NCBI GenBank assembly: GCA_021613535.1
Contig: CP075496.1
Span: 7,564,001-7,628,000, forward strand
Length of the DNA: 64,000 nucleotides
Origin: Adineta vaga
Lineage: Eukaryota > Animalia > Rotifera
Direction of reading: 5' to 3'
Shown: positions 1-64,000 of the stretch, piece after piece
How positions within the stretch are numbered: the stretch's first letter is position 1
Layout of the letters: each line of letters begins with the position of its first letter
Made by a program: the position numbers and the translations under genes
The notes under the pieces: generated by a model
Told to the model about the DNA's origin: nothing
The model's input: the letters and a program-made list of their open reading frames with translations, nothing else
The model's database searches: none

Positions 1-1780
1 TATCTTTTACATATTGTTCTAATTTAACATTCAAATAATCATTCGATACTGGACAACCATTCCAATAAGGTATATGACCCGAAAGAATATAAGAGAGAGT
101 AATAGCGGATGGTCCATTACCTAGAAATAATTTCATTAAATATTCAAATAACAATGTTTGTTGGAGAAAAAAACAACTATGTACATACCAATAATAACAA
201 CTTGTTTACGTTCGAAAAGATCTGGACAACATTGATCAGTAGTATGAGTGTTCATTGGATAACGGCGTTGTTTCTTTCTTGTTGCTGTTCTTATGTTATA
301 ATTTCTAGAAAATGTCTGTTTTTCTGCAAGAGCAAAGCAATAAATATCTTGATTCTGCTTTGTAAACGAGCGAAGAAAAAAAAGAGATAGACGAGAGAAT
401 GTGCCTCGTCATTCTTCGATTATATATTCTTATATTTCTCTTTTTCTCTCTCTTTTTCTTTCTCTCTCGTTACTTTGTTCCGGAATTTGAGAGAAAGGCA
501 TTTTTGTCTGTTCTCTTTCTAGACGAGACAGAACGAAAGAAAAAAAAATCTATAACAGAAGGTCGTAATCTCGTATTTTTCTTTAGCGGAAAGTACGAAA
601 AAAACAGCCGAGAAAATGAACGCAGAGTTCAGCTGTTTTGCCACCAAAATAGCGTCACCGAACGTTCTGACATAATCTCATTTGCGATAGAGTTTAAGAA
701 AAAAAAATTAATAATTATGCACATTCATCTTCCAGTTACTTCGATAAACAGGTATTCAAATCATTATGTATTAACATCATATATTTCTTTTTTTCTTCTC
801 GTTCTATTACTTCTATGATGACAGTGCAAATCGTTGACTAGCTGACTAACGGTCTCTTCACAGTCTATTTTTGTTATGAAAAAAGAAAAATGTAGATGAT
901 GATGTATAGATGTGAGAAAGAGAACAAGCAACAGGCGTGCACAATAACAATTCGAAACTAGTGAAACAATATGATATATTAACCTAGGCAATCGTATTGG
1001 AAGAAAAGAAAAGATTCTAAGAAAAACAATCTCTATCAATAAATCATCTTGCTTCATTGCTGATACTGTGTTGTCTTAGTCACACACTTGTTTTTCTTCT
1101 GATTATGACTATCTCTGACCCTTTCTGTTTCTATGTTGACTTTGTAGTAAACCTTATCTCTGTGGAAGAATGTTGTTTTCGAGGATAAAATTAGCAAAGA
1201 CAAAGTTCATTGCATATTGTAAACATATCTCCTATCAGCAAAAATCTATTCCATGTCATAAAAACAAGTAATATTTTTATACGCATTTCCATTAATGACG
1301 TTGCATATTTCTTGCAAACTACACATGTATATAATTGCTTTTGCTTTCTACGAATTAATCAATTCGCATTTGAATCGACATTAACTATGATAATAGAAAG
1401 AAAAAAAACGTACAATATCTCATTCTTATGGTAAAAACCTAATGATTGACACATTATTCTTTTCAAATGATTGGGTTGATGAAGGAGACGACATGAATAT
1501 TTCCCTCATCGTTTCCGATGCGTAACGATCAGTACGTTCGAATCTTTCGAGATATTATTTTAATAAATAAACTTACACACATATTCTCAATATACAGTTA
1601 GATATGATCAAATAGTCATATATACTATTTGACGAAAAAAAATGAAACATTCTTTACAATAGAGAAGTACAAGTATTTGTTGTGTAATCGAAGTGCACAA
1701 GAAATAAAAGGAGAAAACTTTTGAAATACTGTTGTCATTTCGATCACCGCAGCGATGGACATAGAAAACAAAGTTTTGAA

Positions 1781-4155
1781 TTAGGTTTTTTTTATTTGAT
1801 TGCAAGCCATTGCTGCAGCAAAGAGTAAATCATCATCATCATTATCATTGAGTTGAGATGGTTTTTCCACGGATGGATAGAGTTGATCAAGTTGAATAAA
1901 TACTTGATGAAGATTTATATCTGTTTGATTGGATAGTTTTTGTAAAGAATCAAATGAAAATGGTAAAGATATTTTATCATCTTCAGATGATGTGGAAGAA
2001 AATGATGAATTTGGAGAATTATCAGTCGATTTCTTTCGTATACGACGGCTTGTATTAGCTAAATATTAACGAGGAAACTTTAAAAACTTTTATTTTATTT
2101 TATTTTATTTTTACCTATTTGATTTGATTTTTGGGGCTTTCGATAATCAGGTTTAATATCAATATGAAATTGATCTCCATCGTGAATATTATATCTAAAT
2201 AATCGAAATATTAAACAAGAAAATATAGATAAACCTATCACAATTTAGTTTGATTGATCAAGGTGAATGGGTATTTGGAATAACATTTCAAATCAATAAA
2301 TGAATCATTTTTTTCGATAAAAACCTAACCTTATTCAATTACAATGATAAAATTCAATCAAGGTCATTCATAACTATTTATTCTAATCGAGTCATTATCG
2401 AACTTATTTTTCGATAAATAAGAACAAAGATATCATATGAATCAACATACGTATGTAATAATCGTTGAGGATATTTGAGTTCTTCCGGTCCGCATACGCC
2501 CATATTGAAAGCAACATCATCAACATAAAAGATTCGTAGACGATTCCATGGTATATGGAAAATTTCTTGAAGATATTTTTTAAATTGTTGTACTGTTTGT
2601 CTAACATCAATTTCTTTATCATATGTTTTATGATTATATATCAGATGTACTTGAATTAAATAGGATGCTCGAATAGTAATATCAGCTAATGGTTTGAGAT
2701 TACCATGTTTTTCAATTAATTCAAAATATCTATAGAAGAAAAAATTGAGAAGAAAGGAAAAAGAAGATATTTTTCAATTACCTTTGTGGTTTATCATCTC
2801 GTTGAGAATAATAACGAATAAATCGTCGTTCACTTGTTTCTCTTTCAATTGCAGTTATATCACTTCCATTTAATTTTGTTAAACTTTTCATATAACCAAG
2901 TAAAAGAAAAAATCGTTCATCTTTTTGATACGACTATTGAAAAGTGAAAAATTTTGTTCATTGTTATAATTCAATGGAAAGAAAAATCTACCTTGAGCAA
3001 TGGTGCAGAATAAATTCTTAATGCCTGTAAACATGGAAGTTTTGTTAAGGCAATAATATCATTCCATTCTGTTATTTGAACTTGATCAACGCTAAGTATA
3101 TGTAAATTTGGTAAACAAACTTGTATATCATCATCTGAACGAAAACTTCGTAAAGGATTATCACTAGCGATTAATGTTTCAATTGATGGAAATAAACAAC
3201 CAAGACGACAAAGTGATTTCCAATCAGTTAAATTATTATTTGAAATATAAACACGTCTAAGATGATTATGTATAAAATTATAATTTGATAATATTGTTGT
3301 ATAATTATTTGAACAGATTTGTAATTCTTCTAAACTAAATAGATGAAAGAATATAATTAAATCTCGTGAATGTTGTAAGAAGATTGGACATCTATCTATT
3401 GCGTGTTGAATAAGCTTTTTTCAACTTTCTTTTCTATTAGTATTAAGACAAATGAGTAGAGATCGGTTTTCGATTTGGTTTCAATCTCTTTTGTCCTCAC
3501 TCAGCGATAATTGTTACTATTTTGAAGATTCTCAGTTTCTTTTTCGTACTAACTTTGGTGTTTTTTTTAGTAGTTCCACAATCATTTCTAGACTAATACG
3601 ACTTCCATTTAAACAGAGTGTATTAAGATTAGGCCATTGAATTTTATCAGGTAAAATATGCAGATGAGAAGGAAATGGATTAAAGCTTAAATTGATAGTT
3701 TTAACATGTGGTAATGAAGAAAGAAGAAGTGATATCTAAATAAATAAATGAAGAAAATGATTTATTCTTTATTAATCATATGAATAAATAAACAGACTTC
3801 ATGCCAATCAGAAAAAGCATTTGATGAGATATCGACAAGTTCAACATGTAAACATGATGTTTCCACAGCATGACGATCACCCACATGTGAAATACGTTCA
3901 TCAGTTAAAACAACAGTGGATGCATTGAGTACAAGACCTGATTCTAGAAAAGAAAACAAATATCAAATCATTAGTGAATGTATTATTCGTTTTTTGTTTC
4001 ATTGAAAATATCTTACCTGTTTTCTTCGGCGATAATCCAACGAAAAAGACAATATCACATCCATTTTTTAGATCATCAAATGTTGCATCAAAATCACAAT
4101 AACGCTCATAGAGAGCATCAGAAAACGAACGACCTATTAGTTCGGTAGCAGCCAT
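1781..4155 (-). CDS. TBCEL: Tubulin-specific chaperone cofactor E-like protein (LRR + ubiquitin-like), about 8 exons
   Basis: Starts MAATELIGRSFSDALYERY; LRR exons (e.g. HVELVDISSNAFSDWHE); ends ...AAMACNQIKKT-TAA at 1781; exons are joined by GT-AG introns. Confidence 0.85.
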
Positions 4156-5301
4156 CTTAATCTATAATATATGACGGACTTTTATCTTATTGTGTTGATG
4201 TCTTCGTCCTTGTTAGTCCCCCCTTTCTTTTTCTCTTCACTTATACAACCTCGTCTATTATTCGCTTTCCAATAATAGAGCACGTAAAAACGGCAAGGTC
4301 ACCCTTTTTTCTTTTCTCATTCGCTCTTTTGAATACATTCATCATTAAATATGCTATGACATATACCATCGTCAGCTGACTTACACTACATGTGAAGAAC
4401 TGTAATCATAAAAATGATAGAAGATTTAGCACCAATACTACGATAGTAGTCGATCAATACTTACGATGGAGGAAAGAATGCTTGAGATAAGAAATGAACT
4501 CAGGTCACATATATTATTAGAACTCGAAAAAGAATTCCTGCAATTCACAAACTGAGATAGAGGCAGGAGAGAAAGAAAAATTGGTCAGTGACTCGATCAG
4601 ACTAGTCATCGCTTCTACATGCATTAGCCCTTCAACATAGACTTGCCACCCCCACCGGTTGTCCGTTCTTTTCTTTCTCTCATTCTTCTGTCACTCACTC
4701 ACTTACTCGTTCGCTCAACAAATGCATTGTGCAATCCCATTTTTTTCTTCTTTATCCTGAACATACATACATACATACATTCATGTACATACAATGTCTA
4801 CTACTTGCTTTTTAGCTACACATTTATCACAAATGGCAAATAACTAATCACACTATCAAATAATCATAGACATACAGAAAAAAAACAGAAAAAAAACTTA
4901 TTCTATTGAATGTATCATCATCATCATCATACAAAAGTGTGTCATTGACACGATTGTGTTAGACACGTCTATCTACAAATACAGACGACTTCAAGTATTT
5001 TATATGGCTATGTTTTACTCGCCAGAAAAAAAAATTTATTTTTAAATTACGAAACAATATGTATGCATATATATGTATGTAAACGAGAAAGAGAGAACGC
5101 AAAAAGCAATTGTAGTATACATAAATCGGAGAGATTTTTGACAATGAGAATCATGTAAGAAAGTTAAAGAGAAGAAAAATAAATAAGAGAGTCAAACTAT
5201 ACGCAAAAGGATTAAACCATTTTTTGATTAATTGACAAAAAAAAGGAAAAAGAGTGTATGAATGCTTGATCTGTTAGTTTATATTTTGATTTCCATCGTT
5301 T

Positions 5302-6633
5302 TTAATGATCAATTTCAAACATAATTGCACGATTACCAACCGAATACATAAATGATAAATCATTTGGTGAACGACGACGACGATCTAATAGATAGATAAG
5401 GAAAGATTAAGTAAGAGAATTTATAATATCTAGAAAAACATACTTTTCATCTCTTCAGCAGTTTTAGGAACGAGACGATATGTTTTAATATCTTTTGAAC
5501 ATGTACTTGCAACAATTGGACCATAGACAGCAACTTCATTTTCAGTTAAAGCCGGTGTTTTAACTTTCATTGTTTTGCGTAAAACTTCATTATCAGGTAA
5601 AAATGATCCTGACTAAAATGTAAACAAAACTTTATTATTCAATAAATTCTATTCAATTGTATTACCATCATAGCTAAAAGTGTTTCAATAAGATTTGATG
5701 GATCTGGTACATGTTGTCGATCAAGTGGCATAATAAAACATCTATTAACACCAAAATCACGAACAGCAGTGATATTCTAATCGAGAAAAAGATTTTGTCA
5801 ACGAAAGACATAGAAAGAAAGAAGATATTTACGTGATCGAAATCTTGAATAATACGAATGGTACTTGTAAAGCCAATTTGAGGTACTTCAATAGTTTCGG
5901 TATTTTTTTTCAAATCTACATTAACCTACAATACAAATAACTTAAACCATTCTAAGATCAAATGCTTTCTTAATTACAGATTGGTAACTCGATTGTATGA
6001 TTCGTATGTTTAATCAGAAACACTCTTTTTTTTATTAAAATATCTGTCATCGACAAGGTTGGAGAGAAAACAAGTTGTGTCATGTTTGACGGTTGTACTT
6101 ACTTCCTGTTGGAATTCTTTTGGAACGCCTGGTGTTATTTGTGCAGGTAAAAGATGATTGTTGCCATCATCAAAAGCAGTTAAACCACCATGATCGATAA
6201 ACATTCGGTTGTCCGGATCTTTATCCATAGGTTTAACCCGAAAACGACATGTACGACGCCATGTCTAGAATATATCGCATGTACAAAATTAAAAAAACGA
6301 ATTTTCAAAGGACTAATTTTTATACATGATCGGTACGATTAACAAAATCGAATAAAAACCATGTTCCAATGATCAAACATCCCAACATAAATAAAGCTGA
6401 GAGACATCCAAATAAAACCGATGCTTGTTTTCGACGAACATCTTCTATTTGTTGTACTGGAATGTCATCCTGTTCACCTTTTAATGGCTAAGATAAAACG
6501 TGAAACTAGAAATGAAATCATTCTCCTATGAAATACTTACTAAAACCGTAACAAGAACATCGCCAGTATTTGTTTCAACTAAATGTTCTTTATCGTCAGG
6601 TTTATTTGCATTGTTTAATGAAACACCCACCAT
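5302..6633 (-). CDS. ITM2B: Integral membrane protein 2 (ITM2/BRI-like), type II TM + BRICHOS, multi-exon
   Basis: Spliced translation gives MVGVSLNNANKPDDKEHLV..., a TM helix ASVLFGCLSALFMLGCLIIGTWFLF, BRICHOS segments (ETIEVPQIG..IIQDFDH..RCFIMPLD..PIVASTC..TYRL), a furin site RRRR, then a short C-peptide SPNDLSFMYSVGNRAIMFEIDH*. Confidence 0.8.
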
Positions 6634-7873
6634 CGCTTTTATATTTTGAATAAAACAGAAGAAGAAGATTATCTAAAATACAGTTCGAGTAACTAGGAGT
6701 TGTTTTTTTTTTCTATTTTGTTTTAAACGCGCAATATATTTGACGTATTGTAAATGGAAGGGAAGATTCTGGTAGAAAATAAAACTTTTTTTTTTCTACA
6801 TCTCTTAAAAAAAGAACATAAGAAAAGGGTTATGGAAGTAAAAAAATAGAAATGGCAAAATTTGAGTAAAGAAAAAAAAATAGGCAAAGAGAAGGTCGGG
6901 GCTCCATTTTAACTAAAACAAAGCTATGGAAGGATGAAGAAAAATAATAACGATACCCTTGTTTTTTCCTGTTTTGATGATGAAAGTTCAGTCGAAAATA
7001 TTTAATTTATAACTATATCCAGATTTTGTCATACTTTGCAGTCCTTATGAAAAAAGAATTGCTTATTTGGTATAGTTTTCTGTATTATCTATGTTTTTTT
7101 TTCAAATAAAAAGTGAGTTTGATCTAACCTATATCCAGATAAATCCTTGTTATGTGATGAATGAAAGAGAAATTTACAATTGAAGAAGATTATTTACTGT
7201 CAGACTGGATGAGTGCACTAATAGTGTGAAATAGAATTTTTAACAGATTCTATAAAATATAAGATATGTATATTTGTTTAAAGGTACATAGAATAATTTG
7301 TTTTGTTTCTAGAGGGCAATTTCTCACATTACCAAAAATCAATTAGTTATTTGTAGTGATATAGAATGAAAAGAACTCGAAAAAAGGTTATTATCAAGAA
7401 AAAAAACTCATTATTTTGACTAGAATTACTGTCCTGCATCACTAACATCGTTTTTTTTTATCTAAGAAGAATGTTAATAATTAAAAAAAACGAGCCTTCT
7501 CGATTATTTTTTCATTCCTCTCTTTTGCGACATTAAATAAAAATCAGTTTGAGTAAATACGTCACTAAGAAAAAACAAAATACTCAACTAGTGACGATCG
7601 TCCTGTTCCATAGATTACCCATGCTCCAAAGTAAATCAAACAAATCCTACATATGAAAATAAAAAGGAAAATCGTTGATTTTATTTAAAAATTTAAGATT
7701 CTACAACTATTATGCACATTAAATATCGTCGTAGGAATAAGAGAGGTCTAGAATCAAGTATGATGGCTACTAGTAGAACCAATGTGAAGTAAGTATCGAT
7801 AAAAAATGAAACGGATAGCATTGCGTAGTAAAATTGTAATCCATTTGTAAAAGTTAACGCAGCAATATTCAAA

Positions 7874-8702
7874 ATGGCTCAACGTATAGCACGTCTATCA
7901 CATAAAACATCTTTGCTATTACTATGTGATATGCAAGAAAAATTTCGTTCAACAATCAAATATTTTCCTCAAATTATCGAAACTTCAAATAAGTTATTAC
8001 AAACATGTAAAGTACTTGATGTTCCATATATAGTCACTGAACAATATCCTAAAGGTAGTATTTGCTGTCGTTTATATAGATTGATTATAATTCATTTAGA
8101 ATAGGTCTTGGTCGAACAGTAAAAGAACTTGAAGTTGGAGATGAAAAACCATTTGAAAAAACATTGTTTTCTATGTGTACACCCGATGTTGCTTCATATA
8201 TGAAACAAAAAAATAAAGGTATAAATTATAAACTATTCAAATCGTATCTAACTACGATTTAGAATATCCGTTCACAGAAAAAGATAAATTTTAATATTTT
8301 GATTTCTTTAGAATTCGATACAGCTATCATATGTGGTATTGAAGCACACGCGTGTGTTCTTCAAACAGCCATCGATCTTTTATCTCAAAATAAACGTGTT
8401 TATATTGTTGCTGATGCTGTTTCATCTCGTTCATTAACAGATAGGTATATCACTTTTTTCTGATTTAATCTTACGTAATTACATCATCATTTTCTTCTTC
8501 TTCTTCTTTGCTATGTAGAATGTATGCTTTTGATCATATGCGTCAAGCCGGTGCTTTTATTACTACATTCGAGTCAATTGTTTTGCAATTAACACAAGAT
8601 GCTGGCCACCCAAAATTCAAACAAATTCAACAATTTATTAAAACATCAGCAGCCGATACTGGACTTCTAGCATTCAAAAATCTTCCAAATCCATCTTCAT
8701 AA
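7874..8702 (+). CDS. ISOC2: Isochorismatase domain-containing protein (ISOC1/2 family), 4 exons
   Basis: Motifs LLLCDMQEKFR..YFPQII, TEQYPKGLG, GIEAHACVLQT, ADAVSSRS. The ISOC1 versus ISOC2 assignment is tentative. Confidence 0.88.
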
Positions 8703-8786
8703 AATATTTCTCTGTCCGATTTAGTTTTTTTATTTAGAAACACATAGATCTAATCTTTTGATTACATGATTCATTGATTTTTTTAG

Positions 8787-11648
8787 ATGACAGTTGATCT
8801 TTATATATTCGCAGCTGGAGCTGCTCTCACCGGTTTAATATTTCATGCTACAATCGGTATGAATAGCACGTTATATCTATGATAGAAATATTCTATTGAT
8901 TTTTGTTATTTTCTGAAGGCTCTCAATGGTCCATCTGGCATTTGTTCACTATTTCATTTTATATCGTGGTCTTTTTGATTTTTTCATCATTAAGTATTAT
9001 CAAACGTTTTGTAAGTTGTTTTATATTTTAAAGAAACTTCATTGTTATAAATATCTTTTTGGATTCTTCAGAAATCATCAACAAAATCCAAAACAACAAA
9101 AAAAAACATTACACAAGAAAAAAATGGAATAACGATTGCTTATGCTACTGTTAAAGGAAACAGTCGTGTAAGATTTATTAATTTGCAGAACGTTCTTTTT
9201 CGTGACATAGCTTTCTTTCTATTAACATCAGACATTTGCAGAATCAACTTATGAGAAATTATCCAAGGATTTAAATCGCCAAGTTATTCTTCAAGATTTA
9301 GCTGAGATTACTGATCCAGAAGAATTTCTTCAAACACAAGTATTTATCTTTGTATAAACGATATCATACATTGAAAACTTTCTTCTAGGCCAAAAATCAA
9401 AGAACATTATTCGTGTTTATTTCTACATATGAAGATGGAACACCACCACCAACAGCAAAATGGTTTTTCCTTCACTTACAAGAAGCAGCGACAGATTTTC
9501 GTGTATCGAAAAATGAATTAGAAAAATTAACTTATGCAGTTTTTGGATGCGGAAATTCACTTTACAATGAAAATTTTAACAAAGTTGCAAGAGAAATTGA
9601 TCGATGTTTAGCAGAAATAGGAGCAAAACGACTTTTATCTACCGAATTAGCCGATGAAAACACTGCGAAAAGTATTTATGGAGGTAACAATTGAATATCT
9701 TTTAGATAATATAATAGGATTCATTTGTATGATTAGGTCTCGAAGGACATTATTCAAAATGGTCATCTAAATTAAAAACTGCTTTTGAATCACCTAAAAC
9801 AGAACAATGTGATTGTTCTGATAATAAGTCAACTACATGTTGTCAATCAGTAACGAAAGATGATCATACAACAAAAGTTAGTAAAAATGTTAATCGAATC
9901 GTTCAAAGTATCGGCTCTTTGTCTTTTAGAAGAATGACAATAATGATAACGAACAACCAAGAATCGAAAGTGATGATGAAGATGAAGCTGGAGGATGTAA
10001 GAATGGTAATGAAGATATCATGGATTTAGAAGATATGGGAGATTATATCGAAAATTCATCTCCAACAGAAGTAAGATATGAACTGAAACAGAGTTCAAAT
10101 GAATTTTGTTTTTCTTTTATAGACACCTAAAGGACCACCTAAAGAGATGATAACTCCACTCATACGAAAATCATTAGAAAAACAAGGTTACAAATTAATT
10201 GGTAGTCATTCTGGTGTTAAATTATGTCGATGGACAAAGGTAAATAACAATTATTCTAATTTTATAAGAAATATTTAAACAAATTTTCTTATATTCATAG
10301 TCAATGTTACGAGGTCGTGGTGGATGCTATAAACATACATTCTATGGAATCGAAAGTCATCGTTGTATGGAAACAACACCAAGTCTTGCTTGTGCTAACA
10401 AATGTGTGTTCTGTTGGAGGTATATTCAATGGCATATTTACTTATAGAGTTCATCATAATTTTATTCAATATACTATAGACATCATTCAAATCCAGTTGG
10501 TACATCATGGCAATGGAAAACAGACGATGCTCAAACTGTCTGTCAAGGTGCCATAGATAATCACTGTAAAATGATCAATATCTTCAAAGGTGTACCCGGT
10601 GTATTACCTCAACGACTTGCCGAAGGTATTTGATAGATCTTTCTATTTTATTATCGTTTTCAGTAAATCACATCAACAAAGAGTCATATTGATTTATTCT
10701 AGGTATGCAAATTCGTCATTGTGCTTTATCACTTGTGGGTGAACCAATTATGTATCCACATATTAATGAATTGATTGATTTACTTCATTCTAAACATATC
10801 AGTAGTTTTCTTGTAACAAATGCACAATTTCCCAATGAAATTAAAACATTAAAACCAGTGACACAATTATATGTTAGTGTGGATGCAGCAACAAAAGAAT
10901 CGTTGAAAAAAATTGATCGTCCATTATTTCGTGATTTTTGGGAACGATTTTTAGCGTGTTTACAAGCATTAAAGGATAAAGTAAATATATACTAAAATCA
11001 ATAATTAGAAATAATTTATTGAATTTCTAGCATCAACGAACAGTGTATCGATTAACACTGGTCAAAGATTATAATACCGAAGAAATTGAACAGTATGCTA
11101 AATTAGTCGAACTTGGTGATCCAGATTTTATTGAAGTTAAAGTATGTTCAATTCATTCTTTTTTGCAATCGAAAATATAAATATATAATGGGAATATTTT
11201 AGGGTGTAACTTATTGTGGAGATTCAGGTGCAAGTAATTTAACTATGGCTAATGTTCCTTGGCATGAAGAAGTAGTTACATTTGTTCAAGCACTCTGTGA
11301 TCGTTTACCACAATATGACGTAGCATGTGAACATGAACATTCAAATTGTCTTTTACTTGCTAATACGAAAGTAAGATTTTGGTTGAAAAATCGATTTTTG
11401 TAGATATAAAAGATTGGTTTTAGTTTCGAGTTGATGGTAAATGGCATACATGGATTGATTATGAACGCTTTCATGAACTTGTTGCACGATATAAAGTAAC
11501 TGACGGTGCAGAATCATTTACTTCATTGGATTATATGGCTGTTACACCTGATTGGGCAGTTGTTGGTTCAAATGAACGTGGTTTTGATCCAAGTGATACA
11601 AGATGGCACCGAAAATCTACTGCTAAAAAAGATTTATCTGGTTGTTAA
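8787..11648 (+). CDS. TYW1: tRNA wybutosine-synthesizing radical SAM enzyme (N-terminal TM + flavodoxin + radical SAM)
   Basis: Flavodoxin [11 protein letters not shown]; [18 protein letters not shown]; radical-SAM motif CANKCVFC; [10 protein letters not shown]; EHEHSNC; ends [12 protein letters not shown]...DLSGC-TAA at 11648. Confidence 0.95.
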
Positions 11649-11777
11649 TTAACAATTACTTTTGTTTCATGTTTGTTATCGGTTTTTTTGTTTGTTTGTT
11701 TGTTTTTCGTACAATTAACAATCTCACTGTTCATGTGATTTTCAAAAGAAAAACGTTGTTTTCATTTCTTTTTCTAG

Positions 11778-13390
11778 ATGGCATCGCGTCCACGTATAGA
11801 GAAAATGTCGGCGGAAGTCGTCGATTCCAATCCTTATAGTCGATTAATGGCTTTACAACGGATGGGAATTGTACAAGATTATGAACGTATACGTCAATTT
11901 ACTGTTATGATCGTAGGAGTTGGTGGAGTAGGAAGTGTAGCAGCTGAAATGTTGACGAGATGTGGAATTGGCAAGGTACAATTGGTTTATAATAGATTTT
12001 CTTTGATAAATTTGATTGTATTCTATTTGTAGTTACTTCTCTATGATTATGATAAAGTTGAATTAGCGAATATGAACCGTCTATTTTATCAACCTCATCA
12101 AGCCGGCCTCAGTAAAGTTGAAGCTGCTGCTGATACATTAAAGTATAAAAATGCGATTTTGATGTACATTTAAAATATATGGATATATTGTAGATTTATC
12201 AATCCTGATGTAATTATCGAACCATACAATATGGATATAACGAAAATCGATAATTTCCCATTATTTATGGATAAAATTCGGTAAACTTCATTGCTTTTGA
12301 ATTTATCTATATATAGCAGGAAATTTATATAGAACGGGCAACAAAGATAATTCGGGTCATGTTGATCTTGTACTTAGTTGTGTTGACAATTTTGGTGCAA
12401 GAATGACCATTAATACTGTAAATCATATATTCGATTAGAAGTATATCAAGAATACCGAATTTGTCTATTATTTAAGGCCTGTAATGAACTCGATCAAACA
12501 TGGATGGAATCAGGTGTTAGTGAAAATGCTGTTAGTGGTCATATACAATTGATTGCTCCAGGAAGAACTGCTTGTTTTGCTGTTCGTATAAAAAAAACAC
12601 TCTTTTTATATGACAAAACAAAATCTCTAACTTTTAGTGTGCTCCACCATTGATTTTGGCTAGTAGTATTGATGAAAGTACATTAAAACGTGAAGGTGTT
12701 TGTGCTGCTAGTTTACCAACAACGATGGGTATTGTTGCTGGTTTTCTTGTTCAAAATACACTGAAGTTTGTAGTAAAAGAAAAATCTTTCGTTAAATATA
12801 ATTGACATGCTTCTATTTAGATATTTACTTAAATTTGGTCGAGTTTCTAACTATATTGGTTACAATGCACTTGATGATCATTTTATGGTAAACTTCTTTG
12901 AACTTCTTTCTTTTTGAAAGAATTCTCTTTGTAATGATTAATTATTTAGATTTTAACGTTAAGACCTAATGAAGAATGCGATGATTCCTTTTGTCGTAAA
13001 AGACAATTAGAACAACAATTAAGTCCTCCTATCATCGAAGAAAAACCTCAACTAACGAATACTGAAGTTACTCATGAATCAAACGAATGGGGTTCGTTCT
13101 CTTTGATATAACCACTGATTATTCTTAACGATAATGTATATTTAGGTATTGAACTTGTCAGTGATAGTGTTGATGTTCCAAATGAAAATAGTGTTGATCA
13201 TTCTCATATTGAATTGGCTTCATCTTCGAATGGAACTATTTCATTGGATCAAATCAAATATCAATATAATTCAAAGGTAAAATGTAATCCTCAAGTCGAT
13301 ACATCTGACAATGAAACATCGACTGCAAGTACAGCACGAGACAATGAATTATCACTTGAAGATTTGATGGCTCAAATGAAAGGAATGTAG
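11778..13390 (+). CDS. UBA5: UFM1-activating enzyme E1
   Basis: [52 protein letters not shown] (UFM1/LIR motif), C-terminal [12 protein letters not shown]. Confidence 0.96.
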
Positions 13391-13618
13391 AAAAGAAAAT
13401 AAATGAAGAAATATCTATCTAATCGTTTTTATTTATTTGTTTTATTGCTGTCATTGAAATACAGTGTTGTTATTTTACTCTTCTTTTCGTGACTCTATTT
13501 TTATTGCTAATGTTGTCATGTCTATTCGGGATTAAAAAGAAAAATCAAAGAAAAGATATTTTTTCAAAGTAATATTATAGAAGATCTATTTTATGTCTAT
13601 TGTTTATATACAGCATAT

Positions 13619-13637
13619 TATATATATATATATATAT
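13619..13637. repeat. (TA)n microsatellite
   Basis: Run of TA dinucleotides; similar runs occur near 18376-18392 and 55711-55730. Confidence 0.8.
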
Positions 13638-15717
13638 CTATTGTATTGTTTGATGTTTTTATTTTGAACATTAAAATAAGACATAGTATTTATTTCGATA
13701 TTAAAAATGATTTTGCTATTATTTGCATAGCTGGTTACGTTTTCAAAATCATACGTGACTTTATAATTCGGATATCACGTGGTGATGAATCTCTTTTGCT
13801 TTTAAGAAATACTATCTCGCTCGTTTTCAATATGTTTTAACGGTAAGTAATGACAATGTCATGTCATGTTTCGACATACAAGATATAAAATTCTTTTTAC
13901 AATTGATCCACCCATGTACAACCATCTATCATTATTTAATGATTTCAATACTTGAATAAAAATAACTATTGATTAATCATTAATCTTCAAAATGTTTTTA
14001 TCAGTTTTTAAAAATATCGAATCGTCATGAAAAAATTTTTATGTAGATCCATTCGTTCATTTTTCTCGCATTATGATTTATGAAATAAAATATCAACCAA
14101 ATTACTGAGAGAAAGAAGAAAAGATAACGACATCAAATAAAATATCCCTTGAGAAATCGTAAAAATGTTCGCTTGTTATCGTGTGTACATCCCATTTTTA
14201 TGTTCAATATGAAGAGCTATATGTTCTCTCTTCTCTATGATATAGTCACACGTGTATATCTTCGATACATTCGAATGGTCAACGCCTACACTTCGTCCAT
14301 TTATCATCTATTAAAGGTTCGTATTTGAATATATTTTGTTATTTGAAAAATTAAAAATAATAGACTTGTTCATTGTTTATTCTGATGCTTTTAGCATCGA
14401 TTGACAAGCACTATTGAGGTTAGATAAACAAAACACACATAGGCCGAGAGCGTTGAGCTTTACTCTTGTGTTGACACACAAATATCGACAAGGTATGTGA
14501 AGTACTATAAAGAAGAGCAATTATTCGGACGAATGCAGTTGAACGAGTTCATAATCAAACTCGCATTCACGAGTGGTCATTTATGTGAAGATTTTACGAA
14601 AAAAAAATTAATATGAAAAATTGAACGCTGCGATGTGATAGAGAATACAAATGTTCAGATATCGGTAAATGAAAATTGAAGAAAGAAAAAGTCAACAGAC
14701 AAAGTCAATATTTGCATCATGATCATGTTACACGTTGATAGAATAATTAGAACTGATAGTAGAAAGTGATCGATCGATTGATGATCAATTTGATGATGAA
14801 CTTTTGTACGAAAAGAAAACTGTGATTCTAGTTGAGTTTTTCTTTCTAATATATTTCTTTTTTTCATTTCTTTGGTGTGAATTGCCTGGAACAAAAAAGA
14901 GAAGAAAAAGAAGAAAAAGAAATGAACAATTATTTTTCATTATGTGTGAAAATCTGGCCGGTCTCACTTCCTGTGTGCGTGTATGTCGCATGTAATTTGA
15001 CTAAAACGTCAATGCAACTTGATTGTTATGCTTGTGCCGATGCAGTTCTGCTCAATCTCACACAAAAAAAATGAGAGCGTAATTTCCGTTCACTTCTCTG
15101 TAATGTACATTCTTCTACTAATTATAGAATATCACCTCGGATTGATGAACGAAATAATCTAATTGTTGTATATGTATCTCGTATTCATCCATCGATCATA
15201 GTCAGCATAATTCAATTACCGAAGACCGTTCAGTTTTATCATTGATGAGAAATGGAGATTTTTTTTCTTCTTTTTCTCCCTCTCCCTCTCTCTCTTGTTC
15301 TTTTATTAGACCTATAATGAATGATTCAGGCTTCCGTTTTTTTTTGTCTTCTTTTACAGTCGTCTCTCCTCTTCTAATTAAAGAGAAGATTGATTCGTTT
15401 TGCTTGTTCATTCATTCTACTACGTGCAACATACAAGAAAAAAAATCCGAGTAAGAGACACAGACAGAAAGAGAAAAAAGGGAGACGGCTTATTATTCTT
15501 TCTCTTCTCGTCTTGTTGTTGTTGTAAGATAGATTGATTCGAAACCAAACAGGCGATTTGTGTAAAAGAGAACAGAATAGTCTATTGGGAAATCGAAATC
15601 TATGAATCATTTACCTGTTGAGAATAGTAAAGAAATCAGTTTTCATTACACGTGTATTCATACATATGTAAATATATTTGTTTTTTCCTTCTAGATAGAT
15701 ATTTATTTAGTAACAAT

Positions 15718-17750
15718 ATGTCGTCTGAACATGGACTACATGTTATGCTTAGTTACCATTGGGATAATAAAGAACTAGTTTCAAAAGTGTATAAAGTATT
15801 GAAATCAAGAAATATACCTGTATGGATGGATATTCACGGTGGAATTAGTTTTAATCTTTTTCAAAGGTATGAAATGATGAGTCATCTAACGTTAAATATC
15901 ATTCTTTTTTTTTGTTAGTATGGCTGATGGAGTTGAAAATGCTGCTGTTGTTTGTTGTTTTATGACATCGAAATATCAAAATTCACGTAATTGTGAAAAA
16001 GAACTTCTGTACGCAGAAAGGAGGCGTGTTTCAATTATTCCATGTCGATTAACACGTGATTGGGAACCATCTACATGGCTTGGAATAGTTACTGCTGGAC
16101 TTGTATGGATCGATTTTCGTGAAACAACAGATGCTAATATTGATATTAAAATAGATAAATTAATTGATCAAATTCGAGTTGTTGCTGGAAAACAAATGAG
16201 TTGCTTTTTTCCAGGTTTAATTATACTTTTTCACAATGACAACAAAATCTAATTGAATCTTTTTTCCATAGAAACACCCAGTATCGAATCGACACCTACC
16301 ATATGTCTCAATACTTCTCCCAGTACTCTTTATCCAGTTCTTCCTACATCTATTGATGTATCAAAACGAAATACATCTGATGTAAATAGTCTAATGCGTG
16401 CATCATCGATTGATTCGACAAAACGATCAAATGCTTTAATTTCTCGTCAACATCAAAGTGTAGATAATACAACTGTATTGCAAACACCACCACCAGTGCC
16501 TCCACGACCAGATAAAGCGTTGATTCGTGAACGATTATTAGAAACTGGTGTAAATAAAACTTTGAATGAAATTGAATCTATCGATGAGAAAAAAGAGAAC
16601 AGGTATATCTATTTTTTTTTCTTAGAAAAATAATCATTGAAAAACGTTTTCTTTACGTTTAGTGTACCTTTATCTAGTGGAAAACCAGATATCTGTGAAA
16701 TATCTATGCAAAATCAAACGAATTCACGTTCAATACCCGTGAGATCCTATTCATAAACTAATTACGTATTAAAATGCGAATTTTCTTCACAGGATGTGTT
16801 AGATATTTCTCCTGCGATCAATGCAAATGATAAGAAACGTACTGGTATCATTATTGATTATGCAAAATTTCGTCGACCCCCTCGAATCATTGGTGATGAT
16901 AATGATGAAATATCCTTTTCTTGTCCATCAGGTGTAGCAGTATCAAAAACTGGACTGATCTATGTTGCTGATCAACAAAATCAATGTGTGAAAGTGATTC
17001 CATTATTAGGAAGTAGAAAACAAATCATATCACGTCCATTTAATCGACCAAAAGGTGTTCATGTCGATGAACTTGGTCGTGTTCTTGTTACTGAACATAA
17101 TCGTTTGCTTATTCTTGATAATGAACTTAATCTACTCAAAGCAATCGGAGATCATGGGTCAAAACCGGGAGAATTCAATGTACCATGGGGTAAGGACAAC
17201 CAAAAGCAAAAGCTAACAAAAAATGATTGTAATACCTTTGTTTGTAGGTGTTGCAACAGATTCGTCTTCTAATATCTATGTTTGTGATCAAATGAATAAT
17301 CGTATTCAAAAATTAGATGCTGACGGACGATTTTTACTAGAATGGGGATATGAAGGTGAACATACTGGTCAATTTTATTATCCACATTTTATCTCTGTAT
17401 CAGGCAATCGTGTAGCTGTTTCTGATCAATTAAATCATCGTATTCAAGTATTCGATTGTTTTGGAAATTATCATTATAAATTAGGTGAATCTGGTAATGA
17501 ACCAGGTCAATTTAGTTGTCCATTTGGAGTATGTATCGATGCTAATGGTCATATTATTGTTGCTGATCATGATAACAATCGTGTACAACTTTTTGATGCT
17601 TATGGTGATATTCAACTTATATTGAATCAAGAAACGAATCCTCTATTTGATTTTCAAGGTGTTAATGGTTTAGCATTAACTCATGATGGTGGACTCTTAA
17701 TTACAGATTATAAACGTAATGGAAAACATCGCTTATTTATTTTTGCTTAA
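15718..17750 (+). CDS. TIR (TIR_2-type) domain + NHL-repeat beta-propeller protein, about 6 exons
   Basis: N-terminus HVMLSYHWDNKELVSKVYKVL..PVWMDI..MADGVENAAVVCCFMTSKYQNSRNCEKELLYA is TIR_2. A low-complexity linker contains PPPVPPRP. About 6 NHL repeats follow (FSCPSGVAV..IYVADQQN, FNVPWGVAT..IYVCDQMNNRIQ, FSCPFGVCID..IIVADHDNNRVQ). Confidence 0.88.
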
Positions 17751-18590
17751 CAAATATATCAACTTTGTGCAATACAGTTTTGAATGTTCATTTTCGTTTC
17801 GCTGTTTGTCATTGGTTCTGTTTATAAATAGATATGTTGTTTTTTATTTGAAAAAGAGATAGTCTATTCAATTCATACGTAGAGCACAGCACTAGCAAAA
17901 CGATTTGAAACATATTAATGGAATAGCATATTATCAGCGAACATTTATGAGATAACCTTTGAAATATTCTATTATAACCATATGATGAATAATTTATGAA
18001 ACTTCTACATTGAATTTCATCTCAAGTGATCAACTTGAGTTGCATATACTGTGTATGATGAAAATATTTCGATCTATTCTATTTCTGTATAATAGTGACA
18101 TCTATGTAACAATGAAGTGTTGATAATTACTTAAGGAATGTTTATTCTGATTCACACATGATTATCTCATTACATTTAGAATAAAAATAAATTCATAATA
18201 GAATATCTTGTCTTACGATCGATCAAATCGATGATTTATATATATTGAGAATTAGTAATAAAGATAGGCAGATCGATACGTTATTTGCATCTTTTACTTT
18301 CACTTCTCTTATTCATTTTATGTTTGCTTTTGATGAGTCATCACACTAAGAATGCCCGAAAAAGAACATACAAAACTATATATATATATATCTACACATA
18401 TACATACATTCTTTTGCGTCGACTTTACCACTCACTTGATCGACTGACAAAAAAAAAGAAAGAAGAATATTTTATCCGGATAAATCTCTTATCGATCATT
18501 TGTACCGAATCCTCATCGACAACAAAAACAAGAAGCGACGAAGCTATTTACCAATTGTTTAACTTCGATTTTTTTTTCATTCTATTATAG

Positions 18591-20858
18591 ATGCCGTTCT
18601 GGAAGAAAGATCCTGTAAAAAAGGATATTTATACTAATGTTGCAGAAGGTTTACGACAAGTATATAAAACAAAATTATTACCATTAGAAGAAGCTTATAA
18701 ATTTCATGAATTTCATTCACCACAACTTGATGATAGCGATTTCTCCGCGAAACCAATGGTACTTCTTGTTGGACAATATTCCGTTGGAAAAACAACATTC
18801 ATACGTTATTTATTAAATGTAAATACTCATTCTTTTTGCTTGTATTTATCTAATGATTTTCTCGATTTTAGGAAGATTTTCCGGGTATTCGCATCGGACC
18901 AGGTAACAAAACAATTTTTTCTGTTGACTTTTTTCTAATCGATTGTATTTTGTTTTGTAGAACCAACAACAGATTCCTTTATTGCTATCATGCATAATGA
19001 ACACACTGGTACCGTCCCAGGCAATGCTCTAGTTGTTGATCCAACAAAACCATTTCGACCATTATCGAAATTTGGTAATGCTTTCTTAAATCGTTTCGTT
19101 TGTTCACAATTACGTAACGAAGTACTGGAAACTGTTACATTTATTGACACGCCCGGTATCTTAGCAGGTGAAAAACAACGTGTTGATCGTGGCTATGAAT
19201 TTACACATGTTTTGGAATGGTTTGCTGATCGTTGTGATCGTATTTTACTTCTTTTCGATGTTTCATCATTGGATATATCTGATGAATTAAAACGTGCTAT
19301 TGAAGTTTTACGACGAAATGATGATAAAATACGTATTGTACTTAATAAAGCGGATTCAGTTGATCATCAAGCTTTGATGCGAGTTTATGGTGCACTAATG
19401 TGGTCATTAGGAAAAGTACTTGGAACACCAGAAGTTTGTCGAGTTTATGTTGGATCATTTTGGTCCAAACCTTTGACTTTTGACTCAAATCGACGTTTAT
19501 TCGAGTTGGAAACAAAAGATCTATTTGATGATTTAGGTAAAGAATCAATTACCATTCAAATATTTTCGGGAGATCTGTTTTTGCTATTCATCCATTAAAC
19601 CCGCATATTTTTCAGAGAAAAAATCTAAACAATTCAAAAGATAATATTTAGAAAATATTTCCTCCTTCACAAATATTTGTTTTGAAAAATACAATCTGTA
19701 TTTAGAATCATTACCAAAAACAGCAACACTTCGAAAATTGAATGATCTGATCAAACGTGCTCGTTTGGCTAAAGTATGTTCATTATTTAATTACTTTAGT
19801 CTTTATTTTTACTATACATGGAATATAGGTACATGCATTAATTGTAAGCGAGTTAAAAGAAAGTATGCCTAGTGTATTTGGTAAAGATTCAAAACGTAAA
19901 GAATTAATCAATGTAAGTTATGTTATTTTGTTGACCTAGACAAAAACGAACTAGCATTCTTCTTTCTTTTTCTTCAATAGAAATTACACCTTGTCTATGA
20001 AAAAATTCAACGTGAACATAATATTCCATTAGGCGACTTTCCAAAGATTGAACGTATGCAAGATCTTTTACGGAATATGGTACGATATTTAAAAATCTTT
20101 CTTTTTTTTTTAAATTGAATGTAATCTTTTAGGATTTTACAAAATTTAAACCGTTGGATAAAAAATTACTTGATCGTGTTGATAAAATGCTTGCTGAAGA
20201 TGTGCCAAAATTAATGAGTATGATTCCACAAGAAGAACGTAATTATTTACAATTAAATCAAACAACACAACATACAACACCACAAACTCATACAATCTTT
20301 ACTGATCAACAAGCGACACCATTCGAACTTGGTGGTGTGGAAGGTATTAATGCAGGTATGGGTGAAGATGAATGGATTGTAACACGATCAAGACATGAAT
20401 ACGATCAAGTTTTTGCACAACTCTTTCCACAAAATGGCAAAATTAGTGGTGCAGCAGCAAAGCAAGAAATGATTAAATCTAAACTAGTAGGTTCTTTTTT
20501 TATAAAACAATGAAAATCTATATTCTTTTTTTTTTCTTTGAATATTTCTAGCCAAATAATGTTCTGGGTCGTATATGGAAACTGAGTGATGTTGATAAAG
20601 ATGGTATGCTTGATATTGATGAATGGGCACTTTCTCAACATTTGAGTAAGTTTGAATAATTCGAATACTATTCATAAGATGAAATGTGAATATTTTCTTT
20701 TAGTTAAAATCAAATTAGATGGTCATGAGTTACCCAACGCATTACCCGATCATCTTGTACCGCCTAGTAAACGTCATTTAACTGCTAATGAAAATACTAG
20801 TCTTTATCCAACCATTGGTATCAGTAGTGGTGAACAACAATCAAATGGCGACAGTTAA
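18591..20858 (+). CDS. EHD1: EH domain-containing dynamin-like ATPase (EHD/RME-1/Past1)
   Basis: [11 protein letters not shown]-like start, P-loop [38 protein letters not shown]-terminal EH domain ([25 protein letters not shown]). Confidence 0.96.
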
Positions 20859-23852
20859 TTTGGTTGTTCTTTCAATTAGTTGATATCCTCCACGAGTATT
20901 CGTTAGAAGATTTTATTAAAACAACAGTGAAACTAGTTTCGAAAAAAAACCAAAACTTTTATGGAGAAAAAAATCTATCATTTATTTATCTCATTTTATC
21001 TTGCCTATTTCTCATTTCATTAATGCAATTGTGTGCCTATGCGTATAAACATTCATTCATTTTAAATACAAACGTTGAATTTTTCTTTTTCACTATTGTA
21101 TCTATTCACGCTCGTTTAGATGATTTTTATGCAGTGGAGAAAAAATAAACTGAACACATGCTCGATTTCCACACATAAACATATGTTACGGAAATAACGT
21201 GAACGGATGACAAGCTTGATTTAATTTTTCTTGTTTCTTTTTCTAATAACGATGATTTTTAACTCTTATCATATTTCAACTGTTTGTTCAACAAACTGAT
21301 AAAATGTTAGATTAAAAACGATTTCCGTTTAATTTTTTCTTTTTAGCAGAGAAAAGATAACTAACTTGACAAATGTCATTTTATGTAAATTTCAGGAAAA
21401 AATAGAAGAGAGATAAGCACTATCAATCAAACATTATTTGACTTCAAATATAACAGAATGAAAAAGTACATGTGTTCAGACATTACTAAATGACTACGAT
21501 CAATTACTAATAAAAATAGACAGATTAGTCTATTTATCCAAACATTTGACAGCAGGTAGGCGCAGTCTTCATTTGATCTTGCTTCATCACTTTTCAGTTT
21601 TTTCTCTCTTTATAAAACAAAGAAGACATTTCTCTCTCTCTCCCCTCTCGCTGTCGCTTTCTTTTTTTTTGACTACTTTTACTAAAAGAAAAAAGTTTTC
21701 TTCTCCTCTTCTTCTTCTTCTCTTCTCTTCTCATTCCTTGTAGTGTAGACTAATCATCCGTTGCTCTCTTGTTTTAACTGTTGAGTACATGTCTGTGTTG
21801 TGTAGATACCTTCTCACTTTTTAAAGACATAAAAAGAAAAAAAAAACGAGAGAATAAGAGAAAGAAGAATGACAAAAAAATGAGAGTCAGAGACTAGATG
21901 AAATGAACGTCATATTCATTCTCTTACGAGCAACAAATGTGAGCAATTGCAAATTGATCCTCAAGACAGAGACAGTCAGCATAAATCTTCATGACATGAA
22001 ATAAAATGTAGTTATCATATTGAACACAAGAAAAGAAGAGCGTAAGTTGATGTTTTTTTTATACATTTGATATATATCAATAAAGAATTTCTAGGATTTA
22101 CCAATGTTTGATGTCAACGTAGATATGTCAGACTAGAGGAAGAGTAAAGATCTAAGGAAATAAGAAAAGTTCAGAACAAGGATTAGACACACTAGAAGAA
22201 ATAGAGGAAGAATATAAGAGGAAGAAAAGTGAAACGCCTACTTGCCGCCTGGTTCCCGTCACCGTTCAGCAGAGCAAAGAAAAAAAACGAGCAAAGTATA
22301 CTCATCACACGCATAGAAAAAAGAAGAAGAAAAAAAGAAGAAGAAAAAGAAGAAAAACTGAAGGATGATGTTGATGATGAACTTTACTCACTGCGCCTAT
22401 TAGATTGTCTGACAGCCATAGTAGTCGTAGTAGTGGATAATGAAGGTGGTTTTCCGACATTCATCTTTTTCACATACGTGTCTCTTCACGGTCGAACGCC
22501 TTTTTGTATAAAGTAAGTGAAGAAATGAGTAACTTGTGTGTGTGTATGTGCCTATGCATACATAATTATGAGAAAGAGAAGAAAAAAAAGAGAAAAAGAT
22601 GGACACGATTCAGGCGTGACACGACAGTACGACAAGACCGGCGGCTCCTTTTATTAGATTGTCCTCGTGTCGGTCCGGGCATCGTCAGTAATGATTGATG
22701 AAGAGTTAGTTTATAGAAAAAAAATGTGCACAAGCTTCTGCTTTTCTTACCCACCTTTCTCTTTTCTTTTTCACACGCACACACATTCCGGTGCTGCCAA
22801 CAAGCTGCTGTTTAGACTCAATCATCATCAACATCATCCTCTTTTCTTCATCTTCTTTACTTCTATTCTCTTGGGAGCGACGATAAGAAAATAATCTTCT
22901 AGAAACGACGTGTATAGGTCTTTATTGAAGAAAGAAAGAAGAAGAAGAAGAAAACGATGACATCGTTAAAACATTTAATTAAGTAAGTCAAATTGCATTT
23001 TAGTTATTGGAAAAACTTTTCTTTTTACAAAACTTTCTAATGACGTTCATTTGGAAGACCTTTGATTTAGTGTTTTGACTATTTCATATCAACACTAGAT
23101 TCAACGTTTTCTACCTCTTACGTCAGATTATTCGACGAGATTGTGGCTTTCTTTTAGGAAATATTGTATTACATCGGACAAATAATGCGGTATGATTTGG
23201 AATTATGATGTTTTTTTTCTTTCTCACTCTCTCTCTCTTACATATTGATTTTTGAATTAAAACAGAAACTAACTTGACAATCAATTACATACCCTCAAGA
23301 TGATGACTACAATCTATCAATGAATTGAAGAAGAATTCATCAGCAACAAAAAAAATGCTTTTGAAGTTTTCTTTCTTCTTGTTCTTCTTCTTCTAATCAA
23401 TTTGCAAACAAGTCGGAGGAAAAATCTTAGAAATCATGATATATTAGACAAGCAATACGTTTCTTTGACGTTTTTCTTCTCTGTTGAAGAAACTTAACAC
23501 TAATCGTTACATTAAAATCATTCAAGCGAATAATTTGCTACTTAGCAACATTGTTGAAGTAATACTTCAAAAAGCTAATGGACTTTTTTCTTCATTATCT
23601 CAAGAAAAAAGCTTAGAAAGGCATTGATATATATATAACCATTTGAATTAATGCATATGAATTTAATGATGAATTATTCTCTTTTCTCTCAACACTTATT
23701 TCGTTTGATTTTTTTCTAATAACAACACAGAAAAATGTTTGAGTTGTTTTGTTATATTCACGTTGTTGTTGCCATAGAAGACAACGTGTTTTCTTCTAAC
23801 GAACATTTTGTTTTGTTGCTTTCATGATAGAAAGTAGAATCTAGAACAACAA

Positions 23853-25610
23853 ATGGATGATGATGATGAATTGTCAGGTAAGCATAGAATGATAGAACAT
23901 TCCAAATTTGTAAGTCTTATCTAAATTTGTTCCATCAAGAATATCCAACAAATCATGTTCATTTACAATCATGTCAAATATGTGAACGACAATTCAATAT
24001 AGAAATATTGGTGAGATGAATACAGTGTGATTATTTAGTCAATTGATGATTAAAATTGTACTTGATTTCATCATTATCATTGTTAAATAGAATATTTGAG
24101 AAGATAAGTCTTTTAATGAGTTGGAATACGATGAGATGTTCTTAGAATGAGGATTATATTACATGTCGATCTCCGATTTCGTCATTGATGAAAATGATGT
24201 ATAGTTCGATTCTGCTTTGTAGAAAAAGCATCAAGCAATTTGTCGGAAAGTATCAAATAAAAAACGGAGAGTATTTGATGCAGGAAAACAGCGTGCTACT
24301 GGTTCTGATGTACCATACAAAGCAACAAAATGCACAGCACAGGTGATAAACAGAATATTTTTATATGTTTGTTAGAATACGTTGACAAAGCCTATTTAGA
24401 TATATAATGGAGAAGTTCCAGAACAAAATGAAAGAGTAAGAAGATGAAAGTAACTAAATCATTCTAACATATGTGTAAATGTAGACAAAAGGAAAATCGA
24501 AACCAAATTGGAGAGAAAAACATCAACGATTAGTTCAATCAATTCGTGAAGCTCGATCTGTTACTCAAGCAATCAAAGAAGGTGCACCTTTACCGGCTTT
24601 TCGACCTAGTGAAGTTCCATCAGGTTAATTCATTGTATTTTCTCGTTGATTCTCATGTTCAGATTCTTGTTTTGAAGATTATGTGTCTTGTCCTTACTGT
24701 CATCGTAATTTTAATGAACATGTTGCTGAACGACACATTCCTTTGTAAGAGTATTTCATCTATTAAAATCAAGTCTTTATCTTTTTATAATGCATACTAT
24801 AGTTGTCAAACACAACATGAGCGAAAACATATTCAATCTTCTTCCAAACCTAAACAACAGCTTGATCGAGTAATGAACATATAATTAAAACTTCAATTCA
24901 AGTAGTTTCATTTAGGGGCGAACTGTTCCTCCTCAACATTTCTCAGCACATAAACACCAGCCATCGAATGATGACATGTATTCTAATTCACATGATGTCT
25001 ATAAGAATGGCTATAAGCCAAGTAAGTCAGCTCCAATGCGAACACGACAAATTCCAACTGAGTAAGTTATGAACATACATATTATCAAATTAAATCTTAT
25101 TTTAGGTATCAAACATTATCAATACCACCGAAAACATCAAGTAATGGTAGGGGTGGTTATCGAAAATTATTTGGACCGAATTCGAACGAAGAATCAAATT
25201 TAACAACTAATTATTATCCAGCACATGTAAGTTTATTCTAGTAGAAAATGCTCATTATACATATTTTAAGCAAGAACGAAGATAATTATGAATCATCATT
25301 TCATCGTCCTGTTCAACGACCGGTGCTTATGCGTACAGGACGAACTCAAGAGAACACCAATTTAAATGTACGTGCTCGTTACAAGAATGATGATGTAAAT
25401 GTATACATGCGTCGACTAGCACCTGTACCAACTGCTCCTTCATCCTACGGTCAAATACAATATCATAATGGTAATAGTCAACAGAATCCTTCTAGACCAA
25501 CTGCCATTGGTCGACTACCAGTATCTTACGGAAATCGATGTAATGATTGTGGTAACACATATAGAATTGCTACTGCTCGATTTTGTTCGGAATGTGGTTC
25601 AAAACGATAA
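23853..25610 (+). CDS. ZC2HC1A: C2HC zinc finger protein (FAM164A/ZC2HC1A-like), multi-exon; probable upstream UTR exons near 22900-23190
   Basis: Spliced fingers CQICERQF..KKHQAIC..RRVFDAGKQR, NWREKH, DYVSCPYCHRNFNEHVAERHIPFC, and C-terminal CNDCG..ARFCSECGSKR*. Confidence 0.85.
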
Positions 25611-26133
25611 TAACAACTTTTTCTTTTTTTTTTAAATACTAATTATAAAACATCTTCTCACTAACGAGATACTAAGTTAATCGTTGCAAATGAAATAGTA
25701 GAACAGAAATATATGTACTGTATGAATAGGAATTAATTTAAAAACATAATTTTGAAATAGTACTTGAGAAATGAATATATATTTCATTGTTACACTAATT
25801 GTAATACTTTTTTCCAAGAAGAATCGGAAGTTATTTGAGTGTGAATTGAAGCTAAGATGAATTTCGATTAAAAGAAATTAGAGAGGAAATTATCTTGCTA
25901 CTCTTCAATGTTAAATTCAAAATATTTAATAAGAGGGAAACGACTGCTTCTCATTGTTTTAAATCGAAGAAATTTCAAGATGACGAGATGAACTTTCATC
26001 TGAAATTTCTTAATCGATCAGAAAAAGTAACTGAACGTTATTGAATACATTTCTTGACAAATTACATATATTTTCACATGAATATATACTCAATATGATC
26101 TTTATTTCCACACGAAAGAAAAAAACATGAATA

Positions 26134-29116
26134 TCAAGGTTGTGTAATATCGAACAGAGAACTCAGATGCAAATCAAAATCAGAATTTGTAAAGTTTGTT
26201 ATTGGTGTCCATGAATGGAAAGTAACTGTCAATACGGATTCAAACATATGAAAGCCATTACGTGAAAAATAACCACTCATATGTGCTGATATTTCAAGCC
26301 AAACAAACAGTGCTGGTCGTTTAGCTGTAATTCGAATAACAATATCAGTTGGTGTTACTTGTTGAATATTTTCAACATGAAGATCAGGTTGATAAAGTTG
26401 ATAGGTTTTTGGTGATATTAAAAACAATGTTTGTTCGACTTGATGATGATGATGAGAATCCAATAAACAATGAAGAATACAATGTTGTTGATCATTTGAA
26501 CAACCAGCACGTTTCATTAATGATGCGTAAGATAGATCAATAACATGTTTCATAGTTGTAAAATCGAGAGCAATATCAAATGCCATGGATATTCGAACAG
26601 CAAATGTATCTACTGTATGAATTGAACATATTAATTGACCAGAAATTTCTTTTGGCAGATCATTTATAACATAGAGAGAAATGCGAGCATTTTCATCGGT
26701 GATATTAGCTAAATATGGTGTGAGAATTGCAATAGGGTAAATAGATTCATACATATGTTGAACATAATAATGAGCCATTTTCCATTTCAATCCATATTCA
26801 ATTGTTGACCATGTTGGTGCTTGCCAAATATCATTGATTTGCCAATACATTAAACCCATTGTGTGCCTAAAACGCATATAAAACAGTAGGATGATACTTC
26901 TATATTTTTGTGATAGAAAAACTTACCCTTGACTTGTTTTCGGATCTATCATATCCATCGACGAATGAACTCGACAGACATCACTAATACTTTTCAGCGT
27001 CATTGCTTGATTGATTTGACTTAGATAAATTAATTGTGTAAAGTTTTTCAATGGATCTTTGGTTATTGGTAATGGAAGATTACTCTGAATATGCATCCTA
27101 TGAAGAAGAAAAAACAAATCTTTAATCATAATCCGACATTAATATATTAACAAACATCATTGCATTCAATTGATTTAGAGAGTGTTCTCGATGAAGAAGA
27201 AATGAACTATTGAAATTTAAATCTGATAGATTAGTATTCGCTTGATACCATGCATCTAAACTTGGTAACGATTGAATTCCTGTTTCTGAAAGAAAACGAG
27301 TGATTGGATATGTACGTGGATCCCATGAATCATTACGATAACCATAGAAATGAACATCACCTAAAGTTAAAATATTAATAAAAAAAAAACGATTGAATTA
27401 AATTCTTCTCGATATACCATAAATAGGATCATTTGGATCATTGGCTATATAATCTTCTTTAATCGATTGAAGACCATTACTTGGCGATGAAGTAACAAAC
27501 GGTCGATTATTACCTTTATCAACTTCTGTAACTGCATTCATAATTGTATTGACATATAATTTACGATAATCCTCTTTTACTTTCGGTAATCTTTCTTTTG
27601 GTATATCATACCAGTTTTGTGCAACAGCTGCTTCATTTTCATTATTACCTGCCCAAAGAACGATAGATGCATGTGATTGAAGACGTTTTACTTGATAGAC
27701 AACTTCGTCATGAACATTTCGTAAGAATGATTTATCTACTGGATATCTAATCATAGAAGAATAGAAAACATAAAAATTAATATGAATCTACTTACAAACT
27801 ACAAGCAAACATGAAATCATGCCATAACATAATGCCTAGACGATCTGCTAATTCATAGAATGAATTACGTTCATATATACCACCACCCCAAATACGTAAC
27901 ATATTCATGTTTGCTACTTGAGCAGAACGAAGTAAACGTTCTAATTGATTGTCAGTAACACGTTCTTGAAATGCATCAGCCGGTATCCAATTACTTCCTT
28001 TAATATATATTGGTAGATAATTAATGAGAAAATAAAATGATGATCCGTTAAACATTGGACCATAATCATGTTGAATAAGTTGTACCGTACGAAAACCAAT
28101 AAGACGTGAGTCAATTAATTGTTCTTGATAATAAATTGATAAGGTATATAAATTTTGATCACCATATCCATTTGGCCACCATAAATGAATGTTTTCATCA
28201 GGAATTAATAGGGAGATAGATATCTCATGATCCAATGTGATACTTGTTTCATAAGTAAATGAAGTGTTTTCTAAGATGAATTTTAATCGACATTCGAATG
28301 GATCATTGTGACTGGTTAATAGTACATCAACTTGCCATTTATTAACAGATATCTGATAAGAAGCAATATTAATACTTTCAAGTTGAATGGATATATCAAC
28401 ATCATTGATTCCTTCAAGATATAGATCACCTGGAATACCAATCGGTGCAAAAGCAGGTCCCTGAAAAAAAAAGAAACACATTTTAGAGTCAAATGATCGT
28501 TAAAAAGAGGAGAATGTCAAAATATTCCTACCCAATCCCAACTAAATGAACATGGTTCTTTTCGAATAAATTGTACATGACATTCACCATGTTGAACATC
28601 GGGTGTGCACTCAGGTAGAACACTCTCATTATATATTTTTGCTTGATTTCTTGCATATATCACCGGTGATTCGAAATCTAGACGAAGTTGATTCTTGGAT
28701 TGTAAACATGTACGTATCACATTAAATGTATATGGAACAAACATACTATTCGTCTGACCAAGAAAACATTCATTCAATGTTATATTAGCAACTGTATCGA
28801 TTTGATCGAAATGAAGTGTAAATTGTGTTGAAGTTAGGAAATCGTTTGTTAATGAGAAGTTTTTTGTAAATATCCAAGATGAATAAATGAGAGAGCGGAG
28901 AGTGACATCATTGTAACTCCAATAAGGTTCAGTAATTTGATTTGCAGAAAGAAGAATCGTATGAATACTACCGGGTATTTGACCGCGAGCAGAATATGAT
29001 TTGTCATCTGTGATTGACCAGTCATTTCCAATCAATGAAACACGAATAGAATATGAGAAAGAAAACAAAAGAGAAATAATAGAAACGAAAAATGTACAAG
29101 ATAATAGTTTGAGCAT
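26134..29116 (-). CDS. MANBA: Lysosomal beta-mannosidase (GH2), animal type, with signal peptide
   Basis: Signal peptide [99 protein letters not shown]. Confidence 0.95.
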
Positions 29117-29134
29117 GATTGTTTTTAGAAAGAA

Positions 29135-29800
<666 letters not shown>

Positions 29801-29983
29801 AGAAATGAAGCGTTAACGATAAGTATTCACGAAATCTGAAAAACACAAGAAAATTAATCTCTTCCTAATCGAAGAAGAGAATTATGTTAATTGAAGGTTT
29901 TTTTTTGTCAAATAATAAAGCTTGTATGTAAACACAAACAATAACAATACATAGGAAAAAGAACTTTACGAGTTTATTTATAT

Positions 29984-33115
<3,132 letters not shown>

Positions 33116-33167
33116 TTTTTTAAGCTACTTACAAAAACAAATGATCTGAAATAGTCAAAAAAGAATA

Positions 33168-33830
33168 TCACTGATTATTTATCAACTGTAATTTATTCTG
33201 GATATCTTCAAAATCGTCCCATTCTATAAACGAAATATTTTCTTCAGTTAAATATTTGCATAAACCATCACGTGCAAATACTATATCAGCGTATCTAGCT
33301 GCATTTAAATCAGTAATTGAATCTCCTATAACAATAATCCTTTCTTGATTTTGACATTCGTGTTTAATAACATTCACTTTTGCAACTAATTCACTGCCTG
33401 ATTCCCATTCCGTAATAACTTTTAATTTTTCATTACTTTTATCAATGTCGATGGCGTAAACTTTTGCACAACGTTCTAATAAATTTTCACGTCGAAGAAT
33501 AGTTTCAACTAAACATCGAAGACCACCTGAAACTACAGCAAATGGAATGTTTTCACTATCAAGATAATCAATTAATTTTGGAAGACCAGAACGTATTGGT
33601 AAATCTTGAACAAATTTCAAGAATTCATCGGGATAGACCGAGGATGAAATTGATTCGAGAATTTGACGAACACCTTGTCGTATTGTAATTTCTTTGGAAA
33701 GAATTTTCGGTATTAATTCATTTGACAAGTCAGGAGCAAAATGTTTTAATACACCAACAAATGTTTCACTTGCAGTTATAGTACCATCGAAATCACAAAA
33801 AACGATAGAAGATCGTTTTTCTCTCGACAT
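33168..33830 (-). CDS. Intronless HAD-IB phosphatase (MtnX-like), bacterial/cyanobacterial type
   Basis: 220-aa single-exon ORF with HAD motif I FCDFDGTIT, motif II VVSGG, ELVAK and motif IV IGDSITDL..ADIVFARD. Confidence 0.9.
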   Translation of the reverse strand: MSREKRSSIVFCDFDGTITASETFVGVLKHFAPDLSNELIPKILSKEITIRQGVRQILESISSSVYPDEFLKFVQDLPIRSGLPKLIDYLDSENIPFAVVSGGLRCLVETILRRENLLERCAKVYAIDIDKSNEKLKVITEWESGSELVAKVNVIKHECQNQERIIVIGDSITDLNAARYADIVFARDGLCKYLTEENISFIEWDDFEDIQNKLQLINNQ

Positions 33831-33845
33831 TTTTCTCGTCTTTTA

Positions 33846-33935
33846 TGAAATGAAATAACTAGTTTTTTCAATGGTTCCGTTTTATAATGGATGACAAAAT
33901 TAACCAATCAATGAATTGTTTGAAGATGGCGGTAG
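33846..33935. promoter_or_regulatory. Candidate bidirectional promoter (TATA/Inr on minus strand, CCAAT box, YY1-type motif)
   Basis: Minus-strand TATAAAA at 33886-33880 and TCATTT near 33853; AACCAATCA at 33902-33910; AAGATGGCGG at 33923-33932. Lies between divergent ATGs at 33830 and 34221. Confidence 0.5.
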
Positions 33936-34220
33936 TAAGATAGTTAACCAGTTGGTTGCTGTACAATAATTTGTTGAATAGATGAATACACCATCACGAC
34001 ATGAACAGTAATGGCTGTTGCGGTGTCGATTTCTTGCCATTGTCTAGTTTGAAGATGAATAGATTTGTAAATTCTTTTATCTTACTGTTAAGAATGGTTT
34101 ATTTAATAGTTTCATATAGAAATACTTCGAGAATGCTAGGCAGAGAAATGTGTTTTTCAAAACTATTCCATCGAATGTTCATTTGATATCAAAAAATAGA
34201 CTCGATCTTATTTTTAGAGA

Positions 34221-37200
34221 ATGTCGATTGCATCGTCGTCGACGACGACTAAAAGTAAAAAGAAAGTAGTAAGTAAATAAACGAAAGAAAAAGTTAGATA
34301 TCAATGAATTAATTGCACAGGTTTGTTATATTCCAACATCAAATCAATTTGAAAATATTAAACCCATTGAAATAAAATGCTTTCCTAATGAAAATGAAGA
34401 AACCACTGTTGAAAGGTAAAAAATGATTTGTCTCTCGGAGTTTATTCAAAAAGTAAATTTTCATTGATAGTGAGAGAGAAAAAACAGATGGAACTGCAGC
34501 AATGGTAACTGTTGTCCCCCAACGAAAACGTCCATTTAGTGCTCCTTTACGAAAACCAACTGTACCGATAAAAACAGATACAACGGTTACAAAACCAATT
34601 CGTCATTTAGCAGTATTACCATCATCACAAAAACGGTCAACATCAGGATTTGCGAAACATGGAACTAATCTATCAGGTATGATTGATGAAAAAAAAGCAC
34701 TATTTTTCTCTTCATATATTTTAAATTGTAGAAACATTTACAATGTATGAAGGTCCAACGACAACACCAGCTATAGGTCGTTCACTCAATGATACAGTAA
34801 CAATGAAGTAAGTGTTTCGAGCTGTAAGTAAGTCTAAAGTGCAATTTGAAGTTAAAATTACATATAACCATAAGAATTCAGTATTAGATATATGAAATCA
34901 ATACTCAAAGAACAAAAGAATATTCGATGAAGGTTAAAAAGCCATTTAGTGCGCTTTCATCTGAACGAAAAAGAAATTCTTTTTGTTCTCATAAGGCTTT
35001 TTGATTTCATAGAAGTATAACGATTTCATAGGATTTAATTTTCTATTTATAATGATTACAAAAGTTGAATTAAATTATATTATGTACGTATGATTTTTCT
35101 TTGTCTTTTTCAGTCACCAATATCCAATGTCAGATTTGAAGTTAGTAAATATTTCTACTATTACTTCTTTTTAATATGATATATTTATATCTTTGTTATA
35201 GTTATCAATTACCAATGAATACCGAGCTTAACAATGATGATACTTATCTATGTAATGATACAACAGTATCAAGTGTATGCGAACTTCTTGATCAAGCCAC
35301 ATTGGTATGAAAGATAGTTCTGACTTTGGCGATTGTAAAATTTAATAGAGACTTCTTCATTATAAATAGGACGTTTCAATAAAATTAAACTTATTAATGC
35401 GCACGAGAAAAATTTGAAAAAAATTGTCAGTAAAGCGTTCAGAAAACTAAAACTTACTGGAAAGGAACGTCTTTTTAGTATTCATTACGCTACTAAAAAT
35501 AAATTAACATGTTTTTAGAGTTTTTCTTTTCAAGTTATGAAGAAATCTAGTTCAACTAAGTGTATCTATATATATTTAATTGCTATTTTCCTTGTATTAA
35601 CACATTTGACTAGTTGAAATCCAAATCCAAATGTCTGTTAAATAAATATTTTTGTTTCCTAATGGATTCTATGTGTAATGTAAAGTATTAGTTGTTTATA
35701 AAACAAACTCTGATCAAACAAAGATCAATCATCCGAAAATAATTGCGTTCATAATATATAAAGATTTCCTATGCAATAAATCGTTATTTCAATGATTAAA
35801 AGTTCGATTATTTTTAGAAACAAAAACCACATTCATTAATTGGTCGTTATCAATTACCTTCTACAGAAACGCCAACAACAAGTACAACAAAACCAATTCC
35901 TGCTGTTCATATAGCTACTGTACACTACGGTGAAATGCAACCAACAGAAACAGCGAATAAACAAGTTCTTGTTCAACAATTTTATAATCAATTAGAAAAA
36001 TTCAAAGCAACATTTAATACTGAAACATCTGAACCATTACATCAACTTACTACGAATACACTTACATTTGACAATGGTCTAGTAAGACAAACATTTGCAA
36101 CGAATCATCTGAAAGAAAAACCACCAATAGCACGAATATCAAGTGCAACTGTCAAACAGATTGATAAGAAGCCTGTTGTGCCTCAGGTATACAACATTTT
36201 AAATTTCAAAATTTTCATTAAAATTAGTGCAACAACTCTCGTAATTGAATGTATTAGAATGTAAATATAATTTTATCGAAAATACAGAAACAACTATTTC
36301 TTTCGGCGAAAGAGAAGACAACTATCTGTTTTTTATTATCACCAGTTACACAAACGGATTGATTCTGTCTTCAAACATTCGTAGATAATAAAACTGCACT
36401 TTTCTTTTCTTTTCTTTTCTTTCTTTCTTCAAATTGATATACAACATGAAACTTATCATCTATACTTTTCTTTTTTATTCGTATGAGTGCTTTCTAACAA
36501 GATGTCAAAGCTCATCAACAATGATGTTGCTATCGTATAAAATTAAAAGAATAGAGAGAAAAAAAGGAAGTACAGGCATTTGTATACTAAAGAAAGTGTT
36601 TTTTTTCTATTCGTAGAAACTTAAAGTAACAAAAAATCCATCAACTCGTATCCGATCTGCACCCATAACAATGACAACACGAACCAAAACAGAAATTAAA
36701 CGAAATTCTGTCTCATCATGTAAACAACATCGAAATGAGAAATTGCCAACTTCACAAAAGAAATCAATTCATACGAAAGATAAACAAATACGACGTGTTG
36801 GAAGTGCACCACCAAATCGTATTGATATTCATGGTCCTGAAGTAACCTTATTACCGCAAGATGAAGAAGAATGTCGACAAATTCATGACAAACTTCAACG
36901 TCTACAACCAAATGGTGTTTGTGTAGATTTAAATACATTACGTCGAGCACTTTATCCACCAATTGGAACAACAACCTTTTCAGCAACTCTTAATCATGAT
37001 CGAACATCAGCATTTAAATCGCTTCGTCAAGAGTGAGAAATATTCTGTTTTTGTGTTCTTTTAAGGAAAAAATCCATTTCTCTTTCCTTCTAGTACCGAC
37101 GAAATATCTCAATTGAGGATAAAAACCGATGATAAACATGTTTCAAAGCAATCAAATAAAAGTCACATGAATGCATATGATTCCAATCTTTTTCTTACAT

Positions 37201-37286
37201 CAGAAAATCCAAATCTTGATCGAATCGCTGATCAAATGAAAAAACATGCTGAAATCAACTATAGTTACTATACACGAACGAAATAG
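34221..37286 (+). CDS. Uncharacterized Thr/Ser/basic-rich protein, about 9 exons
   Basis: Exons with GT-AG boundaries link ORF pieces 34502, 35935 and 36671 (RPFSAP, RIRSAP, RRVGSAPP, VDLNTLRRALYPP); stop TAG at 37286. No family recognised. Confidence 0.6.
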
Positions 37287-37844
37287 AACAATATTTCTTT
37301 TCTCCTTGTGATATACATATCTTTTTGTATCGATATTCAATAAAGTATGATTCCAGTATAAACATAAACTTGTAAAAAAACTTTCCCAAGATACTCGACA
37401 CTCGAATTAAGTGTCAAAAAATAGTTTTGAGTGGAATTATAAAATTATCTAACTTATCACAATGATCTTTTTCATCAGCGTAATTAATTCATAGAGGGTG
37501 AGAAGGTCGATTTCGATTCAGTTATGAACATTTGTATTCAAAGATAGTATTTAGATAACATATGTTCAGTGTTTCGTTCGTATATATTTTATTCCGTGCT
37601 ATTTATTGTACTTGACTTTCTGTCACTTGTTTAAAACTATGAGAAAGCTCTTCGAAATGCATTGATGCGTCTCTAGTGAGGAAGAGAAGAATGTTTATAG
37701 TAGTTACATCATGCACATTACGAAATGTAGAGGGAAATCTCAATTCTATTTACTTAATATCCTGTATGTATTTTATGAAAATTATTTCTCTCAACCATGT
37801 GTGAAAATATGACTTTTAATCAAACAGAAACTATATTTTCTCTC

Positions 37845-37890
37845 TATATAAACATACATCCTTCATCAACATACTAGACAAAGCTCATTC
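37845..37890 (+). promoter_or_regulatory. TATA box and initiator of the peptide-precursor gene
   Basis: TATATAAA at 37845-37852 and TCATTC at 37885-37890, followed by a 5'UTR intron gtatgt(37927)...cattag(37981). Confidence 0.55.
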
Positions 37891-37984
37891 GAATATCATT
37901 TCGACACAGTAACAACTCTCAAACAAGTATGTTGTAATGATTTTTCTATAAGAATAAAGTGGTTATTATTCTATTCATTAGAAT

Positions 37985-38361
37985 ATGGTTCGATTGATTA
38001 CATTTAGTATAATCTTTTTCATTTTCCTCGTGTCTGTTCATATTAATGAAAGTAGACCAACGCGTATTCCATCAACAATACTTTCACGAATTTGGTCAAA
38101 AGATACTGGTTTTCCGCTCGAATATATGGTAAGTTGAAAATGTTGTTTTCTTCGGAAAGAAAAAGAATAGAGTGATATTCTTCTATAGGATCAGTCAGAT
38201 TCGTCAACAGATGATGTTCAACAATTAGCAGATAATGATCGACGAAAAAGAAGTAAATATATTGAACGAAGATAATAATCAATAATAATTTTGAATATTT
38301 AGGCTGTTTAACATTTGGCAGAAACAATGAACACCGAGCAGCTAAATGGATGTGTTGGTGA
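37985..38361 (+). CDS. Secreted prepro-peptide (neuropeptide/hormone-like precursor), 88 aa, 3 coding exons; not in the ORF track
   Basis: Exons 37985-38128, 38189-38252 and 38303-38361, with introns of 60 and 50 nt (GT-AG). Product: MVRLITFSIIFFIFLVSVHINES-RPTRIPSTILSRIWSKDTGFPLEYMDQSDSSTDDVQQLADND-RRKR-SCLTFGRNNEHRAAKWMCW*. AATAAA at 38396. Confidence 0.8.
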
Positions 38362-39063
38362 TATTAGAGACGTTTATCAAATTGGTTATTATTGAAATAA
38401 ATAAGAATAAAACAGATTTTTAAATGTTTTTATCCTTTGGTCAACTAATTTAAAGAACAGAGAATTCAAATAAATCATTTTCAAAAAAAAACCTATCCAT
38501 TTTTTGATATGAATCTTAATACAAATATACGCCCACTCGTATTATGAGACTTATTGATTGTCTATAAAATAGAGTGACAAAAAATTACAATGAACTATTC
38601 AGTGAAAGATCATGAGCGATTAAATATGCAACGTTTCGGAGACATTGACACTAACTCAGACATGTTATATCCGTTTTTAATTTGAATGCATTCTTAGTTT
38701 TTGCGTCAAGTGCAATTTTTGCATACAAGACAATGGAAAACTATTATGCGTGTTAATCATAGTAAAACGATTGTCAGGAAACACCTCCGTTCTGGAAATG
38801 ATTAGTATAGGTGAATATAACTCATTCAATTGTGCAAATGAAACAGATGTATTTATACTAGAAGAACTAACTAGAATAGTCATTATGCATTGTCTATATG
38901 TGAAGAGTAGATCATTGCATATGAAGTAACATCGTTGAATTTTATCCAGTAGTTTGTATATTATTTGTAAACTTGATTTAAGATTCCTAACAGTCAAATA
39001 TATAGTTTCATACATCATAAAAATAATAAAGCTGGATTTAGGAAATGAAAAAAAAAATAATGA

Positions 39064-44543
<5,480 letters not shown>

Positions 44544-45941
44544 GATCTATCACAAATAATAAAAAAATAAGAGTCTTTTTTATATACGACTTTTTTCGCT
44601 ATACACAAAAACCTTACATAGAATATACTATCTTGATTCTCTTCTATTTTTCTCGTACTACGATAGTCCCGTCCCTTTTCATCATTTCTTCTTTTTTCTT
44701 CTGTCAATCTTGCATTCTCTCATCTTCAGTTCTGTTTCTTTTCTACAATCAATGATATTTATACATTTATTTCTACTTCTATGGTTCAAGCTCGAAACAA
44801 TATATTTGTATATTCCATAGTTCGATGCAAATCATACGAAAAACAAAATATGAAATAACACTGACGAGAAGAAAAAACTCAGTTTTATTTGCCAAATAAT
44901 CAAAAATAAAAATCTGTCTTTTTTTGCATGCAATAAAAGACACATATTTTTGACGAGGAGAATATCAAATGAAAATAAATTTACTATATTATATTACGCA
45001 CAGAATGTATTTTTGAGGCAAAGTATATTGTTTTTATAGATCGAACAGTACGAAGAGTGATTAGCATGATTTGATAATTATTATGCAAATAGAAATTTGA
45101 TTAAATGTTTGCAAAAGAAAGATTAGTTGTTACCAGATATTCGATAAAAAAAGTACGAAATTTTTCATAAAAAACTTTCTCATGTAATCATATTGACGAT
45201 GTTTTAGTACTGAAAGGACGTTATAGTGTAAGATTCTTTCTGAATAACAAATAATTCAAACATATAATGAATTTTTTACATCACAAGAAAAGACATTATT
45301 GTCTATCAATTTTAACGTAGTGTACAATTAAAATTGACAATTGTATTTGTTTCTGAATATTGATTGACGGCGATGAAGTTTGAAACTTTCTTATTGTACT
45401 TTATAGAAAGTCTACTTTGTGTACCTTGAAATAAATACTACTGACCTTTGAAATTAATGTACGATAAAGATATGTAAAGGTATATTTTGATCCCTATTGC
45501 GATTTTGGAAGAAATATTATAGATTTATCAAATAATCTCTTGTTATTGGTCTGGAAAGCTCATCTTAAGTTACTTGTTTGCGCAAAGTTGATCTAGAAAA
45601 GATTCCATTTCAATTTACCTGAGTTAAATCAATCACACTTTCTCACTTTATATTTTTGTTGTAAGGATAAATATGAAAAATCAAAATGAGTATGAAGAGC
45701 TTGTCATTACTCGTTTCGAACAACGCCTTCTACCTATATCTTTGCATTTTTTCTGTCGTATTATATTTCGTTTGTTTCTAATCGGTTTTCTTGAGCTATT
45801 GTCTGTTGTAGTCGCATATCACGAAAATATTAAATCAATTGAGTTAATCTTTAACAAATAAGAAAGCAACTAGAATAAAAAGCGAATCAAATGCACGTTT
45901 CAATCATTGTGATTTTTTCGATTTTATTTATTACTATAACA

Positions 45942-48556
45942 ATGATTCTTGCATGGACTCTAACTCTCTTAACAATAGTCAGTCTTAGCACAAGTATTGA
46001 TGTACTTCTTCCAATATCAACAACAAAACCGGATTCAACATTTTATCCAAATGTTGTTCATCCACGTCAACCACAACGATTGAATTTAGGAAATAAGCAA
46101 GCGTTGCATACGAATAAATTCTACACCAATCCAATACTTGGCTCAGGTGAAAATCCGATTCTTGTACATCCATTTGTTTTGTTAATGAATCCTTCTTCAC
46201 CATTTGGTGTATCTATTTCTTGTACTGAACAATTGGCATTAGGACCGCAAATTGATAGTACACGAGTGAAATATTTCATCAATGTTATATTAAAAAATAT
46301 GCAAGTCAGTGCAACAGAATTCACTGCACAAAATTTTGAAGTAATTGATGTTGATGATCCTGGTTTTTCATTTACATTAAAAATGCGTCAACAAGGTTCA
46401 CAATCTTCAATTACTATGCCAGTTGTTCGTGGTATGGCTTATGTTACATTCGAATTCAATTCTGCAACACCGAAAATTTCAACAGCTCATGCTATTCTTT
46501 CAGTTAATGGTCAATCATCAGGAAGAATAACAAGTAAACGTTTTGAAGCTGTTTTAAACAATGGTCAAACTTGGATTATATATGCACTTAACGGAGAAAT
46601 AACACTAGAATTTCGTGATAATCAATTATTCGGTACACAAGCAATTACAAATGTTCTTCGTGTAACGAAAAAACAATCGGATGCATATGCCAATTCTCTT
46701 CTTGATTCACATGCTAGTGTTTATCCAACTGGTTGTCAATTGAGAGCAGATGTAACTGGTTCAAAAGGTACATATACATTTCTTTGGCAACGTAAAGGTG
46801 ATCTTAGTAAAACTTTACTTCATTATGCACTTGCTCATCATCGACAAGTAATCTCATCAAGTAGTGCAACAGCAACATCAGTACAATCAAAATCTTCAAG
46901 TAAAGGACCAATGGTTGGATATACTGGAAACACTTGGCTGATGGAGGAAAATTCTTTATCAACAATGGGCTTTCTTGCAGCACATCCACCTGCTCCACAA
47001 TATGAAAATTATATTGTAACACAATTAATAAAAGATATTAATGATGGAGTTAACTTAGGTGTAACAGATTATTATTTTACTGGTAAAGCTTTTCATAAAT
47101 ATGCATTATTATGTTTATTGGCTGATTATTATCGAGAAACAACATTACTAGATCAGTGTATCAAAAAATTAGAAGCAGGTTTTGATGTTTTGATTACAGG
47201 AAAAAATGGAAATGCGCTAAAATATGATACAACTTGGTATGGTCTTGTTTCTGCTGCTGGTTTAGCGTTTGTATTGATTTCTTTCTTTTGACAAATGATT
47301 ATGTTGATATTGAAATTTTAGACCCAATCAAGAATTAGCTGATTTTGGAAATTCATATTATAATGATCATCATTATCATTGGGGATATTTTATTCAAACG
47401 GGAGCTATTATTGCACATCTTGATTCAAGTTATATACCAAAAATGAAAAGTTGGATAGAAGGTTTGATTCGTGATTCAAATAATCCATCAACACAAGATA
47501 CACATTTTCCACAATTTCGTTATTTTGACTGGTATTCAGGACATAGTTGGAGTCAAGTAAAATAGATAATATCATTTCGATACATTTTTCTAAAGCAATT
47601 ATTCATTTAAGGGTTTATTTGAATCAGCTGATGGCAAAGATCAAGAATCTACATCAGAAGAAATAAATTATCATTATGGTTTAGCTTTATGGGGTTTAGC
47701 AACCAATTCAAAAACTACTGAAGGTCTAGGTCGTTTAATGTTAGCTATTGCTAAACGTTCTATTCAAACATACTTTCTTATGGATAGCGATAATAAAGTT
47801 ATGCCAAAAGAATTTATTGCTAATAAAGTAACAGGTATTTTCTTTGAAAATAAAGCTGATTATGCAACGTGGTTTGGTGCAAATCCAGAATTTATTCATG
47901 GTATTCAGTAAGTAGATACATAAATTAGAACAATAGGATATTTACTGAATTGTTTATATGAAAAAAAAAAGAATGCTTCCATCCACACCAATTACAGAAG
48001 AAGTTCGACTTCCAAAATTTGTCGAAGAAGAATGGAACACAATTGTCAGCAAAGTAGTTTCTGGTGCTGCAGGAGGATGGAAAAGTGTTCTATATACAAA
48101 TTATGCGATAATCAATCGAGGAGACGCATTCAATCAATTACTTACTGTACCACTTGATGATGGTTTAACACGTACTTGGGCTCTTGTAAATATCGATACA
48201 TTTATTTCTTCCCCTCTCCCCCCCTCAAAATTCATCCTTTCATTCGATTTTAGTATTGGGCAGCAACACGACCAAATACAAATGGTGGTAATGCAACCGG
48301 AACAACACCTAATCCATCATCGAGCACTACATCCGGTCCACCCGTAACTGGTGGTGAATGTACTCTACCTGCTGATGCTCCTTGTACATCATTAACTTCA
48401 CCAGGCGATGCTGCTGCTGGTCTTGGTATGTACTATGATGCTAGTTGTGCTCAAGGTGGTGTTGGTTGCAATCATATTAAACCTAACTGCCGTCTCTGTG
48501 CTAAAAATCCAGCAGTTATTAACGATCCTTTTCTTAAATGCCCTTCATGTGTTTAA
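45942..48556 (+). CDS. Secreted GH81 endo-1,3-beta-glucanase with C-terminal Cys-rich module (alternative in-frame ATG at 45891)
   Basis: Signal peptide; [98 protein letters not shown]. First exon about 1.3 kb, then 4 short introns. Confidence 0.93.
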
Positions 48557-48741
48557 TAAAACAAGTTATTTGTTTGTTTACTAATCGAAATATATCTTAA
48601 CACATAAAAACAAAAGAAACTTTGTATGTTACTATCAAATATTTATGTATATCTAATTATTGTTAGTGTATATCTGACATCATATTTATACAGTTCATCA
48701 AAAAAAAAGAAACTAACACTAATTAAAATCTGTGAATTGAA

Positions 48742-50389
48742 TTAAATAGAGCCATATGTTTTATTCCAATCTATAATATAAGTATGTGTTATAAGGCGAA
48801 TTCTTATTGTCAAAAAGAATGATTACCTTCATATTGTTTTAAATCGTTTTCTGAAACACTTGGTCGAATAGCTTTGAGCGATTTAATAAAATCTTCCGAT
48901 GAAATACCTCGTACCTGATTATCAATCGAATCAATTGATTACAATATATAAAACGACAAAGTTTATCTTACCTCATCACTGGAAAGTAATTCAATATCAT
49001 GTATATCTCGAATAGGTCCTAACGCAGCATCATGACAAAGACTATGCATATCAGCACCACTAAAACCTTCTGTAAGTGTACATATATGTTCTATATCAGT
49101 AGTAGTTAAAGTATGTTTTTGATCTCGAAGTAAATTTGAAATAATAGCTTGTCGAGCTGCTAAATCAGGTAAAGGAATATAAATACGTTTAACAAAACGT
49201 CGACGAGCTGCTGAATCAAGTTCTTGTGGTCTTAATATTCAAAATAGTCAGTAATTAAAAATACGAATGGTTCTATCGTTTAGATGAATTACCGATTAGT
49301 AGCACCAATCAATAGAATTCGTTCTTCACCTTGAGTACTTGCTCCATCCTATAATAGATAATACTCTTAAACGCACGTATATAATTTAAAAAAGAACTTA
49401 CAATTTGTACAAGAAATTCTGTTTTTATTCGACGTGTACTTTCATCTTCATTTTCTGATCGTTCTTGAAGTAAGGAATCCACTTCATCAATGAAAATCAC
49501 TGATGGTTGACGTGAACGAGCGACAGCAAATAGTGCTCGAACTAATTTTTCACTTTCACCATGCCATTTTGACGTTAAGGATGATGATGAAACACAAAAG
49601 AAAGTTGCTTTCGACTGACTAGCAATACATTTACCAATCAACGTTTTTCCAGTTCCTATTCTTACGAAAATACAAATATGTTGAAACGAAAAATGAATTT
49701 TGAATAGAGTTGTACCTGGTGGACCAAAAAGAAGTAAACCTTTTGGTGGTCTTCTTAAACCGGTAAATATATCAGGTCGTTGCATAGGCCATACAACAAT
49801 TTCTGTAATAGATCGTTTAGCATCATTTAAACCAGCAATATCATTCCATGTTGTCGTTAAATTCAATTCCATAATCTACATAATAGATAAAAATGTCATC
49901 TATATCACTGAATCAGAGGGACTATTTTTGACGATATGTAATAGTTTTGTTTTAAAAAATGAAAATTACCTCACTAGTTATCATTTCGATCAATTTTGAA
50001 TCAATGTGTTTGGCACCACCACTTTCTTCTAATTTATTGTTGGAAGTGTCCGTATTATTAGATTGATTCGTTTGCAAAACAGGCGCTACTGATGTTGGTG
50101 GTGGCGGTGGTGGTGGTGCAGGTTGCGTAAGTTGTCGATTTGGATCATTCTGTACTTGACGTCCAGCAGTAGGATCAACATACCGATTGTATATAGATCG
50201 TCTATGTTTAGAATACAAATTCTTGCATTCATTATATGTCATAAACATTGAACTTACTTCGCAGATGAATGCATACCAAGCGATTTTTTAACAACACCAC
50301 CATTCGTTTTTGTACGCGCGTCGTCGATCTCTAATTGATCACGTGCTGTACGAAATGATAATGAGTCTGGTACAGCTGATGCTTGCTGC

Positions 50390-50420
<31 letters not shown>

Positions 50421-51192
50421 GCTGCTGCTGTACTTGTTGTTTACCAAATGGTGGTCGATAATGATGGCTTGTACCAGTATCCATTGTTTCATCCGAAAAA
50501 CAAGCAGGAGCTGGACGTTTCTAAACGAAAAAAAAATTTAGGATTCTAATTATACGTAATTATAGGATTCTTACTTTATTAAATGTTGGTGGTTGATTGT
50601 CGATTGCTGATGGCGTTTTTGGTGTTTTCATTGAAAGTAAGTTAATTTGACCAGCTAGAGGATTTCGACCATCTCTATGACCTTTAAATAATGGTCTAAT
50701 TTTGTCATTCATCTATCGAAAGAAACAGTTAAAAAAGCAAATAGGAATGACATCTTACCATCTGCTGACGAATATTAGTATCATTTATTTGAGACCAATT
50801 GATACATTGTGAGAAAGAGACTACAAAAGAAAACCTATAAAAAATGGATATTTTTAAAAAAAAGAAGAGGACTGACTACGATGATTTTTATCTGTTTGTT
50901 TGTGAACATTTTTATTAAATGGTCTTGTTGCCCAATATAATGCAATAGAACGATCAGCAAATTGATTAATAACTTGTACTGGCAATCTTAAATCAACAAG
51001 AAATAGAATATATAGAATGATAATCAAAATAACAAACTGTGTGGTTTGTCTCCATGCATCCAATAGAATAAGTTGAACACGTCTATGATGACTACACACG
51101 TCAATATTACGTTTATCACGTTCCAATGATGCTTCTTCATATAACCACCATTCATATATTTGACAATCAAGAGATGACATATCTAGTATCAT
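48742..51192 (-). CDS. FIGNL1: Fidgetin-like 1 AAA ATPase
   Basis: [14 protein letters not shown]; [53 protein letters not shown]; FIDEVDSLL; [15 protein letters not shown]; ends WIKTYGSI*. Confidence 0.93.
50383..50430 (-). repeat. Coding (CAA/CAG)n polyglutamine tract, about 16 Q, in FIGNL1
   Basis: Plus strand shows a ttg/ctg run, in frame in the exon of ORF 50254..50484. Confidence 0.9.
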
Positions 51193-51560
51193 CTATAAAT
51201 CAGTACAAATGTGATAGTTACGAATCAATTGGACCAATATGTACTCATTTGAATCTAGGACTATAGTTGAACAACAGTTTGAGGATATTCCGTCAAGTCT
51301 TTAGATATTAGTTAAAAAGATCATTCATATGTTTAACTACATCTCCCCTTTATGTCATCTTATGTCGGGGTAGATATAAAAAATGTTTAATCGCATGAGC
51401 GTCAACAGTAACATCAACAGAAGAAAAAAAAGTTGAAACATAAAAGAAAGAAATGATTACGAAGTCTGGTTTAAAAAAATGTCAATGCAAGTTTGATAAA
51501 TAATGTTTTTTGTTTTTCTTTTAACATAAAGTATATTCATCAGACTACGAGAGAATTGAA

Positions 51561-52291
51561 TTAAGAATGAATATCCATCATATCAGCACTTGTTTGTAAT
51601 TCGACTTCATGTGGTTTCGTCACAATAATCTTTTCCGGATACATATTATCAAGAACACGAATACCTTTTGCATCGATAATTCGTACAAATACACAATGTG
51701 GATAGGCTGCCATACGTTTACCAAGTTCATTGACGATCGTTTGTAACATAAATAATGCTTCATCAACAGATAAATCTTCTTTCCATAAACGATCACCAAT
51801 AGCCAATGCAAAATATTGACAAAAACCATGAGCAACAACATTTGTTGAAACCATTGCACCTAAATAATCAATCGAATATAATTGTGCACGATTTTGATCA
51901 CGTTCATTTGTTGAATAACCACCAACGACAAGATTAGCTAGAAATGAATTACGAGAACGAAGTGATGTAGCCATTTCATGTCGTGTAAAATTTGCACACG
52001 CATATGGAGATAATTCAATGCCATTGATCATTTTATATAATTGAATATTTTTACCAACATATTCGGCGAATTGAACAACATCACCAGGTTCACCAGCTAG
52101 AGAAAGAATGATAACAGTCTTCAATATCTTTGTTTATGCAACTTACCAGCAAGCATAGCGCAATGTTCACTTAATTTAAATAATCGATTTGTATCAAATT
52201 TCATATTCAGAATTCCATATTTTGTAGTATTTGCATCTTGTGCTAATAAGACGAAATCTTTTCCACGAATACCGATTATTGATTCAACCAT
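51561..52291 (-). CDS. PSMB2: Proteasome subunit beta type-2 (beta4), 2 exons
   Basis: MVESIIGIRGKDFVLLAQD..., GEPGDVVQFAEYVGKNIQLYKMINGIELSPYACANFTRHEMATSLRSR, LYSIDYLG, AHGF. Confidence 0.93.
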
Positions 52292-52409
52292 TTCGTTTTT
52301 ATATTATCTTATCTGAAGAAAAAAAAAGAAATGGATCAGGGAATTATTTTATTCGAAACTAAAAATATTTTTAGGATAAACATATTTAAATAACACGAAG
52401 AACTTGAGT

Positions 52410-52820
52410 CTACCAAAACTTCCAACTGCTCTTTTTCTCTTCTTTCTTATTTGATAATGGTGAGTCATATTCCATCGAAAATTCCGGTGTACGAAGACCC
52501 ATATCTGGTGAACCTAAGGAGAAATCTGTTGATGTATTAAATTCATTCGATTTCATTGATGAAACAGCAGCAGCACCTTCTTGACCAAGTTTATTAATAA
52601 TATAATTACTTGAATCAATGAAACGTTCAACACAATTTGCTAAACATGTTTCACTTCGCCCATCAAGTCTTGATGATATACTTGGTGCGCATAAATCCCA
52701 ACATTGTTCCGTTAAAGAATGTACAACAGCTTGAAAACGTTGTTTTTGATTTTCGTGTTCAATAAATGATGCTAATGCAGCATCGCCTATACCTTGACTA
52801 GAACCTCCTAATAAATCCAT
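52410..52820 (-). CDS. TIMM8A: Small TIM chaperone Tim8 with C-terminal extension, single coding exon
   Basis: FIEHENQKQRFQAVVHSLTEQCWDLC...ETCLANCVERFIDSS contains the twin CX3C motif. Confidence 0.9.
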   Translation of the reverse strand: MDLLGGSSQGIGDAALASFIEHENQKQRFQAVVHSLTEQCWDLCAPSISSRLDGRSETCLANCVERFIDSSNYIINKLGQEGAAAVSSMKSNEFNTSTDFSLGSPDMGLRTPEFSMEYDSPLSNKKEEKKSSWKFW

Positions 52821-52984
52821 TCAAAACTTCTATGCAAATCTGAAAACAATAATTAGTGGAGATTGTTTTCTTGAGATAGATATATCATTGATAAATAACA
52901 ATTCTTTTTGTACAAGAGAAAGAAAAACACACACAAACACACACTGTTATTGCAAAATGAAGATATGAAAAGGAAGGATCAGAT

Positions 52985-55137
52985 TTATTTATCGAAGAAT
53001 TGAATTAAATTGTTGATACGATTTGGTCTATCAGTTTTTAATGCACGAATAGAATCCTATTGATAAACAAAAAAAATGTATTGCAAACATCTTTTTATAT
53101 AGATAAAACTAACTCGTTCAATTGCTGTTGACATGGGTGTGGAAGGTGATGATTGTCGTGTAGTTGTAGATTCAATCATTGATTTTCTATTCGTTCGAAG
53201 ATCTTGAGAAGTATTGTCTTTGATCATAGTTAAATTAGATGTCAGAGTCACTTCTTTTCTAGATACTAAAACGGGTTCTATAGTCGAAGGTGGTTGTTGA
53301 TCCGCTTCATCATGTAAACTGTTTTCATTAGATATGGTTTGACTGCAAAAAAAAACAAAGTATAATATTATTATTTAGAAACAGATTTAAATCGAAATGA
53401 ATTGATTAATTTTCAAACTAGACTTAGTAATCATAGGAAAGTCATTTGAGAGATATCAACTCACAATTTGCTTTGCTTTTCTTTGGCAATATCGATCCAA
53501 GATTGCGCTGGTTTAGCATCGGTTGTTGCAACTTTATTATTTGTTGATAAATAAACACCACCGACGGTTTTTCTTCGATTCGGTTGTTGTATAACAGAGG
53601 AGGAGCAAGAAGAAGAAGAAGAAGTTTCAATTGTTTTATTCGTTGAAATCACATGTGGTACAGTTGATTCATTCTCATTTAACACAGGTATTATCGTTTC
53701 TTCTTTTATAGTGATAGATGAAATGTTTACTGTTACTGATTCTTCAGAAGACGATGGCTCAGGTAGAATTTCTTCTGTCGATGGAACTTTTTTCATCATA
53801 CTACGTTTTTTTAATTGATTGAAGACATTTTCAAATTCATTGACTGTTTGATTTTCATTATTCGATGCTATATGTACAGTAACCGGTCTTAAACGAGTTT
53901 TCGTTAATGGTGAATGTTCTCGTGTTTGAACAAATAAATTTGTAGATGATTGATTGTCATGAAATGGTAAATCTTTTGGTAATTGTACTCTTGAATGTTT
54001 AAATAAATCTAAATTATCATAGATATGTTCTTCAGGTGGTGAACGTGATCTTGATTTATTTTGGTAATTTTCTTGTTTTGTTTCTTCTTGTTCGTTGTCA
54101 TCATCATCATCATCATCATCATGGCCGTTGTCTTGGTAATTTGTTCGCTGATATATCGATCGATTGATTAATTTGATTTCTTGTGGACGTTTACAACTAG
54201 TCGATCGTTGAATTGATAAAACATTTGTTGATAAATTTTTATCAGCCGAATGAACACGAAGACGTGATCGTGCAGTATCCAAATCAGCTAGATCAACAAT
54301 GAGCTGTGGTTGTACTTTTGACTAAGAGACAGAATAGGAAAAAAAAGAAAATGAAGACATTTTATAATACAAAAATCCTTGATCTTTACTTCAATCGTTG
54401 GTAAAGAAGACGTTTGATCATGAAAAGATATTGAAGAAAATAAATCAGTTTGATTATCATCAGTTTCCTTGACCGTACCCAACTATTTACAAAAACAAAG
54501 GTAAGAATTCATTAAAAACTAATTATTCTTTACTTTTTGTTTAATTGGTTGTCGTAGTTTGTTTTTAACAGCTATACGATCTCGTGCAGCTGAATGTTGC
54601 AATTGTTGGTTACTCGGTGGAAGCGTTGTTAACGACGTACATAATTCTAAATTGACATAAATATATACTTTTTTCTATCGGCAATCTATTTACCATTATC
54701 TACATCATGATGTGATTGTGATGTTTCCTATAATAGCAAAGGTTTATTTTTGTAGACAAAAAAATACGAAGAAAAAGTAAGTAGATTCTTACACTTATAG
54801 AAGACATTTGATCACCTACGGATGTGTACGATGACGAGCTATGTGATGATGCCTAATATAAGAAGAAATTGCGTATTTTGTGAGAAAAACAAAATAATAT
54901 CAGCGTATAAATGACTAATCATCTTATCATCGGTATTAAATTCGTGTTTTTTTCTTCTTTCGTTCTTATATGTATATATACATACACGTTTACAAATAGT
55001 CACAAGTATAGATGAAATAAATAAGACGTGCTTACATTCGAACAAACTGGCTTCGTTGGAATGATTATCGGCGATGAAGAAGAGATTAATCGTCGTCCGG
55101 AAGTGATACCACCACCAGCAGCGGCCAACTTTTCTAC
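52985..55137 (-). CDS. Low-complexity protein with KIAA1211/CRACD-like motifs; 5' end not resolved (first exon lies upstream of 55137)
   Basis: Spliced exons give LQHSAARDRIAVKNKLRQP, LDTARSRLRV, EHIYDNL and QSWIDIAKEKQ, ending RINNLIQFFDK* at 52985. The family call is from motif memory only. Confidence 0.55.
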
Positions 55138-56768
55138 CTAAATACATATGTAACAAATAATTGAAAGAAAGATTTCGTCTTTATTCTAGTCACTTGAGCT
55201 TGAATGAGTGGACTCATATTCTTTCGAGACATCGTTTTTAACGATATTTTGTCGAAAAATAATAGACAAAAATAACACAGGGTTTACTTGTGTTCGATTA
55301 AGGGTGACGTTGACGATAATATGAGAATGAATAGGTAAAGTGAATAAGGAAGAGAGAAAAGGGGGAGATGAAAGGGAGAGAGCAAAAGGAAGGTAACGAT
55401 ATGTAAAAAAAAACCGTCGAACACGCAAAAGAAAGCAAAACGAAGAAGAAAAAAAGAAACGAACAGGAGGGAAACAAACGAAAACAAATTGGCACGCATC
55501 TGTTAATGTTGATGGTAATCATCATATTCTTTTTTTTAAAGCATGTCACTTTTTTTCTCTCTAATGTACAATGAACTTATCCGTATACATGCACGGGAGC
55601 AAAAGAAAATGGTAAATTTTCTTTTCTTTTGTAAATATATCTACCTGACATTCAATTTAAATGAATTCTGTATTATAAAACAGAAAAAGACGAGAAACAT
55701 TTTCATTGACATATATATATATATATATATGTATACAAAAGAAGAAAAAGAAAATTCTATCATGTTACCTACCTGACCTGTCAGTTGAGCATTACATATA
55801 ATATCATGTAAATCTGATGTTATATGCATTGATATACTGCCATTTAAAGTAGTTTGTGAATTTGTCCTTTTAATCGATGTAATATCACTAAATATGAAGA
55901 GAACGAAGAAAGATTTATTCCAAAATATAAATCACGAGTAAACTTACTCTTGAAATAGTAGATTATCTATTGAACGACCATTCAATCTATTTTGTAGATA
56001 ATTTATCATTCTGGCTTCTAAATGAACGACATAGATTTATTATAGTCACGACAAGTGACATTGAATACATTTATTAAATATACAAAACGTAGGTTTTGAT
56101 TTTGAAATCTAAAATAGGACAAGAAAAAGAACAGATATTGCAGCGCGACAAATATGGTTACAAGGTTTTTTTTCTTCTTTTTTTTGTTTGTTATTTCAAT
56201 CAAATATGCCATTAATTTCGACTGAAATTACTACTAAATGTCTGTTTTTCTTTATCGGATGCTATATACTTTGTGTTAGTTTCTTACTCTATATATTAAT
56301 TCGACCTTTAAAATATCATCTCAATCAATCAACAGCGATAACAATTCTTCGAAAAATTCATGAGATCAATGAACGAAATATAATCAATTGTTATCACCAT
56401 ACGAATATAAAAAACATTTGTAATTTCTTTTTTCGAAATGAACGACTAGGAAAGTTGAATTTATTGCTGTACGAAAGGTAAGTTCAGAGATATGTATTGA
56501 AATAAATTCTCATTACTCGGCCCAACCATCCAAGAAAAGCAGAAACTCTTCCTTGTCATGATTATTACTTATTTCCAAAATCTATACTTTCTTTCCTCAA
56601 CTGAATCGAAAACAAATAATCTACGATTTGAATTAAACATCATATTAAAACACAAGACAATCATTTAAGAGTGAGATATTTTTTACTAGCTCACACATAG
56701 TAACGATCAAATATACAAACAAGCAAACGAAAAGAAAACAGTTATATTCACTCTCGACGTTGATCAAA

Positions 56769-57292
56769 TTATTCGTTAGATGGTTTTGGAACAGGTATCG
56801 GTGGAATACCAACCGGAGGTGGCATGCCAGGTGGCATACCAGGTGGCATCATACCCGGTGGAGGTCGTAAAGTCATTAATGCCGTCATTGCTGCTGGATT
56901 TGGTGGTGGACCAAGTGGAGGCATACCTGGTGGTAATGCAAATGCCCATGGAGGAACAATAGCTGGCATACCAGGTCGTGGTGGTATCATGTTTGGAGTC
57001 ATCAAACGAGGTGCACCCATTGGAAAAGGTGCACTAGTTAGTTTGCCAGATTTGTAAGCTGCTGTTGTTTGATCAATCTAACAAAAATTAAAAAAATTCA
57101 ATATAAATATCGAAAGAAACAAGTGGATAAATTGAATATGCGTACTAATTTTTGTGCTTGTTCTTCCATCCATTTTTGATAATAATCACGAACATTTTCT
57201 TTATGTTTTCTACCTTGACAATGGGTTTTACGTACCGATGGTGAATCGTGAGTTAGGTATGTATCACAATAATCACAATAGTATTTAGGCAT
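56769..57292 (-). CDS. SNRPC: U1 snRNP protein C, 2 exons
   Basis: [49 protein letters not shown]|IDQTTAAYK, followed by a Pro/Met-rich tail. Confidence 0.97.
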
Positions 57293-57716
57293 GACGTGAA
57301 TAGAGACTAGTTACGAAATCAAATAGATTTCCTTCGAGAGAAGTAAGCCAAAAAGTAAATGAAAGAAATAAGAAAATGAGATTGAGAAATTTTGTCGACA
57401 ATGAACCAATAGTTAACAAGAGTCTAACCTCATAATTTTGCGTCAATAGATGTCGCGAAATGACAATACCATTTCGTTTCATTCCGATTCGAAGGAGTGT
57501 ATAAGAAAGTACTACTTTCCTTTCGAATAAAATATGATTATAAAACAACACCATTTTATTTTGATGATAAAAAAAATTAAATTATATTTGAACATACTGC
57601 TTTGTGAATATCATATATGAACAAAATGCAGTAAAATTAACAAGTTTAAAAAAAAAGACATCGAGCATTCTCACTGGATTGAAACCATAAACTTAAGAAT
57701 AGATTCAATAGTTCAT

Positions 57717-60700
57717 CTATTGATATGTAATGAGATGGTCAGCATATACACCGGCATCATGATAAACTACAAAAATATGATGTCCATCTGTAGTCGTGTC
57801 ATAACCAGCCGGAGGTACTTTCATAGATTGGTTTCCTTGATGTGTTCGACCGATGAGAACTCGTGCTAAAAACATAGTTCTCTCTCCTGATACACTGGGT
57901 TTTGCATATGAGTGGCTATAACTAGCATTAGAACTAAAGTAAACACCACAACCGTATGCAACGCCTATATCAAACAAAGTTTATGAGCAAGATAATTTTT
58001 GACAACAAGATCTTTTACCATTGACACCGGCAAATGATCGATTGAAACATTCTTGGATAATCTGATTTGCTGAAATACCGGTACATCCATGGAAAAGCAA
58101 ACGTTCATCTAAATTTCCATAACGTCGTTTGTATTCATCACGATGAGCTGTATACTAAAATTTACAAAACGAATTTAAAAAATGTTTAGATATGCTTGTG
58201 AACGTTTTATTTTTGTAAATACCTGTTTATACCACCGTTCATTTTGAATACGTTCTATTTTAATAATTTTTAGATGTTGTCCATTCATCGTTGAATTGAA
58301 TTGTTTTAAAACATCCTGATATTCTTTCGATGACGATTGTAATGTAACTCGTTTGCAATTTTGATCACTGGGCTCCCATGTCTATAAATGATATTTATTT
58401 TAAATATAAAAAAAAAGAATAATGAAACAGTCGATGAATCGACTTACATCAGGTAATAAGGAATCTACAACTTTTCGTCGTATAGCTCGTACATCTGATC
58501 CATGATGTTCTTCCATTGATGAGAAGATAATTCGACATCGTTCTTGTTTGTCATTTACAAAATCAAGCTTAAAAACAAAACACAATCAAACATATTATTG
58601 ATTATCATCCAGAGTATCTGTCAATACAAACTTGCGATTGTTTTTTTAAAAAAGCATCTTCAATCATTCCATTTAATTTGAATGAATATTGTTGCCAATT
58701 ATCAGAATTTGGTGTAACCTCAACTGACCAAATAACACCACGTGATACAGCATGATTACGTGCTTGTTTATATGTTTCAGTTGTTAATTCAAAGAATTGT
58801 TTCTCTGCTTCATGTACCTAAATTATTCATGAGTAGATACATGTATAAACAAATAGATTAATTGATTACCGCATCTTTTGGGCCAACTAATTCAACTGAT
58901 AATGAATTTAAATCAAGTGTGGGCTTAACATGTTGTTTCAAACAATATGTATAGAATTGATTGATGGTATTTTGTGACCAATCTAGCAAATCATTTTTAT
59001 TTGTTATTTGTTTTGTAAATGATGATGAATGAGCTAATTTTAAGATATCTTGTTTACATTTGACTAAATGATCATTAGTAGCACTGATCAATGTGATTTC
59101 AGTAACTAGAGAAAAAACAAATCATGAACATTTCGTATGAGAAATAATACTTTACCTGTTTCATCGTATGATAGTTTTGAATGAATAATAGATTTACTTG
59201 TCGTTAATGCTGCTGCTGCTGCTGCTAATGTTGTTGATGATGCTTTCGATACTGTTGTTCGAGATGGTTTGATACATTGAAGATATTTTACAAATTCATC
59301 ATAAACATTATTTTGATCGGGTAAAAGAACGAATGACACGTTCAACTGATTATTATTGCTTCCCAATTGTGTTAATGCTTCATCAATCATATGTTTAGCA
59401 ATGATGGACGGATCAAAGCCTAATTTACCACAACCAACACTTGGAAATGCTTGAAATATATGAAGAAAACAAAAAATAAAATCAAATAAAGATCAGTTAA
59501 AGAAAAACAAACCAAGTGTTTTATATTGATTTTTTATCACATAATTAATTGCTGAAGAAACAAAAGTACTAAGCGATGGTTTCAATATATGTGGATTTGA
59601 TTGTCCTGATTGCCATGGTATGAAAAGAATCTTCTTACATGGTAATGCACCATTGCATGTTGCAACTACAGGATCTCCATTAGAACTCGTAGTGTTCGTG
59701 AATTCAGTTTGTACCTGAACACCAGCTTTGGTAACAATGGTTTTTCGCATAATTTCTGATGTCGAACAAACAACGATTACATCAACCTATTCAAAAAGTA
59801 TCATATATGACAAAAACTTCTTTAAATACTTACTGTTTGTGTTGTTAAATCTCCAGTACAAATTGTAATTGTCGAATTTCCAATATTAATACTATTCGTA
59901 TTTGTCACAGATGCATTTGTATGTCGACTTTGTTTAGCTAAATCCTCCAAATCAGTCCCTTGTGCTTTTGGAATTGGAATGTCAATACGATGAGTTCGAC
60001 TCTTTATTTCAAAATAACATTTCGTTTTTATCAAAGAGGTAAGTCGTTTAGGTTCTTGATTGATGAGTACACCAAATGCACTACTTTGTATTTCAAAAGT
60101 GACTTCATCAATTTGTGTCAATGCATCCAGATTAGCTTTAATTTCTGCATGCATATCAATTGGTGCAAGAAAATCACCAGATTGTCGAAGACGTGCTAAA
60201 CTTACATCACATCCATCAGCTTTATAACGTTTTTCCAGTTTGCTCAAATCATTTTGCGCAACATGAACTAAATAATTAAACTAGAAGAAAAAAGATTTAT
60301 TAAGCATAATCTGTAATCTTCGAACCTGTTTTTCTGAAAGAATCATCTTATAGGATTGAGGAACATATCTATTTTTAAGTTCTTCAAATATTTGACGAAA
60401 TTCTTTGACTATTTTTGTTAAACCAAATAAATACATTGCTTTCGTTTCATCATATAAACAAATATCTTTTTTATAATCATCTCGTTTACGAATAGCGTCT
60501 TCTAAACTTTTCCAATCCTTTGTAAATTTTGATGTAGATGATTGTGAAGTATAAGTAATTGTTGCCAAACTAAATCTATTGTTAATTAAATCTTCAATTC
60601 GTTGTTCATCAATACCGAATTGAGGATTTGTAATATCGAAATAATTGATATTAACAGTTGTTGATGACATTTTTTGACATGTACAAGTGAGTTTTTCTAA

Positions 60701-63395
60701 ATCGAAATGATATTGAATAAGTACAGTTGCGTCTTCAATCTTTGTCCAATTTCCATCTGAAATAAAAACAAATTTGAAAAAAAATCTTCTTCTATAAAGA
60801 AACGATTTTGTTTTACCATTTTTTTCATCGAATTTTCGTGTACGTAATAATGAAAATAAGTTTTGTACATATTCAAGTGCATTTTCAGCATCTCTATTTT
60901 GACCAATGATTTTAATAGTAATACGAAGTTTTCCTTCTTTTGATTTTGTATTCATTACAGTTCGTTCAATTATTATCTTAACATTATATGTATCTCTTAA
61001 ATGCTGTTCCAAACGATTTTCAAATGTGCTCAAAGAAAACATGCTTAATTCTTCAGCTGATGTAATCGGATACAATGATACATTGTTTACTGTTGAAGCA
61101 GTCGAATGACTTGGTCGTCTAGATTGAAAATAATATAAACGTAAATTTGAAATTATATTTATAGAAAAAATACTGTTCGATAGATTCTTGTTTGCAGACA
61201 GGTGAAACTGGTTTTGAACTATAAATTGATTTATCAGTTTGATTCTAGCAAGAAATTTTTCAATGATTAACACTCACTTAATATCCATTTGTTGATTAAC
61301 TGTTGTTGTCTGATCTAGTTGATGATGCGGTCTGTGTTTCGGAAATAGTTGACTTTTTAATTCAACAAAATCATTATATTTAGCTGCTACTGAATAATCA
61401 TTATGACCATCTCGCCGAAATGCTACTGTCGTAGAATGCTTTCGTAAAATTCTCGCTTGATACGGTTTTAGATCACGCAAAACCTGATATCTCAATTTCT
61501 GCATATAATTATTTATTTTATTTTTTAGAATAGCTTCGTTTGATGGACAACGTGGTAGTCGTGGAAAACTACCAGTATAGCTTATCTCGTTTCCATGAAT
61601 TGTAATTTCACCACCAAGTTCATCACCTACAAGTATATCGAGTATTTAAATGGAAAAAATATTTTCTCAAGAATTACGAATATAATCTTTTAATTCTACT
61701 TGAAATACAGAATGTGCAGCAACCATAACCCAATCAGGACGAATTTTAATTGTAGTTGACTGAGACTTGCTTACAGCTGAGGTTGGAATGTTAAATGGAA
61801 TACTTTGTGCTGTTGAAATAGTGGCATTTTCATTCTCATGTGTATCATCAACATAGGTGATAATTGGAGTGATTGTAACACGAAATTTGACGATGATTTT
61901 CTCAACATTCAACATCCATCGTTTGAACGCTGGAAAAAAAATAAAATTTATTGAACATAAATAGACAATAATGAATATATTCTTTCGCACTACTGGATGA
62001 CTTTACTCAGTAAATCTAATTCTCTTTTTTTTCGATCTTTCGATTATATCTTACCATCAACATTGATAAATTCCACTTCCACACAATTGTCTTCTGTTAA
62101 TTGGTACGTAAACACGTCGATTCTAGCAGATCGTATGATATTTTCCACATCATCGTATGACATTATTTTTTCGTCGGGAAAACGAATGATAATCGTATCA
62201 AATTCGTATACTTGTACTATCGATAAATCTCTTCCTTGTAATTGTGATTTCGTTTGATACTGTTTATAAACTTTTTTGAATTCTATTAAAAACAAGAAGT
62301 CAAACAGAATTTTGTTATTCGAAAAGTAAACATTACCTATTTCATTATTACATTGAATTAGACAAATTTGTTCATCTGTTGTTGAAAAATCAGTTAGTGT
62401 GAATTGAATATTATTTCCAATTAGTAACGAAAGATATAATTTAATACGATTTTCAGCTATTTTATCTTGTTTATTATTCAAGACACTTTTCAGTACAAAA
62501 CTAGTTCGATCAATTAGTTGTTTTGAACGTTTAAATTTAATGTCATGTTTACTAAAAGTTGGAATTTGTGAATTCAATAATTTCTCTATATCTAAAGTAA
62601 TAAAAGCAAAGCGTAGAAAACTTTCGTTTGAAAAACAAACGAGCAAATCTTACCATTAGTTGGATCTAATTGAATTGTAACACGTCGAAAATATTCATTT
62701 TCACTTTCACTTAATTTCTTTTCGATGGTATAATTTTCTACATTTAAACTCATTTCAATAATTTCTATATCGATTTGTGGTGCATAATACGATGATGGAA
62801 AACTAATATCGACTTGTTTATCACTATCATCTTTTATAATATTTAATTGTACAGGACTCGTTGGATTTGATTGCTTAGTAAACGTTTGAGGGCGATAAGT
62901 AGGTTTTGTGCAAGTCGTCTCAATCGAATTAATCGAACAAGTAAATGAGCATCAACATGTCGACAATCCAATTGTTCAATAATCTTTCGATTTTCACCAT
63001 GACTAAAATCATGTGGATAACGACAGTTCGGTATTTTACAATGACCAAATTCACGACATAAATGAAGTTTTCCACATGATGTTACTGCATTATGACAGCG
63101 ACCAGAAAGAAATGCTTCACAAATATCGAGCTATATAAAAGAAAATCATTAGTTTATTTTAGAGAAAAAACGTTCAATCGATTACTGTTGGTTCAACATG
63201 AATTGTAATGGAATTATCTTTATTGATTACTAATTGAAATAAAGTTGGACTGAGTACTCGAATTTCACGACGGATTTCTTCAGTATAACATTGTGTACCT
63301 TGAGCTATAAGTGCAAGGCTAATTTGTGAATCTTTTAAGACAAGAAGTTGTTTAGCGAGAAAAATTTCAATAATTTTGTTTGATAGATCTGTCAT
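57717..63395 (-). CDS. Multi-domain mono-ADP-ribosyltransferase: CCCH zinc fingers - RRM/KH-like region - Macro - WWE - PARP catalytic (PARP12/PARP14-like); reading-frame break near 62845-62950
   Basis: CCCH: DICEAFLSGRCHNAVTSCGKLHLCREFGHCKIPNCRYPH. Macro: TICTGDLTTQTVDVIV..GALPCKKILF..AFPSVGCGKLGF. WWE: VIWSVE..WQQYSFKLNGMIEDAF. PARP: LLFHGC..YGCGVYFSSNASYSHSY..MFLARVLIG..HIFVVY. Confidence 0.88.
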
Positions 63396-64000
63396 TATGG
63401 AAAAAATAACATCTAAAAATGAAATGAAAGAAAACGTTTTTCATGCTTTCATTTATGAAGAAAAAACCCACAGAATGATAAAAAACACGAACACGTGTCA
63501 TCGACACTAAAGAATAGAAAGAGAAAGAAAAAAAGACATGATTTTCACATACAGTACTTACATTTCTTTTACTCATGATATGAAATATATTTTGTTGCAT
63601 TGAGTAATAAATCTTCCAAAAGTCATCTCAAATGATATTTCTATAATATTTTCACACATTCTTATCAACTATCTTTAACTTACACACATTACACTATAAC
63701 AAATAAATATTTAGATATAGTCTGCATACATATATAAATTACAAGGGCCAGTTCTGATGAATGAATATTGAAGTTTATTTTTAATATTGATTTTCAACAA
63801 ATGAAGAGAGTAACATTCATTATGAATATTTATTCATAATAATAATGTTTCTTGTTTTTTTTTATTGAATACAAAAGAAAACCAAAGGAACAGTAACAAC
63901 AAAAAGTAGTGTCTGATTTCATTTTTCTAATGGTGTATAATTCAATAATTTTTCGATGAGATCAACATGGGATAATAACATACGACGACAACAATATCGT

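What the first reader, a model, noticed from the sequence alone, without database searches (positions are those of the whole stretch)
37845..38401. Hidden, complete prepro-peptide gene encoding a 17-residue disulfide-ring peptide
Seen in sequence: a region the ORF track leaves essentially empty on the plus strand contains a full gene. It has a TATA box (37845), a 5'UTR intron (37927-37981), three coding exons whose GT-AG introns keep phase, and AATAAA (38396). The 88-aa product has a hydrophobic signal peptide, an acidic spacer (DQSDSSTDDVQQLADND), a furin/PC site RRKR and one C-terminal mature peptide, SCLTFGRNNEHRAAKWMCW. Established: this layout (a single cyclic peptide at the precursor end) is that of the somatostatin/allatostatin-C, MCH and natriuretic families. 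Cys-x15-Cys equals the ring size of vertebrate ANP/BNP/CNP. Inference: I do not recognise the peptide, so it may be an undescribed rotifer/spiralian signalling or defence peptide. The natriuretic likeness (SC, FG.R, E.R) is weak, does not match the CFGxxxDRI register, and may be coincidence.
Basis: partly seen in the sequence, partly recalled or inferred. Interest (0 to 1): 0.85.

Follow-up and report, generated by a model that had tools for sequence, protein, structure and literature searches.

The report
Conserved rotifer ring-peptide precursor gene
This is a real, transcribed and unannotated gene of a bdelloid rotifer that encodes a small secreted precursor. Its only strongly conserved part is a 19-residue peptide closed into a 17-residue disulfide ring, most likely an undescribed signalling peptide.

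Summary
Spliced, polyadenylated RNA-like contigs from three separate studies carry all three predicted introns exactly. The product is an 88-residue prepropeptide: signal peptide, acidic spacer, RRKR, then a C-terminal 19-mer with Cys-x15-Cys.

- The poly(A) site in use is at 38491, with its signal at 38469-38474, not the one at 38396.
- The TATA box and transcription start remain unproven.

The gene belongs to a family:
- A second copy lies in the collinear block of the homoeologous chromosome (C1). It is annotated as an Adineta vaga hypothetical protein.
- Orthologues of both copies occur in Rotaria and in several environmental bdelloid contigs, 11 sequences in all.
- All 11 share the same exon plan, an R-x-[KR]-R cleavage site, the same ring size and an invariant K-W-M-C-W ending followed by a stop.
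- Selection is concentrated on the peptide (dN/dS about 0.04-0.4), against 0.3-1.5 for the rest of the precursor.

The window's own copy appears in none of the protein collections searched. No Pfam family, solved structure or paper matches it. The natriuretic likeness is coincidental.

My best reading is an orphan bdelloid peptide hormone or neuropeptide (about 0.6). A defence peptide is the main rival.

The parts
37845..37852 (+). TATA-like TATATAAA; a possible core promoter, not proven
   Evidence: Sequence. The contig 5' ends lie at 37856, 37867, 37876 and 37890, and contigs cannot define a transcription start.
37856..37926 (+). 5'UTR exon, as far as the contigs reach; it has no ATG
   Evidence: table 8 (X1 record 2); sequence.
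37927..37981 (+). 5'UTR intron, 55 nt, GT..AG, ending 3 nt before the ATG
   Evidence: Joint 37926/37982 in X1, X4 (two contigs) and X8. An intron in the same position is visible in the orthologues L150, L153 and L154.
37985..38128 (+). Coding exon 1, 48 codons. It holds the signal peptide (about residues 1-23, 37985-38053) and the start of the pro-region, with the conserved N-E-S then [KR]-P.
   Evidence: The signal peptide was judged by eye (basic residue 3, 15-residue hydrophobic core); SignalP was not available.
38129..38188 (+). Intron, 60 nt, GT..AG, phase 0
   Evidence: Joint found in three studies. Position and phase are the same in all nine gene models (window, L004, L010, L021, L026; L150, L153, L154; L156 read by eye). 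L158 holds only the end of exon 1.
38189..38252 (+). Coding exon 2, 64 nt. It holds the acidic spacer, the RRKR site (38240-38251) and the first base of the Ser codon.
   Evidence: Exon length is 64 nt in eight of the nine full gene models (67 nt in L004); R-x-[KR]-R is present in all 11 sequences.
38253..38302 (+). Intron, 50 nt, GT..AG, phase 1
   Evidence: Joint 38252/38303 in three studies.
38303..38361 (+). Coding part of the last exon, 59 nt. It encodes the 19-residue mature peptide (Ser, then Cys-x15-Cys, then Trp) and the TGA stop.
   Evidence: This coding stretch measures exactly 59 nt in every copy for which it was measured.
38362..38491 (+). 3'UTR, with AATAAA at 38469-38474 and poly(A) addition after 38491
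   Evidence: Loose A-runs behind 38491 in X1 and X8 (table 7).

Best explanation
The gene makes a polyadenylated mRNA of about 470 nt and an 88-residue prepropeptide. Shown: transcription, splicing, polyadenylation, the reading frame, and purifying selection focused on the C-terminal peptide across bdelloid species and across both ancient gene copies. Inferred: the signal peptide sends the precursor into the secretory pathway and is removed near residue 23. A furin/prohormone-convertase type enzyme then cuts after RRKR (residues 66-69). The released 19-mer closes a Cys2-Cys18 disulfide into a 17-residue ring, with one residue outside the ring at each end and a free C-terminal Trp. Most likely the peptide is an extracellular signal, a neuropeptide or hormone, read by a specific and still unknown receptor. 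The invariant K-W-M-C-W tail and the fixed ring size would be the recognition element. The window's gene (type 1) and its homoeologue on C1 (type 2) would be two related ligands retained since the bdelloid genome duplication.
For: - RNA: three studies show all joints and the poly(A) tail.
- Homoeologue: same exon plan, in a collinear block on C1. PMC8494291 states that chromosome 1 is homoeologous to chromosome 4.
- Only these two loci exist in the genome.
- Type 2: orthologues in three environmental species found by pattern scan, in Rotaria magnacalcarata and one metagenome contig by profile search, and in Rotaria sordida through synteny.
- Type 1: orthologues in three environmental species, found through the conserved upstream neighbour gene and with an ABC transporter downstream as in the window.
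- Ten-peptide alignment A3: C1, K14, W15, M16, C17 and W18 are invariant, and the ring size never changes.
- Type 2 mature part: dN 0.02-0.09 against dS 0.5-1.9. Exons 1-2: dN/dS about 0.5-1.
- Type 1 mature part: dN/dS 0.04-0.42, against 0.3-1.5 for exons 1-2.
- Adineta versus Rotaria type 2: 16 of 19 mature residues identical, against about 30% in the pro-region.
- All 11 sequences have an R-x-[KR]-R site, and the genome holds at least 8 loci with a proprotein-convertase P domain.
- Language-model neighbours of the type-2 precursor are mostly peptide-hormone precursors, at scores of 0.81-0.85. This is a weak lead only.
- Worm antimicrobial peptides of similar shape are reported to be hypervariable between species (PMC6780910), unlike this peptide.
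Against: - No peptide has been detected, no producing cell type is known and no receptor is known.
- The peptide is not amidated. It is cationic (+2 to +4) and rich in Trp, which also suits a membrane-active defence peptide.
- The window's own copy is the most divergent type-1 sequence inside the ring (9-10 of 18 residues shared with its orthologues), so it is less constrained than type 2.
- The runs are only guessed to be RNA. The splicing and A-tails support that, but expression level and tissue cannot be read from contigs.
- Nothing was found outside Bdelloidea, so there is no link to a known receptor system.
Confidence: 0.6

Rival explanations
1. It is a host-defence peptide, antibacterial or antifungal. 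The acidic pro-region masks a cationic, Trp-rich, disulfide-stapled hairpin that is released by furin and attacks microbial membranes, as annelid arenicins do.
For: The layout is an acidic spacer followed by a cationic C-terminal peptide. Net charge runs from +2 to +4, with two Trp and one Tyr/Phe. Arenicin-1 is a 21-mer with one end-to-end disulfide that also ends in Cys-Trp (PMC6780910). A furin-type R-x-K-R site is typical of constitutively secreted peptides.
Against: The peptide is almost unchanged between Adineta and Rotaria, with dN/dS down to 0.04. The AMP parts of worm BRICHOS precursors are described as highly diverse between species. Charge is well below arenicin's +6, and the window copy carries an acidic residue. 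There is no BRICHOS or other carrier domain. Each type exists as a single gene, with no tandem expansion.
Confidence: 0.2
2. It is a very divergent member of an already named bilaterian ring-peptide family (somatostatin/allatostatin-C/urotensin II, MCH or natriuretic peptides) and not a new family.
For: The precursor logic is the same: one non-amidated ring peptide at the very C-terminus after a basic site. The ring size equals that of natriuretic peptides. Cys-Trp follows the ring as in MCH (from my own knowledge). Consomatin and urotensin clusters are among the language-model neighbours.
Against: No Pfam family reaches E = 10 or better for any exon or for the two full-length type-2 precursors, apart from one unrelated weak hit. 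The profile finds nothing among solved structures. The F-G-R motif occurs in one of ten peptides, and there is no D-R-I, S-G-L-G or F-W-K motif. The ring size differs from somatostatin, urotensin and MCH.
Confidence: 0.07
3. It is a secreted peptide with some other extracellular role, such as a toxin against prey or competitors, an enzyme inhibitor, or a cue between individuals.
For: Secretion and processing signals are present and the ring peptide is conserved. Nothing ties it to neurons.
Against: There is no similarity to any toxin or inhibitor family. Bdelloids are filter or scraper feeders with no known venom (from my own knowledge).
Confidence: 0.1
4. The reading frame is a chance ORF in a non-coding or otherwise functioning transcript.
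For: The ORF is short (88 codons) in AT-rich DNA. The window's product is absent from the protein collections searched.
Against: Exon lengths, intron phases, the start codon, the cleavage site, both Cys and the stop position are kept in 11 sequences, while synonymous sites are near saturation.
Confidence: 0.02

Closest known systems
Somatostatin / allatostatin-C / urotensin II type precursors (including cone-snail consomatins)
   Same: A small precursor with a signal peptide, a poorly conserved spacer, a basic cleavage site and a single non-amidated disulfide-ring peptide at the extreme C-terminus. These clusters appear among the language-model neighbours of the type-2 precursor.
   Different: Their rings have 6-8 residues, against 17 here. 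There is no F-W-K or allatostatin-C motif and no Pfam match.
Natriuretic peptides (ANP/BNP/CNP)
   Same: A 17-residue disulfide ring lying at or near the C-terminus of the precursor.
   Different: The C-F-G...D-R-I...S-G-L-G-C signature is absent. The only shared letters (F-G-R) occur in the A. vaga type-1 copy alone and not in the nine other peptides. There is no Pfam match.
Melanin-concentrating hormone
   Same: A 19-residue ring peptide at the precursor's C-terminus after a dibasic site, with Trp directly after the second Cys (from my own knowledge).
   Different: MCH has a 10-residue ring, a much longer precursor and two further residues after the Trp. The family is known only from deuterostomes. 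There is no Pfam match.
CCWamide / agatoxin-like peptides (PMC8557429)
   Same: [quoted passage not shown]
   Different: Those peptides have eight Cys and an amidated end, and their intron lies inside the basic codon. Here there are two Cys, a stop directly after Trp, and a phase-1 intron one base after the basic site.
Arenicins (annelid BRICHOS-linked antimicrobial hairpins, PMC6780910)
   Same: About 20 residues, one disulfide joining the two ends, ending in Cys-Trp, cut from the C-terminus of an acidic precursor.
   Different: Arenicin carries charge +6, has a roughly 200-residue BRICHOS precursor (length from my own knowledge) and varies strongly between species. Here the charge is +2 to +4, there is no carrier domain, and conservation is strong.

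Membership tests
Natriuretic peptides | 17-residue disulfide ring | tested here: met
   Cys-x15-Cys in all ten aligned peptides.
Natriuretic peptides | Ring signature C-F-G-x3-D-R-I-x3-S-G-L-G-C | tested here: not met
   Alignment A3 shows no D-R-I and no S-G-L-G, and F-G-R in only one of ten peptides. No Pfam family at E = 10 or better.
Natriuretic peptides | Activates a receptor guanylyl cyclase | not testable with these tools
   Needs a receptor assay.
Somatostatin / allatostatin-C / urotensin II | Single ring peptide at the precursor's C-terminus after a basic site | tested here: met
Somatostatin / allatostatin-C / urotensin II | Ring of 6-8 residues with the F-W-K or allatostatin-C core motif | tested here: not met
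   The ring has 17 residues and the motifs are absent. No Pfam match.
Melanin-concentrating hormone | 10-residue ring (Cys-x8-Cys) with the conserved G-R-V-Y-R-P core | tested here: not met
   no Pfam match. The MCH motif is taken from my own knowledge.
CCWamide / agatoxin-like peptide | Eight conserved Cys and an amidated aromatic C-terminus | tested here: not met
   Two Cys, and a stop codon directly after Trp with no Gly. Family definition from PMC8557429.
Excitatory peptide / CCHamide | Peptide directly after the signal peptide, with a short ring and an amidated end | tested here: not met
   Here the peptide is at the C-terminus and not amidated. Rotifer EP is already described and differs (PMC6617912).
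BRICHOS-linked antimicrobial peptides (arenicin type) | BRICHOS domain in the pro-region | tested here: not met
   No Pfam hit in any exon or in P0001 and P0006. The precursor has only 82-88 residues.
Generic secreted prohormone / neuropeptide precursor | N-terminal signal peptide | tested here: inconclusive
   All exon-1 translations show a basic residue, a 14-16-residue hydrophobic core and a conserved polar end. No signal-peptide predictor was available.
Generic secreted prohormone / neuropeptide precursor | Conserved convertase site, with conservation concentrated on the released peptide | tested here: met
   R-x-[KR]-R in 11 of 11 sequences. dN/dS is far lower in the mature part than in the pro-region.
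Generic secreted prohormone / neuropeptide precursor | Made in neurons or endocrine cells; mature peptide detectable; has a cognate receptor | not testable with these tools
   Needs in situ hybridisation, peptidomics and receptor screens.

The most novel reading that the evidence does not exclude
The K-W-M-C-W ring peptides are the rotifer (gnathiferan) descendants of an ancient bilaterian ring-peptide system, of somatostatin/allatostatin-C/urotensin/MCH type or a natriuretic-like ligand of a receptor guanylyl cyclase, with a ring enlarged to 17 residues. That would extend one of those systems into a phylum where it is unknown.
Probability: 0.07. Interest if true: 0.75.

Novelty: new member of a known kind. 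Interest (0 to 1): 0.5.

Why it matters
Rotifer peptide signalling is barely charted. A 2021 survey calls gnathiferans the next frontier (PMC8557429), and a 2024 preprint found only families that already have arthropod models. This report adds an orphan family with two ancient paralogues. It has a precisely defined mature peptide that is short enough to synthesise, and an invariant five-residue tail that suggests a specific receptor. That gives a concrete ligand for receptor deorphanisation in an asexual, desiccation-tolerant model animal. It also shows that small three-exon peptide genes are missed by the current annotation of this genome: one of the two copies is not annotated at all.

Tried and rejected
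- A DNA search of the window's own genome finds only the locus itself. The homoeologue is visible only at the peptide level.
- The third hit of the profile in the own genome (C2, E 5.3) was taken as chance.
- A word-based protein search with the exon-1 reading frame (51 residues) found nothing.
- The same DNA pattern scanned over prokaryotic genome contigs gave 18 matches, and a looser pattern over viral contigs gave 80. None had the ring Cys in an open frame, so they serve as chance controls, as do the 19 high-GC matches in the metagenome scan.
- That first pattern required R-A before the tail. It therefore missed the type-1 orthologues, which were recovered through synteny.
- Hits P0004 and P0005 of the profile search are repeat proteins and were taken as chance.
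- Pfam and the solved-structure sequences gave nothing.
- CCHamide and CCWamide were considered and rejected from their published definitions.
- The bacterial-type promoter scan is uninformative here.
- Run X10 is unspliced DNA of a near relative and gives no RNA evidence.
- No structure was predicted, because the Atlas model of the type-2 precursor has a mean pLDDT of only 0.53.
- Joined step left out: the three coding exons of the window's gene were never joined for any search or fold and were searched exon by exon by reference. No signal-peptide tool or full-length search was therefore run on the type-1 product. The full-length type-2 proteins came from the database.
- For the profile search, the first row was the 31-residue open frame that runs from intron sequence into exon 3 (window:38266-38358). 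The 13 intron-derived columns did not become profile positions.

Full report
WHAT IS THERE

- An ATG at 37985 opens a 48-codon exon ending at 38128.
- A 64-base exon at 38189-38252 encodes an acidic spacer ending in RRKR.
- The last exon starts at 38303. It completes a Ser codon and then encodes Cys, 15 residues, Cys, Trp and a TGA stop at 38359-38361.
- Both coding introns are GT..AG, 60 and 50 bases long, in phases 0 and 1. The 5'UTR exon has no ATG.

The product has 88 residues. The mature peptide has 19, and the ring spans 17.

IS IT EXPRESSED?

One search for public runs gave runs from six studies. Several held about 0.3-0.4 of the sampled words, which is what a spliced transcript would give.

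I laid four of these runs on 36600-39300. Contigs from X1, X4 and X8, three different studies, skip 37927-37981, 38129-38188 and 38253-38302 exactly. In X1 and X8 they end in a run of A after 38491. This is a spliced, polyadenylated plus-strand transcript of about 470 bases.

The contigs' 5' ends lie between 37856 and 37890. One begins 4 bases after the TATATAAA at 37845-37852, so the TATA assignment stays open.

The fourth run, X10, gave unspliced pieces and is DNA of a near relative. The tool marks the other runs as RNA only by guess. Splicing and A-tails argue that they are RNA, but contigs cannot give expression level or tissue.

WHICH GENOME?

The assembly has 100.8 Mb in six contigs, and the window lies on C4. 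A protein found later, UJR14798.1, is named hypothetical protein I4U23_001785 of Adineta vaga. It sits on a contig of 18,146,847 bases, which is exactly the length of C1 here. I therefore take the genome to be the chromosome-level A. vaga assembly described in PMC8494291.

A SECOND COPY

A search of the own genome with the 18-residue ring gave a weak hit on C1. Reading that locus shows the same gene plan: a signal-peptide exon, a phase-0 intron of 60 bases, a spacer exon ending in RQKR, a phase-1 intron of 51 bases, and a 59-base coding stretch for Asn, Cys-x15-Cys, Trp and a stop.

A profile of the two rings finds only these two loci in the genome.

A translated comparison of the window with 39 kb of C1 shows long collinear blocks on both sides of the gene. 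PMC8494291 states that chromosomes 1, 2 and 3 are homoeologous to 4, 5 and 6. The two genes are therefore copies retained from the old bdelloid genome duplication. I call the window's gene type 1 and the C1 gene type 2.

OTHER SPECIES

- Metagenome pattern scan. A degenerate DNA pattern for the shared tail gave 24 matches. Five lie in low-GC contigs (three are the same sequence), have the ring Cys in frame, and show the full three-exon gene. These contigs are collinear with the C1 block and carry type-2 peptides.
- Profile search. An exhaustive search of 1.84 billion representative proteins found three true members: the A. vaga type-2 protein, identical to my manual model; two gene models from Rotaria magnacalcarata; and one metagenome ORF that reads through the intron.
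- What the profile search did not find. The window's own peptide would score 50.6 bits at that database size (E 1.4e-8), but it is not there. The word-based search with exon 1 also found nothing. Type 1 is thus unannotated in those collections.
- Synteny route to type 1. I searched with the first exon of the upstream neighbour gene, fetched contigs carrying its relatives and scanned them for the ring. Three further species carry type-1 genes downstream of that neighbour and upstream of an ABC transporter, as in the window. Their coding exons measure 144, 64 and 59 bases, as in the window, and they have an intron 3 bases before the ATG.
- Rotaria sordida carries a type-2 gene in the same position.

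PATTERN OF SELECTION

In the alignment of ten mature peptides (A3), the first Cys and the last five residues, K-W-M-C-W, never change. Tyr/Phe at position 4 and Arg at 11 are nearly constant. The ring length is fixed, and a stop always follows the Trp. All 11 sequences have R-x-[KR]-R before the peptide.

| Comparison | Mature part | Rest of the precursor |
|---|---|---|
| Type-2 orthologues | dN 0.02-0.09, dS 0.5-1.9 | dN/dS about 0.5-1 |
| Type-1 orthologues | dN/dS 0.04-0.42 | dN/dS 0.3-1.5 |
| A. vaga vs Rotaria magnacalcarata, type 2 | 16 of 19 residues identical | about 30% identical |

The A. vaga type-1 copy is the most divergent inside the ring. The three sequence variants seen in the transcripts fall in the signal peptide, the pro-region and the 3'UTR, and none falls in the peptide.

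HOW IT MOST LIKELY WORKS

Secretion, signal-peptide removal near the conserved N-E-S then [KR]-P, convertase cleavage after the basic site, and closure of the single possible disulfide are all inferred from the sequence. The genome holds at least eight loci with a proprotein-convertase P domain.

Several features fit a ligand read by a specific receptor better than a membrane-active defence peptide:
- strong, position-specific conservation of a short tail;
- a fixed ring size between genera whose synonymous sites are near saturation;
- two single-copy paralogues with no tandem expansion.

The closest worm defence peptides of similar shape are reported as hypervariable between species and carry charge +6 (PMC6780910). 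The language-model neighbours of the type-2 precursor are mostly peptide-hormone precursors, but at scores the tool itself calls leads only.

I put signalling at about 0.6 and defence at 0.2.

COMPARISON WITH KNOWN FAMILIES

No Pfam family reaches E = 10 or better for any exon, nor for the full type-2 precursors apart from one unrelated weak hit. Nothing matches among solved structures.

- The natriuretic likeness rests on ring size and on F-G-R, which only this one copy has.
- Somatostatin-type, urotensin and MCH peptides share the precursor logic but not the ring size or motifs.
- CCWamide has eight Cys and is amidated.
- Rotifer CCHamide is already known and sits directly after the signal peptide.

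The tail motif occurs in no held paper. It is also absent from the supplements of the two surveys that covered rotifers.

LIMITS

- No signal-peptide or cleavage predictor was available.
- The taxonomic range outside Bdelloidea is untested at useful sensitivity, because an 18-position profile cannot reach distant relatives in a library of this size.
- RNA evidence was obtained for type 1 only.

VERDICT

This is a real, expressed and conserved gene, unannotated for this copy. It represents an undescribed bdelloid family of ring-peptide precursors. That makes it a new member of a familiar kind of system: solid and useful, but not startling.

Noticed in passing
window 36671-37362 (+): A small two-exon gene lies upstream of the peptide gene, with its own poly(A) tail at 37362. 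It has 42 relatives in bdelloid-like metagenome contigs and in Rotaria, none with a Pfam family on record. The RNA contig joint 37030/37094 has odd ends (GA..AG, with two extra letters), so the exact intron borders are unclear.
   Followed up: partly
window 36671-37362 versus G000:C1:5628000-5666999; L010, L026, L156: In Rotaria sordida and two environmental species, the upstream neighbour gene sits beside the type-2 peptide gene. In A. vaga it is seen only beside type 1 on C4, and no counterpart appears in the C1 block. This looks like a loss of one copy after the genome duplication.
   Followed up: partly
window about 39000-51000 (-): A cluster of ABCC-type transporter genes lies directly downstream of the peptide gene and has no counterpart in the collinear C1 block. 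An ABC transporter ORF also lies downstream of the type-1 orthologues in L150, L151, L154 and L155, so this neighbourhood is old.
   Followed up: no
window 37560-39300, run X10: A run labelled as a different organism holds unspliced 151-base pieces that are 97-98% identical to the window. It is DNA of a close relative or strain, not RNA.
   Followed up: no
L158 97-279; L156 8218-8542: Public gene models of family members are often wrong. The metagenome ORF P0003 reads through the last intron. One Rotaria magnacalcarata model (P0002) lacks most of the signal peptide. The Rotaria sordida model has 68 residues where the three exons give about 83.
   Followed up: partly
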